Positions 1 to 64,000 of a stretch of 64,000 bases of DNA are shown here, piece by piece. This DNA is from a virus (Duplodnaviria > Caudoviricetes). The notes under the pieces were generated by a model. The model saw only the letters and a program-made list of their open reading frames with translations. It did no database searches and was not told the DNA's origin. The stretch lies in the IMG/VR virus record IMGVR_UViG_3300020048_003360, positions 64,001-128,000 of that record. The stretch is one strand, 5' to 3'. Position numbers and translations under genes: made by a program. The stretch's first letter is position 1, and each line of letters begins with the position of its first letter.

Positions 1-482
1 ATAAAATGATAATCTACATAACCTGCCATTTTATTTACAATTCTATCATTTTCTTGCCATATAGACGGATCTATTTGAGGAAAATATGCATCACCTATAA
101 AACTGGCTTGAATTTCAGTTATATGAAGATTATCCGCATCTGATATTATCTGACTATAAATATTAGCGCCTCCAATAAAAAATACTTCAGATTCTTTAGA
201 AGATATAGCAAGCGCTTCTTCTATAGAAGTTGCGATTAAACAACCATCAGCTTTATAGTCTACATTGCTGGTAATAATAACTGAAGTGCGACCAGGTAAT
301 GGTCTACCTATAGATTCGTAGGTCTTACGTCCCATTAAAATATGGTGACCCATAGTTAATTCTTTAAAACGCTTAAGGTCAGCAGGTATATTCCAAGGTA
401 GTTTGTTATCAATTCCAATAATGCCGTTATTTGATACTGCAGCTATAACGTTTATTACTAATTGTTTATTACGTGACGACAT
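1..482 (-). CDS. folA: Dihydrofolate reductase (3' end runs off the window)
   Basis: Not in the ORF track; hand translation from ATG at 482 gives MSSRNKQLVINVIAAVSNNGIIGIDNKLPWNIPADLKRFKELTMGHHILMGRKTYESIGRPLPGR, with the DHFR LPW..P.DL..FK and MGRKT..SIGRPLPGR motifs; open to position 1. Confidence 0.92.
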   Translation of the reverse strand, partial: MSSRNKQLVINVIAAVSNNGIIGIDNKLPWNIPADLKRFKELTMGHHILMGRKTYESIGRPLPGRTSVIITSNVDYKADGCLIATSIEEALAISSKESEVFFIGGANIYSQIISDADNLHITEIQASFIGDAYFPQIDPSIWQENDRIVNKMAGYVDYHF

Positions 483-924
483 TACTTATATTCCAGTATC
501 AATTAAGAAAATATTAAATAGTAAAAAAAACTTAAGTAACATATTATATTAAGATAGCAAAATCTCAAAACCCCTAAATTATACTATTTCTAGTTTGTAT
601 GCAATTCGTAATTTTTTCTTTTATAAATTAAAAATTAAAATTGATTCTCTGTTTTTAAAAACTTTAATTTAAAAACTCATAGAGGTCTATTCTACAGCTT
701 TAAATTTTAATTTGATAGGGTAGAATAGGTTAAGTACTCTAGTCTTCTATATGGTACCTTAAAACTCTTTTGTTTAGATTTTGTATAGTTAACTAAACTT
801 TAATTTTACAAAAAATAAAAAATAAATTCTTAATTTGAAAATCTACCTGCAATATTATATTTATTATATTTATCTTGATTTTTTCGTGGGTTTTCTATTG
901 GGGTTTTTATTAAAATATTTCTTC

Positions 925-1018
925 TTTTAAAATCCTATAGTATAATGGAAATGTCTCTCGCTTGGGGCTTCGACATTTCCTTATAATAGATTTACTTTTT
1001 AAAATCCCATAGTATAAT
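925..1018. repeat. Two 22-bp direct repeats (925-946, 997-1018) flanking a 9-bp-stem hairpin
   Basis: ttttaaaatcctatagtataat vs ttttaaaatcccatagtataat (1 mismatch); ggaaatgtc (947-955) pairs with gacatttcc (972-980). Confidence 0.8.
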
Positions 1019-1215
1019 CTCCCCCTAGTGATCGGTTCGCTTCGCTCCCTCACTATTTATTGACCTCACCCCCAATCCCCCTCTCCAAAATATTTTTACC
1101 GAAAAAAAAAGTAAAAAATATATTGAAAAAGGAAAAAAGGGAGCTGTGTAAACAGTTATTTTTTTACATAAATACTTGCCTACATAACAGTAGTGAAACA
1201 GATATTTTTTTACTT

Positions 1216-1566
1216 TTACTGACGCATAATATTACTCAACCCATAGTCTGGTGGAAAATATCCAATTACTGGTGTGGTGATTCGATTTATACTAATGCTA
1301 GTTGTGATAAATTCATTAATACCAATTTCTATACTATCTGCTAAATAAATACCATCGTCACTACCGTAGTACGTACTACAGCCAATAATGGAACTATCAC
1401 TATTCATTGACTCCTTGATAAGATTATTAATATCCACATAACTTCCAGCCACAAACAATGAAATAGTGTTACCATTAAACTCTTCAATAGTCACTAAATG
1501 CGCTGTTTGAATTGGAAGTATTGGAGTACCTGCCTTTTTACAATGAATGACATTATCTATAAACAT
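1216..1566 (-). CDS. Hypothetical protein, 116 aa
   Basis: ORF with AGGA RBS, co-directional with neighbours; no recognised motif. Confidence 0.6.
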   Translation of the reverse strand: MFIDNVIHCKKAGTPILPIQTAHLVTIEEFNGNTISLFVAGSYVDINNLIKESMNSDSSIIGCSTYYGSDDGIYLADSIEIGINEFITTSISINRITTPVIGYFPPDYGLSNIMRQ

Positions 1567-1581
1567 TTAAATTCCTAAAAA

Positions 1582-1613
1582 ATATAGCAGAGGTAGTATT
1601 ATCTCTGCTATAT
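1582..1613 (-). terminator. Intrinsic terminator after helicase
   Basis: 11-bp stem atatagcagag/ctctgctatat followed by a U-run on the minus strand. Confidence 0.7.
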
Positions 1614-1619
1614 AGTCTG

Positions 1620-3170
1620 TTATAGTGGCGTGCCGATATTCACACTGGTGTACGAGAGTGCTTTATTTTCCATTAGAGTCCGTTTTTGCTCGTGGTATTG
1701 AAGGTGCTTCGGTATATCGGTGCACACGAAATAGAGAAAGCGTGGTGTACTACCATCCTTTAATGGACGCAGTCTACCTAGAGACTGTAGATTTGCCTGA
1801 ATAGAGGATACCGCAATCGTTAAAATCACAGTACTGAGTCCTGCAATATCCACTGCAGTACCAGCTGATCCCAATGTAGAAACAGATATATCGGACGTCA
1901 TCAGACTATCAAAATCGTCCTCGGCAGTATATTTGTTTATACTCAGATTAAAATACTTTCCTCCAGAATGTGAAGAGAGTTTATCTCTTAAGTACTTTAC
2001 TACTAATTCACACATCTCAATTGAAATACAGAATATTAAGCATTTCTGATTTGGTTTATAGTACTGTAGATAAGATCCTTTAAAAGTTTCCCATATCAAA
2101 TTGAAGTAATTACTAGTTACTACTTTATCACGTAGTATTGATTGCTCAAACATATGGTGACTATAAGTAGAACTTACTCTATCTAAATGCTTTATTTTAA
2201 ATGGATCTTTAAATCTATAAAAAATAGCTGTTGATGATACATATCTCCTATAAGCCTCACCAGCATACTGTAGATGTACTGGATATACTACTCCATACAT
2301 TTTAGATATAAAAGGATCATCAGACTTTAAAGTAGCGGATAGTGAAATACTACGATAGACATTAGTGTTTAATAGGATTTTAAATGCAGCATGAAACTCC
2401 TGATGAGCCTCATCAATAAGTAGAATACCCACACCTAATAACTTACAAAAGTCTTCAGGTATGCATGCGTATCCTATTGCTGTAGTTTCATATTGAAACT
2501 TCTCATATAGTTTAATCCAATTTGATAGAGTCTTCATACTGACTAAAATTATCTTAGCAGTTAATTCTCCATTTTCAGCTGCTGATAATAAAGTCAATAA
2601 CTGACTAGATCCACGTATTACCAAAACATCATCTGGATCTATATCGTATTTTTCATTAATCTCAATTTCCCATTTTTCTAAATACATGGGTTTTACTACA
2701 ATTAATGTTCTATGTCTGATTGTGGACATTGCCTTTAAAGCGCAAATCCCCTTACCCATACCTGTCTGTAGGTTTAAAAACTTAGCAACAGGTGGACCTA
2801 CAGAAGTAAGATATTCCACTATTGGTATCTGATAGTCCCTAAGAACCCATTCGGGTTTCATTTTCAATTCTACCTGAACTGGCATTGGAAATGGAATTGA
2901 ATCATGACCAACTAAGTCATCTACTAATCCAAACCCTTTAATAAAACAAATGAATTCGGATAATTGGTTAATATGAAAACGATATTCACTACGATCCATA
3001 GTAGATGTCGCAAATACTCTTACGGGCATTTTACTATAGTTCCCACGATCTTTTACCCAATTATAATGAATAAGAGTACTCGCAAACTTATTTATAGCTT
3101 CTCTAGCCCTAGGAGTAATTTTTGTTATTTTAAAAAAGTGAGATGCTGTAGTAATCAATAGTTCTGCCAT
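1620..3170 (-). CDS. Superfamily 2 DEAD/DEAH-type helicase (phiKZ gp75-like)
   Basis: LRDYQ Q-motif, QTGMGKG Walker A, LIDEAH, SAT, QSLGRLR motif VI; next to nvRNAP beta' gene as in phiKZ-like phages. Confidence 0.88.
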   Translation of the reverse strand: MAELLITTASHFFKITKITPRAREAINKFASTLIHYNWVKDRGNYSKMPVRVFATSTMDRSEYRFHINQLSEFICFIKGFGLVDDLVGHDSIPFPMPVQVELKMKPEWVLRDYQIPIVEYLTSVGPPVAKFLNLQTGMGKGICALKAMSTIRHRTLIVVKPMYLEKWEIEINEKYDIDPDDVLVIRGSSQLLTLLSAAENGELTAKIILVSMKTLSNWIKLYEKFQYETTAIGYACIPEDFCKLLGVGILLIDEAHQEFHAAFKILLNTNVYRSISLSATLKSDDPFISKMYGVVYPVHLQYAGEAYRRYVSSTAIFYRFKDPFKIKHLDRVSSTYSHHMFEQSILRDKVVTSNYFNLIWETFKGSYLQYYKPNQKCLIFCISIEMCELVVKYLRDKLSSHSGGKYFNLSINKYTAEDDFDSLMTSDISVSTLGSAGTAVDIAGLSTVILTIAVSSIQANLQSLGRLRPLKDGSTPRFLYFVCTDIPKHLQYHEQKRTLMENKALSYTSVNIGTPL

Positions 3171-3176
3171 TATGTT

Positions 3177-3240
3177 TCCTTAAATATCAAATTACAGACC
3201 CTTAGAGGGGTCCTAAAGAGCCTGTAAGATTCTACCTACA
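3177..3240 (-). promoter_or_regulatory. Hairpin plus RBS leader, copy 1 of 3
   Basis: ttacag...ctgtaa imperfect stem followed by GTCTGTAATTTGATATTTAAGGA; homologous to 16067-16103 and 20337-20406. Confidence 0.7.
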
Positions 3241-3246
3241 CCTTTA

Positions 3247-3325
3247 CTACGGGTGATATACTAACAATTTATCGAGTGGATGGTCTGGTCTGTTAGTAAT
3301 TAAGTAAGAGTTTGGACTAGTGATA
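3247..3325 (-). pseudogene. Orphan duplicate of the last 25 codons of the nvRNAP beta' gene (ITSPNSYLITNRPDHPLDKLLVYHP*)
   Basis: 3277-3325 is identical (49 bp) to 4303-4351, then a 10-nt divergent patch, then 14 bp of further identity; no start codon. Confidence 0.9.
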
Positions 3326-3332
3326 CATCTAT

Positions 3333-4136
3333 TTAGTCTACCCAAACATAATCGTCATACTGTTCCTCAGGATTAAAAATTCTACTCAGTGCTATCTCTT
3401 TAGATAGTCCGGACTCAATAGAATACTCATTCACCGAATTATAAATAGTGTTTTTTATTATACACTGGCGTTCATACATGTCTTTTTTATAGTAATACAT
3501 AGGAAACTTTGGATCACGTAATCTTCTCCGTAATGTAGGTGATGGAATTTTTGTAGCACTAGTAGAAGCTAATAGCGACTCATATTCGACACCATCTATT
3601 ATAATCCTCACTTGCCTATCTAACCTACTCTGAATGAGTTTTGCCAGTGCTTCAGGATTATTAGCTAAGTATTTCTTTATACCGGCACTAACTCTTAATC
3701 CGGCAGTAGGATTATTCTTATAATAGTTTTTTATTGTCATACTACGAGCAAGAGATTTGGTAGAATTACTTAATGTTTTATTAGCTTTTTCTGCTGGATA
3801 TAGATTGTAGACATATGGTTCTCCAAAATACCTATTTAGTAATACGGTTTCAGCATCAAAAGCTCGTCCTTTATTAATAGTCAATGCAAAATAGAAAATC
3901 ACATGTGGATCTTTTTTATAATCTTCTTGCAGTAATCTATTTGTGTGACTACCGACTCTTAAAAACCATTTGTGTTTTTCAAATCTTTTTTTAAGATCAT
4001 TTGAATGACCAATATAGACTTTATTACTACTATGTCGGATTAGATATACTCCACTTTTTTTATCTAAATCCGACATACTTAAAAACATACCGACTGGACT
4101 AAAACTAAATTCTAAAAATATATCTATATCATGCAT
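3333..4136 (-). CDS. Free-standing GIY-YIG homing endonuclease
   Basis: SGVYLIRH...VYIGHSNDLKKRFEKH catalytic module, later E and N residues, C-terminal NUMOD1/HTH-like segments (IIIDGVEYESL). Confidence 0.85.
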   Translation of the reverse strand: MHDIDIFLEFSFSPVGMFLSMSDLDKKSGVYLIRHSSNKVYIGHSNDLKKRFEKHKWFLRVGSHTNRLLQEDYKKDPHVIFYFALTINKGRAFDAETVLLNRYFGEPYVYNLYPAEKANKTLSNSTKSLARSMTIKNYYKNNPTAGLRVSAGIKKYLANNPEALAKLIQSRLDRQVRIIIDGVEYESLLASTSATKIPSPTLRRRLRDPKFPMYYYKKDMYERQCIIKNTIYNSVNEYSIESGLSKEIALSRIFNPEEQYDDYVWVD

Positions 4137-4272
4137 ATACTACCTCATTAAATTGAATATTAGCGATCGTCGTAGGCCATGTAGACGCAGGCCACTATAT
4201 ATCATTCATAATAATGAGGCAATATATTTTATTTATTATTAGAAAATTACTTCATAATAGTAAAATATAACC

Positions 4273-6243
4273 TCATGAGTGATATACTAACAGCCTATCC
4301 AATGGATGGTCTGGTCTGTTAGTAATTAAGTAAGAGTTTGGACTAGTGATAACACGGCGGTGGGATTCAAATGCCATAGCGGCGGACAAGGATCGATTTA
4401 CCATAGTTACTTTCATTACTCCTAATTCGTTTTTAGTAAATGGTTTAGGTAAACCATAATTGTTTTCACTATCATTAATGACCATACTGGCGTAAAACAC
4501 TACATCCAATACAGCTAAATTAACATTTAGTTTATCATTAACAAGATCAAACAACTCTACTAAAGCACTATTAGCGGTCGTTAGTTTATTACGTTTCTGT
4601 AACTTCCCTACTGATGATTCTAACATTTTCGCAATGTCTGCCGAATGATCTCCCATTGAGAAATGTTTCAGTGGTAACGTAAGAATCTCTTTAGAAAAAT
4701 TCCAGTCCTTCATGTCGATTACATAATTTCCCCGTTCATTTACTACCCATCCTTTCACTTTAATATATTCTAATAAATCAGTAGTCATGCTAGCTAGTCG
4801 TTGATTTAAACTAACTACAAAACTCTCAATATGTCCATTCACCATAATACCTATTTCAGATAATTCTGAAATTCTAGTAATATTTAAATCGTTAACGTTA
4901 GCTATTTCCATAACGTCAGTAATATTACTAGCTTCATCTGCAGCTACTATTAAAAAGACTTGTTTTTGTTTCAGAGTTTCTGTTAGGAGATAAGATGATT
5001 TATCTGTCGATACTTTTAAAAACTTTGCAGCTTTATCACTTAACGTAATACCAACTACTACTGAACTCCAGTCTAAATGCTTTACTGATAAAACATTTTG
5101 ACTAGATTTTTGAGCCAGTGATGTACAGCAAATTTGACCAAGATTTGTCCTATCTGGTATTGAATAGGATAATTCACCAAAACAAGTACTACAGACACCA
5201 TAAGGATCGGGATGCTGACAATGTATGGCCATACGTAATTTTATTGTATGTCCAATTAAATGGGTGTCAGTTTTCTTAATTATCTTAAGTACCCCATCTG
5301 TATCTAAATAGTATTTACCAATTAATTGTGATAAATCTCCTTTACGCTTTAGTGTTCCGTTTTCATAAAGTGAATCACGCACATGCCATGTTAAGTATTC
5401 TTTACTACCACAATCTCCCATATGTAGGTTTTGAACTACTTGAGACATTAACTGTAGTCGTCTAGAAAAATATTCAGCTTGTTGAAGAGGGGTCTTGCTG
5501 AACATTAAGCTCTTAGCAGCTGATCGGGATTCTATAAAGGAACTATAGAAGGTACGCAGTCCAGATACATATCCAGTAGTGATTGGAATCGGAAATAATA
5601 CGCTATCTGTATCTGTAATAAAACCTCTAGCAGAAACACATTGTAGAGTCTGATCCATACTAACTAAATTACCACGAATTGCAATAGCAATTGGATTATT
5701 GGCTAGCTCACTATCATTAAGTAAACTATTCCTAACAATACTATATGTTTTATCTATTGAACTTTGTGTTGGCTCAATAGTATCATTAGCCTCTTTTATT
5801 TTTGGATAGTTCATTACATTAATGAAATCCGTTATATCGAGCGATGTAGTATGTCCCTCACATACTACGGTTAATTTATTATAGATTTCATTAGTAATTT
5901 CATATACACGTCTAGCTAACGAATCTCTAAATTCAAGTTCATTACTATACTCAGATACGTATGTATCATAAACTGCCCACATACATACTCCTAAAAGCGA
6001 TAGGTGTGTATTACTACCCAATCTACCGTTTCCAATTATAGTAGAAACATGATGTTTTGATAATAATGGAGTTCTTGGATATGTCCTATGAAAATCCCAT
6101 GCAAATGATGAGTATTGTGTTTCTCTTGCATTTGTTTCTATCTCAATACCATCATCAAATAGTAAAGTAAACGGACCTGTAAGCGTGTCAAATAGTGTTT
6201 CTGTACTAAAACACAATAATGATCTAGCTAAAATTGTACGCAT
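4273..6243 (-). CDS. Non-virion RNA polymerase beta' subunit, C-terminal part (phiKZ gp74-like)
   Basis: ESRSAAKSL, AEYFSRRLQL, DCGS, and the C...GVCSTCFG zinc motif of RpoC; synteny with beta and helicase genes. Confidence 0.88.
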   Translation of the reverse strand: MRTILARSLLCFSTETLFDTLTGPFTLLFDDGIEIETNARETQYSSFAWDFHRTYPRTPLLSKHHVSTIIGNGRLGSNTHLSLLGVCMWAVYDTYVSEYSNELEFRDSLARRVYEITNEIYNKLTVVCEGHTTSLDITDFINVMNYPKIKEANDTIEPTQSSIDKTYSIVRNSLLNDSELANNPIAIAIRGNLVSMDQTLQCVSARGFITDTDSVLFPIPITTGYVSGLRTFYSSFIESRSAAKSLMFSKTPLQQAEYFSRRLQLMSQVVQNLHMGDCGSKEYLTWHVRDSLYENGTLKRKGDLSQLIGKYYLDTDGVLKIIKKTDTHLIGHTIKLRMAIHCQHPDPYGVCSTCFGELSYSIPDRTNLGQICCTSLAQKSSQNVLSVKHLDWSSVVVGITLSDKAAKFLKVSTDKSSYLLTETLKQKQVFLIVAADEASNITDVMEIANVNDLNITRISELSEIGIMVNGHIESFVVSLNQRLASMTTDLLEYIKVKGWVVNERGNYVIDMKDWNFSKEILTLPLKHFSMGDHSADIAKMLESSVGKLQKRNKLTTANSALVELFDLVNDKLNVNLAVLDVVFYASMVINDSENNYGLPKPFTKNELGVMKVTMVNRSLSAAMAFESHRRVITSPNSYLITNRPDHPLDRLLVYHS

Positions 6244-6270
6244 TGCCTTCTCCAGTTGAGATAACTACAT

Positions 6271-6290
6271 ATAGGTAATATATTGCTATA
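6271..6290 (-). promoter_or_regulatory. Phage early-type promoter (GCAATATATTAYCTAT)
   Basis: ataggtaatatattgctata on + strand; contains the phiKZ early TATATTAC core; upstream of 4273-6243. Confidence 0.8.
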
Positions 6291-6304
6291 AAAATATTAA
6301 GTAC

Positions 6305-6337
6305 AGTAATGAAGAGATGTTATTTCTCTTCATTACT
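6305..6337 (-). terminator. Hairpin after nvRNAP beta gene
   Basis: 13-bp stem agtaatgaagaga/tctcttcattact. Confidence 0.6.
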
Positions 6338-6348
6338 AATACCCAGTA

Positions 6349-8502
6349 TTACCAACTAGGAATATAGTTTTTGTAAATAAAGCTCCAGCCACTAGTACAT
6401 GCCATGTGCTTTACCAATACCAATGGTTTACTATGACCTATTGGATTTATATTACGATCTACATTTCTATCTATGTTAGTAGGAATATTAGCATTCAATA
6501 TTGACTCCAATACCATTTTGTGAGTAATTAATGAATTATTGCGATCTAAAATATCAGCAGTTATATCAGAACCACAATAACTAGCATAAATTCTAGTTTC
6601 AGATTCACCTAACGCCCTGATGGCTTGATTCCTACTGGGTTGTGAAAACTTATCACTATTTGTTACTTGTGATAAGACTCCAAAATGTTGTAACTTACCA
6701 GACGATACAGCTGTCCAATCATCTGCTGTTTTTTCCAACAAGATCATATAGACACTACCGATTCTAGTAGACTCTGTAGTAGTTACCCTTACTCCGGTAG
6801 CTCCCACATAACTAACTGGACCATATGTGGGTCTAAAATGTCTTTCTATTTCTTCTACTACCTCTTTTGGTTCTGGGGCGTTGCTGGGTGGCATATACAG
6901 ATAAATACCATTACGGACTACCTCAGATAGGTGTCTACTGCGTTTATCCTTATACTCCTTTTTAGTACGATTATCTACATACTCTCCATCTGTAAGTATC
7001 ACATACATTTTTGGAGATAGGATTTTATAATAAGCCATCAGATAATCCCATGCCCTATCTAATAACTCACTACCCGTATTTTCTAATCCCAATAACTTTC
7101 TACTAACATCATCCTCGTTTTTATCAATGTGTAGTATTTTACAGATTACTTTTACAACATCCCTAGACGCTGAGTTAAAATACTGCTCATAGAGTCTACC
7201 GATATTCATTCGACCAACAGTTGATAAAGCATCCATTACTATATCTGCTCTATTACCATCGGTATCTACTGGCATTTCATGTGGTTCTGCTATTTTACAA
7301 ATAACGCCTTTCCCCCCATGAAAATCTGATATTTTAAAACCTATAGTGGGAGTAGTTTCGTACTCTATTACAAACTCCACCCTATAGTCATCCAGTGGTG
7401 TATTATGGTAAAGTTTAATGATTTGTTGTGGATCGGTATCCATAACTGCCATTGCTTCCACCAGCATTCTATGTAACTCTGGCGTTAATCTAAGATTATC
7501 ACCACGTTGTTTCTTTAACCTGTGATATTCATCAATTAACTCCTTATAGAAACGATATCTAGCTTCATTATACTTATCAGCCTGATCATCCATGGTTGGA
7601 GTATCGGCTAATTTACTAGCGGTATTTTTAGAATCATGATGTATTTTAATGTCCACCACTACACCACCAGCACCACCTGCGTATGTTAATTTATCAAAAA
7701 TAAAATCAGGCTCCATTAAATCCGATATACTTTGTTCCACAACAGCTAATTCTTTATTATAATTTCGTAAACACATTAGAATACCATCACTACGTATTCT
7801 ATCTCCAATATCTGGAAATGGTTTATAATTATCTGCATCGCCGTACAGATTTAATGGAAATCGTTTACTACCCCACTCCACACTCCTGTTTTCATATGTC
7901 TTAAAACTAAATTTCTTTAAGACGTCACTACTGATCATTACGCCATCTTCAGATACAGATGGATGTGACATATATGCTACATTACACTCTATACCGTACT
8001 TATAACCACCATTACTGGTTATCGATGGTGAATTCATTAAGATAGTGCCAGCAGCCATAAAGGCACCTACACGTACTTCAGCTAACGATGGAGTTGGTTT
8101 ATACTCAAAACCAAAATACTGGTGATAGGAGCAGTATTTTGGTATACTCAACATACCTATTTCTTTAGTGTTAATATCCTCATATAGCACTACTGTTTGT
8201 GGGTTAAACTTAATTGTCTCCCTACCGACCCTATATGGGTAACGTTCAATTATTTTTATTATTTCAACTCCATTATTACCATTTGGATCACCTGGTATTT
8301 TTATAGAAAATGTGTATTTACCATACTCCCTTTCCATTCCAGTTTGAATAAAACGTTCAGTAGCCCCGCTCACCACTAAACTCTGACTAATATGTGATGA
8401 TCCCATTTGCTGACGAGGTGAGCTATCGTGCGCTGCAAATGGATTTAAACTTACAACACCTAATAATTCTCTATGGAGTTCATTAGGGTTTTTCATACTC
8501 AT
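6349..8502 (-). CDS. Non-virion RNA polymerase beta subunit, C-terminal part (phiKZ gp71-73-like), uninterrupted
   Basis: DSSPRQQMGSSHISQ, SEDGVMIS, GFKISDFHGGKGVI, RADIVM...GRMNIG, RALGESETR RpoB motifs. Confidence 0.9.
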   Translation of the reverse strand: MSMKNPNELHRELLGVVSLNPFAAHDSSPRQQMGSSHISQSLVVSGATERFIQTGMEREYGKYTFSIKIPGDPNGNNGVEIIKIIERYPYRVGRETIKFNPQTVVLYEDINTKEIGMLSIPKYCSYHQYFGFEYKPTPSLAEVRVGAFMAAGTILMNSPSITSNGGYKYGIECNVAYMSHPSVSEDGVMISSDVLKKFSFKTYENRSVEWGSKRFPLNLYGDADNYKPFPDIGDRIRSDGILMCLRNYNKELAVVEQSISDLMEPDFIFDKLTYAGGAGGVVVDIKIHHDSKNTASKLADTPTMDDQADKYNEARYRFYKELIDEYHRLKKQRGDNLRLTPELHRMLVEAMAVMDTDPQQIIKLYHNTPLDDYRVEFVIEYETTPTIGFKISDFHGGKGVICKIAEPHEMPVDTDGNRADIVMDALSTVGRMNIGRLYEQYFNSASRDVVKVICKILHIDKNEDDVSRKLLGLENTGSELLDRAWDYLMAYYKILSPKMYVILTDGEYVDNRTKKEYKDKRSRHLSEVVRNGIYLYMPPSNAPEPKEVVEEIERHFRPTYGPVSYVGATGVRVTTTESTRIGSVYMILLEKTADDWTAVSSGKLQHFGVLSQVTNSDKFSQPSRNQAIRALGESETRIYASYCGSDITADILDRNNSLITHKMVLESILNANIPTNIDRNVDRNINPIGHSKPLVLVKHMACTSGWSFIYKNYIPSW

Positions 8503-8550
8503 ACGTTTACTCCTTATGAAATTAATTAAATAGTACTAATCAGTACCCAT

Positions 8551-8570
8551 ATAGATAATATATTGCCATA
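8551..8570 (-). promoter_or_regulatory. Phage early-type promoter
   Basis: atagataatatattgccata, upstream of 6349-8502. Confidence 0.8.
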
Positions 8571-8588
8571 ATTTCTTTGAATAAAAAA

Positions 8589-8622
8589 ATATAGTAAAGA
8601 TAGACTACTATCTTTACTATAT
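8589..8622 (-). terminator. Intrinsic terminator
   Basis: 15-bp stem atatagtaaagatag/ctatctttactatat with a U-run on the minus strand. Confidence 0.7.
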
Positions 8623-8633
8623 CGTATTAATTT

Positions 8634-8735
8634 TTATATATCAGTAGAGGATAGTGAAAGTTTATTAGCGTCGCCTAAAACTACCAAGCCTTTTGCGATT
8701 GCACTACATACATCTCTTGGATTAATTGTGTTCAT
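8634..8735 (-). CDS. Small ORF, 33 aa (MNTINPRDVCSAIAKGLVVLGDANKLSLSSTDI), related to the N-terminus of the two upstream paralogs
   Basis: Same AAAGGATTTAAAA RBS leader as 8749-9162 and 9192-9605; DVCSAIAKGLV resembles EICKSIALGIV; below the ORF-track cutoff. Confidence 0.55.
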   Translation of the reverse strand: MNTINPRDVCSAIAKGLVVLGDANKLSLSSTDI

Positions 8736-8748
8736 TTTTTAAATCCTT

Positions 8749-9162
8749 TTAATTAGTAAATTTTTCTAGAATCATGTTGTTGATCGCAACTGATAACAAT
8801 GCCAAACGATACTTATTTTTAGCGTTTTTTAATTTGTTTTCAGCTTCCGCTAGTTGGCTATATAGCTCTGTATAAAAACCAGCAATATGGGACATAACTA
8901 CAGCCCCCAATTCCTCCTGATTAATCGTACTTAGCTTTTTAGCAGACTTAAGAGCCTTTTTAGCTTTCTTAACTTTCTTTTTTGCCATAATAAGATTAGA
9001 CTCAATTAAGAATGGCATATTTCGTATTGTCGTCATGTTACTATAGTGCCTGATATATTTATTCAATTTCTTATTACCAGTAGCAAACATAATGCTAGTG
9101 AACGCCTTATTATCGGCAGACACAATGCCTAAGGCAATTGACTTGCAGATTTCATCATACAT
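8749..9162 (-). CDS. Hypothetical basic coiled-coil protein, tandem paralog B, 137 aa
   Basis: Starts MYDEICKSIALGIV; shares KYI.HY, EEL and QL..AEN.LK.A..K..LA with 9192-9605. Confidence 0.75.
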   Translation of the reverse strand: MYDEICKSIALGIVSADNKAFTSIMFATGNKKLNKYIRHYSNMTTIRNMPFLIESNLIMAKKKVKKAKKALKSAKKLSTINQEELGAVVMSHIAGFYTELYSQLAEAENKLKNAKNKYRLALLSVAINNMILEKFTN

Positions 9163-9191
9163 TTTAAATCCTTTATGAAACTAATTAATCA

Positions 9192-9605
9192 TTAAATTTT
9201 TAAACCAGATGATAATTCATAAACCTGCATAGTTAGTTCCGCTAATTCATGTTTATCTCTTGCCTTTTTTAAACAGTTTTCAGCTGCAGTTAGTTGACCA
9301 TGTCTAGCTAAATAAGCACCTATAAGTTCAGTGGTGTTTTTAGTTTTTAACTCCTCATTGGTGAGTATGGGTTTTCTTTTAATAGATTCTAAATATTCCC
9401 TAGCACTGTTAAGTTCCTTTTTTGTTATATATGCGCTATCGACAACTAAAGCTAACAGATTTTGTTTTTTAGCCAAATCAGTATAGTGGTTAATATATTT
9501 AATTACTAATGTCTCATCGATAGTAGTAGTATCTATATGTGAGTCTTCATTACCAGTACCAATTACAATGCCTAACGCAATTGACTTGCAGATTTCATCA
9601 TACAT
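9192..9605 (-). CDS. Hypothetical coiled-coil protein, tandem paralog A, 137 aa
   Basis: First 14 aa identical to 8749-9162; 54-bp 5' DNA repeat. Confidence 0.75.
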   Translation of the reverse strand: MYDEICKSIALGIVIGTGNEDSHIDTTTIDETLVIKYINHYTDLAKKQNLLALVVDSAYITKKELNSAREYLESIKRKPILTNEELKTKNTTELIGAYLARHGQLTAAENCLKKARDKHELAELTMQVYELSSGLKI

Positions 9606-9654
9606 TTTAAATCCTTTAACTATATTTTATGATCAAAAAACCTAAGGTATATTC

Positions 9655-9996
9655 ATGAATATAAATAGATTAATGAAAAACTCAGGTCCCTCTATCTATT
9701 ATGATGATTCTTTTAGAGTGGTCTTAGAAACATTTGTACCGTCACTTATAGTCAGTCAAGACACAACACAGATTAGTGTGAGTGAACAAGCTGCCTATAA
9801 GTACGAATCGGACTTTTTTGGTTTACTGAGTGAGTTTAATATTCCAGTACATCTACATTGGTTAGTGATGCGGATGAATAACTTAACATCACCATTCGAT
9901 AGTACTTTATTGTATAATCTATTGTTAGTGCCAGATGAAAATACAATAGACCATATAAGACAATCGTATATGTCCGGAAATAGAATTAACGGATAA
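9655..9996 (+). CDS. Conserved phiKZ-like small protein (possible baseplate/LysM-like)
   Basis: YESDFFGLLSEFNIP...VMRMNNLTSP pattern; TTTTATG late-type motif at 9625-9631. Confidence 0.55.
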   Translation: MNINRLMKNSGPSIYYDDSFRVVLETFVPSLIVSQDTTQISVSEQAAYKYESDFFGLLSEFNIPVHLHWLVMRMNNLTSPFDSTLLYNLLLVPDENTIDHIRQSYMSGNRING

Positions 9997-10033
9997 TTCA
10001 CTACATGAGGGTATGAATCCTCATGTAGTGAAT
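9996..10033. terminator. Bidirectional hairpin between convergent genes
   Basis: 15-bp stem attcactacatgagg/cctcatgtagtgaat. Confidence 0.7.
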
Positions 10034-10057
10034 ATGCCGTATTTTTATTATTTTATA

Positions 10058-11296
10058 TTAAAGACCGAATCTACCACTTGGTGGTGGATAATTCATTTGT
10101 TGCTGTGGATATTGAGGTTGCTGGAATTGTTGCTGGGGATACTGGGGTTGCTGTGGATACTGAGGTTGAGCCCAACTCGGAATTCTTTCCTGCATTACAT
10201 TAACTGGATTAAATGGATGATGTCCAGTATGTGCTAGAGCTGGAATAACTCGCTCTAAAGATGCAAAATCTAATCCATTTGGTCCCTTTTTAATACCAAC
10301 ATCTTGAGGCGCCATTTGCGGATACCCTTGATACCCCATTTGCTGTGGATACATTAACTGAGTTGGTAATACTGGCTGTGCTGGTACCACTGGCGTTGGT
10401 GCTATTACTGGAGTAGTTAAAGCACCAGCACCTTCATTACCAGCCTGCATTGGTATCATTCTAATCTCAGGTAACATCACCGCAAGATTATCAAATACCT
10501 CTACCCATTCGTCATTGATCATTAACTTTTCTGGATCATCAATGATGTTACTAAAAAGACTAATAATGTCATTTAATGGGGATGCGACACCAATGACAGC
10601 TTTCATTAGTGCATCTATAAAGGGAGCTACTGTTGAGTTGGTACCGCAGTTATAGGCCTCTGGAGTATTTATTGATGGAAAGATATACTCCATTAGGTTA
10701 GTTAGTGTTTCTCGATCCTTTACCCGCAGTTTTACACCATATACATCTTCACCTCTTTTTAGTTCAGTATAAAATGGAAAGTCAACGATACTGACTCTAT
10801 GATACTTCGTTTCGCCTACCGTACCACCTCTCTTGAGGAAGATATTTACAAATACTTTCTCCTGTTGGTCAGCAGACATCTTTACCAATAATTTCTTAAA
10901 AATATCTAATGTTTTATCATCAGCATTTTTAACCACGCTAAGAAATTCTAATTGATCTGGAGTTAATTTAGAATGTTCTTCAGGACTGGTTGCAATTATC
11001 AGTAACTCATGTGCTAATGTAGCTACTGTAAAATGTAACCTAGCATTAACAGCACTCCTATACTTCTCCAATACATTAGATACCTTTCTGAGCATATTTT
11101 CAGATAGAGGATGAAAGATAATCTGTTCATCAGGTTTAGGTTTAGCCAAGTGCTCCGGAGTTGGTAAGACTAAACGCTTACCGTCAATCATTGCTGGTTG
11201 GCTATTATTACCAAATTCAGATGAAACGAATCCATCTGACGAAACAGTTAAGTTAGCCACTGCTAACAATGCTGTATATAGATCTAACAGTTTCAT
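10058..11296 (-). CDS. Nucleus-associated core protein (phiKZ gp70-like) with Q/P/Y low-complexity tail
   Basis: IDGKRLVLPT...FHPLSEN pattern; directly downstream of the PicA-like gene. Confidence 0.6.
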   Translation of the reverse strand: MKLLDLYTALLAVANLTVSSDGFVSSEFGNNSQPAMIDGKRLVLPTPEHLAKPKPDEQIIFHPLSENMLRKVSNVLEKYRSAVNARLHFTVATLAHELLIIATSPEEHSKLTPDQLEFLSVVKNADDKTLDIFKKLLVKMSADQQEKVFVNIFLKRGGTVGETKYHRVSIVDFPFYTELKRGEDVYGVKLRVKDRETLTNLMEYIFPSINTPEAYNCGTNSTVAPFIDALMKAVIGVASPLNDIISLFSNIIDDPEKLMINDEWVEVFDNLAVMLPEIRMIPMQAGNEGAGALTTPVIAPTPVVPAQPVLPTQLMYPQQMGYQGYPQMAPQDVGIKKGPNGLDFASLERVIPALAHTGHHPFNPVNVMQERIPSWAQPQYPQQPQYPQQQFQQPQYPQQQMNYPPPSGRFGL

Positions 11297-11308
11297 TTTA
11301 TCTACTCT

Positions 11309-12802
11309 CTAAAGTGAACCAGGTATATACATACCTACCTGACCGTTACGATATAAATCTCCATTCTCTCGAGATTTCATTGTTGAACCAGTAACATTAT
11401 CAACCAAGTGTTCCGACAGTCGCTGAAAATCATCAGCAAGATTCAGAACTCGATTATTATCATTACTGATAACGGGCGTCATTAATGCATCACAGAAACT
11501 TGGTGTAACAAAGTCTATTGGTGCCTTACCATCTAGAGATAGACTCAACCACGTTTCTCCCAATAAATCCACATTCATCTCAATAGCAAATTCAATTGCA
11601 TTATTGAATGAAATGTCTTTCAATACCTCACTTTCAATTCTACTAACAAATGCAGCCAATGGTCTACTTAAGTCCCCATTACTAAATCCCTGGGCATCCA
11701 ATATTACTGTGCGTGCTGTACTATTAATATCTCTATTTGTAGATTTAAAGACAACTCGTGTTAAAGCTAGATCCATTAGTAAACCAGGTATAGTTTGACT
11801 AAGAATATTTGCCGTAGAGGTCATAATGTCTGACCCACCCCAGTCTGAAGTCTGTCCTGGTCTATGTACAGTAGCTAATGCTTGAGGACTTAATAACTGC
11901 GCTATTGTGACATTATCTATATTCGGATCTATTCTCCTAAGATCACCATACGTGAATGTGTTACCCACACCACTTTCCCCACGTATTTGCATAACTGCAC
12001 ATAAAAATGGATCTTCACTAGCACTATCTTCACTAGTTAAGCCCCTCGCACGATCTATGATATCGCCCTCACTATCACCAAATGGTCCTTGTACTACTGA
12101 TTTTGTATATCCGTTAAATATCTTAGATACAAATGAAGCTGCCGATGCATTTGATCTAAAGGATTTTACAGCTGTGTTATTCGCCATAGTTCTAGCGTCA
12201 ACAATACCCTCCTGTGGGATATCCCTCATCTGTACTCTAGACATCGCCGCGTAGATATCTACTGGTCTCATATGTTGATCGCGCATTGGACTATATACAT
12301 TCTGCCATGCATTATCAACAAGTACATGCGAACTGCCGGTTACAGCAGTCAATGTCTGATTACCCATCATACCGATGGATTGAGTGTGTCGCACTTCCAT
12401 AATGGAGTTTACAAAGAATAACATATTGGGATCAATACTCCCACTAATACCAACACCATTGTAATCTGTATAACCCAATACTACTTCAGTCATACCGCCA
12501 CCAGTAGTGTAGTTGTATTCAATTTCCATCATGAAACGCATACGTCGTTCTACCCAACCATTGGGTAAAAGTAATTCTTTTTCAGGAGTAGCTGCGGGCG
12601 ATACCAACTTGTTTGCTAAACCACCCATTAATGAGGGCTCGTAATGTCTAGTGTGTTGTAGTTTTTCAACCACAATGTTATACGTATTCATATCCACACA
12701 TGTGTCATATGGACGTCGATATTGGGTATTATATCCACCAGTTTCATGCAGTAGAAATTTACGAATCCTAATACCCCTACTATATCCACCTACGTTTTGC
12801 AT
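11309..12802 (-). CDS. picA: Phage nucleus protein-import factor PicA/Imp1 (phiKZ gp69-like)
   Basis: ETGGYNTQYRRPY and NGW.E.R.RFMME motifs; 497 aa; lies between gp68-like and gp70-like genes. Confidence 0.65.
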   Translation of the reverse strand: MQNVGGYSRGIRIRKFLLHETGGYNTQYRRPYDTCVDMNTYNIVVEKLQHTRHYEPSLMGGLANKLVSPAATPEKELLLPNGWVERRMRFMMEIEYNYTTGGGMTEVVLGYTDYNGVGISGSIDPNMLFFVNSIMEVRHTQSIGMMGNQTLTAVTGSSHVLVDNAWQNVYSPMRDQHMRPVDIYAAMSRVQMRDIPQEGIVDARTMANNTAVKSFRSNASAASFVSKIFNGYTKSVVQGPFGDSEGDIIDRARGLTSEDSASEDPFLCAVMQIRGESGVGNTFTYGDLRRIDPNIDNVTIAQLLSPQALATVHRPGQTSDWGGSDIMTSTANILSQTIPGLLMDLALTRVVFKSTNRDINSTARTVILDAQGFSNGDLSRPLAAFVSRIESEVLKDISFNNAIEFAIEMNVDLLGETWLSLSLDGKAPIDFVTPSFCDALMTPVISNDNNRVLNLADDFQRLSEHLVDNVTGSTMKSRENGDLYRNGQVGMYIPGSL

Positions 12803-12817
12803 AATACTCTCCAGTAA

Positions 12818-14350
12818 TTACTTAAAAACTCGCTTTGCTATTTCTATTACTAAGTTGGCTAGTAATATTTTTGCATTGTGAGGCGTACTGTATCTACTAC
12901 TACCGCCATCTACTTTCTCTAACATATGTTTAGGTAAAGTGAGTATCCACTCATGCTCACTAAACATAGCGACAACTGACTCTATTGCCTCGACAGCAGG
13001 ATTAATTGTCTTTACTATTCTTTGCTTACCTACAGGTTTTCTAGAATATGGATAGAGAAAATCCAATTGTTCCATTTGCTCTTTAGATATTCTTGCACGT
13101 GAATCAGAACCACTTACCGATAACTCATCTATAGTTTCTTGATTAATAGCTGTTAGTAATGCAGCTAGTTCAAAAAATTCTCTATGCCACAATATTGCTT
13201 GAGCAACAGCTACTGCCGTTAGCACTTGTTTCTTATTTACATGTAACAATCCTTTTGGTGGAACCACTCTCTTTAATACCCACTGGGTAATTATAAGTTG
13301 TGGTTTCCAGAGTTGTTTATCCTCTAAAACCACTACTGCGTCTAAACACGTCTGTACTAACTTTAAGTCAATAGTGGGGCAAATTTCAAGGGCTAGTGTA
13401 AATGGATCTTTTAAATAAAACCCAATAATAGCTATATCGCCAGCAGCTATCTCTTGTTTGGTTTTATAACCTTCTAGCTTAGACAGATTGTTTTCACCCT
13501 CTGCAGCTTGTCCTACTATGGTCTTATCTTTAATTAGACCAATAAAGGATTTATCATGTCCCTTTACTCTTTGGTCCATGTAATTGTAAATGAAGGTCAC
13601 CAATGATGTTGTTGGATCAATTCCACGTACATCACCAATTGACAGTCTTCTTACAACTACTAAACCTAATACCCATATTGGAAAATCTTCAGTACTTATT
13701 CCTCCAAAAACAGCAGATGTTTTACTCTTATCTGCAGGTAGTGAATGCTCTACATATATCTTTAACCTCTCCATTGGTTCGGATCTGATTAAATTTGTAT
13801 GGGCCAATAAATGAAAAGCATAATATTCTTTAAATACGGTATTTTTTCTTCCAGTTCTAGCTATGAACTCACCCCAAATTGGTATCATTATCCTGAAAGA
13901 TACCGATAGAGCCACTAACCATTTGTAATCATCTTTTAGATACGTGCGTTCTCTAGTGCCTGGTGTTTCATAAGACACAGTAAATGCATCCCGTAACCCT
14001 ATTGGTAGATGGACGCCACTATGAAACCATAGCCAGTGATTTATATCCTCAATAGGCTGCAAACTAAACAACTCACCTACGAGTATATATAGTTTACCAG
14101 TAAGATCATTTACGTCCCATACGGTATCAAATAATGCCCTAATGCGTTTATATGTGTCAAATATAGTATCTTGAACAGATGGTTGTGAATATGCCCAGAA
14201 GCCATTTATCTCCTGAAAAATATCCATATCATTCTTAACTGACATCTTTTCAAAAAGCGCGATATTCCATTCAATAGTTTCCCCGTGATGCGCCATACTT
14301 GCCATGACTGGTGTACCATCATACTCGATTCGTTTTACAATAAGTTCCAT
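12818..14350 (-). CDS. Non-virion RNAP sigma-like subunit (phiKZ gp68-like)
   Basis: 510 aa; TYLKDDY..LVAL...R.M.PIWGEFI pattern; synteny and early promoter. Confidence 0.7.
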   Translation of the reverse strand: MELIVKRIEYDGTPVMASMAHHGETIEWNIALFEKMSVKNDMDIFQEINGFWAYSQPSVQDTIFDTYKRIRALFDTVWDVNDLTGKLYILVGELFSLQPIEDINHWLWFHSGVHLPIGLRDAFTVSYETPGTRERTYLKDDYKWLVALSVSFRIMIPIWGEFIARTGRKNTVFKEYYAFHLLAHTNLIRSEPMERLKIYVEHSLPADKSKTSAVFGGISTEDFPIWVLGLVVVRRLSIGDVRGIDPTTSLVTFIYNYMDQRVKGHDKSFIGLIKDKTIVGQAAEGENNLSKLEGYKTKQEIAAGDIAIIGFYLKDPFTLALEICPTIDLKLVQTCLDAVVVLEDKQLWKPQLIITQWVLKRVVPPKGLLHVNKKQVLTAVAVAQAILWHREFFELAALLTAINQETIDELSVSGSDSRARISKEQMEQLDFLYPYSRKPVGKQRIVKTINPAVEAIESVVAMFSEHEWILTLPKHMLEKVDGGSSRYSTPHNAKILLANLVIEIAKRVFK

Positions 14351-14385
14351 ACGATCTCCTAGTTAATACAGATGACATACTCTAT

Positions 14386-14405
14386 ATAGATAATATATTG
14401 CCATA
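14386..14405 (-). promoter_or_regulatory. Phage early-type promoter
   Basis: atagataatatattgccata. Confidence 0.8.
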
Positions 14406-14498
14406 AAGATTTAGAATCTTGTATCGGTATGGGGAATTAAAACACTCCCTACCATTATTCCTTTCGAGAATAGTGGTAGAAAGTGTTTATGTGATCAA

Positions 14499-15143
14499 TT
14501 AAAACGGGATGTCTTCTGATGATGAGTTTTTACTTCCATAGTCATTCCTGACCGGCATGTCTTTCTTTGGAGGCTCTACCCAGTTATTAACGAGTAGTGT
14601 TTCCATAACTCCATAAAGAACTTTAACATACGCCTTAGCGTAATATTGAGATACTGCATCTTTACCAGCAGGACTACCATCGCCATTAAAGAAATGATGG
14701 AAGTCACTTTCACCAAAAGTAAATTTAATGATTGGTCTATTTTTAGATACTAAAGATACCCAAATTAAACCATCTTTATCCTTACCAAAATAAAGTGTAC
14801 TAATCAATACTGGTGTTTCTGATTTAACGCCTCGTGGAAAGATAAAGTTGTAGTTTTCAAGATATTCTTTTTTCTCACCTTGGTGATCAATTAGATTACC
14901 CAAACGATCTAAAAATGCCGTAAAGGTAGGCATATCTAAGTTAGCTACAATCTTACCATAATTATTCGATTCACCAGTATCATTTGGATCATTGGTCCAA
15001 ACAACTAAGCGTGGGTTATTGGCAACTAATTGCCAAGTAAAACTACTCCATTTTGTATTATCACCTGGGCAACGTGTAGATAGATGTAGTTTGCGATTGT
15101 CTAACGCATTTTTAACACGCTCGGGCGGGCGGAAGTCACTCAT
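14499..15143 (-). CDS. chmC: ChmC-like nucleus-associated nucleic-acid-binding protein (phiKZ gp67-like)
   Basis: LDNRKLHLS...NNPRLVVWTN.PND...GKIVA.LD.PTF pattern; immediately upstream of the gp68-like gene. Confidence 0.6.
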   Translation of the reverse strand: MSDFRPPERVKNALDNRKLHLSTRCPGDNTKWSSFTWQLVANNPRLVVWTNDPNDTGESNNYGKIVANLDMPTFTAFLDRLGNLIDHQGEKKEYLENYNFIFPRGVKSETPVLISTLYFGKDKDGLIWVSLVSKNRPIIKFTFGESDFHHFFNGDGSPAGKDAVSQYYAKAYVKVLYGVMETLLVNNWVEPPKKDMPVRNDYGSKNSSSEDIPF

Positions 15144-15220
15144 GATTTTTTCCTAATTAAATTTAAAATTAATAAAGTTTCATTGTATCAAACTATATGG
15201 CTCTGCAATATTTTATTACT

Positions 15221-16060
15221 TTAAAGAATATCTAACATGATTTGTCGAGCATATGGATTCAATAAAGTTTCTAAACCATATCTCACTTTATCTCTAGTAG
15301 TCACAGAACTCCAGTTGTATTTCTTAGCTACCTCCAATATAGACATACGTAGTTTACGATCATGGGGTCTGAATAGAGTCTCATCACCAAAAACAGTCAA
15401 GAAACATTTCATAAAAGGAATTTGATTTAACTCACTACCATTATGTAATTTGGTATACCATTGACTTTTTCCTTTCACAAAACCCGTATGACTTTCTAAC
15501 AATGATAGTTTACTAAACTCATGTGCTGATAATAAATCAATAGCAAAATGCGTTAGTATTAAAGCACTGTTTGAGCCATTAGGGTTCTTTAGAAATAACT
15601 CAAATCCTTTTATATCTAGATCTGGATTCTTAAGAAGAAGTTTCATTACCTGTGCCTGTAGGGCGCTAAACTCCTTTTGCTTTTCAGTGTTATCCATACG
15701 CGCGACACTGCGTTTAAACTCCCGTTCAATACCATTATAGTTAGAGTAGTAAAACACTACTTTAACATTACCATTTCTAGATGTATTCTCTTCCACAAAT
15801 GTTCTAATAAACGACATCTCCTCAGCTAATGTAGCTGCTAACTCGATAATACTGACTTTACCCGCATTGTTTCTCTCTAATGAGCCCAACATATTTCGGA
15901 AAAGAGTACGGACGTTTACAAGCAACGAACTGTATTTTAAGATAGGCACTTCTGAGGATGGATGATCTGGATGGACACCATAGGCTCCCTCAATCGCAAG
16001 GCTTGTAGCGATAGACAACGGCAGCTGTCCAACTGCACGTTGTGATAAAAGATCTATCAT
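15221..16060 (-). CDS. Conserved core protein with 5'-3' exonuclease/PIN-like features (phiKZ gp66-like)
   Basis: LSIATSLAIE, LLVNVRTLFRN, LTH..IDLL...LLESHTG motifs; synteny. Confidence 0.55.
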   Translation of the reverse strand: MIDLLSQRAVGQLPLSIATSLAIEGAYGVHPDHPSSEVPILKYSSLLVNVRTLFRNMLGSLERNNAGKVSIIELAATLAEEMSFIRTFVEENTSRNGNVKVVFYYSNYNGIEREFKRSVARMDNTEKQKEFSALQAQVMKLLLKNPDLDIKGFELFLKNPNGSNSALILTHFAIDLLSAHEFSKLSLLESHTGFVKGKSQWYTKLHNGSELNQIPFMKCFLTVFGDETLFRPHDRKLRMSILEVAKKYNWSSVTTRDKVRYGLETLLNPYARQIMLDIL

Positions 16061-16066
16061 TTAAAT

Positions 16067-16103
16067 TCCTTTAAATATTAAATTACAGACTCTCCAAGGG
16101 ATC
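16067..16103 (-). promoter_or_regulatory. Hairpin plus RBS leader, copy 2 (5' arm missing)
   Basis: GATCCCTTGGAGAGTCTGTAATTTAATATTTAAAGGA; the endonuclease stop codon falls in the loop region. Confidence 0.65.
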
Positions 16104-17052
16104 ACATATGCTTTCTAGCTAAATATGCTTTCCTAGCTGAAGACATATTAGCTCTAGCTTCAGCAGACCTAGGCTTACTCATTTTTGCGATAGCTTCAGG
16201 AGTATGTTTTCTACCAATAGTTGCTAAAGACATTTTTGCGATAGCTTCTGGAGAATGTTTTCTACCCATATGCACAGCACGCATACGTGCTTTAGCTTCT
16301 GGAGAGTTGTGATAAGCCTTCAGTTTAGCGATAGTTTCAGGAGAAAGTTTTTTACCAGTATTTGCTAACGATAATTTAGCTCTATGCTCAGGAGAAATTA
16401 TTTTACCCGTATTTACCTCACTCATACGTGCTCTATGTTCAGGAGTATTGCGATAAGCTTTCATTTTTGCGATAGTTTCGGGAGAACGTTTTTTACCAGT
16501 ATTTGCTAGTGATAGTTTTTCACGTGTTTCAGCAGACTTAGGTTTACCAGTGCGTGACTCGCTCATACGTGCCTTAGCTTCTGGAGTATTTTGATAAGCC
16601 TTCATACGCGCTTTAGCTTCTGGAGTATGTTTTCTACCAAGACTTGCTAAAGACATTTTTGCGATAGTTTCAGGAGTGCGTTTAATTCCCTGTTGCGAGT
16701 ATGCACTAGGAGCTAGATTATAAATAAAAGACTCACCGAAATACTCATCTAGTAAACTTTGTTCAACACTATGCGCTGTTTCTCTAGTGTCTACAGGCCT
16801 AACATAGTAGATTACAGTTGGGTCATTATTATAGTCCAATTGTAACGATTTGCTACGATGCATATTCCTAGAGAGGCAGTGCCTGTGGTCTTTAATTCTT
16901 TGTCTTAAATCATTAGTACTACCAATATAAAATTTACCAGTAGACACATGTTTGATCAGATAGCATCCAGGTCCATTTAGTAAGTGTCTATATTCTTTAT
17001 TACTCAATAGTGCAATTGGTACAAATCCAGTAATTATGTCATTATCTATCAT
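16102..17052 (-). CDS. Free-standing GIY-YIG homing endonuclease with about ten NUMOD3-like repeats
   Basis: GCYLIKH...FYIGSTNDLRQRIKDH; repeated (H/R/N)(T/S)PE..A(K/R)(M/L) units. Confidence 0.88.
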   Translation of the reverse strand: MIDNDIITGFVPIALLSNKEYRHLLNGPGCYLIKHVSTGKFYIGSTNDLRQRIKDHRHCLSRNMHRSKSLQLDYNNDPTVIYYVRPVDTRETAHSVEQSLLDEYFGESFIYNLAPSAYSQQGIKRTPETIAKMSLASLGRKHTPEAKARMKAYQNTPEAKARMSESRTGKPKSAETREKLSLANTGKKRSPETIAKMKAYRNTPEHRARMSEVNTGKIISPEHRAKLSLANTGKKLSPETIAKLKAYHNSPEAKARMRAVHMGRKHSPEAIAKMSLATIGRKHTPEAIAKMSKPRSAEARANMSSARKAYLARKHM

Positions 17053-17091
17053 GGTCGTTATCCTTTATGAAATAATTTAAAGTAGTTCCAT

Positions 17092-17111
17092 ATAGATAAT
17101 ATATTGCCATA
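17092..17111 (-). promoter_or_regulatory. Phage early-type promoter for the endonuclease gene
   Basis: atagataatatattgccata. Confidence 0.8.
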
Positions 17112-17122
17112 ATTTCTTTGAT

Positions 17123-18241
17123 TCAAGGCGATATGTCGTTTAGAATCTTTTCTGCTATCAAAACAACATTTGAATCTACATCAGAATGAAATACCCTATT
17201 CATTAATAGTCCTTTAAGATTCTCAGGAGTTATAGTTATAGGAATATAGTCTACATCACTACCTTCTTCTGTAATTTTATCTTCAACTACCTTATCCTTA
17301 ACTAATCTACTCCATATTAGTAACGGATAGCGTGAGACCAATACATTCATATTTGTAATTACTGGATTATCACCACTGCCAATAACACGTATATAAGATC
17401 CATTGGGTGGTGTGGTATTTAATATTGTATTATCTATTTTTTGTAATGACTCATCTACAGTTAAGTCTGTACAGTCTATAGATTTAAATATCTTAGCTTT
17501 CTTATTTTCAACTAATCTTGCAGTATAACCATCATTAGTTATTGTAGCGCGTACATGACCTTTTGGTTCTTCTTCACCGTGTGCAAGACGATCAAAAGAA
17601 CCTTGAGCTATGATTCTTTTGTATGTAGAAAAGGTATGGATATGTCCAATAAATATTAGTTCCCTTACTATAGCCAAATACTCATCTGGATCGTGTTTAT
17701 GCGATTTTACAATTTCTGGTAGCTGAAATGTAAATGCACCATGCATTATGGCATAATCCACATGAGTGAGTCCTTTTGCTTTTAATAATGCCTTTACGTC
17801 AGCTAAAGTACGCTCTGTAGTGGATTGCCACTCGTCTGGTATATACAGTACATGGATATCATATTTCTGTATATACTCAATAGATAGTTCCTTAACATAT
17901 ACTAAGTCTATTGGTGAGTTTATTATTTTAGCTATATTAACAAATTGTTCTGATTGTTTCCAATCATGGGATGGAGTGCCTTCTAGTACTCTTAGTAAGA
18001 TATCGTGTTTAGCACATAAATTTAATAAGTGCGTTATCCAAAAACCTATTTCTTTAACATCATCATTGGGTAGCGTTAATAATCTATCAAATATATCACC
18101 AGCTAAAAAAATAATATCTAACTCAGCAGTTTCGGCATTATCTGGAAATGCTAATTTTAAATTGGCAATAATATCTGTAGTTTTATTTTTAGAATTTCCT
18201 AGATGAAGGTCAGATATAACTGCCAAGTTAAGTTTACTCAT
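17123..18241 (-). CDS. sbcD: SbcD/Mre11-family metallophosphoesterase nuclease
   Basis: SDLHLG, AGDIFD, GTPSHD, MHG, GHIH calcineurin-like motifs, GSFDRL. Confidence 0.9.
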   Translation of the reverse strand: MSKLNLAVISDLHLGNSKNKTTDIIANLKLAFPDNAETAELDIIFLAGDIFDRLLTLPNDDVKEIGFWITHLLNLCAKHDILLRVLEGTPSHDWKQSEQFVNIAKIINSPIDLVYVKELSIEYIQKYDIHVLYIPDEWQSTTERTLADVKALLKAKGLTHVDYAIMHGAFTFQLPEIVKSHKHDPDEYLAIVRELIFIGHIHTFSTYKRIIAQGSFDRLAHGEEEPKGHVRATITNDGYTARLVENKKAKIFKSIDCTDLTVDESLQKIDNTILNTTPPNGSYIRVIGSGDNPVITNMNVLVSRYPLLIWSRLVKDKVVEDKITEEGSDVDYIPITITPENLKGLLMNRVFHSDVDSNVVLIAEKILNDISP

Positions 18242-18578
18242 GATTTATTGCCTTATGTTTATTGCGTTTTCTGTTTCTTTTTTCTTCAGCTTTTCTATAT
18301 ATTTCATCTGAATCGCCCTTATTTGATTTAAGAACTTTTTCTATTTGTTTATGTGCAGCTGTGCCAAAAACCATATTACGCATATGTTTTAATACAGGTC
18401 CATCAAAATGTCCATTAGGATCAACATTGTATTTTTGTCTACTATCTTCCATATTTACTACATCCTCTGTTTGTGTATCTACATCATCATCTAGATCCAC
18501 GTGTGTTCGTGTATCGTCCGTAGATTCAGAAAGTAAACCTTCCATTGCGCTGTAGAGTCTATTTTGAGCAGCTGACAC
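18234..18578 (-). CDS. Hypothetical protein, 114 aa
   Basis: ORF with RBS, overlaps sbcD start by 8 nt. Confidence 0.6.
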   Translation of the reverse strand: MSAAQNRLYSAMEGLLSESTDDTRTHVDLDDDVDTQTEDVVNMEDSRQKYNVDPNGHFDGPVLKHMRNMVFGTAAHKQIEKVLKSNKGDSDEIYRKAEEKRNRKRNKHKAINHE

Positions 18579-18592
18579 TTTATCATCCTCCT

Positions 18593-19138
18593 TTAAAAAC
18601 TTTCAAAATCATCTGGATTAGTTTTAGGTAGATTTACTTCTTCCTTCACTACATCCGAAACTATTTCTGGTCTACCATATCTTTTAAATACCATATTCCA
18701 AAAATCTAAATTCTTTGTGATATTTGCTGGCACTTTTAATATCGACGCACATTTATCTAATGCACCAGTTAAATATGCAGCACCTTGATTAGGATGAAAC
18801 CTATAATACTGTTGTGCTGTAGCTACTATGTGCGATACATTTAAACTCTTTTCTGGCGCACTATTAATAGTACTTCTATCGAATATTGGTGGCACTCTAA
18901 AAATAACTACACCATTTCTATCTATTACATCTACTGAACTATATGGACCACCAGCAAAATTCACCCACGTCTCTAATGTGGCACCATACTTATTTTCTTC
19001 ACCAGCAAATACTGGCATAAATACACCAGCAAAAATATGTTCTTGTAATTTAGGAATTGTTTCACTATCTAACGTTTCTAGATTACTATTAATTCTAGTT
19101 AATAATAGAGACGTTTCTTGTTCTTTTTGACTAGACAT
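18593..19138 (-). CDS. Conserved phiKZ-like core hypothetical protein, 181 aa
   Basis: W..FAGGPY..VDV.D..G.V.FRVPP pattern; tightly packed in operon. Confidence 0.6.
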   Translation of the reverse strand: MSSQKEQETSLLLTRINSNLETLDSETIPKLQEHIFAGVFMPVFAGEENKYGATLETWVNFAGGPYSSVDVIDRNGVVIFRVPPIFDRSTINSAPEKSLNVSHIVATAQQYYRFHPNQGAAYLTGALDKCASILKVPANITKNLDFWNMVFKRYGRPEIVSDVVKEEVNLPKTNPDDFESF

Positions 19139-19143
19139 TATTT

Positions 19144-19551
19144 TTATCCATTAACAAGTTTAGATACAGCCGTAACTTTTGCATTAGTGATTCTAAGTAA
19201 ATTACCTATTGAATGTGTTACGCCACCTTCAGTAACTAAACAGTGTATCGTTACTTCAACACTACTATTATTATCATCGTATCTATCGTCATTACTTGTC
19301 GTCACAATAGCTAAATCGTAATATCTACTTAGATATGTCTCTAATGTATTTTGTAAATCCTCAGTAAAAGAATTAATGTTTCCATTATGTTTCTGAAGTA
19401 AATACTGCATACTGCTAACTTCGCCATTATATAAATAAGATTGACTATGCATTGTTTCGTAAAAATAAGATAACAATGAATCTGCCTTACTAGATGGATC
19501 TGTAATCCAACCCTGTGGACTTAATGATGGTACTGGTATATTAACGGTCAT
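19144..19551 (-). CDS. Conserved phiKZ-like core protein, 135 aa (possible structural)
   Basis: VPSLSPQGW...SQS.LY...VSSMQYL pattern; operon context. Confidence 0.55.
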   Translation of the reverse strand: MTVNIPVPSLSPQGWITDPSSKADSLLSYFYETMHSQSYLYNGEVSSMQYLLQKHNGNINSFTEDLQNTLETYLSRYYDLAIVTTSNDDRYDDNNSSVEVTIHCLVTEGGVTHSIGNLLRITNAKVTAVSKLVNG

Positions 19552-19697
19552 TATATATCTCCTTAGCTACATATGTATTCAGTGTTAAATAAATTTTTAT
19601 AATAAGATAACTACATACTAGTAATATATATTTATAACAGTTTAAAATAAAAAAAATAATGACGAATTCCCTATTAAAGGATTCGTCATTAATTAGT

Positions 19698-20330
19698 TCA
19701 TAAACTATCACCCCAAATACTGGTTGGGTCTTCGCCACCATACTTTATTAAATTGGCAACTACTTCCCAAGTTTTCAATATACTAGTTTGCTCATCATGA
19801 GATAATTCCCTATCACCCTCATGTAGAGTATCCAAGTAAATGCTAACTTTATCATTACCTTCTTCATCGGCAACAAAAATACCATTCATAACTCTACGGT
19901 AATCATAGTGGTTCTCACCTACCCCACCAGGTTCCATATCCACATACGTATCACTATAGCCATCACATCTTTGTTGATGATAAATTTCTCGAACATCAGG
20001 TTGTGCCATAATAAAACGCTGCATTATTGGCTGTGCATTCTGTAACTTATCTAGCTCAGAAATAAAGTGAATATCAGTTCTACTGAATAGATTATTCATT
20101 TTATTTAATGCAGCTCTAGCAAGTTGCATAGCCTGAGAACCCGTAAAGCTATTCAGCATTTCTCTAGAGTTTGCAAAGAATTGCTGTCCAGCTTCAGTTA
20201 GAGTATTGCTAAGATTAGCTACACTACTAACACTGTTTTCGAGATAATTTATGGTACCAGGATGTCGTTCAGCCCCATACACAAGAGCTCTAAATGCCAT
20301 ATCATCACCATAACCTACCTGTATAGCCAT
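19698..20330 (-). CDS. Conserved core protein (phiKZ gp59/Imp3-like by position)
   Basis: MQRFIMAQP...CDGYSDTY...ENHYDYRRVMNG pattern; downstream of nvRNAP beta' locus. Confidence 0.55.
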   Translation of the reverse strand: MAIQVGYGDDMAFRALVYGAERHPGTINYLENSVSSVANLSNTLTEAGQQFFANSREMLNSFTGSQAMQLARAALNKMNNLFSRTDIHFISELDKLQNAQPIMQRFIMAQPDVREIYHQQRCDGYSDTYVDMEPGGVGENHYDYRRVMNGIFVADEEGNDKVSIYLDTLHEGDRELSHDEQTSILKTWEVVANLIKYGGEDPTSIWGDSL

Positions 20331-20336
20331 TATTTT

Positions 20337-20406
20337 TCCTCAAATATTAAATTACAGACCCTCCAAGGGGTCTTAAAGGGTCTGTAATCTCGACTACTCA
20401 CACTTC
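20337..20406 (-). promoter_or_regulatory. Hairpin plus RBS leader, copy 3 (perfect 12-bp stem)
   Basis: attacagaccct (20351-20362) pairs with agggtctgtaat (20377-20388), then TTAATATTTGAGGA. Confidence 0.75.
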
Positions 20407-20430
20407 TATTAACGAAACGCTAATAACGCA

Positions 20431-21138
20431 TTATGGTGCTTCTAAGCCATCATTTGCTTTTTTATTAGCAAAATATGTTTTCCTAGATAAAGACATTTTA
20501 GCTCTAGCTTCGGCAGAAATTGTTTTACCACGGTGTATTGAAGATAGTTTAGCCCTACCTTCGGCAGACATTGTTTTACCATTAGCTACTAAGGCAGTCT
20601 GTATTAAAGACATTTTAGCTTTTGATTTATCAGTGTGTTTTCTACCGGTAGATTTTAAAGACATCTTAACACGTGCTTCGTCGGTGTGTTTTCGACCGGT
20701 GTGCAGCTTACTCATCCGCTCCTTAGACTCAGGTGTATTTACAAAGATCTTTATATTGGCCTTTGTAACGTCATCAAGTTTAACTCCTTTAGCTGATTTA
20801 GCACTAGGTGATTTATTATAAATAAAAGACTCACCGAAATACTTATCTAGTAAGTCCTGCTTAATACTAAACGCCTCTTCTCTAGTATTGGTAGGTTTAC
20901 AATAGCAAATTATCCGTGGATCATCATTATAGTGATGCTGTAGTAATCGACATTTATGTATATTAGTCCTAAGAAAGAAACCATTAGTCGTAATTCTTTT
21001 TCTTAGAATATTACCAATGCCAATATAATAACCGCCACTACCCAGATGTTTAACCAAATAACAACCATAACCACTTAAGTCGTCATCACTAACCTCGTTA
21101 AATAAAGTGAATCCAGTAGTTACCTCATTATCAATCAT
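20431..21138 (-). CDS. Free-standing GIY-YIG homing endonuclease with NUMOD3 repeats, paralog of 16102-17052
   Basis: MIDNEVTTGF vs MIDNDIITGF; GCYLVKH...YYIG; shared YFGESFIYN; GRKHT repeats. Confidence 0.8.
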   Translation of the reverse strand: MIDNEVTTGFTLFNEVSDDDLSGYGCYLVKHLGSGGYYIGIGNILRKRITTNGFFLRTNIHKCRLLQHHYNDDPRIICYCKPTNTREEAFSIKQDLLDKYFGESFIYNKSPSAKSAKGVKLDDVTKANIKIFVNTPESKERMSKLHTGRKHTDEARVKMSLKSTGRKHTDKSKAKMSLIQTALVANGKTMSAEGRAKLSSIHRGKTISAEARAKMSLSRKTYFANKKANDGLEAP

Positions 21139-21165
21139 ATCACCATCCTTTTAAAGTAGTTCCAC

Positions 21166-21185
21166 ATAGGTAATATATTGCTATA
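21166..21185 (-). promoter_or_regulatory. Phage early-type promoter
   Basis: ataggtaatatattgctata. Confidence 0.8.
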
Positions 21186-21242
21186 ATTATTTAGAATAGA
21201 GGATACAGACTCTATAACTGAGTCTATATCCTATCCACTCTC

Positions 21243-21464
21243 TTAATCACAATAAAGTTGTTCCATCTTACTCAATTTTACGGGATCTATATATTCTACC
21301 GAGTGTATCCATTGACTTAAGGTTCCTACCACAGTTTTGGGAATAGAAAGATTTGTACTTACCTCCCTAGGTGAGTTTAAATCAAACACACTCTTATGTG
21401 GTGCTAGTGGACTTAATCTTTCAGCAACTTCATTATCTAGACTAAGTGTACAATTCAGTTGATC
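21243..21464 (-). CDS. Non-virion RNAP beta' N-terminal subunit, exon 2 (phiKZ gp56.1-like)
   Basis: Begins GAT CAA CTG AAT (DQLN); joining to exon 1 restores NADFDGD. Confidence 0.85.
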   Translation of the reverse strand, partial: DQLNCTLSLDNEVAERLSPLAPHKSVFDLNSPREVSTNLSIPKTVVGTLSQWIHSVEYIDPVKLSKMEQLYCD

Positions 21465-22824
21465 CGTTTCATTGTTCACATTTCTGTGTTTTTATCGCTT
21501 CTAAATTTTAAGAGCTTTTATAATGGCTGGACCCTCTATAAAAGCTTTGAGTTTTAATACATTTTCTTTTGAAAAATAAACTACAACAAATGAATCTATT
21601 CTACGCAATATCCCCGCCGCAAGTGATGTTGTCACAGCTTTTTTACTTAAACTATGTTGAATTATAAACTCTTTTGCACTAGAATGTATGTAATATAATT
21701 CATCATTAAAATTATAAGCAATTACCTCTTTAGCTCCATGTTGTTTTGCATTAATTAAATCTTCCTCATTAATTTCTGGAAAATCATCATTTACATAAGC
21801 TACTTGATATTTTTTTCTAAATAACTTAACTTTTCCATTTTGAGAAATGCTTTGATATAAATGACTTGGTGATGTATTATATTCTTTTCCAGCTACATGA
21901 AAGGATTCAAATATTTTTATATCGCCAGTATCAACATCTAAAGTTTTTATGGCTCTTTTATCTTTATATGGAGAAGTTTGTTTCTTAAGACTGTTAGGAA
22001 TGCATCCATCAAATGGTTTATGTATTAACGTTACTCCATTTAATAATTTAGAATCTTTAATAGAATCCCAAACATCTAAAACAGATACATTCAAATATCC
22101 AGCCACTTCATGTGCATTCTTATATAGTGCGAATGCAACATCATCTTTATATCCTATAATTGTTGGATATAAATTATCCATTCTCATTATTTCAGAATGA
22201 ATATTATTCTGACTTGGAGTTACCCACTCTAAGTTTTCTTTAGCGTTATTTTCTACATCTGAATCTCTGTGATTTACTTCTGTTGTTTCTTCTTTCTTTT
22301 CATGTAAAAGATGACTCAACGCAACTAATCTCTGAACGCCGAAAGTAACCCAACACCCATTGATTGTTTTAACACTTGCAGTTACATAACCATCGCCGTT
22401 CTTATACGTATTACGTTTTGTTAAGTCTGGATTATAAATATTTCCAAAATCATCAGCTAAAAAACCTAATGTTCCAGGTATTTCTTTTAATTCCATTTAT
22501 TCTCCTTAAAGTTAATAGAAGCTATTGGGGCGTTATTCCCAATCATTATTGTTGTCCAGACAATAATATCCGATACTTTCATACCGGGCGAGACTATATC
22601 TTCTACCTATTTCTAGATAGCTTTCCGTTTCGGCTCCACTTGGTAGCCTACGAGCTCACGCTCTAGTCGTTGAACTTTATCCATTTTACAGGATCTTAGC
22701 TGCTGATTGTCCAATTCTCATCATTTTCAAACATTCACGCTTGCTATTTCTAGCTACGTTGTAGTTGATGAGACTCTAAGGATATTCCAGCAATTAGAAA
22801 AGTTTATAGACAGCAATTTAACTT
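21465..22824 (-). mobile_element. Group I intron (1360 nt) inside the RNAP catalytic NADFDG|D motif
   Basis: Core elements AATTGCTGGAA, AATCAGCAG, GTTCAACGACTA, AAGATATAGTCT; P1 pairing GACGGU/GCUGUC with U.G at the splice site; terminal G at 21465. Confidence 0.92.
21501..22496 (-). CDS. Intron-encoded HNH homing endonuclease
   Basis: VQRLVA...EVNHRDSD.ENN..ENLEWVT..QN HNH module plus NUMOD1-like repeats; AAGGAG RBS. Confidence 0.88.
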   Translation of the reverse strand: MELKEIPGTLGFLADDFGNIYNPDLTKRNTYKNGDGYVTASVKTINGCWVTFGVQRLVALSHLLHEKKEETTEVNHRDSDVENNAKENLEWVTPSQNNIHSEIMRMDNLYPTIIGYKDDVAFALYKNAHEVAGYLNVSVLDVWDSIKDSKLLNGVTLIHKPFDGCIPNSLKKQTSPYKDKRAIKTLDVDTGDIKIFESFHVAGKEYNTSPSHLYQSISQNGKVKLFRKKYQVAYVNDDFPEINEEDLINAKQHGAKEVIAYNFNDELYYIHSSAKEFIIQHSLSKKAVTTSLAAGILRRIDSFVVVYFSKENVLKLKAFIEGPAIIKALKI

Positions 22825-24066
22825 ACCGTCGAAATCAGCATTAAAGCCCTTAACAATCAAAATCGATAAGGATATTGTAGGTATCAATGGATCTGTCTTT
22901 ACTTTAGTAATAAAAACAGCCTGAGCACTAGCCCTTTCTAGGCTTGGATTTCGCTGAAGAATGCAGCTTATTCCCTTATTGGGACTTTCAGCAATCAATG
23001 TTTGGAATAGTTCATCCAACAAAGAACTATACTTCTGAGCATGTTCGTTTAATAAAGCAATTGCTGAGTTTGGATTAAATCCCCTCCTTAACAACTTATT
23101 CACTAAGTGTATACGAAACACACTGATTCCAATCCCCCATGGAATATGAATCTCGTCATATTGGTGTGGTTCAGTTAGCGACGATATCACTCCCCTAAAA
23201 CTAAAGTGACTTCTAGTTCCAAAGATATGTTTTCTAAATATACCTTCCTTTTTAGCTAGAGTCGTTCTAACTAAGTCGTCGTAAAAGATTGCTAACTGGC
23301 TTATTGTTTTTACAGTTCTATTTTCCTTCATCCGAACATTGTGTGTAGACAATACTGAATCTATACCCACCATAGTTCTAATAGCGTCTACAGCACCGGT
23401 AATGATGGGATCTACATATGTACCTACATTGGTTTCCTCTATAACCAATAGCGACCTATTTGGTAGTGGTAGATATTGTGAAAATACACACTGTCGTTGT
23501 TCCTTCAGTAATAATTCTAAAGGTTCTGGCACACCACGTCTAGCTCTAAATCCCTTAATATCAAATAGCTTTGACATTATATCATCAAAGTTTTCTACAA
23601 AAGTATTCCAACCTCTAGGAATACCTAAATCCATTACTGCGTCCATAATTAAAGGTGTTTTTACTTGTGGTTTATAGATAGTGTCGGTTAGCCATCTAAT
23701 AATACTAAAACCACTACAAGTAAAATGTTCATTTAACATCGTCCACACTACTGGATTCATTAGTCCGCTAACTCCATCTGGAGCACGAATCCAAAGTATG
23801 GGGTCTAAATCACTGTCGATGGTAGATTTAACTATAGTGCGACAATTCCCACACATAACACCAACATTGTACTCCCCTACTAACTCACCACACTCACATA
23901 CCGGCACATTACTTAATAGATCGCCACTATATGTGGTATAAATTAAATTATTTATTACTTCCTTATCTCCTTCACTAGATTCTTGGAAATCATTAATGAT
24001 GATTGGTGTTTTTGTTGCTGTATTAAATAATTCTGTAAAGTTTACTAACTTCAGTGAAACACCCAT
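22825..24066 (-). CDS. Non-virion RNAP beta' N-terminal subunit, exon 1 (phiKZ gp55-like)
   Basis: C.CG...C..C zinc finger, RKHIFGTRSHFS.R.VI, QRNPSL, FNADFDG at exon end. Confidence 0.9.
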
Positions 24067-24099
24067 TATTTAACTCCTAAATAAAAAAAGGTGTAAAAA

Positions 24100-24128
24100 G
24101 AGAGAGGAGACTGATAGTCTCCTCTCTC
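24100..24128 (-). terminator. Terminator after chimallin
   Basis: 13-bp stem gagagaggagact/agtctcctctctc with a U-run on the minus strand. Confidence 0.7.
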
Positions 24129-24150
24129 TAATTATACTTCACTAATTACA

Positions 24151-26022
24151 TTACCACCGGCCAACAAAACGGCTGTTACCGTAATTTTGATTTGGGTTAC
24201 CACCAAATCCACCACGATTAAACATACCACTAAGATCACCAGACATAACTGCTTGTCCGATATAGTTGCTAGTAGCCCGATCGTAGCTGGCCATATCTGC
24301 GTACGAGTCAACAGGACGTACTGTTAGCCCAGCAGCCAAGCAACCACGTACCAATGCATCCGTAAAGGCCGTTGTGAAGGTTACGCGTGTGGCATACCCA
24401 GTGAACTGCACATTGCTAAACAGCGCGCTGATGATGCGTTTCCGACCAGCCAACCGAAGTTCGATTGGGTAGTTAGCCTTCAAGAATGTATCTGACCAAT
24501 CCCGAATAGCTGCCGGATCTTTTTCACCAACCATGTTCATAATGGCCAGATAGTCAATTTCACGGATGTCCTTACGAACACCACTTGAATCAACATAACT
24601 ACCCAAGTGAATACGATTGGCTTCATCACTAGCGATCTCACTACCTACTGGGAAGTAGTTAGCAAATGCACCATTCGTTAATGCATTAGCGGCATCCACA
24701 ATAGCTTGTTTTGCTGCGGCATTTCCACTAGCTGCAGCGCCGAACACACCGTTATACCAAGTATCAGGACCACATTCCGGCACATCCAAAGATAGAGCCA
24801 TACCCTGACGAACAGTACTACCGATCAATTTGTGATAGTGCTCGGGTTTGAATGAATCTGACTTAGTATCAATACGACTACCGATACCATTTGGATTACC
24901 TTCAAAATTCACTTCAATTCCTACTGCGCCAATGTCGTGCAGATCGATATCATTACTGAAGCCTTGGCGTGCAAATGCCTGTGCCCATTTATCACCTTCA
25001 CGTAAAGAGAGTGCCATATTAAGCGCAAGTAACTGAGCACCAATAGTCAACAACTGTGTTGATTCCAGTGCGGTTACCACGAACCGCGCCACATATTGAC
25101 GATAGTCACGCTGCACCTGTGGAGGTTGCATATACGGAGCGTATGCTTGCATTTCTTGTGGTGCCCATACCAAGTCCACAAAGCCTGAAATACGAGCGAT
25201 ATGACTCACACGCTCTACTGCCTGCTGTGAATTCTGTTGGGCATTCAGAGGAGCTGCAGAAAATACAATTTCCACGTCACTACGGATAGGATTACCAACC
25301 GCATTACTGGTTTCGGGATTACCGAAGGTAGTACGAATAGTAAGATTACTATCGCGTTCTGCATTGGCCAGATTCAGATCCACAAAACCAGGCTGATGAA
25401 TTTCCAGCTCAGAACTGGTAGCGAACATTGCGTTTGCAGCCAGGCGATAAACTGCTTGGGTATCTGTTACGTTGAAATCCCGTGGAATAACACATGCATC
25501 TACGTACAGTTGCCGAGATTGTGGGAAATGACGACTTACGTAAGTCGATACAACTTGACGTAGGACTGGATCATTCGCTTCGCCAAGAGTGCGAATGATT
25601 TCCACATTGGTACCGTTGATCATTTCAAAACGCGGCTGTGGCTGGTCAACACTGCCTTCAATAATTAACGTGTGGTACGCAACACCAACGTCAGGCATGT
25701 CGCGTAAACGTACTGCTAAGACAAGTACTGAAACAGAAAGTTCAGTAGTTGAATTAAGGTCAATCGGAATCAACGTGAACTCAAATGTCTTTGAATCCGC
25801 TGCTTCGGTATATACCTCAACCAAAGCTTTATTCAATTTACTTAATACTTCTGACGCGGGCGTGCGTCCCATTGCGGTATGAGTCAAACCACCCATATTG
25901 CGGAAACTGAAACCACCGCGTGCAGGTGCTTGTTGTTGTTGGGGTTGATTTGGTGCTTGTTGCTGTGCATTACTAAAAGCAGCAGCCATTGAATTACCGT
26001 CAGTACCTGTTTTTAGTGCCAT
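24151..26022 (-). CDS. chmA: Chimallin, major phage nucleus shell protein
   Basis: 623 aa, Q/P-rich N-terminus; GNPIRSD, DIGAVG, RIDTKS, KDIREIDYLAIMN align with recalled chimallin motifs; directly upstream of nvRNAP beta'. Confidence 0.88.
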   Translation of the reverse strand: MALKTGTDGNSMAAAFSNAQQQAPNQPQQQQAPARGGFSFRNMGGLTHTAMGRTPASEVLSKLNKALVEVYTEAADSKTFEFTLIPIDLNSTTELSVSVLVLAVRLRDMPDVGVAYHTLIIEGSVDQPQPRFEMINGTNVEIIRTLGEANDPVLRQVVSTYVSRHFPQSRQLYVDACVIPRDFNVTDTQAVYRLAANAMFATSSELEIHQPGFVDLNLANAERDSNLTIRTTFGNPETSNAVGNPIRSDVEIVFSAAPLNAQQNSQQAVERVSHIARISGFVDLVWAPQEMQAYAPYMQPPQVQRDYRQYVARFVVTALESTQLLTIGAQLLALNMALSLREGDKWAQAFARQGFSNDIDLHDIGAVGIEVNFEGNPNGIGSRIDTKSDSFKPEHYHKLIGSTVRQGMALSLDVPECGPDTWYNGVFGAAASGNAAAKQAIVDAANALTNGAFANYFPVGSEIASDEANRIHLGSYVDSSGVRKDIREIDYLAIMNMVGEKDPAAIRDWSDTFLKANYPIELRLAGRKRIISALFSNVQFTGYATRVTFTTAFTDALVRGCLAAGLTVRPVDSYADMASYDRATSNYIGQAVMSGDLSGMFNRGGFGGNPNQNYGNSRFVGRW

Positions 26023-26090
26023 GATCTCGTTTTCCTTAAATATACATCATTAAAAAAGCGCTTTTTTATAGAATCAATAATTGATTCCAT

Positions 26091-26110
26091 ATAGGTAATA
26101 TATTGCCATA
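26091..26110 (-). promoter_or_regulatory. Phage early-type promoter for chimallin
   Basis: ataggtaatatattgccata; short palindromes in the leader. Confidence 0.82.
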
Positions 26111-26250
26111 ATTATTTTGAATCAAAAAATATGACAATATAATTCTATTAAAAATTATAGGTTCCACCTCTATCAGCCATAACTGATCGAGCTAGTGTAG
26201 GGAAGTTTACCTTCTCTATATAATAGAGTGAGTGTAATTAAAAAATACTT

Positions 26251-26652
26251 TTAACCTGAAATTGTTGTAGATAGTGCTGCTTGCCATAGTTCCCATTTAT
26301 TCTGAATTGTGGTATTGTTGTAAACATTTTCATTATCATCGTATTCTAACTTACTTACTCCCTTTTTATGTGATTTTAAAAATGCTTCAAATCGTAATCT
26401 ATTTCTCGTAAGAATACTAACATGTTCCCAATTACCATTTACCCTAACTATTAGATCATGTTTTTTTAAATTAAAAGTAATATTGTTAATAATTAAATCC
26501 GCATCTCCAGTTACTTCATATAGAGCACCGTCAGCTACTATGTCTTTCTGTAATGGGAATTTAGGCGTATTTGTAATTGGGTTCCATTGAATAAAAAGTG
26601 GGATATAAGAATGAAAGTCCCATAGTTTATTTCTTAAGTCATCAGAAAGCAT
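26251..26652 (-). CDS. Hypothetical protein, 133 aa, apparently two modules
   Basis: ORF with AGGA RBS; WNPITNTP..GALYEV module and RFEAF...KWELWQAA module. Confidence 0.6.
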   Translation of the reverse strand: MLSDDLRNKLWDFHSYIPLFIQWNPITNTPKFPLQKDIVADGALYEVTGDADLIINNITFNLKKHDLIVRVNGNWEHVSILTRNRLRFEAFLKSHKKGVSKLEYDDNENVYNNTTIQNKWELWQAALSTTISG

Positions 26653-26717
26653 TTTCTTAAGTTCCTAAAGTGTAAAGTATTATTTTATGTAGATAACTAA
26701 TTAAACGGAATTTAACC

Positions 26718-27806
26718 ATGCATTCAATATATAGTAACGCTTCGAGTATAGCGCATGGTGTATCAAAATTACCTAGTTGGATATATCTAAAAAATGGCTT
26801 AGAAAATAATTTAAAAATAGTTATTTCCTACTATCGTAAAAATCCAATGGCAGTTAAGTCTAATCACTTTCTTGTTAAACTATTACAGTCCATTACGGTA
26901 CCTCAGTCTCAAATTTTAGAAAGATATTATACCAACGTAGATGCGATGTCGTTAAATTTATCAATGGCATTAAAAATGACATCATCTATTTATAAAGGAT
27001 CCGTGTTTGATGGTATTTTTTTAGGACCTGGTAATGATGAGATAATCATTGCCCATAATGATAGTTTCAATCCATTTGATGCACATGATAACTGGATAAA
27101 CTTACGTCCAGTTGAGTTCCTATCACATCAGAGATCTGACTTAGGTTTAAATATACCAGATGGCATAAATACTGGTGTAGAAGAGGGCTTAACCGTAATA
27201 GCTATAAATATACCATTACTAGCTATTCAGTATAGGGCATTTAGAATAAATGAAAGAATTATAAACGCTAATGATAGTGCTGAGTCAGTAATGCAGTTTA
27301 TTCATCGATTTGTTTTACCTAATGCACTATATTCTTATTTAGATCATGCTATTTTTAATAGAATATCAGCATTACTTATAGGTAAGCCACTGGGTGAAAG
27401 CAAAAAAGCACATCCATTTCACTTAACTGATTTCTCTACTAAATTAACATATGTACAAAATGATATTTTAAACTTATTAATAAAAGAAAATAAAACATTT
27501 GACGGTATACTACAGAGTATACCTATGGTAAGCGTTAAAAATGCTGAAGAACTGATGATGTTACCAGATGTAGCCTTAACAAGACAAGTAATTTGGGGAT
27601 TAGTCTTATCTAGACTACCTGAACTACTATTCTTAGTTAGAATATCTAAAGAGAGTATTGGTAATAAAAATCAATCTGAAGTAAACCGTATATTAAGATA
27701 TTTTCAAAGATATAGATCTGATAATCTATTTAGATCAATGTTGCCGGTAAATCTTTATTTAGAGGTTGCCGATATCATGAGTGAAGTAGAACGATTAGCA
27801 AATTAA
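26718..27806 (+). CDS. Conserved phiKZ-like virion protein (gp52-like)
   Basis: 362 aa; YYR.NP.AVKSNHFLVKLL pattern; TTTTATG at 26683-26689; position between chimallin and polymerase. Confidence 0.55.
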   Translation: MHSIYSNASSIAHGVSKLPSWIYLKNGLENNLKIVISYYRKNPMAVKSNHFLVKLLQSITVPQSQILERYYTNVDAMSLNLSMALKMTSSIYKGSVFDGIFLGPGNDEIIIAHNDSFNPFDAHDNWINLRPVEFLSHQRSDLGLNIPDGINTGVEEGLTVIAINIPLLAIQYRAFRINERIINANDSAESVMQFIHRFVLPNALYSYLDHAIFNRISALLIGKPLGESKKAHPFHLTDFSTKLTYVQNDILNLLIKENKTFDGILQSIPMVSVKNAEELMMLPDVALTRQVIWGLVLSRLPELLFLVRISKESIGNKNQSEVNRILRYFQRYRSDNLFRSMLPVNLYLEVADIMSEVERLAN

Positions 27807-27810
27807 ATAT

Positions 27811-27844
27811 AATAGCTAGATAGGGTAACTTCTATCTAGCTATT
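27811..27844. terminator. Bidirectional hairpin between convergent genes
   Basis: 13-bp stem aatagctagatag/ctatctagctatt. Confidence 0.7.
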
Positions 27845-27860
27845 ATGACGTTATGTTATA

Positions 27861-29990
27861 TTAATAAATATCCATACACAATAACGTTTTTTGTTTATTT
27901 ACTATATATAATCCTAACGTTTCTAAAATTTTATAATAGATATTTGTAGTATCTTTTACAATATTTCTAATACCAATAGCTAAAGCTATTTCTTCCGGTA
28001 TGCCATTTGATGATAGGACTTGTTCAGGCAGCAGTAGCATTGAGCCAAATGTATTAGTATTTTGCATTACTAACCACTGCTCTAACTTATACGCAATATC
28101 CTTATCTACAATAGAATCTATCCACTGCCTAGTCTTAGTAGGTGTATTAATACCCATGCCTACCTTAATCGCACTATATGGTGGCGGTGGTGCGTCCCCA
28201 TATTTAGGCGCAAATACATACTGCCAAAGTAAATATTGTTTATATGCAGGTGCATTTTCAGTGTGCTTATATGACTTGGGTTCTTTAATTTGAGTTAGTT
28301 TAAAATACTCATGATCACCTCTCTTAATAGAACTCACTACCTCTCTTTCTTTATCAGCTACCCACTTAGCCATATGTCTAATGGATATTTTCTTTCCTTC
28401 GACAACACTGTTTAGTATAAACAACATCATATTTTCAGCATCCTTAATAATAGCTTTTGGTGCGTTTGATGCTTTTAAATGTACACCTTTAATTTCTTTT
28501 TCTAGTTTTTCAAATACATTACCTTCTTGACAGCCCACTAAGGCGTAGTAATGTTTAGTAGTATCTGTTGGACAGAATACAGGGAAAAAGAATTCATTTT
28601 TCATTGCTACCTGGTGTAGTCTTTCTTTTACCATACCAGAATTAATGGACATTAAAGCTAAAATATGCACAATGGTCTGTGCTGACAAAAAAATCATAGT
28701 AGCCGCCACAGCTATGGCTCTATCATTAAAAGATAATTCTTCCTGATACCATAATACCCAATCCTGTACAGTAAAGATAGTGGAATCAGTATCTGATGTA
28801 ATTGCAGTTCTACGAATACTATTTGGAAAAACACCTACCGAAGCAGGTACATTATTAGTTATCCATAGTGCTCTAATTAGATTAAAATATTCATCTAGTG
28901 TATTAGTTATATTTTCTATTGTAGAGGCATATATCCCATAGTCTGGCGTACCTATAATGTCTACTATTCTTTTTCCTCTTAATTCTTTACTACATATCTG
29001 AGAAGCTAGATGTCTAATATCTTCAGATGCGCTATTTATGACTAATTCTGGCGTGGGATGTTCAGTAAGTCCCTTTGAAGATAACTTACTAATAAAACCA
29101 TATACTAATGAATTGTTATATTTTTTTAAGTGATATAAATCACCAGTATATACAAATGCCGATCGCTGTATTGGCGATAGTTTAGATATTAATAACTCTA
29201 AATCAATATGGTCTCTTGTACCCTTCCAATATAAATCAGCAGAATAACGGTAACATTCTATCGTCTCACTTACTGTTGGGTGTCGTATTCCGAATTGCTC
29301 CATACATAATGCCAATACACTGTAATCAGTATTGTTAATGATACTGATAATATTGTTCCGCACAATATCTGGTGACCAATAGTGTCTATTACCGCATAAA
29401 AATTTTTCATTATTAGCATTTCCATAGGCAGAAGTAGTTCTACAATTTGAAGTAAGTGTACTATGTGATGATTTATTATAAAATGGAGTACCAGCACTAC
29501 AGTGTGCACCAGATATTGAGTTATTCTTAAGTTTCTTATTAGTTTGTTCGTTTTTCTTAAATACTTCTACTAATTTATTTTTAGCCATCTTTGCTTCAAA
29601 CATAGCTTTTTTAGCCACATACCTAGCCTTTACATTACCGTCTATATATTTTACTAATAATGACTCTTTTACAGATGGATGTAAATACGTAGTTAAAGTG
29701 GGTGCAATAATATCTTTTTCTTTAATAACACTAGAAAAGTACTCAGATAATGTAGTTTCACGTGGAAATCTATCTCCATCTGCATTTCTTTCAAAAAATT
29801 GTACTCTAGGGTCTCTAAAAGGAAACTCACCATCTGGACGTAATTGTTTTTTAATAAAATTAAGACATTCTTCACTAGACTTACCTGTCATTAAATTAAG
29901 ATATAGTGTAGTATCTTTTAAGTATTGTCCAAGAGTATCTAAATTACGTTTGTATGCGTCAATATGTAAAACAAATGGATTTTCAGTCAT
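27861..29990 (-). CDS. Divergent family B DNA polymerase, polymerase-domain subunit (phiKZ gp50-like)
   Basis: KLKNNSISGA (motif B-like), SDTDST (motif C-like), EIKGVHLKASN. Confidence 0.85.
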   Translation of the reverse strand: MTENPFVLHIDAYKRNLDTLGQYLKDTTLYLNLMTGKSSEECLNFIKKQLRPDGEFPFRDPRVQFFERNADGDRFPRETTLSEYFSSVIKEKDIIAPTLTTYLHPSVKESLLVKYIDGNVKARYVAKKAMFEAKMAKNKLVEVFKKNEQTNKKLKNNSISGAHCSAGTPFYNKSSHSTLTSNCRTTSAYGNANNEKFLCGNRHYWSPDIVRNNIISIINNTDYSVLALCMEQFGIRHPTVSETIECYRYSADLYWKGTRDHIDLELLISKLSPIQRSAFVYTGDLYHLKKYNNSLVYGFISKLSSKGLTEHPTPELVINSASEDIRHLASQICSKELRGKRIVDIIGTPDYGIYASTIENITNTLDEYFNLIRALWITNNVPASVGVFPNSIRRTAITSDTDSTIFTVQDWVLWYQEELSFNDRAIAVAATMIFLSAQTIVHILALMSINSGMVKERLHQVAMKNEFFFPVFCPTDTTKHYYALVGCQEGNVFEKLEKEIKGVHLKASNAPKAIIKDAENMMLFILNSVVEGKKISIRHMAKWVADKEREVVSSIKRGDHEYFKLTQIKEPKSYKHTENAPAYKQYLLWQYVFAPKYGDAPPPPYSAIKVGMGINTPTKTRQWIDSIVDKDIAYKLEQWLVMQNTNTFGSMLLLPEQVLSSNGIPEEIALAIGIRNIVKDTTNIYYKILETLGLYIVNKQKTLLCMDIY

Positions 29991-30044
29991 CTTAATCTCT
30001 ACCGTTGGTATGTCTACAATATTTAATCAACAGATAAAAAAAAG

Positions 30045-30090
30045 ATACCCACCCCACGATCTAATCTACATCAGATCGTGGGGTGGGTAT
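30045..30090 (-). terminator. Long hairpin terminator
   Basis: 18-bp stem atacccaccccacgatct/agatcgtggggtgggtat with a U-run. Confidence 0.72.
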
Positions 30091-30695
30091 TATATCTTTC
30101 GTATTTTATTTAAAACAGAGAGTATTTCTTTTTTATGCTCTCTTAATAGATCCAGTTTCTTAGTCCTATAGATATTTTCTATTTTAACTGGAGATACTCC
30201 CACACATTCAGTTAGTGCTTGTCTACAGTAATAATGGAATATCTGATGCACTCGTGCTTTAGTGATGTTAGAAACTAAAGCAGCATCACTAAAGTTTCCA
30301 CCATATAACACATATTTAACTATCGATATATCACGTTTTACCTTCTCCTTTATTAGACTTTTTCCTGGTGGTAGGTCAGGAAAAAATTCTGATCTATGCT
30401 CTATGATCCAGTCTAAAATACTACTACGATAAGTTAGCCTTTTTCTCAGTCTAAAAATTCTTTTATCGGGCTTAGGATTTGGCACTCTAAATACTATTTC
30501 GTAACCAAATTCTGGCATACTAGCGTATAGACTAGGGTTCATTAGTTTACATACCGCAACTATAGTCTTTGATACCTCAGCTAATGTAAGACCATATTCC
30601 TTAGCTATCATCTTCTGTTGCTTTCCCATTAATATTTTTTTCACAATTTCTATTGACCTATCATTAAGCTCTATGTGAATTACATACCGTGGCAT
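30090..30695 (-). CDS. Putative DNA-binding protein with two HTH-like segments
   Basis: GKQQKMIAKEYGLTLAEVSKTI and GGNFSDAALVSNITKARVHQIF. Confidence 0.55.
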   Translation of the reverse strand: MPRYVIHIELNDRSIEIVKKILMGKQQKMIAKEYGLTLAEVSKTIVAVCKLMNPSLYASMPEFGYEIVFRVPNPKPDKRIFRLRKRLTYRSSILDWIIEHRSEFFPDLPPGKSLIKEKVKRDISIVKYVLYGGNFSDAALVSNITKARVHQIFHYYCRQALTECVGVSPVKIENIYRTKKLDLLREHKKEILSVLNKIRKI

Positions 30696-30782
30696 TTTAA
30701 TTCCTTTCAGTTAGTTTAGGGCATAAATGCCTAGAGAAATCTCTAGGCGCGATAGTGTTTTTATAGAGCTTTGTCTATACAT

Positions 30783-30802
30783 ATAGGTAATATATGTTTA
30801 TA
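30783..30802 (-). promoter_or_regulatory. Variant early-type promoter
   Basis: ataggtaatatatgtttata; TATATTAC core kept, upstream part diverged. Confidence 0.6.
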
Positions 30803-31190
30803 ATAATCTAGAATCATTACAATAGCGGTCCAGGGACTAATATGTCCCTGGACCATTCTCTCACAATAAGGAAACAACATAATACTTTATACTCACCAAC
30901 ATAAGGAGTGTACGTGTGAATACGTTTAATAAACTATCTTATTTGGAAAACGAGGAAAAAACCAAATAAATTAATTTAACGTAGTATGTTTACTTCCTAC
31001 ACAGTTTACCAATCATCTTAACACAGAGCAGTGGCCTAGGGAGGGGAGGTTTATGCTAAGCGTACAATAGAGTAGTTCGAGGTACTCTAATGACGATAAA
31101 CGTCAAATACTACATCGGGGATTATGTAGCACCTAACAGCTAAGATGTGTTATGTCTTAGCTCATATTATTTAGTGTATAAATAAAAAAA

Positions 31191-31595
31191 CTATTCAATA
31201 CTCATTACTACATTATTGTAGCCATTCTGAACTAATGCATTCATAATTCTAGAAAGATCAATAGCAGCCACATCATTAACTCTAATCACAATGGTATTAG
31301 ATTGTACTACCACTACCGTACTTTCATTAATCCAAGCCATACCCAGTATTGTTACTTGTCCAGTAATTGTTTGAATTTTAACATAGTCATATCCAGTGGG
31401 ATCATTTGGAGTACCAGGAGGTAGTGTTGGATATACTTGTGCGTGTAGTGCCTGAATATCAATTTCTTTAGCAGCTGTAGTTGGATCCATTATACTTAGT
31501 ACAGTAACACCTAAGTAACTAGTTCCTAATAGTGCTGCTGGATATACATCAAAATTATATACCTTTCTAACTATAAATGGTATATTGTTGCTCAT
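31191..31595 (-). CDS. Conserved phiKZ-like protein (gp49-like), 134 aa
   Basis: YNFDVYPAALLG...DI.ALHAQVYP.LP.GTP pattern; synteny. Confidence 0.6.
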   Translation of the reverse strand: MSNNIPFIVRKVYNFDVYPAALLGTSYLGVTVLSIMDPTTAAKEIDIQALHAQVYPTLPPGTPNDPTGYDYVKIQTITGQVTILGMAWINESTVVVVQSNTIVIRVNDVAAIDLSRIMNALVQNGYNNVVMSIE

Positions 31596-31623
31596 AATAA
31601 CTACCTTTCATAAATATAATGTT

Positions 31624-31968
31624 TTAATATGGGAGATGTTTAAAAACAACATCATTACCAAGTAATTTACTAAAAAAATACGGAAATTCACCATTAACAA
31701 AGGCATTGAGTCCAACTAGCCTTTGTTTAAGTTTAAAATCTAATGTAATTGCAGCTGAATGATTTTGCTCATTAGATAAAAAACCTTTATTAATTAGACG
31801 ATCAGTATTAACAACATTAGCTGGCACTACTTCATTGTTTACGTATCTGTCAGCTATTTGTGTTATTACCTCAACTAAATCTTGTTTTGATAACACATTA
31901 TTAGTAGAAGAAATGAATTCTTCTACAATAGATTTTGTTTCGATTATTAACACTTCTGGATATATCAT
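31624..31968 (-). CDS. Core paralog-array member, 114 aa
   Basis: C-terminal NGEFPYFFSKLLGNDVVF motif. Confidence 0.65.
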   Translation of the reverse strand: MIYPEVLIIETKSIVEEFISSTNNVLSKQDLVEVITQIADRYVNNEVVPANVVNTDRLINKGFLSNEQNHSAAITLDFKLKQRLVGLNAFVNGEFPYFFSKLLGNDVVFKHLPY

Positions 31969-31978
31969 TTACTCAGAC

Positions 31979-32350
31979 CTATTTAGAGTGATATTTGAGC
32001 ATTATGTCACTACCTACACATTTTTCAAATATGAAGAATAATTTATCATTCTGATAAACTCCTAAGTCGACTAATAACTGATGAAGTTTCATACCGATTT
32101 CAACCACTAACTTAAGTAGTAATTCAATGTCACCCTCATACTCTTTACCAATACATTCTGAAATAATTGCTAATGAAGTATATTCTAATTCTAACTGTGC
32201 TTCACTATCGAGATAAATTGCTTCAGTAATTAATAAAAAAATCTTATTTTCATCAGCATCAAAAGCTCTTAGGAGTTTAATCTTAGATCTAAAGTTCTGT
32301 ACTAAAACTCTAGATTCCAAAATTAAACGTCTCTCATAATGTTGGTTCAT
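31979..32350 (-). CDS. Core paralog-array member, 123 aa
   Basis: C-terminal YQNDKLFFIFEKCVGSDIML motif. Confidence 0.65.
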   Translation of the reverse strand: MNQHYERRLILESRVLVQNFRSKIKLLRAFDADENKIFLLITEAIYLDSEAQLELEYTSLAIISECIGKEYEGDIELLLKLVVEIGMKLHQLLVDLGVYQNDKLFFIFEKCVGSDIMLKYHSK

Positions 32351-32663
32351 CGTGTCCTAACTTTTGTTTGTTGTCTTTTAGTAGTTTCTCATAGCGATAA
32401 ATTAAGTCATTATGCGCTCGTAAAGAACAACGATAAGATTGCTCAGAAACATTATCATCCGTATCTATATAACTAATGATAGTGATTGGTCTCAATATTC
32501 TAGAAAAAGCTTCTTCATATCGTTCTATACTAACTATATTTAATTTACTGAGATCAACAAAGAGTGCTGCCCAATTAACAATTTCATCATTATTTTGATC
32601 AGCAATACTAGGTTTTGTATTAAACAGTCCAGACATTCCATACCCCATTAATTTTAATTCCAA
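32334..32663 (-). CDS. Hypothetical protein, 109 aa (lacks the array motif)
   Basis: ORF overlapping both neighbours. Confidence 0.55.
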   Translation of the reverse strand: MELKLMGYGMSGLFNTKPSIADQNNDEIVNWAALFVDLSKLNIVSIERYEEAFSRILRPITIISYIDTDDNVSEQSYRCSLRAHNDLIYRYEKLLKDNKQKLGHDEPTL

Positions 32664-33091
32664 AAATTTTCATCATGAAAACGTAGTATTACGCCTGAGC
32701 CACCTAACATTTTGTAAAATGAATATGGACAGTAACCATCAATATATATGTCAAGATGATTTATTTTATTTAATATTGCAGTACCTAATTTCATTACAGC
32801 AGAAAATACCAGACCTTTCTCATAATAATCCAGTCTAGCATTTTCATAAAGACCTTCACCACCAGCCATTGAGTCGGCTATAGTGCTAAGTCTATTTATT
32901 AAATCGATTTCACCCTCGTTAAGTGAGATCATATCAAAAATCTGTTGCAAACAAGCAGCTAAATCTGCAGTAGGTAGATTTAAATTATCAACTACAGATT
33001 TAAACTCCTTTATTTCATTATCTAAACCCATTATTAAATATTGTGGAATATTTTCTTCTATGAGTATATGGGAGATATAGTCAGACGGCAT
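32654..33091 (-). CDS. Core paralog-array member, 145 aa
   Basis: C-terminal YIDGYCPYSFYKMLGGSGVIL motif. Confidence 0.65.
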   Translation of the reverse strand: MPSDYISHILIEENIPQYLIMGLDNEIKEFKSVVDNLNLPTADLAACLQQIFDMISLNEGEIDLINRLSTIADSMAGGEGLYENARLDYYEKGLVFSAVMKLGTAILNKINHLDIYIDGYCPYSFYKMLGGSGVILRFHDENFWN

Positions 33092-33455
33092 CTATTCTTT
33101 CCTTTAAAATAATGTCACGACCCAACATTCTATAAAATACAAATGGTAACTTACCATTTTGATAAGCTCTAATACTTTGTAAATATTCAAGTAACTTTAG
33201 ACCTAAAATACTTACATTTTCTTCTAGTTCTAACATATCTATAACATCTGGATCATAAGTATGCCAGACACTATCATCACGAAGTAATAGTCCACTATAG
33301 TGTAGATTAGTAAACTCAGCGTAAGCTTCATCTTCATCCATTAATATACCACATAATAATTGAATGGTGTTTAATCCACCAGTTATTACTTTAAGTGATT
33401 CTATTGTTAGGAATACCTTTCTGGTATCTAAAATTAAATATCTCTCTATTTTCAT
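33081..33455 (-). CDS. Core paralog-array member, 124 aa
   Basis: C-terminal YQNGKLPFVFYRMLGRDIIL motif. Confidence 0.65.
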   Translation of the reverse strand: MKIERYLILDTRKVFLTIESLKVITGGLNTIQLLCGILMDEDEAYAEFTNLHYSGLLLRDDSVWHTYDPDVIDMLELEENVSILGLKLLEYLQSIRAYQNGKLPFVFYRMLGRDIILKERIDAV

Positions 33456-33895
33456 TCTAACTCCAGTTGTCGTAGTTCACACAACCATTCCCTATATGGC
33501 GGGCTTAATAATAAATCCTGACTACCGTTAAAAGAACATCTATAGCCGTCTTCATCTAAACTACCATTTGGTATATAAGGAGCTAGAATCATACTTACAA
33601 TTCTATATACTCTAATAGCTAATATTTTAGCATCCTCTTCATCCATTCCGTCATTTATTAAAACCTTAATAGAACACTCTATCCTGTCGTTAGTTGGTCG
33701 TAGATCATCGTTAAATAATTCTTTAAAAAACTGAGTACAATTATATTCAAGAATGTATTTTACAGGAATAAATCGTTTAGTTTCTAATGTATCTGAATTA
33801 TCGATAATGTTAACTACGTGTTCTTTAAATCCATTCTTTAAAATACGAACTGGTTCTACTAACGAAATAAGTAGAATTCTCTCATTAGTTTGCAC
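33452..33895 (-). CDS. Hypothetical protein, 147 aa (probable distant array member)
   Basis: Coupled ORF; ends FNGSQDLLL. Confidence 0.55.
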   Translation of the reverse strand: MQTNERILLISLVEPVRILKNGFKEHVVNIIDNSDTLETKRFIPVKYILEYNCTQFFKELFNDDLRPTNDRIECSIKVLINDGMDEEDAKILAIRVYRIVSMILAPYIPNGSLDEDGYRCSFNGSQDLLLSPPYREWLCELRQLELE

Positions 33896-33920
33896 TTAAT
33901 TTTCCTCATTTTAGTTTACA

Positions 33921-34448
33921 TTAGCACACCTCATTACCAAAGTGTTGTTTATACCAATGTATGCGGAAATCAATACATTTATCTATTACGATATCTGTAT
34001 ATCTAGTACGCTGTAAATGAATTATCCATTTATCAGCACCTATAAAATCTTTAATATCAACTGTTAAATTGACTAAAAGATTTTCTATCAACTCATATAC
34101 TTCAATAGTCTCTCTATACTCAGGTACTATAAAATCTGACCATAAGTCAACTATTGTGGGTACTTTTTGTTTTGACCAGGCTGAATTAGAAATCAATATC
34201 ATTTCAATATATGATTTAATTATTTCAATACCTATTTTTGGTAATTGTGGTTTAGGTTGACTAACCTTAACTACTTCACTAGACTTTCTACCATATGTAT
34301 CAAATGTAACTAAAACAGCTTCAGTGGCGGCATCATCTTTAACCACCTGCTTTAAGTAAGGTTTTGCAGTTAATTCAATTAACCTTGCTAAAGATAATGG
34401 ATCTATTAATAATACCTTAGTAGTTTCACACAGAATACCTGGTGACAT
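33921..34448 (-). CDS. Conserved phiKZ-like hypothetical protein, 175 aa
   Basis: Ends DIVIDKCIDFRI.WY; operon context. Confidence 0.55.
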   Translation of the reverse strand: MSPGILCETTKVLLIDPLSLARLIELTAKPYLKQVVKDDAATEAVLVTFDTYGRKSSEVVKVSQPKPQLPKIGIEIIKSYIEMILISNSAWSKQKVPTIVDLWSDFIVPEYRETIEVYELIENLLVNLTVDIKDFIGADKWIIHLQRTRYTDIVIDKCIDFRIHWYKQHFGNEVC

Positions 34449-34459
34449 TTATTTTTCCT

Positions 34460-34834
34460 TTACCATGGTTGAGTTTTAGATTGATACTCTAATATTAAAT
34501 CACGACTATTTAATTTGAGATTTACCTCATACTCACAATAAATTTGTGGTGCCTTAATATACCGAGCTGTTACTCTACTTAATGAGATAGGCATTGATCT
34601 ATCTGTTAAGTTATGTATTATTGAGTATATATGGCTATTATGCTCATGACCTCTTACAAAAATACCATATATTAATTCTAATTCCTCAGCAATTATCCAT
34701 TCAATTGCATTATTTTCAATATTTTTTTGATGTATAGGTAGGTGTAAGGACCGCACTACATTAATTACATATGGTTTTATTAATCCTAAATATTCCCCAA
34801 TACTCTGGATCAATATACTACGTCTATAACTCAT
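34460..34834 (-). CDS. Hypothetical protein, 124 aa (probable distant array member)
   Basis: RBS AAGGAGG; ends NSRDLILEY. Confidence 0.55.
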   Translation of the reverse strand: MSYRRSILIQSIGEYLGLIKPYVINVVRSLHLPIHQKNIENNAIEWIIAEELELIYGIFVRGHEHNSHIYSIIHNLTDRSMPISLSRVTARYIKAPQIYCEYEVNLKLNSRDLILEYQSKTQPW

Positions 34835-34849
34835 ACTCCCTCCTTAAGA

Positions 34850-35161
34850 CTACCGAATGTACTTAATGAATTTTCCTTTACCATATGCGGTATTAATAAG
34901 ATCTTTCAACTGAACTAAGTCATTAAGATTATTTACAAAAATAACATCAGCGCCATCCGCACTAACTAATGTGGTTACATCTATAGTGCCTAAACTACAG
35001 GTACATCGTGTGGTATTGCTATCTGTAGGATCGTCATTAGGCGAGTTAATCACTAACGATAAGATTATATCTCTATGCTGTATTTTAACCGTTACAGATA
35101 CTAATTTAGCAACTTTTGTATTTTCACCATCTTTAATATATGCGCTAGATAATCCATACAT
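34850..35161 (-). CDS. Hypothetical protein, 103 aa
   Basis: AGGAG RBS, in operon. Confidence 0.55.
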   Translation of the reverse strand: MYGLSSAYIKDGENTKVAKLVSVTVKIQHRDIILSLVINSPNDDPTDSNTTRCTCSLGTIDVTTLVSADGADVIFVNNLNDLVQLKDLINTAYGKGKFIKYIR

Positions 35162-35310
35162 AAACTTCTCCTAAATAAGGTTATATGTGGGGTAGGGAAC
35201 ATAAAGAACCTCCTCCTCCTACATAAAATTAGCATACTAGATAAAATAACTACTATACTTACCACTATCCATACAAAATGGATTAGGTAAGTATAGTAGA
35301 AATTAAATCA

Positions 35311-36096
35311 TCACTCAGAAGCCATTTTCATATTTTTAATTACTGTATAGCGTGTTAATAATTCTTTATTTACAACATCTATGATGTCGTCGATGTCCTC
35401 ATCAATACCTAACATAATATCGTGTTCAAGATCTTTATATACCTCGTCTACTACTTCAATAATTAAATCAGCGAGGTATGCTAAATATCGTAATGCAGCT
35501 CTAGTATTCGTTAGTATTTCCTTATCTTCTGTTCCTAGGTGATCGTTATCCTCACATACCCCACTATTTGTTGTTGTGGTATTTACAAGCTTATAGGAAC
35601 TCCAGTCTTTTATATAGCTACCATCTTTATATCCATGTTCTTGTCTAAACATATTTAAAGAATGTTTGCCTATATAGATCTTATAAAGTTCGGACCAAGT
35701 CATCTTCAAACTAAACATTACTTCTGAAAATACTTCCAACATAGAATCACTAATAGCCGCTCTCTCAGAATATTTCATTTCTTCTAAGGTCACGCTATTA
35801 TCGGACATTATCTCTGATATAATAAAATGCCAAATATCCACTATCTCTAACTTCAATTGCGGTATATTTGGTACTTGTTCTTTCCACCACTTCCACCCGG
35901 TATGATCAATAGCTTCTGAAGCTTCTAGAAGAACAGCCAGTGACCAATCATTACCTGCTTCTTTCCAATTAGGATTTACTGTTTTATTAAGTAAATCCTG
36001 CATAGATAACATAATCACTAATTGTTTTTTACTTGGTAAATCCATATCGTACCTCTTTAGTTGGTGAAAAATAGAGCATATAAAACACACACGCAT
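35311..36096 (-). CDS. dut: Dimeric (all-alpha) dUTPase family protein
   Basis: VNPNW, EASEAIDHTGWKWWK, LEIVDIWHF, YIGKHSLNMFRQEHGYKDGSY, EDNDHL; true start probably MDLPSK. Confidence 0.85.
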   Translation of the reverse strand: MRVCFICSIFHQLKRYDMDLPSKKQLVIMLSMQDLLNKTVNPNWKEAGNDWSLAVLLEASEAIDHTGWKWWKEQVPNIPQLKLEIVDIWHFIISEIMSDNSVTLEEMKYSERAAISDSMLEVFSEVMFSLKMTWSELYKIYIGKHSLNMFRQEHGYKDGSYIKDWSSYKLVNTTTTNSGVCEDNDHLGTEDKEILTNTRAALRYLAYLADLIIEVVDEVYKDLEHDIMLGIDEDIDDIIDVVNKELLTRYTVIKNMKMASE

Positions 36097-36118
36097 TATT
36101 CTTAGCGTGTGTGTTTTA
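36081..36118 (-). terminator. Hairpin after phuZ
   Basis: 14-bp stem taaaacacacacgc/gcgtgtgtgtttta. Confidence 0.6.
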
Positions 36119-36126
36119 AGTATGTA

Positions 36127-37125
36127 TTATAAAACTAAACCTGTATCATGAGCTTTATCAGTATCTGACAATACTCCAACTTTCTTTACTCGTGCTGCTT
36201 GTTTTTGTTCCAGATCTGTAAGAATCTTTTGGAGATGCTTACCAGCTGCTGGGATTATGCCATCACTAATTACATAGTGGAGTGGAGCTTTACTCAATAC
36301 AGCCTCACCAATGGCCTTTGGAAGAAAACCCACACACTGGTATTCTGGCATCTCCATCAACGCAGTAGAGGTACCTTCAGAGGCTAATGTGGCCACACTG
36401 ATAACAGAGCCTAAGCTGTCGTTATTAACTTTACTTTCCATAATTGTTAATGACGCCAGTTGTACTGGGAAAGTAGTTACTTTATTAAAACACAACCAAT
36501 TATGTAAATCACGACTATCTAGTTCATGGTGTTGACGCGAAAACAACAAAGTTAACGACATAACAACATTAAACAATATATTATCTGCTTCACTTCTGCT
36601 TGTGGTATTGCTATTTTGCACATACGACATCACCACAGGGACACCTAGTATTTTAGAGATGCTTTCGTAACTCTTAATAGTTTTTAATGTATTCTGAGCA
36701 TCTAAACGTGTGTCAGCAGAACCAATAGTTAATACTACACATGGAATACCTGTACTGAGTAGTTCTTTTGTTAACAGCGGAGCAATGACACTACCTGAAC
36801 CACCAGCAGCAGAGCCAACTACAATATTTAGATCGGCTGGCTTAAATTGCTGTAGGATAGCCCGAATTCTGTTATTGATTTCATCATGGTTTTCAGATCT
36901 AATTTTTCCACTACCATCAAGATCCTCCAAGATATATGCGTTGGTTTTGTTTATATGATCTTTTAAATTTGATTTACTGGTATCAACATAAACAATATCA
37001 ATTTCAGCAAAACCAATTTCTTCTTGAGATCTATGAATCTCTAACATACTGCCGATATTGGTACCAGCTCCACCACACGCATAAATCCTAACCTTACCAT
37101 TAACATTTCTTACTATATCAGTCAT
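36127..37125 (-). CDS. phuZ: PhuZ phage tubulin
   Basis: CGGAGTNIG, VDTS, GSGKIR.EN, AAGGSGSVIAP tubulin signature. Confidence 0.92.
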   Translation of the reverse strand: MTDIVRNVNGKVRIYACGGAGTNIGSMLEIHRSQEEIGFAEIDIVYVDTSKSNLKDHINKTNAYILEDLDGSGKIRSENHDEINNRIRAILQQFKPADLNIVVGSAAGGSGSVIAPLLTKELLSTGIPCVVLTIGSADTRLDAQNTLKTIKSYESISKILGVPVVMSYVQNSNTTSRSEADNILFNVVMSLTLLFSRQHHELDSRDLHNWLCFNKVTTFPVQLASLTIMESKVNNDSLGSVISVATLASEGTSTALMEMPEYQCVGFLPKAIGEAVLSKAPLHYVISDGIIPAAGKHLQKILTDLEQKQAARVKKVGVLSDTDKAHDTGLVL

Positions 37126-37192
37126 TTCTTACTTCCTTTAAAATATTAAACTTCGGCCGAAGTTAATTGCGAACACTGCTAATAGTGTCCAT

Positions 37193-37212
37193 ATAGGTAA
37201 TATATTGCCATA
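37193..37212 (-). promoter_or_regulatory. Phage early-type promoter for phuZ
   Basis: ataggtaatatattgccata; perfect palindrome aacttcggccgaagtt in the leader. Confidence 0.82.
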
Positions 37213-37345
37213 TATTCTTTGAATCAAATAACACTATATAAATCCTATGATTACACTACCAAAAAATATTAGTTTACTGTTCATAATTTATGTCTACTTA
37301 ATAAAAAATTATTACTTACCGTAAGCTTTTAGTAAAGGAACGGCG

Positions 37346-38149
37346 ATGTTAGCGTTAGCGAAATTATTAGATGAGGTACACTTTCGTATACCAAAATCTA
37401 TACTAGAGATATGTTTTATTCCTAGAAACATTAAATGGAGACAAGCTCCCCCTAGCATAGACGAACAAATTATGGCTCTGGTAGTTAGACCTAGAGTATT
37501 AGTGGACTGTGATCTAGTAGGTGGTACTGAAGTTTTTATTAGTCTAAATAATGTACATGTAGAGAGATCTGATTATAATACTAACATATATAGAATACCA
37601 AAAACACTTACAAATAATAGATCTATTAATAGTGTATTGAATATTACGTTTTCTGATCCAAGTAGAATGCAGAGCTTTGGTGTAGCAGCACAACAGCAGA
37701 GTACAATGATGATGCAGTTGGGTTCTGGAGTAATGGATGCACATGGCCCAATTCCAATTACATCGTCAGCTAGAGTACAATTAATTGGTGAGAATGTAGT
37801 AATGGTTAAGGACGCTACTATAATTCCACCAAATGCCTATCTTAGATGTATATTAGCAAATGATGAAAACATGAGTCATTTACAAAATAGAAGTTTTCAT
37901 CATTTTTCAAACTTAGGTGTATTGGCAGTTAAGGCGTATATCTATAACGACTATATTATTCAGTTAGATATAGGTCAGTTAATGGGTGGTATGAATATTG
38001 GTAAGTTTAAAGAAATAGTAGATAGTTATGCCGATAGTGAAGAATTGTATCAGACGTATTTACGTGAGAAGTGGCAGAAAGTGGCATATCAACAAGATAC
38101 AGAAACTATGAATAGATATCTAAAACTACTAATTGGTGGTAATAGATAA
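37346..38149 (+). CDS. Conserved phiKZ-like virion structural protein, 267 aa
   Basis: SIDEQIM..VVRPRVLVDC.LVGG, AVKAYIYN, YADSEELY..YL.EKW pattern. Confidence 0.6.
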   Translation: MLALAKLLDEVHFRIPKSILEICFIPRNIKWRQAPPSIDEQIMALVVRPRVLVDCDLVGGTEVFISLNNVHVERSDYNTNIYRIPKTLTNNRSINSVLNITFSDPSRMQSFGVAAQQQSTMMMQLGSGVMDAHGPIPITSSARVQLIGENVVMVKDATIIPPNAYLRCILANDENMSHLQNRSFHHFSNLGVLAVKAYIYNDYIIQLDIGQLMGGMNIGKFKEIVDSYADSEELYQTYLREKWQKVAYQQDTETMNRYLKLLIGGNR

Positions 38150-38199
38150 AAAAAAATAACACCCGACATATGGATGTTATTTTTAAAGAGAGAGGCTAC

Positions 38200-38352
38200 C
38201 TAACAACCTCTCTCATGGTTCCGATGATCGAGATCCATCAATTCTTGTAGTCTAACTTCATCATCCTGGCCTACCTCTTTACACAGGACATAGCTGACGA
38301 CTATGTCCTGTTTCTTACAACGTTGGCAATCGCCAATCTCTTTTTCACACAC
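38200..38352 (-). CDS. Small CxxC protein, 50 aa (MCEKEIGDCQRCKKQDIVVSYVLCKEVGQDDEVRLQELMDLDHRNHERGC)
   Basis: TAGGAG RBS, GTG start, TAG stop; below the ORF-track cutoff. Confidence 0.5.
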   Translation of the reverse strand: MCEKEIGDCQRCKKQDIVVSYVLCKEVGQDDEVRLQELMDLDHRNHERGC

Positions 38353-38441
38353 GACAATACTCCTAAAAAATTAGCTAGTAGAGAAATTCTAATAGCATAC
38401 TCACTTTAGTAATATGTGACCAAATATTTCTGCGATAAAAA

Positions 38442-38678
38442 CTAGTTGGTTCTTTTCTTTAACTCTTCTAGTATGGCTTTTTTAGAATTTACAAAATACT
38501 CATCTATTTGTTTGTGTTTTTCTACCTTTTCTATGATAGTATCACAGAGATCCACCAGACTATGGATCTCTGTATCTAATCGATCCAAATATTGTAGTTG
38601 ATCTCGAAATAGTGTTTCCCGAATTCTATTAATCATTTCACTACACTTATTATTGATTTCGCTATGTTCATCAGACAC
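38442..38678 (-). CDS. Hypothetical protein, 78 aa
   Basis: AGGAG RBS; early promoter upstream. Confidence 0.6.
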   Translation of the reverse strand: MSDEHSEINNKCSEMINRIRETLFRDQLQYLDRLDTEIHSLVDLCDTIIEKVEKHKQIDEYFVNSKKAILEELKKRTN

Positions 38679-38729
38679 GATTCATCTCCTAAAAACTAAC
38701 CAATAGAACAATTCTATTGGTCACTACAT

Positions 38730-38749
38730 ATATGTAATATATTGCCATA
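38730..38749 (-). promoter_or_regulatory. Phage early-type promoter
   Basis: atatgtaatatattgccata. Confidence 0.75.
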
Positions 38750-38784
38750 GAAATTTAGAATCAATCTTTATAGGATAACTATTA

Positions 38785-39210
38785 ATGGATCTTAAACGTT
38801 TAGAAGTGTATAAAATAGGTATAAAACCTATAGACGAAGAACACTTTTCTTGTTTCATTATGTTAGATGAGTTAGAAAAAGCATTAATGTCTAACACCAT
38901 AACTGAAGATAATATTAATAAAAGTAGTATATGGTTAGATTTTGAAAATAAATTAAAAACACATTTTCAAAATGAAGAACTCTTAATGGAGTCTCTTAAT
39001 TACCCATATGTAAAAGAACATAAACGACAACATGTAGAATTGTTAACAAAATTTTATATTATTTTTAGTTTTAATCCTTCAAATATTAACATACATCCAC
39101 AGCACATAGTTGATGATTTTTTTAATTTACTATTAGAACATATCGACCATCACGATATTAACTATGCTGCTTTTATAAAAGAGTGTATAAAATATGGAAA
39201 ACACAGATAA
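38785..39210 (+). CDS. Bacteriohemerythrin-family di-iron protein
   Basis: Complete ligand set: DEEH, HFQNEE (HxxxE), HKRQH (HxxxH), HIDHHD (HxxxxD), with MESLNYP. Confidence 0.9.
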   Translation: MDLKRLEVYKIGIKPIDEEHFSCFIMLDELEKALMSNTITEDNINKSSIWLDFENKLKTHFQNEELLMESLNYPYVKEHKRQHVELLTKFYIIFSFNPSNINIHPQHIVDDFFNLLLEHIDHHDINYAAFIKECIKYGKHR

Positions 39211-40228
39211 GTTTGAAAAAATAAAAAGTGCTGAAGTACTGCGTTTAATAATATCAAAAATAGCAGAACATCCCGCAGCATTTACTCCAGAAACATATGC
39301 TGTTTGGTATGAATTTATTACTGCAATTAACCCATTATTAAACGACTCGGTACTAAGATTAATAAATACAGGATATAAATTAGATAATGCAACTATCAAA
39401 AAACTCTACGATAAACATATATCTAAATGCATGGCTTGTGCTGAAAATAATAATGTAAAATTAAAAAACGAAATAGTTAGTCTCTTTAGTAATCTAATGA
39501 TAGATACTGAAGAGACTACTAAGCTAACAGATAGATTTTCTACTGATCTAACTACTTATGACGAAAGACTACAAACAATATCAACTATAGTAGATTTACA
39601 GAATCTAATAGTAACCATGACTTTAGAAACTAATGCTACTAAGACTTTAGCTAAAAATCTACATAAAAAACTATTAGATAGTAAATTACATATAACTGAA
39701 TTACGTAAAGAGTTAAAATCAGCACGTGTTGAAGCAAATATAGATCCATTAACTAAGTTATTAAATAGAAGAGGTTTGGATTTAGCTGTTGCAGATATAG
39801 ATATAAGTAAATTATGTATTTTGCTAATAGATATAGATAGATTTAAACAAATTAATGACGATTATGGACATTTATTTGGTGATGATGTGATTAAAAAAAT
39901 TGCAGATATATTTACTTCTAAAATTAGAAAAAATGATATATCCGCTAGATTAGGTGGTGATGAATTTATGATTATATTACCAACCATAGACATTAATCTC
40001 GCTTATAAATTAGCTGAAGATATTAGGCACACTATAGAGCTAATGACTGTCCCACACAATACATATAAGAAAATTGTAAACAATATAACTGTCTCTATAG
40101 GAGTAGTAATTTCTTCTACAAGTATGGATATTTTTAAATTAATTGACAAAGCTGATAAAAGTTTATATATTTCAAAAAATACAGGTAGAAATAAAACTAC
40201 CATTTACAACTTAGATCTAAAGGAATAG
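39194..40228 (+). CDS. Diguanylate cyclase (N-terminal coiled coil plus GGDEF domain)
   Basis: DPLTKLLNRR, DIDRFKQINDDYGHLFGD, RKND I-site, ARLGGDEF, TVSIGV, ADKSLY.SK..GRN. Confidence 0.93.
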   Translation: MENTDKFEKIKSAEVLRLIISKIAEHPAAFTPETYAVWYEFITAINPLLNDSVLRLINTGYKLDNATIKKLYDKHISKCMACAENNNVKLKNEIVSLFSNLMIDTEETTKLTDRFSTDLTTYDERLQTISTIVDLQNLIVTMTLETNATKTLAKNLHKKLLDSKLHITELRKELKSARVEANIDPLTKLLNRRGLDLAVADIDISKLCILLIDIDRFKQINDDYGHLFGDDVIKKIADIFTSKIRKNDISARLGGDEFMIILPTIDINLAYKLAEDIRHTIELMTVPHNTYKKIVNNITVSIGVVISSTSMDIFKLIDKADKSLYISKNTGRNKTTIYNLDLKE

Positions 40229-40231
40229 AAA

Positions 40232-40798
40232 ATGAAATTTTTACGTCGTGCACTAGAAGCAGATATTAACGAAAATGATGATTTAGATAAAAAAACAATA
40301 GTAGTAAAAGGACCATTATCTGAAGTCTATACTAAAGCACTGCATGTAGCATACGCTAAAGATCCAGCTGAATCAGATGGTGATGAGAATGTGGTTTTAG
40401 AAGCCATTTCTAATACATCCAATAGAGGTGGTAGTGCATTGCGTAGAGCATTAGTTTCTATGGAAACGCAACAAATGGATAGTGCTATAGTAGAAAGATT
40501 AGCACGCACATTAAACGGTATGGGTGATATAACGCCAACTAACAATACTACTCTCTATGCTGTGAGTAAAAATGAATTAACTGACCAAACAGTGGTAGAT
40601 ATAACCAGTGAACTAGTAGAGGCAGATGATAGTGATAGAGTGTTTTTAATTATCGATGGAACACTACCTGGTGATAACGGCAACGCCAGTAGTCCAATAG
40701 AAAGAGTATCAGAATTAAGTGCGGTTATTGAGTCATTAGCTGAAAAACATAAATGTAGAGTATTTTATTCTTTACAAGACGCAGTTAGACACATGTAG
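40232..40798 (+). CDS. Conserved phiKZ-like probable head protein, 188 aa
   Basis: KGPLSEVYTKAL...YAK pattern; ALE/SME motifs typical of prohead protease cleavage sites. Confidence 0.55.
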   Translation: MKFLRRALEADINENDDLDKKTIVVKGPLSEVYTKALHVAYAKDPAESDGDENVVLEAISNTSNRGGSALRRALVSMETQQMDSAIVERLARTLNGMGDITPTNNTTLYAVSKNELTDQTVVDITSELVEADDSDRVFLIIDGTLPGDNGNASSPIERVSELSAVIESLAEKHKCRVFYSLQDAVRHM

Positions 40799-40910
40799 CA
40801 GTATATTACTACTTTAAACAAAAAAATAGTTTAGAGTAGTAATTATGCCGTAAATAAAAAAAATACCACCACAGCAGAGGACTAAGAATCTAGTCATACT
40901 GGGGCGATAC

Positions 40911-41456
40911 CTAGTCTACTATTTTAGCGTATAGAAAGCCACGTTCCATAGCTTGCTGACCTAGTTCAGTGGTACCTACTAAACTTAAATCAGTAGACTC
41001 TGACGGACGAATTGGTCTGCCTGGATGAAAAGTCCAAAGATCCCCATCTGGACCCACTATAAGAATAGTGTGGTCCACAGCCTCACCCACTTTCCCAGGT
41101 TTAATACAAAACACTTTACCACCCTTCTCTTTGTAAGTGTACCAGGAAAGTGGTTGTATTTCCTCTACCCCCATAACTCCAGGAATAGAAGTGGTTGTAT
41201 ATGCTACACAACCCTCTATTATTATCGGGTTGTTATACTTACTCCATTCCGCATTCCTCAATGCGTCCTCAAGTTCCTCTGGGACTTTAAATAGGGTTCT
41301 AGACCCAACCCCAGACACAAGTCTGGACTGGAGAGTTTGTGCCCAGTATTCTGGATCCATTTCGATTACTTTATCTATAGCAGCATTAACCGCAATTGAT
41401 GCCATAGATTGTTCCGTTTCCACATGTTCCATTATACCACTCCTTTTTACTTCCAT
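40911..41456 (-). CDS. Hypothetical phage protein, 181 aa
   Basis: ORF; TILIVGP...LWTFHPG.P motif. Confidence 0.6.
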   Translation of the reverse strand: MEVKRSGIMEHVETEQSMASIAVNAAIDKVIEMDPEYWAQTLQSRLVSGVGSRTLFKVPEELEDALRNAEWSKYNNPIIIEGCVAYTTTSIPGVMGVEEIQPLSWYTYKEKGGKVFCIKPGKVGEAVDHTILIVGPDGDLWTFHPGRPIRPSESTDLSLVGTTELGQQAMERGFLYAKIVD

Positions 41457-41740
41457 CCTGGATAGTGTTTATCTAACCAGGTTATGAAGTCATTCTTCTG
41501 GTTTGATGAATTTGATGGAGTTCTTGGTCCATTCCAAACAACAGGTGCCATCCAGCCTTCATTGGCATCTACACACCAGTAACCATTAAGACAGATATAT
41601 AATCTTAACTGAATTATTGGTAGTTCAAAATTACATACTCCAGAGGAATCAAAGTAATTTTCATCGTCAGCAGCAACTTTTACAAAACCGAGAGATTCCA
41701 CTAACTCTACAGTTGCTTCTCTTGTTGCGTATTTGAGCAT
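41447..41740 (-). CDS. Hypothetical protein, 97 aa
   Basis: AAGGAG RBS. Confidence 0.6.
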   Translation of the reverse strand: MLKYATREATVELVESLGFVKVAADDENYFDSSGVCNFELPIIQLRLYICLNGYWCVDANEGWMAPVVWNGPRTPSNSSNQKNDFITWLDKHYPGWK

Positions 41741-41751
41741 TTCATAACTCC

Positions 41752-41985
41752 TTAGTGCCAGCGAGCTAAGATACGCTCAACCACTATTAGGAAATCATCA
41801 AACTGTTCTTCTGGTTTTGTATACTCACTATATCCAGCCAGATAAAACTTATTATTCTTAACAGTTACTCTAGCATATGGAGTCCCATCATCTCCCCTAG
41901 CTATCATAAATAATTGTCCAGCATTTGCTGTTGTAGACTTTACTAACTCAGTAGCCAGTACAGATACTTCTAACATCCGTTTCAT
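41752..41985 (-). CDS. Hypothetical protein, 77 aa
   Basis: AGGAG RBS; first gene after early promoter. Confidence 0.6.
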   Translation of the reverse strand: MKRMLEVSVLATELVKSTTANAGQLFMIARGDDGTPYARVTVKNNKFYLAGYSEYTKPEEQFDDFLIVVERILARWH

Positions 41986-42011
41986 TTTACTCTCCTAAGG
42001 TTAAACTACAT

Positions 42012-42031
42012 ATAGGTAATATATTGCCATA
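42012..42031 (-). promoter_or_regulatory. Phage early-type promoter, back-to-back with late-type TTTTATG (42049-42055, +)
   Basis: ataggtaatatattgccata. Confidence 0.8.
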
Positions 42032-42078
42032 ATAAACTACAATCCTTATTTTATGACGATAAATTAGGAGTATCTGTA

Positions 42079-43407
42079 ATGAATAACAGTAATGCTGAAT
42101 TAATAGAAAATAATTTTGACTATAATTATAACGCATTACGCCATAAATTACGCTTAGCAAAGACATCAGTAATTACTGATGTTCCATATGCTATTAAAAA
42201 TATCTTCGATGAACACTGTAAAGACCTTTCAATAGATAATAATCTTTTGAAAAGAATACATATGTTTCAAGTAGGTTTTGTCAATAAGAATCAAGAACAC
42301 ATTGAGTTTTTTGGTGGTAACTTAACTGGCGTGCAAGTAGTTAGATTCTTACCATCAGATAGAGATCGTTGGTTTGATGAAGTAATTGAAACTAACGATA
42401 CACCTCTTAGTGAGGAACTCATTCGATTGCCTACTGTAAATAAGGATTGGTTTATCTCATCGGATACATTAAACCTATCTTGTGTTTGGCTAGCAAATGC
42501 AATTACAAATAGTAGCAAGTTTAATGATAAACAAAAACACGATGCTTTGATAGATATCTTTTTAATCCTTCAGTATAAATACATAACTAGTATTTTATAT
42601 CATTGGTTTAGATATCCAGCAGATAGATCATTAGCTGAAGCAACGTATGCTCAGTTAAGCTATAAATACACTATTAAGATACATGGTAGCTGGAGTGCAT
42701 TATTACTAGCTAGAGCTGAAGAAATTATATCTAAAACCAGTATCCATAATCACGTCATTAAAGAAATGAAAAATGACGTAGAAGTAACTTACATGTTAAA
42801 CGATATACAAGGTCGTATTAAAGATATTCTAAAAAATATCTATATAGTGTTTGATAGAGTCCATAACTCAAATGCTAGAATGCGAACTACTAGTTCAGTA
42901 ATGATAGATCATGAAGGTGAAGAGATATTAAAAGATAGGTCTAAACACCTAGCTAATTATACACGTTATGTTAATTCAATAATATCCGATAAAAATACAT
43001 TCATCAAACATGAACTAACTGACATTATTGAAGGTCTAATCCACACAATGCCCAGTAAGTTATTCTTAATGACATTAGATTGGATGTCGAATAACTATAA
43101 ACAACGTGGTGCTGATGAAATAGAAAAGTTATTAACTGAAATAATGATTTATACCTTTTCTTTTATTGCTGATAATAAAGAATTAATTAGAAAAGAAAGT
43201 GATTTAGCTATTTTATTAAGTAAATTAAAAGGATCATTAATGTCTTCAAGAGCTAGTGATTCAGCTTTAATAGGCTTAAGAGATTTAGGAGAAGTAATAG
43301 TGAAGAAGGCCACTAATAATAAAAATGATTCAGTCATCGCTAGTACTCGTACTGGAATTATTTTATATGTGGTATTAAGAACCTTAACAATGAAACACTA
43401 TAGTTGA
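42079..43407 (+). CDS. Conserved virion structural protein (phiKZ gp32-like)
   Basis: N.EHIEFFGGNLTGV...RF...D, YPAD..LAEATYAQLSYKY.IK..GSW motifs. Confidence 0.65.
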   Translation: MNNSNAELIENNFDYNYNALRHKLRLAKTSVITDVPYAIKNIFDEHCKDLSIDNNLLKRIHMFQVGFVNKNQEHIEFFGGNLTGVQVVRFLPSDRDRWFDEVIETNDTPLSEELIRLPTVNKDWFISSDTLNLSCVWLANAITNSSKFNDKQKHDALIDIFLILQYKYITSILYHWFRYPADRSLAEATYAQLSYKYTIKIHGSWSALLLARAEEIISKTSIHNHVIKEMKNDVEVTYMLNDIQGRIKDILKNIYIVFDRVHNSNARMRTTSSVMIDHEGEEILKDRSKHLANYTRYVNSIISDKNTFIKHELTDIIEGLIHTMPSKLFLMTLDWMSNNYKQRGADEIEKLLTEIMIYTFSFIADNKELIRKESDLAILLSKLKGSLMSSRASDSALIGLRDLGEVIVKKATNNKNDSVIASTRTGIILYVVLRTLTMKHYS

Positions 43408-43461
43408 GTTACGTATCGGTATAGTATGAGACATTAGAGTAATAACGATAGGTATTTTAAA

Positions 43462-43866
43462 ATGAGAATATTTATTTTAATACTCGGGTGGATTTTCTAT
43501 ATCGGAGAACTATTTAAAGGTAGAAAAATCGTAACTGTCGTAGTTGATCCACCTGGGACAGATAAACCACTATCAGTACGATTTGGTGAATCTAAACTAG
43601 TAATACACTGTGATAAAAAACAATATAGACGTAGTTACGACAAATGGTTTATTCCCACGGATAAACATACAGTCTACTCTCTTTATTGTGAAGTTAGTGA
43701 AGATGCAGATCCATCATTAAAGCTTGCGTGTAGTGTTAAAGTAGATCTACCCGCATTATTACCAAAATGCGTTATAGATGACTATCAAAAGGTTGCAGCG
43801 ACACATGCCTTTATAGATATCATTACTGGTAGATTACAGAGAATTAAGGTTGGCTTACCACCCTAA
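43462..43866 (+). CDS. Hypothetical protein, 134 aa, N-terminal hydrophobic segment
   Basis: ORF with GGT-type RBS. Confidence 0.55.
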   Translation: MRIFILILGWIFYIGELFKGRKIVTVVVDPPGTDKPLSVRFGESKLVIHCDKKQYRRSYDKWFIPTDKHTVYSLYCEVSEDADPSLKLACSVKVDLPALLPKCVIDDYQKVAATHAFIDIITGRLQRIKVGLPP

Positions 43867-43876
43867 CAGCATATTT

Positions 43877-43910
43877 CCTATACCTACCCTATTATTGAGG
43901 TAGGTATAGG
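43877..43910. terminator. Bidirectional hairpin
   Basis: 12-bp stem cctatacctacc/ggtaggtatagg between convergent genes. Confidence 0.65.
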
Positions 43911-43923
43911 TTTTATGCCGCTA

Positions 43924-46161
43924 CTATCTATTAGCTATTTCAAATGTAGTTAATGGTCTATCGCTATATACACCATCGGAATATGCTAAACGATTATCTG
44001 CATATCCATTTCTAAAATCAATACTATCTTGTTTATTGAAATTAGTGGTGCGTCGTTTATTTTTCTTAACCTCTTTAGCTCTTTCTATAAGACCATCTAA
44101 ACTATATACTTCATCACTTTCTAGAATAATTTGTTTATCCAATACCCTTAGTTCGTGCTCTAAACGTAGTGATACAAAATCATCAGTTTCCTTAGTGAGT
44201 TGATCATATATACTTTCAATTCGAGTTCTAATTAACTGCTGTTCTAGTTTATTTTCAATATCTACCTTAGACTCCCCAATTTCTAATCCTAAATTAGACA
44301 TTATTTTACTAGTGTCAATTCCGTAAAATGATAAATTTTTACCATGAAGTATTAACCACTGAGTTAAAAGCCAGCCAATTACCAGATCGTCATGTTCACC
44401 TACTTCATGATCTACCCTGCCGTTCTTACTAACTAAACCAGTAATCTGACCAATTAATTCTTTATCGTAAATATTATTACACCCTCTTTTAGCCGCATTT
44501 TGTAATGTGGTGGAGTAGATTTCACTACGACTAGCATAGCCAACTGCTGAAGTAGCAAACCCAAATGTCTTTTTGTATTTGACGTATATATCAATAGATC
44601 GTCTTACCATTGGTGTTTTGATTTCTGAATATCTTTCTGGATACTCATCATAATCATTTACCACTCTATTAAATATCCGTTTAAAGGGGTCTATACCCTT
44701 CTCTGGCAGCATTAGTAGTAAGTAGTCCATAATCATACCACCAGTTGATCTACGTTCAATAATGGTCGTTATGTTGACGTAGGATACCATTATTGAAACT
44801 AACCACTCTGAAAACATAATTAAATTAGTCTCATTAAAAACACCAGTCATAATTACTTCTAATGTCTCCACATCAACCATAACACAACCAATATCATCAC
44901 CGCCACTAGCATCACTGGTATCTATACCCAGTATAAATTTACTACTCATTAATCTATTGTGAATTTTTTCTTCTGATACATACCACCTAGTAACGTAGCC
45001 ATGTGGTTTACTAATATCTGTATACGATACAGGCTTAAGACTATTAGCTATTTTTTCTAGAATAATGTCAGATAGTGGATTACTCTCACTACCAGATGTC
45101 CATACATTAAAATAATCTCGTGAAGCATCATCTCCAGTTTGTAGTGAATCATCTAGTTTTGTTTTTAGCCACTCATCTGTCTTACCTAACTGGGTATGAC
45201 TGAGCGTAACGCTTACTCTTATAGCACCAGTACGTGAGTTATGTTTTATTAAGCGTTCTAAATCATCCTGATCTTTTGCATCAAAGAATGGTTCGGCCCA
45301 TACGGCAGATTCTGAAATTAATCTAAAAACAAATTTACCATCCTTATCGTCTTTTTTACCAGCAGTATTAGTTAGTATGGTGCCGTATGGTGCATTGGCT
45401 AATTTAGCTGCATCTACAGCAGCACCAGTAGCAGCTAATGCAGCTGGTAATGCTATTGCGATATTCGGCTGGAATGGACCTTCATCCACAATGAATATTG
45501 GACTAGTTAGACCTCTACCTAGGTTATATGCGCGTTTAGGCGATGCCTGTGGTACGTGTGTGATAAAACTATTGTTTAAACTACGTATCGTTAATTCTTC
45601 GCCGTTATTAACATCTAGTTTAGTTTTTTGATCTAAATATCTAGGTAGTTCACTAGCTATTTCTTTTAACCTTTCGATATTTCTGCGACGTAAAATATCG
45701 TCTTTAGTAAGTAAATTTATTTGTGTATTAGTACATAATACATTCATTAATAGTGTAACTAATACATCAGTAGAAAAGGATTTACCAGTCTGTCTACTCT
45801 GTGTTAAAATCGTCATTACGTGATTAAAAAATAACCACCATAAAGCTATATTACCTCTATTGGCTTCAACCATAACAGATGGTCTACCGGCAATAGCAGG
45901 TGCTCTAGCTATATTTCTAAAATACCACCATGGATTATCTCTAATTTCTAAAGCAATCATAGCCATTTGTTCTATAGATAACTTAGGATCAAATGGATCT
46001 ACACCTATTAGTTCTGGATTTAATGTAGCTAACATAAAACTATTATTTTCAATACCCATAGTTCTATATAAACTAGCTACTCTTAGAAAACTCTTATTCT
46101 TTGTATCCACATCTATTACTGCTTTAGGATACTTTTGCCAGTCATTTCTAAATAAAATCAT
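43924..46161 (-). CDS. terL: Terminase large subunit
   Basis: SRQTGKS Walker A, VDEGPF Walker B, LGIDTSDASGGD nuclease motif, HDDLVIGW. Confidence 0.92.
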   Translation of the reverse strand: MILFRNDWQKYPKAVIDVDTKNKSFLRVASLYRTMGIENNSFMLATLNPELIGVDPFDPKLSIEQMAMIALEIRDNPWWYFRNIARAPAIAGRPSVMVEANRGNIALWWLFFNHVMTILTQSRQTGKSFSTDVLVTLLMNVLCTNTQINLLTKDDILRRRNIERLKEIASELPRYLDQKTKLDVNNGEELTIRSLNNSFITHVPQASPKRAYNLGRGLTSPIFIVDEGPFQPNIAIALPAALAATGAAVDAAKLANAPYGTILTNTAGKKDDKDGKFVFRLISESAVWAEPFFDAKDQDDLERLIKHNSRTGAIRVSVTLSHTQLGKTDEWLKTKLDDSLQTGDDASRDYFNVWTSGSESNPLSDIILEKIANSLKPVSYTDISKPHGYVTRWYVSEEKIHNRLMSSKFILGIDTSDASGGDDIGCVMVDVETLEVIMTGVFNETNLIMFSEWLVSIMVSYVNITTIIERRSTGGMIMDYLLLMLPEKGIDPFKRIFNRVVNDYDEYPERYSEIKTPMVRRSIDIYVKYKKTFGFATSAVGYASRSEIYSTTLQNAAKRGCNNIYDKELIGQITGLVSKNGRVDHEVGEHDDLVIGWLLTQWLILHGKNLSFYGIDTSKIMSNLGLEIGESKVDIENKLEQQLIRTRIESIYDQLTKETDDFVSLRLEHELRVLDKQIILESDEVYSLDGLIERAKEVKKNKRRTTNFNKQDSIDFRNGYADNRLAYSDGVYSDRPLTTFEIANR

Positions 46162-46274
46162 TTTTTACTCCATTACTAAATTTGAAGCAGTATTCGTATT
46201 TATTAATTAAAGTATCAATCTAATCCACAATTATTCTCTAAGTACTGAGAACAAAAGTGGATTAGATCTTACTG

Positions 46275-47987
46275 TTAAATTTGATAAACTGGCATTGCTG
46301 AAATACCTAATTGTAAATCATTATCAGGCATTCTCATTATGAACTTAATAAAGATAGTACTATTATTAGGTACAGCACCAGGTAAAGTTAATGTGGTGTT
46401 CCATGCTGTAATCGGAAACTCCACATCAACACCATCTACCACTAATGCAAACATATTTGGAACTGGTGGTACTAGTTCTGAGGCTAAATCAGTTAACGGT
46501 AATGTTTTGTAGTATAGTCTATCTAACCAATCCGCCAGTGAACTGGCCGCACTAGTTAAGTTTATACTCCATATAGCACTAGGAACACTACCTAGAGGTT
46601 GCTGTACCATTGTACTAATAGCAAAGTTATCATTACCAAATGGTGGTGTTTGATTTGGTGCAAATCCAATAGTCCAATTTGTAGTGCGAGCAGTGCCAGG
46701 TGCAACTAATGTAATATCTACCGACTGTACATGTTTATAATCACTAAATATCGCATTAACGTTTTGTAAATTCACAGAAACACCCAGCGTTTGTTTAATA
46801 CCGTAACCGACTGGATTAAATGGGATAGAGTTAGAGTTAAAACTCACGTATGGCGTAACGTCATATACATTAGATCTATCGAGAGTATACATATACCAAC
46901 GTATTTGATAACCAACTAATTCATTAACCCAAACTGGATATGGATATAATTTAATACTAAACGCGCCATTAGCTTTTAATGTAATGGCTCTATAGTTACT
47001 AGTTATGAAATTACCACCCAATTGATTTCCAATACTCTGAGCGCCATATACTACCTCATCTGAAGACAAGGTATATTTAAGTACTAAATTAAATTTTTGT
47101 CCGACAATAGTGGCTATGTATCCAGCAAAACCAAAAATAGAGAACTTACCACCATCCACAGGCATACGTAATTGTGAACCGTCACTATACGTAACTACAC
47201 CAATTAACATTAAACCATTAATTGGTACATTCAGTGGATACTGGATTAGTTTATTATCGTTTTGAGATAAGAATGGGGATTCTAATCTAATATCAATAAT
47301 ATACTTAATTGAATCATCTGTGTTTCTGATAAATGCTGTATTTTCTATTAGTAACTGTCGTTTAGAAACTACAATACCATTGGCTGAATAAAAAACAACA
47401 GTCACTACTTCACCATCTAATAAATCAGATACTGTATGGCAAACTGGTACTGTTTTAATAGCTAGGTTTAATCCATTATTAACACCCACTAGTTCTAATG
47501 GAATATTTTGACCTAACATATTTCCAGATTGATCATAAATAGCACTAATAGCCACAGCACTACCATCTAGGTGACTACCTTTATAAATAATTGCGCTATT
47601 TGCATTACTGCCAAATACTCTCAATCTAGCATCTACACATAAGGTATGTGGTAAAACTGATTTATTAATATAACAGCGATAGGTGTCACTTTGTGTACCA
47701 GGACCTACACCTAGTAGTTTATCTACACTACTAAAATTATCCTCAGGAATAACCTTTATTATTTCCAATGTAGGAACGAATGTAACTGGATTAATTGCAG
47801 TTACTGAATACCATTCATTAGTACTTAAGTCTATTACTCTATCATTTACATTCGGTACGTATCTATTAGCACCCACACTACCTGTATATATTTCTGCTAA
47901 TGACCATATCTGAAAACGACTATTTGGTGAATAAACTGGAACTTCACCATCTAGTCCAGTTATGTGGGAGAATGCAGTATTACTCAT
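46275..47987 (-). CDS. Virion structural protein (phiKZ gp26-like, baseplate)
   Basis: W...EIY.G..G..RYVPNV.D.V.D and GVGPG.QSDTYR.Y motifs; terminase-to-sheath block. Confidence 0.65.
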   Translation of the reverse strand: MSNTAFSHITGLDGEVPVYSPNSRFQIWSLAEIYTGSVGANRYVPNVNDRVIDLSTNEWYSVTAINPVTFVPTLEIIKVIPEDNFSSVDKLLGVGPGTQSDTYRCYINKSVLPHTLCVDARLRVFGSNANSAIIYKGSHLDGSAVAISAIYDQSGNMLGQNIPLELVGVNNGLNLAIKTVPVCHTVSDLLDGEVVTVVFYSANGIVVSKRQLLIENTAFIRNTDDSIKYIIDIRLESPFLSQNDNKLIQYPLNVPINGLMLIGVVTYSDGSQLRMPVDGGKFSIFGFAGYIATIVGQKFNLVLKYTLSSDEVVYGAQSIGNQLGGNFITSNYRAITLKANGAFSIKLYPYPVWVNELVGYQIRWYMYTLDRSNVYDVTPYVSFNSNSIPFNPVGYGIKQTLGVSVNLQNVNAIFSDYKHVQSVDITLVAPGTARTTNWTIGFAPNQTPPFGNDNFAISTMVQQPLGSVPSAIWSINLTSAASSLADWLDRLYYKTLPLTDLASELVPPVPNMFALVVDGVDVEFPITAWNTTLTLPGAVPNNSTIFIKFIMRMPDNDLQLGISAMPVYQI

Positions 47988-47999
47988 AACTTAGTTCCC

Positions 48000-50567
48000 T
48001 TAGGAAGTGACACTTACGAATTCTGATAATTGGATTAAATCAGGCATATAGATCTTAATTACACGACTAATAAACTTATACTGATATATATTAAGATCAA
48101 CTACATTTGGTAAGTTATGTGGGTGAATTTTAATATACGCATTAGTAGCTAATGTACTTATCTTTGTAGGATCAAACTTCAGTATACGTTCATAACTACT
48201 AACTAATTCCATAACTACTTCGTCAGTATAATGCTCCATTAATCTTGGATCATCTATATAACCTGCCTTTAAATCGTAGATGATCTTACAGCAAAATGGA
48301 CTATAAATGGTATATAGATTTTCAATTACGTTAGGTGTAGTTAAAATAGGTTCTGGTAAAAAATTAGTTAAATAATCCGATACTAATTTATCTATAGCTA
48401 ATGAATTACGTTTAGCTAGATAAGTATCTACAGTACCAACACCTCTTAACGGAACAATAACATCTCTAATAGAATACGGTATACCATTCTTTGGGTTGGG
48501 TATTGTTATGCCGTTATTATTCTCTGCAAAAAGTAATTCATCTCTAGAATAATATTGACCACCCACCACTATTCGTAGTACTTTATCGTCTCTAAGATTA
48601 AACTGACTATTATGAGATAGTAGTCCGTACTCTATAAAACCTCTATCTATAATAGAATCGCTCTTAAGGTCTGCATTACAAAATCCACTATATCTAACTG
48701 TAATTTTTTGTGGTTTTGTTAAAACATCTTTTAAGTAAATTTTATTTATAATTATTACTTCTGGGAAATTAAAAACATAATCAATACCTTCTATTAGACT
48801 ATATCCATTTAAGATTATGTCTAATTCTCCCATTGGTACTGTCATTTTCCAAACACTGCTTTTATTATCTCTAAGTTGTTTACTAGTGAGATCAAAACTA
48901 ACCAATCCATCATCAGCTATTAGAAATAAATCATATGCCAATATATGTTTATTACTACGCACTAGAGTGAGATATTGACTATCACTAACCAACCACATTA
49001 AAACATTGTCGACTATTTGATACTTATTAGTATTAGTTACGTCTACCCAAGCATAAGTGGGGTTACCATTAATAATTGGACAAATATAAAAACGATAGTC
49101 TGCGTCAGGATCCAAAATAATATCAGAACCAGAATAAACTTCATCTATATTCGTTGTGCCAATACCAGCAACCATTTCTACTAATCTACAATTAGAATTA
49201 TGTGGGTAGTATTTATTACCAAACTGATGTTGATGCCATTCTAGTAATAAACCTTCATCATCATATTCGTACATTATGGATAACTCTACTAAACCATCTG
49301 GCACATTAGCAATCGGTAGACCACTACTTAAGTCAGCGATAACTGGTGTATTACCTAATATTTTACTAATGGAGTTATACCCATATGCATTCTCTACTAA
49401 CTGGCGATTAATGCCAGCATAACTCGTACCCATTAACGTTAAATAAGTTGAACTTTCTAAAGTATCAGCTGTCCAATTATGAACTGTTGAGTTAGCACCA
49501 ATCATAGCGTTTACTAACTCAGTGTTTGGTAATTTATAAAGTTCATTAATACGGTTATTTTCTAGTATTAAGCTTCTATCGTATCCAGATTTACGAATAT
49601 GTAATCTTACCGTAAAATCATTTATACCAGTCCATTCTGAATTAGTAGCCATATAACCCACTAAATATGACACCACTAAAGAATAATCTCTATGCGTAAC
49701 CATACGTACTGAATCATTTGTATTTTTATGGTAATAAAGACCAATGTGTCTGTTATTAGTTAATGGCTTTATTATAAAAAAATCAACATCATCTAAATAA
49801 TGAATAGTGTCGACGTCATTATCCGTGTAGTGTATTAAATATTTACTTTTATTATCTAGCGAGCTAATAAAGGTAGGTAACTGACTTATTGGTAAATCAA
49901 TTACACGCTCAATAGAGCTATCGTAAACGTATTCCACTACATCACCAGGCACTACACTAATTAAATCTACTCCAGCTACCTTATAGCCGTTTACGAAAGC
50001 ATATGTAGTGCCAGCCAATACACTTAGTTCTTCAAATTTTGTTTGTAATTCTACTATTTCATTAGTAGTATTTAAAACACCACCTTTTACACTAATAAAG
50101 TCATTTAATGCATCTGATCGGTCTGATGCAAAATATGAATTACTATATGTTCTAATAAATATTGATTCTGTATTAAAATTAATATTTATTTTAGGTTGAG
50201 TTTTCACAGCCAGAATTAGATTTCCATCTGTCAGTATCATGTACCAAACATGTATACGGGGTAACTGTAAACCACTATTGGCGTAAATATCTACTATAGT
50301 TTTATTACTATTACAAGCAGAAGCTATTGTGAACCATATATTACGTGTTTTTGTTAATCCAAGTTGAATTGGATCAATATTTCCAATCTGATAGATATGG
50401 AATCTAACATTTCTTAATGGTAAATTTATTCTTCTGTTTAGAATATTAGCTGTATTTAAAACACCATCAAATGGTGAAATTTTAGCAGGTTCAATTATTA
50501 ACTGCCTATCCTGATCTGGCGTACACCAGACATTCTTAATAGCATGGTCTACTAAAAAATCACGCAT
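48000..50567 (-). CDS. Virion structural protein (phiKZ gp27-like)
   Basis: HA..NVWC.P.QD.Q, RM.TH.DY motifs; synteny. Confidence 0.65.
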   Translation of the reverse strand: MRDFLVDHAIKNVWCTPDQDRQLIIEPAKISPFDGVLNTANILNRRINLPLRNVRFHIYQIGNIDPIQLGLTKTRNIWFTIASACNSNKTIVDIYANSGLQLPRIHVWYMILTDGNLILAVKTQPKININFNTESIFIRTYSNSYFASDRSDALNDFISVKGGVLNTTNEIVELQTKFEELSVLAGTTYAFVNGYKVAGVDLISVVPGDVVEYVYDSSIERVIDLPISQLPTFISSLDNKSKYLIHYTDNDVDTIHYLDDVDFFIIKPLTNNRHIGLYYHKNTNDSVRMVTHRDYSLVVSYLVGYMATNSEWTGINDFTVRLHIRKSGYDRSLILENNRINELYKLPNTELVNAMIGANSTVHNWTADTLESSTYLTLMGTSYAGINRQLVENAYGYNSISKILGNTPVIADLSSGLPIANVPDGLVELSIMYEYDDEGLLLEWHQHQFGNKYYPHNSNCRLVEMVAGIGTTNIDEVYSGSDIILDPDADYRFYICPIINGNPTYAWVDVTNTNKYQIVDNVLMWLVSDSQYLTLVRSNKHILAYDLFLIADDGLVSFDLTSKQLRDNKSSVWKMTVPMGELDIILNGYSLIEGIDYVFNFPEVIIINKIYLKDVLTKPQKITVRYSGFCNADLKSDSIIDRGFIEYGLLSHNSQFNLRDDKVLRIVVGGQYYSRDELLFAENNNGITIPNPKNGIPYSIRDVIVPLRGVGTVDTYLAKRNSLAIDKLVSDYLTNFLPEPILTTPNVIENLYTIYSPFCCKIIYDLKAGYIDDPRLMEHYTDEVVMELVSSYERILKFDPTKISTLATNAYIKIHPHNLPNVVDLNIYQYKFISRVIKIYMPDLIQLSEFVSVTS

Positions 50568-50573
50568 TATTTA

Positions 50574-51473
50574 TTACTCCTTAATTAGATTCAGCGTAGC
50601 TCTTAAAAAATCATCGCCTAATTTACGATAACTATTGCGTTCCGTGATTTTAACAATCTGTGAGTTCTTATATGTACGTTCACTAAATGCAGCTACAAGA
50701 ATAGACACCCATGTAGGTGGATGCTCAACTGCAACAGCAATGTTTTCTTTAGCGTTTGTACCAAACCACGTACCACCCAACAACATATATAGAATTCCTG
50801 GATTTAATTCACGTAGTCGCACACTCTCGGTTGCTTCTTCTGCTTTAGCACAAAAATCAGCAACATTATTTACTACTGATATTTTATCTAGGATAGTAAT
50901 TACATCCTGAGCAGATGCGTGTAAAGCACGAGTCAGTGTGTTAATAATGCGTAACTTATCACGCTCATCTAAACCCACTGTATCCGTAAATTGTGAGTTA
51001 TAAAAAATTGCAGCTAAGATTCCTAAGTCAAATTGTTCTTTTGGATTTAAACCATATCTTCTACCAACAGATTCACTAATCCAACTAGCATAAATAGCCA
51101 TCGGAATATGTGAAATATTACGAAACGATCTAGATGCATCATCTATCCAGACAGAATTTAACTTAGCTCTAATTAAAGCTAGTGTGTGGTCAGGCTTATT
51201 CTGAACCTTAAAAGTTCCATCAACATTATCGTATTTTCCAAAACTACGCACATCTAAAAATAAATTATCTTTATTTTCAATATTCATTAATAATGGATGT
51301 GCGAATGACGGAACATCATTCGCTGCGGCATTACCACCATGTAAAAGATAAATATTATAGTTATCTATTTTTTCAATATCTCTATTGATAAACGCTATTT
51401 TTAATGTAGCGGTAGTACTATCTAATCTATAGCCGCTACATGCTGTAGTGTCGTATGCTGTTTTAAAAAACAT
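50574..51473 (-). CDS. Virion structural protein (phiKZ gp28-like)
   Basis: MF.TAYDTTAC..Y, WFG.NA.E..AVA.EHPPTW motifs. Confidence 0.65.
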   Translation of the reverse strand: MFFKTAYDTTACSGYRLDSTTATLKIAFINRDIEKIDNYNIYLLHGGNAAANDVPSFAHPLLMNIENKDNLFLDVRSFGKYDNVDGTFKVQNKPDHTLALIRAKLNSVWIDDASRSFRNISHIPMAIYASWISESVGRRYGLNPKEQFDLGILAAIFYNSQFTDTVGLDERDKLRIINTLTRALHASAQDVITILDKISVVNNVADFCAKAEEATESVRLRELNPGILYMLLGGTWFGTNAKENIAVAVEHPPTWVSILVAAFSERTYKNSQIVKITERNSYRKLGDDFLRATLNLIKE

Positions 51474-51754
51474 TTTGTATCCTTAAAATATAAATACTGT
51501 GAATGTATTGATACCATATATTCATTCTATGATTCATCAATAATCAACCATAATCAAATATCGTAGATTATCCTATTACTAATACTTATGAATCACCGTC
51601 TCAACATACAATCGTCTTTTTTTAGTCATATAATTTCATCGTAAGTTATATGGTGCATTATAGTTAGTTATAGTGCATACCAAGCATAAAGACTAGTAGT
51701 AAAAAACTCTATGTATAGAGATACCGTAATTTAACATCGTTATTGGAAAAAAAC

Positions 51755-54058
51755 ATGTCAGCTACTATTGTTAATGCAGCACCAATGTCAATCATGCTTG
51801 GTACACAAGACTTAAGTACACGGACTCTACCGTCCGTACCTGAAGTTTTACCAACGCACTTACCAAAGATTTATCTTTATGCCGAAAAAGGTCCTATTAC
51901 CCCGCAACTATTGAGTGGTAGTGAATTGGTTGCTATGTATGGAGCCAATACATTTGATCTACGTAAACAGTATGCCACCCATGCAACTGTCTTAGCTAAC
52001 CTGATTAATGCTCAGGGTAATGCTATTATGACCCAGCGCGTACAGCCTGCCGATGCATCAGCACCAGCATCTATTACGCTCTATCTTGATGTTCTACCCA
52101 CTAAGATTCCAGTTTATGAACGGAATCAGGATGGTACACATAAAGTAGATGTGGATAATAATCCAATTCCAGTTACCCCTGCAGAAACTGTAGATGGTTA
52201 TAGCGTTATGTGGGTTGTTAAGAGCGTTGCTGTGGATGCTCAAGGTAATAGTCAGTTTGGTATGGCAAATACCAAACCAGGTATTCAAGTTAATCCAATT
52301 ACTAGTGGACAGTCTACCCAATACCCAATTATGGATTTGGTAGTTTCTAATTTTGGTGAGTTTGGTAATAATATTGGTTTGCGTATGTGGGCACCTACTG
52401 CCAAATCATCCTCACCGATTAATCCAGCACTAATCAGCAGCGCACAGTGTTACCCCTTCCGTTTAGCATGTGTAAGTCGTCCTGATCCAGCTACTACACC
52501 CAGCATTGTTTCTAACCTAAATAATGAACAATTCGTTAACGTTGTTTTTAAAGCTAACGTTATCGATATGTCTACAGATACATTGGTTAGTATCAACGAC
52601 GTTTTCATTCCTTCGTATGAAGCACTAAATGTTCCTGGATACGCTCCTAAGTATGGTCCTTTTGGAAAACTACATACTTATGACTTTTATATCGACATGT
52701 TATTGAAGCAGTTCTATACTGCTGAATTACCATATGCTAATGGTTTTTCTGATATCGTCGGTATTGCTGGTGAAGAATACGTTTTCAATATGATTTCTGG
52801 TGTAGCCTCTAGCGGCGCACCATATACGACTTTTACTGTTGCTAGTAGCGGCGTCGATACCGTTTACTTAACTGAAAACACCACTATTTATGCAAATGGT
52901 GGTTCAGACGGCACAATGGGTGAAGATGCAGTACTTAGTGTTGCTATTGTCACTGGTTCTATTGCTAATGATGAGCTCACGATCACTGGTGGCGATACCA
53001 CTAAATTAGCTCCAGGTCAGTTCCTTAGTGGTGCTGGTGTTGAAGAAGGTACTCGACTAGTGTCTGGTTCTGGTAATGATTGGATTGTTAGTGAGAGTCA
53101 ATTAACGTCATCTACAGCCATTTCTATTACTGTACCTGGTTTTGCGTCATTGGTAGCTACTGAAATTGCAGAATATGGCAATATTAATAGCCCACTACAA
53201 GATAGTGCTACTTATCCAGAATCAATCTTTTATGACTCTGGCTTCCCACTCTCTACCAAGTATGCATTAGCTAACTTTATCGCTATTCGTAAAGACACTG
53301 CTGTTGTGATCTCTTGTCACGATGTCAATCTACGCACACTTACAGCTACTGAAGAATCCTCACTAGCTATCGCACTACGTACTCGTCTACAGATGTTCCC
53401 AGAATCTGAATTCTTCGGTACTGCCACAATGCGTGCGATGATTGTTGGTCGTTCTGGTAAACTACTTAATAGTCAGTATGGTAAACATCTTCCATTGACC
53501 ATTGAAATTGCTACTAAAGCAGCTAAATACATGGGTGCTGGTAATGGTGTTTGGAAAGCTGGTTTTGCTTTTGATAGCGCACCTAATAATCAAGTCTTAA
53601 TGTTTAGTGATGTAAATGTTACTTTCACACCAGCATCAGTCCGTAATAAGGATTGGGCAAATGGTTTAGTTTGGGTTGATGCGTTTGATCGCCGTAGCCT
53701 ATACTTCCCAGCATTGAAAACTGTTTATGATAACGATACTTCAGTTCTTAATAGCTTCTTCACTATGATGGCTATCGTTGAGCTTGAAAAAGTTGGTGAA
53801 CGTGCACGTAGAGAATTTTCTGGTATTGCTAGCCTAACTAATGCACAGTTGATTTCTCAAGTTAATAATTTTGTAAATCAACGTACTCAAGGTCGTTTTG
53901 ATGGTCGCTTTATTATCAGACCAAACACCTTCTTTACTGCTGCTGATATTAGTCGTGGTTATTCTTGGACGTTACAGTTGCAAATCTTTGCACCTAACCT
54001 CAAGACAGTTGCTACTATCTCTGTTCAAGCATATCGCATTAGTGACTTGGAAGGCTAA
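51755..54058 (+). CDS. Contractile tail sheath protein (phiKZ gp29-like) with an inserted domain
   Basis: NAAP...LG.QDLS, P.HLP..Y, YDSGFPL.TK, SVR.KDW..GL motifs; ATG at 51755 preferred over TTG at 51743. Confidence 0.9.
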   Translation: MSATIVNAAPMSIMLGTQDLSTRTLPSVPEVLPTHLPKIYLYAEKGPITPQLLSGSELVAMYGANTFDLRKQYATHATVLANLINAQGNAIMTQRVQPADASAPASITLYLDVLPTKIPVYERNQDGTHKVDVDNNPIPVTPAETVDGYSVMWVVKSVAVDAQGNSQFGMANTKPGIQVNPITSGQSTQYPIMDLVVSNFGEFGNNIGLRMWAPTAKSSSPINPALISSAQCYPFRLACVSRPDPATTPSIVSNLNNEQFVNVVFKANVIDMSTDTLVSINDVFIPSYEALNVPGYAPKYGPFGKLHTYDFYIDMLLKQFYTAELPYANGFSDIVGIAGEEYVFNMISGVASSGAPYTTFTVASSGVDTVYLTENTTIYANGGSDGTMGEDAVLSVAIVTGSIANDELTITGGDTTKLAPGQFLSGAGVEEGTRLVSGSGNDWIVSESQLTSSTAISITVPGFASLVATEIAEYGNINSPLQDSATYPESIFYDSGFPLSTKYALANFIAIRKDTAVVISCHDVNLRTLTATEESSLAIALRTRLQMFPESEFFGTATMRAMIVGRSGKLLNSQYGKHLPLTIEIATKAAKYMGAGNGVWKAGFAFDSAPNNQVLMFSDVNVTFTPASVRNKDWANGLVWVDAFDRRSLYFPALKTVYDNDTSVLNSFFTMMAIVELEKVGERARREFSGIASLTNAQLISQVNNFVNQRTQGRFDGRFIIRPNTFFTAADISRGYSWTLQLQIFAPNLKTVATISVQAYRISDLEG

Positions 54059-54060
54059 TA

Positions 54061-54096
54061 TTGAGTCGTACATAATTAACCTTATGTACGACTCAA
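54061..54096 (+). promoter_or_regulatory. Hairpin between sheath and tube genes
   Basis: 15-bp stem ttgagtcgtacataa/ttatgtacgactcaa; no U-run, so a stabiliser or processing site is possible. Confidence 0.55.
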
Positions 54097-54144
54097 CACC
54101 TAGCAACTAACACTATTTAGAACCATCGTTTAAGGATCACTAAT

Positions 54145-55098
54145 ATGTCACGTTTAACCTCAGCACTAATTAATTTAACACCCGCTACAGCTGGAGACCT
54201 AACTGCGGGTCGCAATGCTCCAATGCTGGATCTAACTTATGGCGGAATGATGGGGTTTACCCCAGAACTAGCCGAATGGGTTAGTAATCAAACTTATGTA
54301 CGTAAGAATGTAATCTGTATTCTTATTGAAGCACCTACTGGTTTTCAAAGACTACCTAATGCAGCAGTTTGGGTACAAACACTACGTTCTCTAGTAGAGC
54401 TACATGCACTGTCTATTGATGGTCTAAATGCTGGTCTAGAAGTTGAGTTTGCTTCTAATCCAGTTGGTGGCGCTGGTCAGGTTCAGGAAGACTTTACTGA
54501 TGTAAAAGAAACTCTTTCTAACGTTACTTTCCGTTGGAATGAAAAATATGGTATGCCAGTAGCAAACTTCTTCAGAGGTTGGATTACAAACCTAATGATG
54601 GATCCAAATAGTAAAGTAGCTAATATGTTTACTATTGCTGCTGGAAGCGGTCCTACTGATCAACTATCGGATGTTACTTCAGCAACCATGTTATTCTTAG
54701 AACCAGATCCTACCTATACTAAGGTAGTTAAGTCATGGCTAATTACCAATATGATGCCTAAGAGTACCGGTGAAATCACTGGTAAACGTGATTTAACTCA
54801 GGCAGCTGAGGCAGTTACGTACGATATTCAATTTACCGGTATTACTCAGTTTGGTAATGGTGTAGATTTGTTTGCTCAGTCAATTCTTGAGACTATCTCT
54901 ATCACTGGCGCTAACCCACTAAATCGTCCGGCATTTGTTAAGGCATATACCACACAAAATGCCAATGCCACTACTAACACACCTCCAGCTGATGCCAGTG
55001 TTGGTGGTAATTACGGCGATGTCAATGTCAATGCTGCGACAAAGAACTACGCTAGTGACGTAGTGTCAGACATTGCTACTTCTGCAATTAGTGTTTAA
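54145..55098 (+). CDS. Tail tube protein (phiKZ gp30-like)
   Basis: NQ.YVR.N.IC.L.EAP.GF, EKYG.P, LFLEPD.T...VVK.WL.TNM.P motifs; follows the sheath. Confidence 0.88.
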   Translation: MSRLTSALINLTPATAGDLTAGRNAPMLDLTYGGMMGFTPELAEWVSNQTYVRKNVICILIEAPTGFQRLPNAAVWVQTLRSLVELHALSIDGLNAGLEVEFASNPVGGAGQVQEDFTDVKETLSNVTFRWNEKYGMPVANFFRGWITNLMMDPNSKVANMFTIAAGSGPTDQLSDVTSATMLFLEPDPTYTKVVKSWLITNMMPKSTGEITGKRDLTQAAEAVTYDIQFTGITQFGNGVDLFAQSILETISITGANPLNRPAFVKAYTTQNANATTNTPPADASVGGNYGDVNVNAATKNYASDVVSDIATSAISV

Positions 55099-55120
55099 AT
55101 AAAAAAAAAAATAGCATACT

Positions 55121-55157
55121 GACTAGTGTATCCTAAATTACTTAGGATACACTAGTC
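55121..55157. terminator. Bidirectional hairpin
   Basis: 16-bp stem gactagtgtatcctaa/ttaggatacactagtc. Confidence 0.7.
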
Positions 55158-55170
55158 CTTATGTCGTCTA

Positions 55171-55635
55171 TTACTGTTTATCAAGTATAACTAAAGTGTG
55201 ATCTTCGTCTTTTAGTTCTTCATCAATTATTTTCTCTATAATATCCCAGTCACCACCACCATATCCAGCACCAATTTTTGGATATGCTATCTTAAGTCCA
55301 GTAAATTCTCTTTTAACTATCTTCATAATCGATCTAACTGCAGCATAGTCTACATATTGCAAGTTATCTTTACCATAGTTATACTGCGTATAGGCATTTA
55401 CTATAACGACTGGTTTAGGCAGTCCAATAGAAACCTCCACATAGGTTAAACCACCTAACTTACCATGATCGCCTGGTTTTGTTTCCTTATCTGCTAGTTC
55501 TGCATCCATAAATGCTTTACGTACTTCTTTAGCTATACCCGCACCCATAGTGCAGAAACAATTACAACCATGCACTAATACATCTATTTCACCATTTAGT
55601 GCCAATTTTATAATATCGCCATTCACTACTTTCAT
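55171..55635 (-). CDS. Macro domain (ADP-ribose binding/hydrolase) protein
   Basis: GDII, VHGCNCFCTMGAGIA, VNAYTQ, PKIGAGYGGGDW motifs. Confidence 0.9.
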   Translation of the reverse strand: MKVVNGDIIKLALNGEIDVLVHGCNCFCTMGAGIAKEVRKAFMDAELADKETKPGDHGKLGGLTYVEVSIGLPKPVVIVNAYTQYNYGKDNLQYVDYAAVRSIMKIVKREFTGLKIAYPKIGAGYGGGDWDIIEKIIDEELKDEDHTLVILDKQ

Positions 55636-55707
55636 TTTAATATTCCTCTACTAATTTATGATTTTAAATGCGGCATAAAAAATAAACCACTATTTTTATA
55701 TAGTGGC

Positions 55708-56070
55708 TTAAAGTTCACCTTTCTGCACCACACTATAACCTACACTATTAAGATATTTTTCCATTAGAATTTTAAATACGTGCCTATGACAGTATTTACC
55801 AGCACCACAATAACAAGCTAATGCTACTTGTGGTTTATTTTTTAACGTACTCCATATATCTGGATATAAAGAAAAAGATGACCTCATCCTTTCGATATAT
55901 TTTTGTTCGTAATATGCTTCTGTTATTAGATTAGCTTTATAATCCATAACTAATTTATAATCTGGAGCAAAGGCCTTAATACCACTTTTTGCTGTAATAT
56001 CTAAAAGTGGTATTTGTAATCTTTCTGCCTCTCTCCATCGAGATAATGAAGTAGTCCATATCTCTATCAT
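55708..56070 (-). CDS. DUF488-like protein
   Basis: DITAKSG..AFAP.Y, Y...Y...M, LACYC..G.YCHRH. Confidence 0.7.
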   Translation of the reverse strand: MIEIWTTSLSRWREAERLQIPLLDITAKSGIKAFAPDYKLVMDYKANLITEAYYEQKYIERMRSSFSLYPDIWSTLKNKPQVALACYCGAGKYCHRHVFKILMEKYLNSVGYSVVQKGEL

Positions 56071-56084
56071 TATTAAAGACTCTA

Positions 56085-56396
56085 TTAACGAGCCAGACGG
56101 GTCATAAGGCGGTCTAATACCTCTTGCTTAACCCTACCTATAGGTTTGAGCTTAGCAGCGTCAATACTGGCCTCCCAACGCATCCCACCATCTTCAGATA
56201 CAACTACGAGTGGAGATAAAGAGATTACCACACCAAACGTGTATTCATAAGTACTATTTATGAATTTTATATATAGTGTATTTTTTGGAAATGCTACAGG
56301 TCTAGCAAATGGATCAAGTGGCGTAACGATAGAACCTACTTCTAATACTGGTTCTACATCATCATCACCCATTGCCATGATATCGATAATAGCCAT
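56085..56396 (-). CDS. Hypothetical protein, 103 aa
   Basis: AGGAG RBS. Confidence 0.6.
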   Translation of the reverse strand: MAIIDIMAMGDDDVEPVLEVGSIVTPLDPFARPVAFPKNTLYIKFINSTYEYTFGVVISLSPLVVVSEDGGMRWEASIDAAKLKPIGRVKQEVLDRLMTRLAR

Positions 56397-56457
56397 ACAT
56401 ATACTCCTATTGGTTAGATGTGGACTTAGTCTATATTAGACTAAGTCCACATATAAA

Positions 56458-56958
56458 TTACTTCCCGAACGCGGCGGTAGCCTGTTCTGACAAAAGCTCT
56501 TTGATCTTTTTGAGATCGCCGCGCTTACCTACCCCGTAAATATCCATCTTGACACTTGTGGTGCCAAATGATGAACGAGTAGTGTTCGTACCATCTTCTT
56601 CACGAAACGGAACCTGACGACTACGTTCCATCTCCAGTTCCAACTTATCCTTACCAATCATTGGAACCACAAGAGAAACTTTCTCCAGTTCTTTTTGCTT
56701 GGTAAACACTGGAATAGCTGCCTCACCTAGCGCATACAGTGATGCAGCCGCAAACTCCATATTATAAGTCTGCAGGCGTTTGGCGACATCCTCATTCAGG
56801 TCGACTGGCATGAGCTTGACATATGTATCATCAGGCACTGCTGCAATACCAGTTGTCTTTTCCATGGTAAGGGATTGTGAAACCCGATCAGCCAGGTCCA
56901 TTACTTCTTGGCTGATAGGGGTGTGTTTTACTACTGGGGCATCTACTTTTATGGTCAT
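56458..56958 (-). CDS. Hypothetical, probably highly expressed early protein, 166 aa
   Basis: GAGGA RBS, GC-richer codons like chmA, followed by a 16-bp hairpin (56418-56452). Confidence 0.65.
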   Translation of the reverse strand: MTIKVDAPVVKHTPISQEVMDLADRVSQSLTMEKTTGIAAVPDDTYVKLMPVDLNEDVAKRLQTYNMEFAAASLYALGEAAIPVFTKQKELEKVSLVVPMIGKDKLELEMERSRQVPFREEDGTNTTRSSFGTTSVKMDIYGVGKRGDLKKIKELLSEQATAAFGK

Positions 56959-56975
56959 GTTTCTTTCCTCATTAA

Positions 56976-57500
56976 TTAAAAAGACTTACTTTTACTAGAA
57001 CTAACTCTAAAGCCAGCTCCCTCCAACTTCGCCTTGATACTCAACATCGTTTTACCTCTTTCAACCTCATCAAGGAGTTTACCATATACTTTATCAACGG
57101 TTTCCTCTATTGTCTTGGTCGGTGTTGGTAACTTAACTTGAACGTCCATTACTACGGGCGTAACTACCGCTTTTACTACAGGTACTTCTACCTCTGGCAA
57201 ATACCTAGTCGACTCCAGGTACTTTACAGACATTAATTTACCACTAAGAATACTAACAGATGGATCAGCTTCTGTCATGATTCTAATGGTGTTTAATTTG
57301 TAAAATCCACTAAGTAGATGATATTTACCATCTAACTTAACAAATCTTACCTCAGAATGATCAACTCTAGCATTACCATTCTCACAACAATGTGTTAGTT
57401 TGGCAATATTAATGTCGATTATCGGAGCCTTTTTACTTCTCTGCTTAATCAAAGAGAAGTCGTACTCAACCCCCATTAGTACGAGTGTATCTCTTTTCAT
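56976..57500 (-). CDS. Hypothetical protein, paralog of 57497-57808
   Basis: FVKLDGKYHLLSG...LSGKLMS. Confidence 0.6.
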   Translation of the reverse strand: MKRDTLVLMGVEYDFSLIKQRSKKAPIIDINIAKLTHCCENGNARVDHSEVRFVKLDGKYHLLSGFYKLNTIRIMTEADPSVSILSGKLMSVKYLESTRYLPEVEVPVVKAVVTPVVMDVQVKLPTPTKTIEETVDKVYGKLLDEVERGKTMLSIKAKLEGAGFRVSSSKSKSF

Positions 57501-57808
57501 GAAATCCTCGCTTTCTTAAGAGCAATGTGAGAGATAAGTCTACCCGATAAAGTACCGTTATACTTGGGCGATAGTATAATATCATTTGCCGTTTTAGTAC
57601 CTAGCAATATGACATACTTACCTTCTTGTTTAAGGAAGATAATACAACCATCATTACTAAATTCACCCATCGTACTAATCTTAACGCAATCATTATCTGT
57701 GTTTAATTGATCTTCGGTAACACTTATTACTGGACCGCTTTCTCCAATAATCTTTACCTTGTCTAAATTGTGATCATGTCCAGCCACAGTTAACACACTA
57801 CTCTTCAT
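57497..57808 (-). CDS. Hypothetical protein (start MKSSVL), paralog of 56976-57500
   Basis: AAAGGAG RBS before ATG at 57808; FLKQEGKYVILLG...LSGRLIS. Confidence 0.6.
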   Translation of the reverse strand: MKSSVLTVAGHDHNLDKVKIIGESGPVISVTEDQLNTDNDCVKISTMGEFSNDGCIIFLKQEGKYVILLGTKTANDIILSPKYNGTLSGRLISHIALKKARIS

Positions 57809-57906
57809 CAAGGACTCTCCTTTGGTGGGTTCATTAACAACATACGTTGTCATTACATTAAGCACTTAAGTATTTTTTAATTAGAAAATACTATATTAGT
57901 ACTCAT

Positions 57907-57926
57907 ATAGGTAATATATTGCCAAA
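57907..57926 (-). promoter_or_regulatory. Phage early-type promoter
   Basis: ataggtaatatattgccaaa. Confidence 0.8.
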
Positions 57927-57969
57927 ATTATTTTGAATCTATTTATTTTTTATAAATTAGTATCTACGA

Positions 57970-58737
57970 TTACCACTTTAGATATGCTGGAGTTTTAGAA
58001 AAATGCGGCTCTACCCAATTCATAGCTTTGAATAATTCATTTACTGTGAGTAATGAAGATTCTGTAGCAATACCCAGAGCAATGGAAATATTAGCACCTC
58101 TTTCAATTTCACCTCTAGAAAATGATAGACCATCTTCTTTAGCAAATGCTTCTAATGCTGGTGATTTAAATTTCTCCGCTACAGCAATACCAGGTTCCAT
58201 TACGTAGTCAAAAGTCACTACAGATTTTAGTATTCTTTTAGTAATACCATTTTCACGGAAGTCGTCAGTAAATGCACGAATAGAAAAACAGACATTTTCA
58301 TCTTTATTTTTTAATGATCTTTCTAAAGCAGCGCCATTTGGTCCAGATGGACATACTTTACTAATGATGGCAATTACTGGTTTACCATCAGCATCTTTTA
58401 CACGATCAAAATCTAATGTAATTTCTTTATGATGACAACAGGTATTTTCTTCGTGAATAGACATTACTCTATTGGCAAACTGATCATTAGACATACCAGG
58501 AAGCGGTTTGGGATGGCCATATTCCCCACGTAGTGCACCACGTGATACTCTACGCATTAATTGACTAGAAGACTCAAATAGCTCTTTAGCTTGCTCATAG
58601 ACATAATAATGTCCAGCTGAGTTAAATACGTTTAATGCACCCACTACGCATTCGTAATAACCATTACTATCTTGCTTAAGTACGCCAACTTTATTTACAC
58701 CAGCAAGTGCAGTGCAGGCAAATTTAACACTAGGCAT
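57970..58737 (-). CDS. Prohead (head maturation) protease (phiKZ gp175-like)
   Basis: GYY...VGALN.FNSAG..Y, GEYGHP, FSIRAFT.D, TFD.V.EPGI motifs. Confidence 0.88.
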   Translation of the reverse strand: MPSVKFACTALAGVNKVGVLKQDSNGYYECVVGALNVFNSAGHYYVYEQAKELFESSSQLMRRVSRGALRGEYGHPKPLPGMSNDQFANRVMSIHEENTCCHHKEITLDFDRVKDADGKPVIAIISKVCPSGPNGAALERSLKNKDENVCFSIRAFTDDFRENGITKRILKSVVTFDYVMEPGIAVAEKFKSPALEAFAKEDGLSFSRGEIERGANISIALGIATESSLLTVNELFKAMNWVEPHFSKTPAYLKW

Positions 58738-58747
58738 GATATTTCCT

Positions 58748-59203
58748 TTAAAAATCTAATGTAAGTTGTATTCCGCTAATATCCACTACAGCTGGTTTAT
58801 TTGAGATAAAGCCGATAGTGGATATACCATATATATTATTTTCAGTTGATCCATATTTGCAGTAGATAAGGCTACCACACATACTGTCTAAAAATCTAAA
58901 TACCTTATCATAGATATCTAGTTCTGTTTGATGTCCTTCTGCAGTTTTACCACTGGTGCAGTATGCTTCTACAGCTTCTGTAAATATACCAGTAGTCCAA
59001 GAATTAACTTTATGTGGGGCAATAATAGATTCTATATCCACTAATATAAATCTAATGTAATATTGTTTCTTATATTCAGTAGCACATCTATCACAGAGCC
59101 AGTCAAATTTTTCTCTATCTTCAGCTAAGTAACTATAGTGATGTGGTGTAACACTACCTATTCTAGATCCAGTTGTTTTACAGTTAGAGCAAACGTAGGA
59201 CAT
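58748..59203 (-). CDS. Hypothetical protein with N-terminal zinc ribbon
   Basis: CSNC...CDRC. Confidence 0.6.
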   Translation of the reverse strand: MSYVCSNCKTTGSRIGSVTPHHYSYLAEDREKFDWLCDRCATEYKKQYYIRFILVDIESIIAPHKVNSWTTGIFTEAVEAYCTSGKTAEGHQTELDIYDKVFRFLDSMCGSLIYCKYGSTENNIYGISTIGFISNKPAVVDISGIQLTLDF

Positions 59204-59225
59204 AATCTTATTTTAACCTCTTTAA

Positions 59226-59576
59226 TTAAGCTTGATATACAGCGTATCCTTTAGCTCTTAATAGGTGAGCTAATTCAAATTCTTTCTTTATAGCATCATC
59301 ATAAGTCATTGGGTTATACTGTTTGTATAAGTCAACTAATAGCCTAGTCCCATACTTATAAACATATGCATTATGTTTAATACCTAATTTATGTTTTTTG
59401 AATCTTTCTTCTGGAGATAGTCCAGTACTACCAACATATACACAAATACTATTTGGTTTAGCATGTGGATTTAGTTTTCTAAATTTATCTTCGTGTAGTA
59501 CATCTCTAGAAAGCTCAATTACATATACGTTATGGTAAGGTGTAGACGCCTCTAATGCTAAATTAAGTATATACAT
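59226..59576 (-). CDS. Small stand-alone GIY-YIG-superfamily protein of bacterial type
   Basis: VYVIEL...CVYVGSTGLSPEERFKKHK.G...YG..L...Y..YNPM.Y...E..LA..LR..GY.VYQA. Confidence 0.7.
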   Translation of the reverse strand: MYILNLALEASTPYHNVYVIELSRDVLHEDKFRKLNPHAKPNSICVYVGSTGLSPEERFKKHKLGIKHNAYVYKYGTRLLVDLYKQYNPMTYDDAIKKEFELAHLLRAKGYAVYQA

Positions 59577-59582
59577 ATTCTA

Positions 59583-60296
59583 TCATCTTCTCAGTATATT
59601 TTCAATTTTTTCTACACGCTCGGTATCGGTTACTAATGCACTGGTTATACCAGTCGACATATAACTACCGGCTAGTTTATTTGTAGTATTGGTAGCTGAG
59701 TACGTCACACTACGCAAACTAACGTATGTAGGTGGTTGATTATCGTTTTCAATTGTTTGGCGATAGTATTTGTGTCTATCTTTAGAACTTCTAGCTATTA
59801 GTGATGCCAGTAGTTCGGTTATCTCATGTCTACTACCTATATTGGCGCCAGCATGATATCTAGCACTATCAAATAGCTTACCTAAATCACCATAACTAAT
59901 ATACCACGGCACTTTAGCTTTAGATATAATCTCATCATAAATACGATATACCAATTGATCGTTCTTTACTAGATTTACACTAGGTGTAATGGTACTACCT
60001 GGATCAAAAGTAAATTCATAGTAACTAGATCCATCTATCTCTATTTTCATAGTAGAAGTAGGTTCAATCCTCATCATCGCATTTACTAATGAGATAGCAA
60101 AAAAAGTATCATCTAGAACAATGGCATATATACCTACAATATAGGTTTCTACACCCACACTAGCTAAGTTACGCTCTTCAAATCTGGTAGGTATATATAT
60201 TTTTAATAATTTAGTAGTTACTAATCTGCCATCAGGAAGTTCTGTTAGGCAGTTATGTATCTTACTTGCGTCTCTAACTAATTTCTTTATATCCAT
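59583..60296 (-). CDS. Virion RNA polymerase beta' C-terminal subunit (phiKZ gp176-like)
   Basis: KIYIP.RF, IYDEII.K.KVPWY, NKLAGSY..GI.SAL motifs; protease-RNAP synteny. Confidence 0.65.
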   Translation of the reverse strand: MDIKKLVRDASKIHNCLTELPDGRLVTTKLLKIYIPTRFEERNLASVGVETYIVGIYAIVLDDTFFAISLVNAMMRIEPTSTMKIEIDGSSYYEFTFDPGSTITPSVNLVKNDQLVYRIYDEIISKAKVPWYISYGDLGKLFDSARYHAGANIGSRHEITELLASLIARSSKDRHKYYRQTIENDNQPPTYVSLRSVTYSATNTTNKLAGSYMSTGITSALVTDTERVEKIENILRR

Positions 60297-60300
60297 GGTA

Positions 60301-60966
60301 TCACCAAGTAGAATATATGGGTTTGTCTAATGATTCTTGTGTTAGTTTAATTGATTTTCTAATATTATTGCCTATAGTTATTTTATTTACGTGATTAATT
60401 AAAATAATACCACTTTTAGGATATAACATTAGATGCGGTACATTAGCTGCATACTTCCTAATATTTTCTTGAAAATCATGTCTTTTACTAGCTGCAATAT
60501 AAGCAGCTCTAGTTGTGCCTACATATTTCTTTATTTGGTTTTCTAAATTATCAATACCATTACCAGTCTCACCATTCTTTCTCATTCTCTCTCCTTCTTT
60601 AAGGAGATATTCATGGAGAAAGTCATCTGTATCTATCCAGTCAGTATCATCTAGTATTTTTACTTTATTTGGCGATTCTACTAAACTAAAAAGCATATCT
60701 GGTTCTAAATTTCTAGTCTCCACCACATATTCAAATAGTTTGTTACCAGTTAACCAAAAATCATTTTGTCCATTATAGAGTCTTCCAATTATATCACTTG
60801 GCATTGGATCAAAAAAGAAACTAATGCTGTCGGTATATGGACCTACTGTATTATTTTCTCTAGACCACTTAGTGGCTATAGATATTTCTTCTTTAGTAGC
60901 TCTACCTCCTTTACTCCTAGTTGTCAATACTGGGTATTGTTCTTTTGAGTAATGATACAGATTCAT
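60301..60966 (-). CDS. Conserved phiKZ-like probable head protein, 221 aa
   Basis: LYHYS...Y...ISFFFDP.P, YAANVPHLMLYP..G.I motifs. Confidence 0.55.
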   Translation of the reverse strand: MNLYHYSKEQYPVLTTRSKGGRATKEEISIATKWSRENNTVGPYTDSISFFFDPMPSDIIGRLYNGQNDFWLTGNKLFEYVVETRNLEPDMLFSLVESPNKVKILDDTDWIDTDDFLHEYLLKEGERMRKNGETGNGIDNLENQIKKYVGTTRAAYIAASKRHDFQENIRKYAANVPHLMLYPKSGIILINHVNKITIGNNIRKSIKLTQESLDKPIYSTW

Positions 60967-60994
60967 TATAGCCTCTTTTATTTAGATATCTATA

Positions 60995-61039
60995 AGATCC
61001 ATAGACTCAATATAAATTACATATTGAGTCTATGGATCT
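60995..61039 (-). terminator. Long hairpin terminator
   Basis: 19-bp stem agatccatagactcaatat/atattgagtctatggatct. Confidence 0.7.
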
Positions 61040-61043
61040 ATAG

Positions 61044-62570
61044 TTAGACTTTTACAGTTACTTTAAACTGACTAGTTAACCACCAAGCACAGTATTCAAT
61101 CATGCTAATGGCTGCACACTCTCTAACATCTACGTGTGGATTTTCTTTCTTTACACGCTCAATTCCTAAAAGAATACGTCTAGCTTCAGTACGTACAAAT
61201 CTAGAGGCACAGAGTAGTTTCAGAACTGCATCCCATAAATCCTGTAACTCATCTTCACGTAGGTTTGTTAAGCAATCATTAAAAGCTTTTATAATGTTTG
61301 CTCTACTATCTGGACCACCTACTTCATCATCAGATACTTCGACTAATTGTTTATTAAATTCGTGTGATAAAATTTCTTTTGTGCGATTAAATAAACGATT
61401 ACGTTCTACACTAGAGATCAATGTTGCGTGTTTAACCCAAAGTTCTTTTAGAGTAGATGCATTGGCATCAATAGCTGACAATGTGACTTCTTTACCAGCA
61501 CTTAGGGCATTGCCAAACAGTACTTCATTATCACCACCAGCTTCAATCCATTTAGCATATACATCACCATTTACGGTAGTGACACTGCCTTCTACTTTAC
61601 GCACTAGTAATCCAGCTTTGGATATTTTATCTAGTTCATCAAAAGCAATACTGAGTCTATGTGCTGCGTGGTTACGATACTCAATGATGGTTTTGTTATA
61701 TGCATTGAGATTCATTTCTGTATCTGGTAATGGACCATCTTCTAGCTTACGGGCTAGTAGATATACAGCTAGTGCATTATCAATTGCATCTACACTATCG
61801 AATAGAAAAGTCTTAAACGTAATTGGTTCACGTTCATGTAGTTCAGCCTGTTTAATCTGAAATACATTTTCCCAGATATTAATAAAGAATAGATCTCCTT
61901 TACTAGCTACCCATTCTGTGATATCGTCATCTAAGCTTCTAGAACCAGTTTTCATTAACTCAACAATTTCACTAGCAGAAATAGTCGGTAGTTTCATGTT
62001 CATTACTGGAATATCAAATGGTAGATCACTAAACTTACGCACTGCACTTTCTAGATTAGAATTAGTGAGTGGTTTTGGTGGATTATAGACTACCACTTCC
62101 ATGGACATTAATGCCGATGGCGTTAATGTAGCTAAAACTGTTTGAGTTCTAGTAACCAGATTTTCTACAGCTGCAGCTACTACATCTTTAGCAAAGATCA
62201 TATGGTTACGAATAGCTTCACTAGCTACACTAACTACATGATCCATTACTAAGTCATGTTGGCTAGAAATGTTGGGTATTGTTTCTATAGTTGGATCTAT
62301 TTGTTGTAGCTTAAGTTCTGGACTTTTACAATTAGCAATATACTCAATATTTACAATATCTGGAGTATAACAACCTGCTGAGACGCCACCACTACTTCCA
62401 GCAGACCTATCCATACCCTCTGGTACAACATCATTAAAATTTGTATCTGATCTAGTAGCAGCCACAATAGCATCTAGTGGACTACCAGTAACTGGAGTAA
62501 GTATTAAGCCACGACTATCTAAGACCGTAGCTAGGGGTAATGCTGCCTTTAGAGATTCCATTGTTAGCAT
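61044..62570 (-). CDS. Virion (head/ejection) protein (phiKZ gp177-like)
   Basis: 508 aa, SQHD..MD, V.G.VY..W...GG..EVL.G motifs; between vRNAP subunit genes. Confidence 0.6.
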   Translation of the reverse strand: MLTMESLKAALPLATVLDSRGLILTPVTGSPLDAIVAATRSDTNFNDVVPEGMDRSAGSSGGVSAGCYTPDIVNIEYIANCKSPELKLQQIDPTIETIPNISSQHDLVMDHVVSVASEAIRNHMIFAKDVVAAAVENLVTRTQTVLATLTPSALMSMEVVVYNPPKPLTNSNLESAVRKFSDLPFDIPVMNMKLPTISASEIVELMKTGSRSLDDDITEWVASKGDLFFINIWENVFQIKQAELHEREPITFKTFLFDSVDAIDNALAVYLLARKLEDGPLPDTEMNLNAYNKTIIEYRNHAAHRLSIAFDELDKISKAGLLVRKVEGSVTTVNGDVYAKWIEAGGDNEVLFGNALSAGKEVTLSAIDANASTLKELWVKHATLISSVERNRLFNRTKEILSHEFNKQLVEVSDDEVGGPDSRANIIKAFNDCLTNLREDELQDLWDAVLKLLCASRFVRTEARRILLGIERVKKENPHVDVRECAAISMIEYCAWWLTSQFKVTVKV

Positions 62571-62767
62571 TATTTAACTCCAATATGACCAGCTAAACTA
62601 CTTTGAAACGTAGTCTGTGCTAAAGAATGAATCAACTCACGTGAAAGCGAGCTACCGTTAAATGTGTCAGCAATTTCATTACCAACAATATTGTGCGTAA
62701 TAGCCACCACCAGTTCACTAGCATTAGCTAACGTCACTACCGTTCTTTCTGTTTCGGGGAATCGCAT
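62570..62767 (-). CDS. Small conserved protein, 65 aa
   Basis: AAAGGT RBS; stop overlaps the next start. Confidence 0.55.
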   Translation of the reverse strand: MRFPETERTVVTLANASELVVAITHNIVGNEIADTFNGSSLSRELIHSLAQTTFQSSLAGHIGVK

Positions 62768-62853
62768 AATGTTACCTTTATCGTTGTTTCAGCAAATGAG
62801 GTGCTGATCATAAAATATAAAATTTATTTATGATCAGCACTATTCAGTAATAA

Positions 62854-63063
62854 CTACTCTTTAAAATACATTGATACTGCTGCTTTTCCTATAACATCTA
62901 AAAGTGTATTTGTAGTGCCAATGAGTAATGGACTCAATACGATTCTATTAGAAATTGATTTCATTCCAAATATTGCTCCTATTTCAGCTCCACTTTCCGA
63001 TAGAATGGGTTCATTATAGACATTACCAAATACAGATTTCATTTGATTACTAAAAACGCCTTT
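62854..63063 (-). CDS. Virion RNA polymerase beta subunit, last exon (phiKZ gp178-like C-terminus)
   Basis: KGVFSNQMKSVFG...ESG..IGAIFG..SI..RI..SP corresponds to the RpoB GDK.....GNKGV region; 3' splice site inferred at TCG|AAA. Confidence 0.75.
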   Translation of the reverse strand, partial: KGVFSNQMKSVFGNVYNEPILSESGAEIGAIFGMKSISNRIVLSPLLIGTTNTLLDVIGKAAVSMYFKE

Positions 63064-64000
63064 CGATATATTCAATATGGTTCGTTAATCCATACCCGCA
63101 GCATTACCTGCAGCTCTAGCTCTCACTAGATGTCCAGACTATATCTTCACCCTCACTATATAGTGATAGGGTGTCTCCTATTTCCACTCACTTGAGTGTA
63201 CTCCCAGCTACGGGATAGTCGTTGAACGTTCTCCATAGAGCAGAGGGTGGTTTACACCACTCTCCATCTTACAGGAGCTTCGCTGCTGATTGTCTCTATT
63301 TGATTCTTTTCAAACCTTCATAATCTCTTTTCAGGATTATTGTGGTGAATCAACTTAAACGAGAGTTTCCAGCAATTAAAGAGAAAACTAATTGATTATT
63401 ACTAATCAATAGGACTATTGTGAGGTATTTCTTCCTTAAATAACCAACCATGGTGAGATTTACCAGAATGAAGTTTTTCTTTTAAGGTTCTTTTATCAAT
63501 CGAGAGATAACCAACTAACTTTCTAATGCTATTAAATTTTAATACTTCAGCTGTATTTAAATTAGTCGCTATAATCTTTCTAGGTGCAGTATAGACAGTA
63601 GATTCATATTCTGCTGGCCATTTATCTTCACACTTTATACGAAAAATATAGTTTTGACAACATTTTGGTTTAGTTGATCGCAATGCATTCAGGATTCTTT
63701 CTTCAGAAATTTTTGTTTCTTTGGTTAGAATCTTAATTGTATTTCCCTCAATTATAGATCCGGTTTTAATATTGTAAGCTTGGTATGGTCCTTTTAAACG
63801 AAGAACCTCATCACGGTTTAATTTTGAGTAATACCACTCACCTGAGTCATCGGCTAACTTTATTTCATATCGATTTAGAAATAAAATTGGAATATTACTA
63901 CTGCCTATGCTTCTAGAGATTTTTTTACTCTTTGACGTTAATCCAATTTTAGATAACGCAAGACCAATTGATGGGAATGATGTTTCTTGTCCAGTATCTA
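63064..64000 (-). mobile_element. Group I intron in vRNAP beta (5' part beyond the window)
   Basis: AATTGCTGGAA, AATCAGCAGC, GTTCAACGACTA, GAAGATATAGTCT core elements within about 63130-63380. Confidence 0.9.
63402..64000 (-). CDS. Intron-encoded endonuclease, C-terminal part (5' truncated)
   Basis: Frame is open from 63998 to the stop at 63402; NUMOD1-like repeats DTGQETSFPSI, NIKTGSIIEG, NLNTAEVLKFNSI; catalytic domain not in the window. Confidence 0.7.
   Translation of the reverse strand, partial: DTGQETSFPSIGLALSKIGLTSKSKKISRSIGSSNIPILFLNRYEIKLADDSGEWYYSKLNRDEVLRLKGPYQAYNIKTGSIIEGNTIKILTKETKISEERILNALRSTKPKCCQNYIFRIKCEDKWPAEYESTVYTAPRKIIATNLNTAEVLKFNSIRKLVGYLSIDKRTLKEKLHSGKSHHGWLFKEEIPHNSPID

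What the first reader, a model, noticed from the sequence alone, without database searches (positions are those of the whole stretch)
3247..4351. GIY-YIG element inserted in the 3' end of an essential RNAP gene, supplying a replacement C-terminus
Seen: the last 25 codons of the nvRNAP beta' gene occur twice, 1026 bp apart, on either side of the endonuclease. There is 49 bp of identity, then a 10-nt patch recoded mostly synonymously (TTG GAT AGG C vs CTC GAT AAA T), then 14 bp of identity. Endings are ...DRLLVYHS* (functional) and ...DKLLVYHP* (orphan). Inference: an intron-less homing element invaded coding sequence without splicing by carrying its own copy of the gene end, as integrative elements restore tRNA ends. 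The recoded patch may protect against self-cleavage, and the direct repeat would allow precise excision.
Basis: partly seen in the sequence, partly recalled or inferred. Interest (0 to 1): 0.72.

Follow-up and report, generated by a model that had tools for sequence, protein, structure and literature searches.

The report
Homing endonuclease flanked by duplicated gene end
A selfish DNA-cutting enzyme gene sits at the very end of an RNA polymerase gene of a giant phage, between two copies of that gene's last 24 codons, so the gene stays whole; this layout is known from fungal mitochondria but seems little described in phages.

Summary
A 73-nt direct repeat (3253-3325 and 4279-4351, spacing 1026) brackets a 267-aa GIY-YIG gene (3333-4136, minus strand). 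It reads 49 identical nt, a 10-nt patch with 5 changes, then 14 identical nt.

- **Context:** the gene lies between the phiKZ gp74-like RNA polymerase beta' gene and the gp75-like helicase. Copy A completes beta' (...DRLLVYHS*). Copy B (...DKLLVYHP*) has no upstream frame.
- **Not an artefact:** three independent assemblies give the same sequence, and the shared 49-mer has higher depth.
- **Not an intron:** Rfam finds nothing here but does find two other introns in the window.
- **The enzyme:** the catalytic domain is I-TevI-class, by sequence and by fold.
- **Relatives:** all other relatives join beta' directly to the helicase with one gene end. The closest endonuclease homologue (38%) sits just after beta' in another phage, without a duplication.

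Its polarity does not yet hold. The only near relative (about 96% identical, a 398-nt contig) carries the functional-copy patch beside the helicase flank, not the orphan's. All three GIY-YIG genes of this genome share a 3' hairpin/RBS module, and the orphan lies between the ORF and that module.

The closest known parallel is the mobile endonuclease ORFs ("gene hybrids") of fungal mitochondria. Earlier notes of this scan report similar cassettes on other DNA. I class it as a new variant of a known kind.

The parts
4273..6243 (-). RNA polymerase beta'-like gene (phiKZ gp74 equivalent), 656 aa plus stop
   Evidence: phrog_3015 E 5.7e-184, residues 1-652 on profile 2-648/653. PhiPA3 match lies just upstream of the gp075-like helicase.
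4279..4351 (-). repeat copy A: in-frame end of beta' (residues 632-655), followed by TCA TGA
4293..4302 (-). 10-nt patch in copy A (TTG GAT AGG C; L D R L); contains a CNNNG (CATTG)
4137..4272 (-). spacer upstream of the endonuclease. It holds promoter-like motif AATATATTGCCT at 4217-4228. A 16-bp stem pairs 4212-4227 with 4135-4150, covering the SD GAGG and the first two bases of the AUG.
   Evidence: motif: 7 matches in the window, all minus strand, 0.11 expected. Fold z = -3.2, 0 of 200 shuffles as stable.
3333..4136 (-). GIY-YIG homing endonuclease gene, 267 aa plus stop
   Evidence: Pfam GIY-YIG 38.8 bits against cut-off 22.6. I-TevI catalytic domain 1MK0 E 1e-5. Foldseek 1LN0 E 7e-5, TM 0.77 by target. 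C-terminus aligns to the ends of homologues.
3247..3325 (-). orphan copy B (3253-3325) plus its own last codon and stop (CCG TAG, 3247-3252); starts 7 nt after the endonuclease stop, in another frame
3267..3276 (-). 10-nt patch in copy B (CTC GAT AAA T; L D K L); no CNNNG
3171..3246 (-). hairpin plus RBS module before the helicase ATG (core 3182-3212); shared with the two other GIY-YIG genes
   Evidence: three matches in the 208-kb record, each just downstream of a GIY-YIG gene, none elsewhere. Fold.
1620..3170 (-). SF2 helicase gene (phiKZ gp75 equivalent)
   Evidence: ResIII E 3.3e-5, phrog_16 E 1e-35; PhiPA3 068 annotation

Best explanation
A free-standing, I-TevI-class GIY-YIG homing endonuclease gene has been inserted at the extreme 3' end of the gp74-like RNA polymerase beta' gene of a phiKZ-like jumbo phage. 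The insertion is bracketed by a 73-bp direct duplication of the gene's last 24 full codons. The upstream copy, with a new last codon and stop, keeps the gene whole. The downstream copy is an untranslated orphan between the endonuclease stop and the hairpin/RBS leader of the helicase. Shown: the anatomy, the enzyme class, the intact beta' gene, and presence/absence of the insertion among relatives. Inferred origin: the enzyme, or a relative of it, cut an endonuclease-free genome near the 5' edge of what is now the repeat; three overlapping CNNNG motifs end 2 nt upstream of that edge in copy A. The beta' side of the break invaded a template that had the endonuclease just after beta', as in locus L014. 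It copied gene end, spacer and endonuclease. The new strand was then joined without homology to the other broken end, which still carried the recipient's own gene end. That needs one illegitimate junction, 7 nt after the endonuclease stop. The 10-nt patch marks two once-coding alleles and probably overlaps part of the recognition site. Today each copy lacks one part of the native site: copy B its upstream context and every CNNNG, copy A the native downstream flank. That would spare the carrier genome. Expression looks I-TevI-like: in read-through beta' transcripts the RBS is locked in a stem whose 5' arm overlaps the cassette's own promoter-like motif. Which copy came with the element is about even odds.
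For: Repeat and frames. Gene identities. Enzyme class. Same sequence in independent k=141 assemblies and higher depth of the shared 49-mer. No ribozyme here, while two group I introns are found elsewhere in the window. Relatives join beta' directly to the helicase with one gene end. The closest full-length homologue (38%) sits directly after the beta' C-terminal piece in L014, with a 120-nt spacer and no duplication. So each half of the present locus is collinear with an arrangement seen elsewhere. Mismatches are clustered (P about 6e-4). Five nt changes give one conservative aa change (7-11% of random base choices at those positions, 1% at random positions). That pattern suits two coding alleles. 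CNNNG positions. Promoter-like motif and RBS stem. Precedents: illegitimate one-sided double-strand-break repair in T4 (Parker, Belisle and Belfort 1999, from memory; its title is cited in PMC2988022) and fungal mORF gene hybrids (PMC3630166).
Against: The two copies are identical at 63 of 63 positions outside the patch. So donor and recipient must have been near-identical there. In that case homology on the helicase side should also have been available and a one-sided repair was not forced. Otherwise later gene conversion must be assumed. The near relative's copy beside the helicase flank carries the copy-A patch at 4 of 5 positions, and R is the commonest residue in the family. Both make the orphan's patch look derived rather than original. 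The hairpin/RBS module downstream of copy B is shared by all three GIY-YIG genes and occurs nowhere else in the genome. That suggests it belongs to the cassettes, which would put copy B inside a cassette, not outside it. No cleavage data exist.
Confidence: 0.6

Rival explanations
1. Origin within one genome. The endonuclease cassette (promoter, ORF, hairpin/RBS module) first lay cleanly between beta' and the helicase. A break-induced segmental duplication at microhomology, of the kind SegB promotes, then partly collapsed, or another rearrangement placed a second copy of the gene end between ORF and module. The orphan's patch changed afterwards, perhaps under selection to lose a cleavage motif, because copy B alone keeps the native downstream flank.
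For: It explains the 63 of 63 identity outside the patch without a near-identical donor. It explains why the module follows all three GIY-YIG genes. It explains why the near relative and the family consensus match copy A's patch. The CNNNG at 22 nt from the repeat's 3' edge is present in copy A and, read from the base changes, in the near relative's allele; it is lost in copy B. That spacing is close to I-TevI's 23/25 nt (from memory). SegB-driven tandem amplification with microhomology junctions is documented (PMC13096335). One assembly (L011) shows an endonuclease-to-beta' junction at an 11-nt microhomology.
Against: It needs two events, a duplication and a precise loss of the second spacer plus ORF. 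Unconstrained change in an orphan would rarely give four silent-type changes and one conservative change. No tandem form was seen in the contigs.
Confidence: 0.25
2. The endonuclease lies in a self-splicing intron, or the 1026 nt are otherwise removed from the mRNA, so that the downstream copy is the real gene end.
For: Group I introns with HNH genes do interrupt other RNA polymerase genes in this same window.
Against: No Rfam match at E up to 1 in 2500-5500, while the same library finds two group I introns elsewhere in the window at 89 and 77 bits. Copy A already gives a full-length protein ending where relatives end. The endonuclease has its own promoter-like motif and RBS.
Confidence: 0.02
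3. Assembly artefact: a repeat mis-joined by the assembler.
For: The Logan k=31 graph does branch at the 49-nt core.
Against: Three assemblies of different samples at k=141 give the identical 4.7 kb. The endonuclease unitig has the same depth as its flanks (39.4 against 40.4 and 41.4), and the shared 49-mer has 67.6.
Confidence: 0.01

Closest known systems
Mobile endonuclease ORFs (mORFs) making 'gene hybrids' in fungal mitochondria: Allomyces macrogynus atp6; Glomus sp. atp6, atp9 (GIY-YIG), cox2, nad3 (PMC3630166)
   Same: An endonuclease ORF sits in the 3' part of a host gene. The C-terminal coding segment is duplicated on both sides. The upstream copy is in frame and completes the gene; the downstream copy is stranded about 1 kb away.
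   Different: There the inserted C-terminus is clearly foreign (64-81% to the native copy) and the native copy matches the ORF-less sister species. Here the copies are 93% identical, and the one near relative matches the functional copy at the patch. There the ORF is often fused in frame to the host gene. Here it is a separate gene with its own promoter-like motif and RBS. The host is a phage, not an organelle.
Free-standing Seg (GIY-YIG) and Mob (HNH) endonucleases of T-even phages; intronless homing (PMC2988022)
   Same: The enzyme class and the free-standing position between essential genes. The target presumably lies in the neighbouring gene. Spread is by double-strand-break repair with co-conversion of flanks.
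   Different: That review describes no duplication of the target gene end ('duplicat' has zero occurrences in its text). Seg and Mob genes lie in spacers or overlap neighbours rather than being bracketed by a repeated gene end.
I-TevI of phage T4
   Same: Catalytic domain by sequence (1MK0, E 1e-5) and by fold (1LN0, TM 0.77). The RBS is sequestered in read-through transcripts while a promoter lies inside the hairpin region (inferred; the I-TevI regulation is from memory and PMC2988022).
   Different: I-TevI lies in a group I intron; here there is none. The C-terminal half has no Pfam match and only a weak likeness to the I-TevI DNA-binding domain (1I3J, E 1.1).
PhiPA3 gp210, an intron-encoded HNH endonuclease in a virion RNA polymerase gene (PMC11620839)
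   Same: A homing endonuclease aimed at an RNA polymerase gene of a phiKZ-like jumbo phage. It could likewise harm co-infecting relatives that lack it.
   Different: Different nuclease family, intron-borne, different RNA polymerase gene, no duplicated gene end.
SegB-driven segmental amplification in phage T6 (PMC13096335)
   Same: A free-standing GIY-YIG endonuclease promotes duplication of its own neighbourhood through microhomology.
   Different: There whole tandem units of tRNA gene plus segB are amplified. Here a single 73-nt gene end is duplicated around one endonuclease gene.

Membership tests
GIY-YIG homing endonucleases (I-TevI class) | GIY-YIG catalytic domain with its conserved Tyr, Tyr, Arg, His, Glu and Asn | tested here: met
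   Pfam PF01541 38.8 bits against cut-off 22.6. Alignment to I-TevI 1MK0 shows GVY, YIG, the R and the H. E96 is invariant and N111 nearly invariant among homologues. The predicted fold matches 1LN0 with probability 1.0 and TM 0.77.
GIY-YIG homing endonucleases (I-TevI class) | separate C-terminal sequence-specific DNA-binding region joined by a linker | tested here: inconclusive
   The model shows a low-confidence linker (residues 117-126) followed by two strand-strand-helix-helix units (178-207 and 225-254). There is no Pfam family. Likeness to the I-TevI DNA-binding domain is weak (E 1.1).
GIY-YIG homing endonucleases (I-TevI class) | optional presence at a fixed site among related genomes | tested here: met
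   Absent from the same junction in FLC9, PhiPA3, L012/L013 and L025-L028. A 38% homologue lies directly after beta' in L014.
GIY-YIG homing endonucleases (I-TevI class) | cleaves the endonuclease-free allele near its own insertion site | not testable with these tools
   No biochemical data. Only CNNNG positions could be noted.
Fungal mitochondrial mORF gene hybrids | endonuclease ORF flanked by a duplicated C-terminal coding segment, with the upstream copy in frame | tested here: met
Fungal mitochondrial mORF gene hybrids | the downstream (native) copy matches ORF-less relatives better than the inserted copy does | tested here: not met
   The 398-nt contig of a relative about 96% identical matches copy A at 4 of 5 differing positions. 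It is one relative only, and its endonuclease status is unknown, so the test is weak.
Intron-encoded homing endonuclease (group I intron) | ribozyme core around the ORF, with exons that join to give the full gene | tested here: not met
   No Rfam match in 2500-5500 at E up to 1. Positive controls are found at 22570-22871 and 63114-63465. The gene is complete without splicing.
Integrase-type integrative elements that restore a gene or tRNA 3' end | a site-specific recombinase gene and att-type repeats | tested here: not met
   The 1026-nt insert holds a single ORF of 40 aa or more, the GIY-YIG gene. The likeness is in outcome only.

The most novel reading that the evidence does not exclude
The duplicated gene end is a working part of the cassette, not just a scar. 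The enzyme would have a two-part site, and the carrier genome would stay safe because each copy keeps only one part: copy A the cleavage context, copy B the downstream flank with its cleavage motif recoded. The orphan would serve further as a homology arm for reversible excision, or as an operator or decoy for the enzyme. The three GIY-YIG genes, with their shared terminator/RBS module, would form a composite cassette family that moves within and between jumbo phages and carries the regulatory end for the next gene.
Probability: 0.15. Interest if true: 0.7.

Novelty: new variant of a known kind. Interest (0 to 1): 0.5.

Why it matters
Free-standing homing endonucleases of phages are usually described as sitting in spacers, and those inside genes as needing an intron or intein. 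This locus shows a third route in a phage: invading coding sequence while leaving a complete gene, by duplicating the gene's end. Fungal mitochondria offer the known parallel. The two nearly identical copies differ only in a 10-nt patch, so they give a ready-made pair of substrates for mapping what this enzyme recognises. The target is a subunit of the phage's own RNA polymerase. In phiKZ-like phages such enzymes can act as weapons against co-infecting relatives (PMC11620839). Earlier notes of this scan report similar cassettes in other phages and archaea, so the route may be common but overlooked.

Tried and rejected
- **Closer relatives.** megablast against the phage collection found nothing. 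The best IMG/VR protein loci are 47% identical. JGI metagenome contigs gave nothing by protein pattern or by a 38-nt exact pattern. IMG/VR gave nothing for the module or the core. The 90% clusters hold no variant proteins. So no element-free genome closer than 69% aa could be aligned across the junction.
- **Excised form.** No contig joins across the 1026 nt. Contigs drop rare variants, so this says nothing either way.
- **The near relative (run X5).** Only one 398-nt contig was laid, at depth 2.5. It ends inside the repeat, so whether that relative has the endonuclease is unknown.
- **K residue as a marker of endonuclease-bearing genomes.** K occurs in L014 (with endonuclease) and in L025 (without), so there is no link.
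- **A decayed beta' end behind the third GIY-YIG gene (reading LLAFR**).** The local alignment scores no better than shuffles (473 of 500 as good). Rejected.
- **Foreign composition of the insert.** GC is 0.316 for the ORF against 0.336-0.345 for its neighbours; this is not telling.
- **Consensus scans.** The sigma-70 promoter and intrinsic terminator scans gave nothing above shuffles.
- **Word-based protein search for the endonuclease.** It returned only one weak hit; the exhaustive HMMER search was needed.
Full report
**Observation.** All genes here run on the minus strand. The repeat finder reports one 73-nt direct repeat, 3253-3325 and 4279-4351, 93% identical, 1026 nt apart. In gene orientation it reads 49 identical nt, a 10-nt patch with five differences, then 14 identical nt. 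Copy A is in frame with the 656-aa ORF 4273-6243 and ends ...PLDRLLVYHS*. Copy B reads ...PLDKLLVYHP* but has stops shortly upstream in its frame. The repeat covers residues 632-655 plus one base; the last codon and the stop differ between copies. Only three exact direct repeats of 30 nt or more exist in the window. Five mismatches within 10 of 73 positions has P about 6e-4.

**The repeat is real.** Two further ENA assemblies from other samples of the same study are 100% identical over 4701 nt. They were built with k=141, longer than the 49-nt identical core. In Logan contigs (k=31) the graph breaks at the core. The collapsed 49-mer has depth 67.6, against 41.4, 39.4 and 40.4 for helicase side, endonuclease and beta' side.

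**Genes and genome.**
- The 656-aa ORF matches phrog_3015 (RNA polymerase subunit) at E 5.7e-184 over its whole length.
- The ORF upstream of it has an Rpb2_6 domain, and the ORF downstream of the insert is an SF2 helicase.
- In PhiPA3 the match lies at the end of the feature annotated as similar to phiKZ gp071 and following genes, directly before the gp075-like helicase.
- The window belongs to a 208-kb IMG/VR virus record rated 78% complete.
- The best named relative is Burkholderia phage FLC9 at 52% aa. The best metagenomic relative is 69%.

**The endonuclease.**
- ORF 3333-4136 (267 aa) passes the Pfam GIY-YIG threshold (38.8 against 22.6 bits).
- It aligns to the I-TevI catalytic domain with the GIY, YIG, Arg and His positions kept (1MK0, E 1e-5).
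- An AlphaFold model (mean pLDDT 80.6) matches that domain (1LN0, probability 1.0, TM 0.77 by target).
- After a low-confidence linker the model has two strand-strand-helix-helix units. They have no Pfam family and only a weak likeness to the I-TevI DNA-binding domain.
- The protein ends where its homologues end.
- It is not intron-borne. Rfam finds nothing in 2500-5500 at E up to 1, though it finds two group I introns elsewhere in the window.

**Relatives.** beta' is followed directly by the helicase, with a single gene end, in FLC9 (143-nt spacer), in the 69% relative (87-nt spacer), in PhiPA3 and in L025, L027 and L028. In L026 a 66-aa ORF lies between them. The exhaustive HMMER search gives one full-length close homologue of the endonuclease, P0125 (38%, E 1e-39). 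It lies in L014 directly after a 117-aa piece that is the C-terminal end of beta'. There the gene is split by a 462-aa ORF with weak, sub-threshold HNH and NUMOD1 matches. L014 has a 120-nt spacer and no flanking duplication. So this endonuclease lineage is found just after beta' in two distant phages, and the duplication is peculiar to the window's phage.

**Which copy is the original.** Three lines of evidence bear on this, and they do not agree.
- *Coding constraint.* The five nt differences change one residue, conservatively (R to K). Only 7-11% of random base choices at those positions do as well, and 1% at random positions. That suits two alleles that both once coded. The orphan is otherwise undecayed, so the event is recent or the copies are kept alike by conversion.
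- *The near relative.* A 398-nt contig from a microbial-mat run of another study covers 2919-3317 at about 96% identity. It is contiguous with the helicase start and its leader. It has 3267G, 3268C, 3269C and 3274C, the copy-A states, and keeps G at 3276. Its last codon reads CAA. The contig ends inside the repeat at depth 2.5, so its endonuclease status is unknown.
- *The family.* R is the commonest residue at that position. K occurs in L014 (with endonuclease) and L025 (without).

It is not refuted either.

**Cassette features.**
- *Promoter-like motif.* AATATATTACCT occurs seven times in the window (one match with G for A), all in gene orientation, against 0.11 expected. It lies before beta' and the third GIY-YIG gene; near-identical versions lie before beta and the second GIY-YIG gene. 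The endonuclease studied here has the one-base variant at 4217-4228.
- *RBS stem.* The 5' leader folds into a 16-bp stem that pairs 4212-4227 with 4135-4150, covering the Shine-Dalgarno GAGG and the first two bases of the AUG (z = -3.2). A transcript reading through from beta' would hide the RBS. One started at the cassette's own motif would lack the 5' arm. This is the logic described for I-TevI and mobE (PMC2988022); here it is inference.
- *Shared 3' module.* Following a lead from earlier notes of this scan, I confirmed a hairpin-plus-RBS module (core 3182-3212). It occurs exactly three times in the 208-kb record, each time directly after one of the three GIY-YIG genes. At this locus the orphan lies between the ORF and that module. 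The modules are far more alike than the ORFs, which are 26-28% identical over full length. I cannot explain this fully.

**Mechanism.** The left half of the locus (gene end, spacer, endonuclease, 7 nt) is collinear with L014. The right half (gene end, hairpin/RBS leader, helicase) is collinear with every endonuclease-free relative. One illegitimate junction joins the two halves. This fits a double-strand break in an endonuclease-free genome, repaired by homologous invasion on the beta' side and end joining on the other. T4 intron homing with one exon missing behaves this way (Parker, Belisle and Belfort 1999, from memory; cited in PMC2988022). Three overlapping CNNNG motifs, the I-TevI cleavage motif, end 2 nt before the repeat's 5' edge in copy A and are absent near copy B.

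The main difficulty is the 63 of 63 identity outside the patch. The shared module adds to it. Both suit a rival: an origin within one genome by break-induced segmental duplication, as SegB promotes in T6 (PMC13096335), with later recoding of the orphan. The orphan has lost the CNNNG that lies 22 nt from the repeat's 3' edge in copy A. One assembly (L011) has a junction from the endonuclease back into beta' at an 11-nt microhomology, which may be such a rearrangement or a chimera. In both models each present copy lacks part of the native site. That is a simple way for the carrier genome to escape its own enzyme.

**Comparison and novelty.** The architecture equals the mORF 'gene hybrids' of fungal mitochondria (PMC3630166), including one GIY-YIG case. 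It differs in that the ORF is a separate, self-promoted gene and the two copies are nearly identical. The T4 review describes no duplicated gene ends for Seg or Mob genes, and my literature searches found no phage example. Earlier notes of this scan describe similar cassettes in other phages and archaea; I did not check them. I rate this a new variant of a known kind, of moderate interest.

Noticed in passing
window 21243-24066 (-): A second RNA polymerase gene (phrog_2987) is split exactly in the NADFDG|D catalytic motif. The 420-aa ORF 22804-24066 covers profile positions 1-422 and ends NADFDGKLNCCL*. The 78-aa ORF 21243-21479 covers 422-476 and contains DQLNCTL. Between them lie an Rfam group I intron (22570-22871, 89 bits) and an HNH gene (21501-22496).
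   Followed up: partly
window 63114-63465 (-): A second group I intron at gathering level (76.9 bits).
   Followed up: no
window 16073-16103, 20342-20372 and 3182-3212 (-): All three GIY-YIG genes of the 208-kb genome (3333-4136, 16102-17052, 20431-21138) are followed by the same hairpin-plus-RBS module, found nowhere else in the genome. The copy after the third gene folds strongly (19-bp stem, z = -4.7). The copy studied here is imperfect (z = -0.9). The modules are much more alike than the ORFs.
   Followed up: partly
window 4217-4228, 6273-6284, 21168-21179, 26093-26104, 37195-37206, 42014-42025, 57909-57920 (-): Motif AATATATT[A/G]CCT occurs seven times, all in gene orientation (0.11 expected). 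It is probably a phage promoter. 34 nt upstream of the second GIY-YIG gene (17088-17121) are identical to the region upstream of the RNA polymerase beta gene (8547-8580).
   Followed up: partly
L011:4523-4668 (ENA assembly ERZ27262924): The contig runs from beta' through copy A into the endonuclease gene. At window position about 3822 it jumps back into beta' (window about 4864 downwards) at the 11-nt microhomology AAATAGGTATT. This is either a tandem-duplication variant of about 1046 nt or a chimeric contig.
   Followed up: partly
L014:1081-4880; L026:602-4357: In a clade of related phages the beta' gene is in two pieces (about 546 aa and 117 aa), separated by a 462-aa ORF with a weak HNH match and a weak NUMOD1 match. 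Whether an intron is present was not checked. In L014 a TnpB (OrfB_IS605) gene lies two genes after the GIY-YIG gene.
   Followed up: no
window 16179-16742 (-): The second GIY-YIG gene contains four tandem 141-nt units made of 51-nt and 39-nt subrepeats. They encode a repeated short motif in its C-terminal half; the third gene has a shorter array (20490-20698).
   Followed up: no
window 3019-3274, against a contig of run X5: Against the 96% relative, differences are scarce in the helicase coding part (3 in 252 nt). They are dense in the leader and gene end (13 in about 147 nt). So there is a local hot spot of divergence next to the endonuclease.
   Followed up: partly

Follow-up and report, generated by a model that had tools for sequence, protein, structure and literature searches.

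A conserved hemerythrin–diguanylate cyclase gene pair in uncultured freshwater nucleus-forming jumbo phages

In the 64,000-nucleotide stretch of phage DNA analysed here (the window), a gene for a stand-alone di-iron hemerythrin (Hr) overlaps a gene for a diguanylate cyclase (DGC), and the same two genes stand side by side in diverged relatives of the phage. The preferred reading, to which a probability of roughly one half is given, is that of a conserved two-gene accessory operon, composed of a captured DGC and an oxygen/redox hemerythrin, in a freshwater clade of phages that code for chimallin and PhuZ. As judged in silico, both genes are intact, coupled, conserved and of traceable origin; an enzymatically active product, transcription in the middle/late phase from a promoter of TATG type and an effect on the host would be expected. 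Such phages probably rewrite a lifestyle signal of their host, and perhaps do so according to oxygen. Nucleus-forming jumbo phages have been studied mostly for the shielding of their DNA, and their steering of host physiology is little known; a conserved, host-derived c-di-GMP synthase would mean that they take over the central lifestyle switch of the host as well.

The two genes and their surroundings

The features of the locus and of its flanks, with their coordinates in the window, are the following:

24151..26022, minus strand: chimallin, the phage nuclear shell protein (phrog_4795, E 1e-94)
36127..37125, minus strand: PhuZ tubulin (phrog_4733, E 5e-91)
37346..38149, plus strand: DUF7484 protein, a conserved chimallivirus gene forming the left border of a variable slot (PF24302, 284 bits)
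38152..38184: hairpin resembling a terminator, which separates DUF7484 from the small minus-strand ORFs
38442..38678, minus strand: 78-aa ORF, preceded by a 5' hairpin (38697-38723) and a promoter of early type
38727..38747, minus strand: copy of a 21-nt early-type promoter motif, pointing away from the hemerythrin and predicted to drive the 78-aa ORF
38731..38734, plus strand: putative start site of TATG type (phiKZ late / nvRNAP-like), situated 51 nt before the ATG of the hemerythrin
38785..39210, plus strand: single-domain bacteriohemerythrin of 141 aa (TIGR02481), with di-iron ligands H20, H60, E64, H79, H83, H119 and D124
39194..39210, plus strand: 17-nt overlap of the two genes, DGC in the +1 frame, with probable translational coupling
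39194..40228, plus strand: DGC of 344 aa, with a helical N-terminal domain and stalk (aa 1-180) and a GGDEF domain (aa 181-334)
39194..39733, plus strand: N-terminal domain of the DGC, with the motif HPAAFTP..YAVWYE..INP and a stalk of two long helices, at about aa 86-128 and aa 132-181
39926..39937, plus strand: RxxD allosteric product-inhibition site (I-site), RKND, aa 245-248, with the R and D columns conserved in alignment A1
39953..39967, plus strand: GGDEF active-site signature, aa 254-258 (GGEEF in the bacterial homologues)
40232..40798, plus strand: clade-specific 188-aa ORF, homologous to the N-terminal half of FLC9 gp22
43924-46161: TerL, assigned by PHROGs

By its sequence, the hemerythrin is a divergent member of the bacteriohemerythrins. 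It scores 58.5 bits against TIGR02481, above the cut-off of 51.75, remains slightly below the cut-off for Pfam PF01814 (24.4 bits; cut-off 25.3) and falls below that of NF033749 (53.3 bits; cut-off 84). The ligand pattern H...HxxxE...HxxxH...HxxxxD is complete, as the first-pass annotation had claimed (7/7, namely H20, H60/E64, H79/H83 and H119/D124), and the seven positions are invariant or nearly so in an alignment of the phage protein with 21 relatives (A2). An exhaustive HMMER search yielded 1174 hemerythrin relatives at E<=1e-3, and a word-indexed protein search with the hemerythrin as query returned only the self-match. In the Atlas, the hemerythrin feature matches exclusively bacteriohemerythrin clusters, with a confident model (pTM 0.79). 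The protein belongs to a phage-associated lineage of its own, apart from the origin of the DGC.

The DGC covers the entire PF00990 model (positions 1-161; 132.4 bits, cut-off 23.8) and scores 139 bits against TIGR00254 (cut-off 37.4). The motifs attributed to it at the outset are all present, viz. DPLT (184-187), NRR (191-193), DIDRFK (213-218), GHLFGD (225-230) and GGDEF, preceded five residues ahead by the RKND I-site, which also occurs as RKND in the copy of a diverged relative (L097). Residues D213/D215, K218, N221, D230, R252, K328 and R332, together with GGDEF and RxxD, form invariant columns among 32 homologues (A1); their roles in the binding of metal, phosphate and guanine, with N221/D230 recognizing the guanine, are those that we presume from equivalence to PleD. 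Judging from these residues, the enzyme is probably active and feedback-regulated. In the AF2 model (pLDDT 78.7), the GGDEF domain is preceded by the N-terminal domain, the signature motif of which is common to a bacterial family (invariant columns in alignments A1 and A4). No Pfam family matches this domain, a Foldseek search of its model against the PDB gave nothing at E<=0.001, the matches retrieved being no more than unspecific helical bundles and BAR domains, and its sole matches in the Atlas are the N-termini of other GGDEF proteins.

The overlap, confirmed at 17 nt, associates the 3' region of the hemerythrin gene with the start of the DGC, and the hemerythrin and the GGDEF domain are carried by separate ORFs and not by a single polypeptide of the Bhr-DGC fusion type. 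Depending on the lineage, the junction consists of an 11-nt overlap (L093), a 1-nt gap (L095) or a 3-nt gap (L097), and, taking the hemerythrin as reference, the window, L093 and L095 have the DGC in the +1 frame and L097 has it in the same frame behind a stop codon. A fusion of the two products by programmed frameshift or readthrough is rejected as a general mechanism because this frame relation varies between lineages. From the gene arrangement, translational coupling of the hemerythrin and the DGC is probable and, the sensor gene adjoining the cyclase gene in four lineages, we infer that both are co-transcribed. A search of RNA runs for the locus yielded no match.

The pair belongs to a phage gene string between phuZ and the terminase, as originally described, PhuZ and TerL being confirmed by PHROGs. 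The next gene does begin right behind the DGC stop, with its ATG at 40232, 3 nt past the stop; its former designation as a core virion gene has found no support, since the 188-aa ORF matches nothing in Pfam, PHROG or NCBIfam and has a single homologue among isolates, gp22 of phage FLC9 (30% identity). Other homologues follow the Hr-DGC pair in L097 and the hemerythrin alone in another relative (L098). On the left side, 264 phage records carry a homologue of DUF7484, FLC9 giving the best match. The 78-aa ORF was called in independent assemblies and is missing from the corresponding slot of L097.

With up to 3 mismatches allowed, the early-type motif occurs in 10 copies for 0.01 expected, and every copy lies on the minus strand. 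Only this extended 21-mer is significant; the phiKZ 8-mer TATATTAC by itself was found 15 times for 11 expected, i.e., without enrichment. The Hr-DGC operon is devoid of this early promoter motif and shows a TATG-type candidate instead. TATG, with G or T as the next base, stands some 20-50 nt before the hemerythrin gene in 5/5 lineages read, and TATG is the consensus of the phiKZ late promoter (PMC7618050); with only 4-5 nt and a low information content, the motif is to be taken as a lead.

Host phage, relatives and origin of the pair

The 208-kb record to which the window belongs codes for chimallin (phrog_4795), PhuZ (phrog_4733) and four families of RNAP beta-type subunits, as in split multisubunit RNA polymerases, which places it among the phages of Chimalliviridae type and bears out its first description as a nucleus-forming phage. 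The phage that carries the pair is an uncultured freshwater jumbo phage; a Megablast search of the locus against GenBank phages gave no match. The scaffold label 'BUCK21-1' of the relatives hints at PRJEB38681, a data set from stratified lakes (PMC8121793), a habitat link that serves as a lead only.

One diverged relative (L096/L097) displays the same order of genes, dUTPase-PhuZ-DUF7484-Hr-DGC-gp22-like, with identities to the window of 63% for PhuZ, 71% for DUF7484, 31% for the hemerythrin and 40% for the DGC. All hemerythrin ligands, GGDEF and RxxD are kept in L097, and hemerythrins of the L096/L097 type are present on at least 24 contigs. The L096 variant exhibits a stop at DGC codon 16, to be read as an error or else as an indication of a dispensable DGC. 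The Hr-DGC junction also occurs on two further short contigs (L093 and L095), the N-terminus of the DGC of L093 being 46% identical over 56 aa, so that the DGC directly follows the hemerythrin in 4/4 phage-type loci that possess a DGC. Two other related lineages (L098 and P0251) have the hemerythrin at a similar locus with no DGC after it, and a phage-like contig (L094) carries three hemerythrins adjoining a 2OG-Fe(II) oxygenase, with no GGDEF nearby. It follows that the hemerythrin has a cyclase-independent role and is not a mere accessory of the DGC.

Scans of IMG/VR with the DGC and with the alignment of its N-terminal domain disclosed no further viral contig of the DGC family, using patterns that miss diverged copies such as that of L097. 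A different viral contig of 208 kb codes for a GGDEF protein of 539 aa (L007), which resembles the phage DGC in the GGDEF domain only. No GGDEF was found in the isolate chimallivirus genomes and none is mentioned in two jumbo-phage reviews, in agreement with the earlier statement that no described case was known in this phage family.

Full-length homologues of the DGC occur in Betaproteobacteria (41-46% identity). A scan of a genome collection gave mostly generic GGDEF matches, and only about ten loci correspond to full-length relatives. In the tree, the two sequences from phages are sister to each other (SH-aLRT 99), a grouping to be read with caution as it joins two long, AT-skewed branches, and both fall inside a betaproteobacterial clade including Gallionella (support 97). 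By this sequence evidence, the DGC, including its N-terminal domain, derives from a chromosomal family of Gallionellaceae-like Betaproteobacteria, the members of which share a conserved clpB-nadC-GATase context. The same origin points to Gallionellaceae-like freshwater Betaproteobacteria as possible hosts; among the isolate genomes searched, no chimallivirus infecting such bacteria was found. A hemerythrin stands beside none of the bacterial genes of this family (0/15 loci, within 4-5 kb) and, on this ground, the Hr-DGC pairing looks assembled by the phage and not inherited from bacteria. Since the N-terminal domain works in bacteria without a hemerythrin neighbour, the native input of the cyclase is something other than a hemerythrin. 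The suggestion of the first-pass annotation that the pair represents the hemerythrin-GGDEF fusions of bacteria in split form accordingly does not fit its origin, the DGC stemming from another family.

Putative function and competing readings

In the proposed scheme, the DGC would have been captured once, as a whole, from a Gallionellaceae-like betaproteobacterium, with its helical N-terminal input domain and stalk retained. Made in the host cytoplasm and dimerised via the stalk, it would turn GTP into c-di-GMP and bring the infected cell to a high-c-di-GMP state, characterized by less motility, more adhesion and matrix, and altered surface structures. The stand-alone di-iron hemerythrin would be produced from the same message by coupled translation; as the most likely link, it would tie the module to the oxygen/redox state, either by binding the cyclase in trans, like the H-NOX partner proteins and comparably to the fused hemerythrin of the Vibrio cholerae Bhr-DGC or, alternatively, by conditioning the intracellular O2/iron state. 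The more precise proposal, a hemerythrin that senses oxygen or the redox state and, acting in trans, turns the cyclase of the phage on or off, is tentative and rather unlikely in our estimate. The complex predicted for the hemerythrin and the full-length DGC scores 0.20 for a mark of 0.32, a value that carries no weight for or against binding. If the proposal were true, this lytic phage would read the oxygen state of a microaerophilic host and set c-di-GMP accordingly, e.g., immobilising infected cells at the oxycline or shutting off a surface receptor; no virus would have been known before to encode a gas-sensing circuit with a second messenger, and no hemerythrin would have been shown earlier to control an enzyme from a separate subunit.

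A serious contender, plausible although short of probable, is that two independent accessory genes share a transcript and that oxygen does not control c-di-GMP synthesis. The hemerythrin would then serve the phage by itself, e.g., as a buffer of O2, peroxide or iron where the host is microaerophilic, or as a source of O2 for an oxygenase, and the DGC would be constitutive or respond to its own N-terminal input. The lineages with a hemerythrin alone, the three hemerythrins next to an oxygenase in L094 and the absence of a hemerythrin neighbour for the bacterial DGC orthologues all agree with such independence, as do the protective single-domain hemerythrins known from bacteria, e.g., Campylobacter (PMC4257069). 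Against it stands the position of the DGC, always directly downstream of the hemerythrin (overlap or 1-3 nt gap) in four lineages at 31-40% identity; in a fast-evolving variable slot, this fixed adjacency is more than chance would keep.

It is improbable that the cyclase serves another purpose than raising c-di-GMP, either as a dominant-negative mimic, which would titrate the partners of the host DGC through the retained N-terminal domain, or as a source of a different nucleotide directed against defence signalling. The phage has indeed kept an entire host-type N-terminal domain with its invariant motif, and the DGC gives a weak Cas10/Cmr2 palm match (28.6 bits; cut-off 27), but the latter is a cross-match that homologous palm domains would be expected to give, both phage lineages retain the I-site and all positions that serve catalysis, bind metal or phosphate or specify guanine, and no EAL or PilZ partner occurs in the 208-kb record.

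An assembly chimera, a bacterial contamination or a decaying, functionless passenger pair, as might be evoked by the bacterial nature of the nearest full-length DGC relatives and by the premature stop of one variant, can practically be dismissed, since the identical gene order was assembled in ENA ERZ27262925 (206 kb), ERZ27262924, ERZ27262927 and ERZ27262922 and in Logan SRR7760390, contigs from four runs of one study span the PhuZ-to-Hr and Hr-to-DGC junctions with zero differences, the pair is syntenic in a relative at 31-40% identity with every functional residue kept, and its GC content (24.9% for the hemerythrin, 27.0% for the DGC) makes both genes, previously noted as AT-rich like the phage, even AT-richer than the window (34.2%).

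Under the preferred reading of a phage-assembled operon, the Hr-DGC pair offers a compact and testable two-protein system, both for oxygen-dependent host manipulation and for the use of a stand-alone hemerythrin as a sensor subunit.

Comparison with known systems

Phage genes for GGDEF proteins are not new in themselves: eight PHROG families exist (including PHROGs 5594, 14602 and 9661), with representatives in the Bacillus phages SP-15 and G, the Microcystis phage MaAM05 and YuA-like Pseudomonas phages. A biochemically characterised example was not found in the literature searched. Like the DGC of the window, these proteins are predicted to manipulate the host; they differ from it in sharing at most 38% identity, restricted to the GGDEF domain, and none of them was seen in a chimallin/PhuZ phage, with this N-terminal domain or with a hemerythrin partner. 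The closest cultured relatives of the phage, Burkholderia phage FLC9 and Ralstonia phage RP12, have the chimallivirus core genes in common with it (57% and 49% identity, respectively, for DUF7484), and the slot of FLC9 between DUF7484 and gp22 is occupied by eight unrelated small minus-strand genes, with neither hemerythrin nor GGDEF.

The cellular counterpart of the cyclase is the Gallionellaceae/Nitrosomonadales-like family of about 342 aa, e.g., from Ferrigenium kumadai (P0093) and Gallionella (L013), which agrees with it in length and in the order of domains and is 40-46% identical over a stretch of 95-97% of the protein. The motif of the N-terminal domain, the stalk and both the active site and the I-site are common to the two. 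The bacterial genes possess the clpB-nadC-GATase neighbourhood and a GGEEF signature, whereas the phage copies are AT-rich, form long branches and read GGDEF.

With respect to the sensor, the hemerythrin-GGDEF fusion Bhr-DGC of V. cholerae (Schaller et al. 2012, reviewed in PMC9388753) and the Bhr-HD-GYP of Ferrovum likewise tie a full-ligand di-iron hemerythrin module to an enzyme of c-di-GMP metabolism. In its diferrous state, Bhr-DGC shows a ten-fold higher activity (PMC9388753) and, by analogy, a high activity in the reduced state would be expected here. Unlike Bhr-DGC, the phage pair consists of two polypeptides and is phage-borne, and its cyclase has an unrelated helical N-terminal domain of its own, from a family not linked to hemerythrins in bacteria.

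The best architectural analogue is provided by the H-NOX/DGC pairs (Legionella Hnox1-Lpg1057, Dinoroseobacter H-NOX-Dgc1 and Shewanella woodyi H-NOX-DGC), in which stand-alone H-NOX proteins regulate the adjacent DGCs in trans (PMC8846402). In both cases the gene of a small stand-alone metalloprotein adjoins that of a DGC, regulation in trans being a feature of the H-NOX pairs. The H-NOX pairs rely on a heme protein sensing NO and are cellular, in contrast to the phage pair, which uses a di-iron hemerythrin and is known from its genes.

The hemerythrin and cyclase genes and the integrity of their locus

The locus under consideration is built up from two partially overlapping open reading frames taken from the ORF listing:

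38785-39210, plus strand, hemerythrin ORF of 141 aa
39194-40228, plus strand, diguanylate cyclase (DGC) ORF of 344 aa

The overlap amounts to 17 nt, exactly as reported in the first-pass annotation, and 3 nt separate the DGC stop from the start of the following 188-aa ORF (40232-40798, plus strand), a homologue of gp22 from Burkholderia phage FLC9 which is not demonstrably the core virion gene it had been taken for. The hemerythrin scores 58.5 bits against the NCBIfam model TIGR02481 (cut-off 51.75) and 24.4 against Pfam PF01814, slightly under the cut-off of 25.3; an exhaustive HMMER search yielded 1174 relatives. All seven of the di-iron ligands previously claimed (H20, H60, E64, H79, H83, H119 and D124) were found, conserved in a 22-sequence alignment, and the ORF is, as judged from its sequence, a genuine though divergent bacteriohemerythrin. 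The DGC matches the whole GGDEF model (132 bits) and possesses the motifs DPLT, NRR, DIDRFK, GHLFGD and GGDEF (residues 254-258), together with an RxxD site (RKND, 245-248) that stands five residues before GGDEF, as is canonical, in agreement with the intact cyclase and I-site described earlier. Its metal-, phosphate- and guanine-binding positions form invariant columns in an alignment with 31 homologues. Both genes exceed the window in AT-richness, their GC content being 25-27% versus 34% for the window.

The window belongs to a 208-kb IMG/VR virus record whose replicon encodes chimallin, PhuZ, several split RNA polymerase subunits, a terminase and a tail sheath, the nearest cultured relatives being FLC9 and Ralstonia phage RP12. 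The order dUTPase-PhuZ-DUF7484-78aa-hemerythrin-DGC-188aa, where DUF7484 is a conserved chimallivirus gene and 78aa a small ORF, was recovered in assemblies of several ENA samples and of one Logan run, and contigs of four runs from one aquatic-metagenome study bridge the junctions with zero differences, which establishes contiguity and rules out a chimeric locus. Past the 188-aa ORF, two of the four runs have contigs with a one-base deletion variant at intergenic position 40871. Large-terminase PHROG profiles match only the first ~218 residues of the 745-aa terminase ORF (43924-46161, minus strand). Eight unrelated small genes stand between DUF7484 and gp22 in FLC9, so the pair occupies a variable accessory slot.

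Distribution and origin of the pair

Other hemerythrin contigs were reached via the nearest hemerythrin relatives. Scaffolds of 40-100 kb carrying hemerythrin P0138 (L096 and L097) display the order dUTPase-PhuZ-DUF7484-hemerythrin-DGC-gp22-like, as in the window, with identities of 63% for PhuZ, 71% for DUF7484, 31% for the hemerythrin and 40% for the DGC; the hemerythrin ligands, GGDEF and RxxD are all intact. The closest hemerythrin, on contig L093 (38-40% identity), shares an 11-nt overlap with an ORF that, over its first 56 residues, matches the window DGC at 46% identity, and the junction also occurs on contig L095. The pairing has thus been kept despite the great divergence of both proteins.

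Hundreds of full-length DGC homologues (~342 aa) share 41-46% identity over 95-97% of the length, those with a name coming from Betaproteobacteria (Nitrosomonadales, Burkholderiales, Ferrigenium kumadai, Gallionella). The phage DGC shares with them an N-terminal motif that is strongly conserved, as well as a long helical stalk; this N-terminal domain matched nothing in Pfam and no fold in the PDB. The bacterial homologues reside in a conserved chromosomal neighbourhood, clpB-nadC-GATase. As to the donor, both full-length phage DGCs, which have long and compositionally skewed branches, are sisters (SH-aLRT 99) inside a betaproteobacterial clade (97); this grouping and the same locus position support a single capture by phages. 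When the loci were scanned with HMMs, none of 13 bacterial loci had a hemerythrin within 4-5 kb of a member of this DGC family, and two more bacterial contexts likewise contained none. The pairing is thus phage-specific, having arisen either among the phages or in a donor outside the sampled loci.

Among generic GGDEF loci, the hemerythrin HMM revealed a hemerythrin fused to or directly after GGDEF in an Agarivorans MAG (L053:3536-4663) and a Betaproteobacteria MAG (L064:4001-4910), these loci being Bhr-DGC-like and their GGDEF domains of a different family. A 539-aa GGDEF protein from another viral record (L007:7527-9146; IMGVR_UViG_3300042340_000379, 207,855 bp) is 37% identical to the DGC over ~100 aa and unrelated outside the GGDEF domain.

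In two related lineages, L098 (locus at L098:300-1216) and P0251 (contigs ENA ERZ1426853 and ERZ1426514), the hemerythrin is directly followed by the gp22-like gene, without DGC, and both hemerythrins nest among the DGC-linked ones in a weakly resolved tree. Upstream on the P0251 contigs, the opposite strand encodes a protein of 369 aa that matches sigma-70 region 4. The mostly unannotated phage-like contig L094 (JGI 3300002026, 80.7 kb) contains, at L094:1777-4770, three hemerythrin genes, of which two lie side by side, adjoining a 2OG-Fe(II) oxygenase and with no GGDEF nearby; hemerythrins may recur as accessory genes among uncultured large phages. A single-base difference between L096 and L097 (position 4442) introduces a stop at DGC codon 16 in L096, where the called gene begins at Met22 instead (324 aa); the stop is either an assembly error or a case of natural inactivation or attenuation. 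Taken together, these cases indicate that the hemerythrin is of value to these phages even without the cyclase, which may be dispensable in some populations.

Expression and proposed mechanism

A 21-nt promoter-like motif around the phiKZ promoter 8-mer TATATTAC (PMC7058600) occurs in ten copies in the window, 0.01 being expected by chance:

Copies of the 21-nt motif
6268-6288, minus strand
8548-8568, minus strand
14383-14403, minus strand
17089-17109, minus strand
21163-21183, minus strand
26088-26108, minus strand
37190-37210, minus strand
38727-38747, minus strand
42009-42029, minus strand
57904-57924, minus strand

The motif, conserved in L097 and L098, lies upstream of chimallin, PhuZ, RNA polymerase subunits, small ORFs and others, with another conserved box, GATTC..AAA, ~20 nt ahead of it and, in many cases, a short hairpin directly after it. 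The copy at 38727-38747, which lies in the spacer ahead of the hemerythrin, faces away from it. Between DUF7484 and the hemerythrin, two minus-strand ORFs stand behind an early-type promoter, one of 50 aa (38200-38352), cysteine-rich near its N-terminus, and one of 78 aa (38442-38678); their slot is empty in L097. No copy points toward the pair in the window, and the L097 spacer before the hemerythrin contains none in either orientation. TATG followed by G or T, TATG being the phiKZ late nvRNAP consensus (PMC7618050), instead occurs ~20-50 nt ahead of the hemerythrin start in each of the five lineages inspected. Both features weakly suggest that the pair is expressed at a middle or late stage and not as an immediate-early unit.

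On the best-supported reading, the phage has hemerythrin and cyclase translated in a coupled manner in the cytoplasm of its host; the cyclase, presumably dimeric and product-inhibited, would raise host c-di-GMP. As no EAL or PilZ gene occurs in the 208-kb record, the effectors of the signal would be those of the host. Gating of the cyclase by the hemerythrin is plausible by analogy with the fused Bhr-DGC, ten-fold more active when diferrous (PMC9388753), and with stand-alone H-NOX proteins, which regulate in trans the DGCs encoded next to them (PMC8846402). Such gating is argued against by the lineages that have only the hemerythrin and by the N-terminal input domain that the cyclase itself possesses.

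Comparison with known phage systems

Phage GGDEF genes are already catalogued: eight PHROG families match the DGC, and such genes are annotated in SP-15, G, MaAM05 and YuA-like phages. Among the ~60 of 167 GGDEF-bearing phage records listed, no jumbo chimallivirus appears, the comparison being one of genera and record sizes and not of individual records. Erwinia, Vibrio, Serratia, Ralstonia and Aeromonas, among the genera dominating 264 DUF7484-bearing genomes, do not figure among the genera named in the counts of GGDEF matches. The phage collection gave three weak hemerythrin matches, none in chimalliviruses, and two jumbo-phage reviews mention neither protein, in line with the earlier statement that no described case is known in this phage family. 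The pair therefore represents a novel form of known types of systems: GGDEF proteins in phages are known, and what is new is the conserved pair of a stand-alone hemerythrin and a DGC in a nucleus-forming phage clade.
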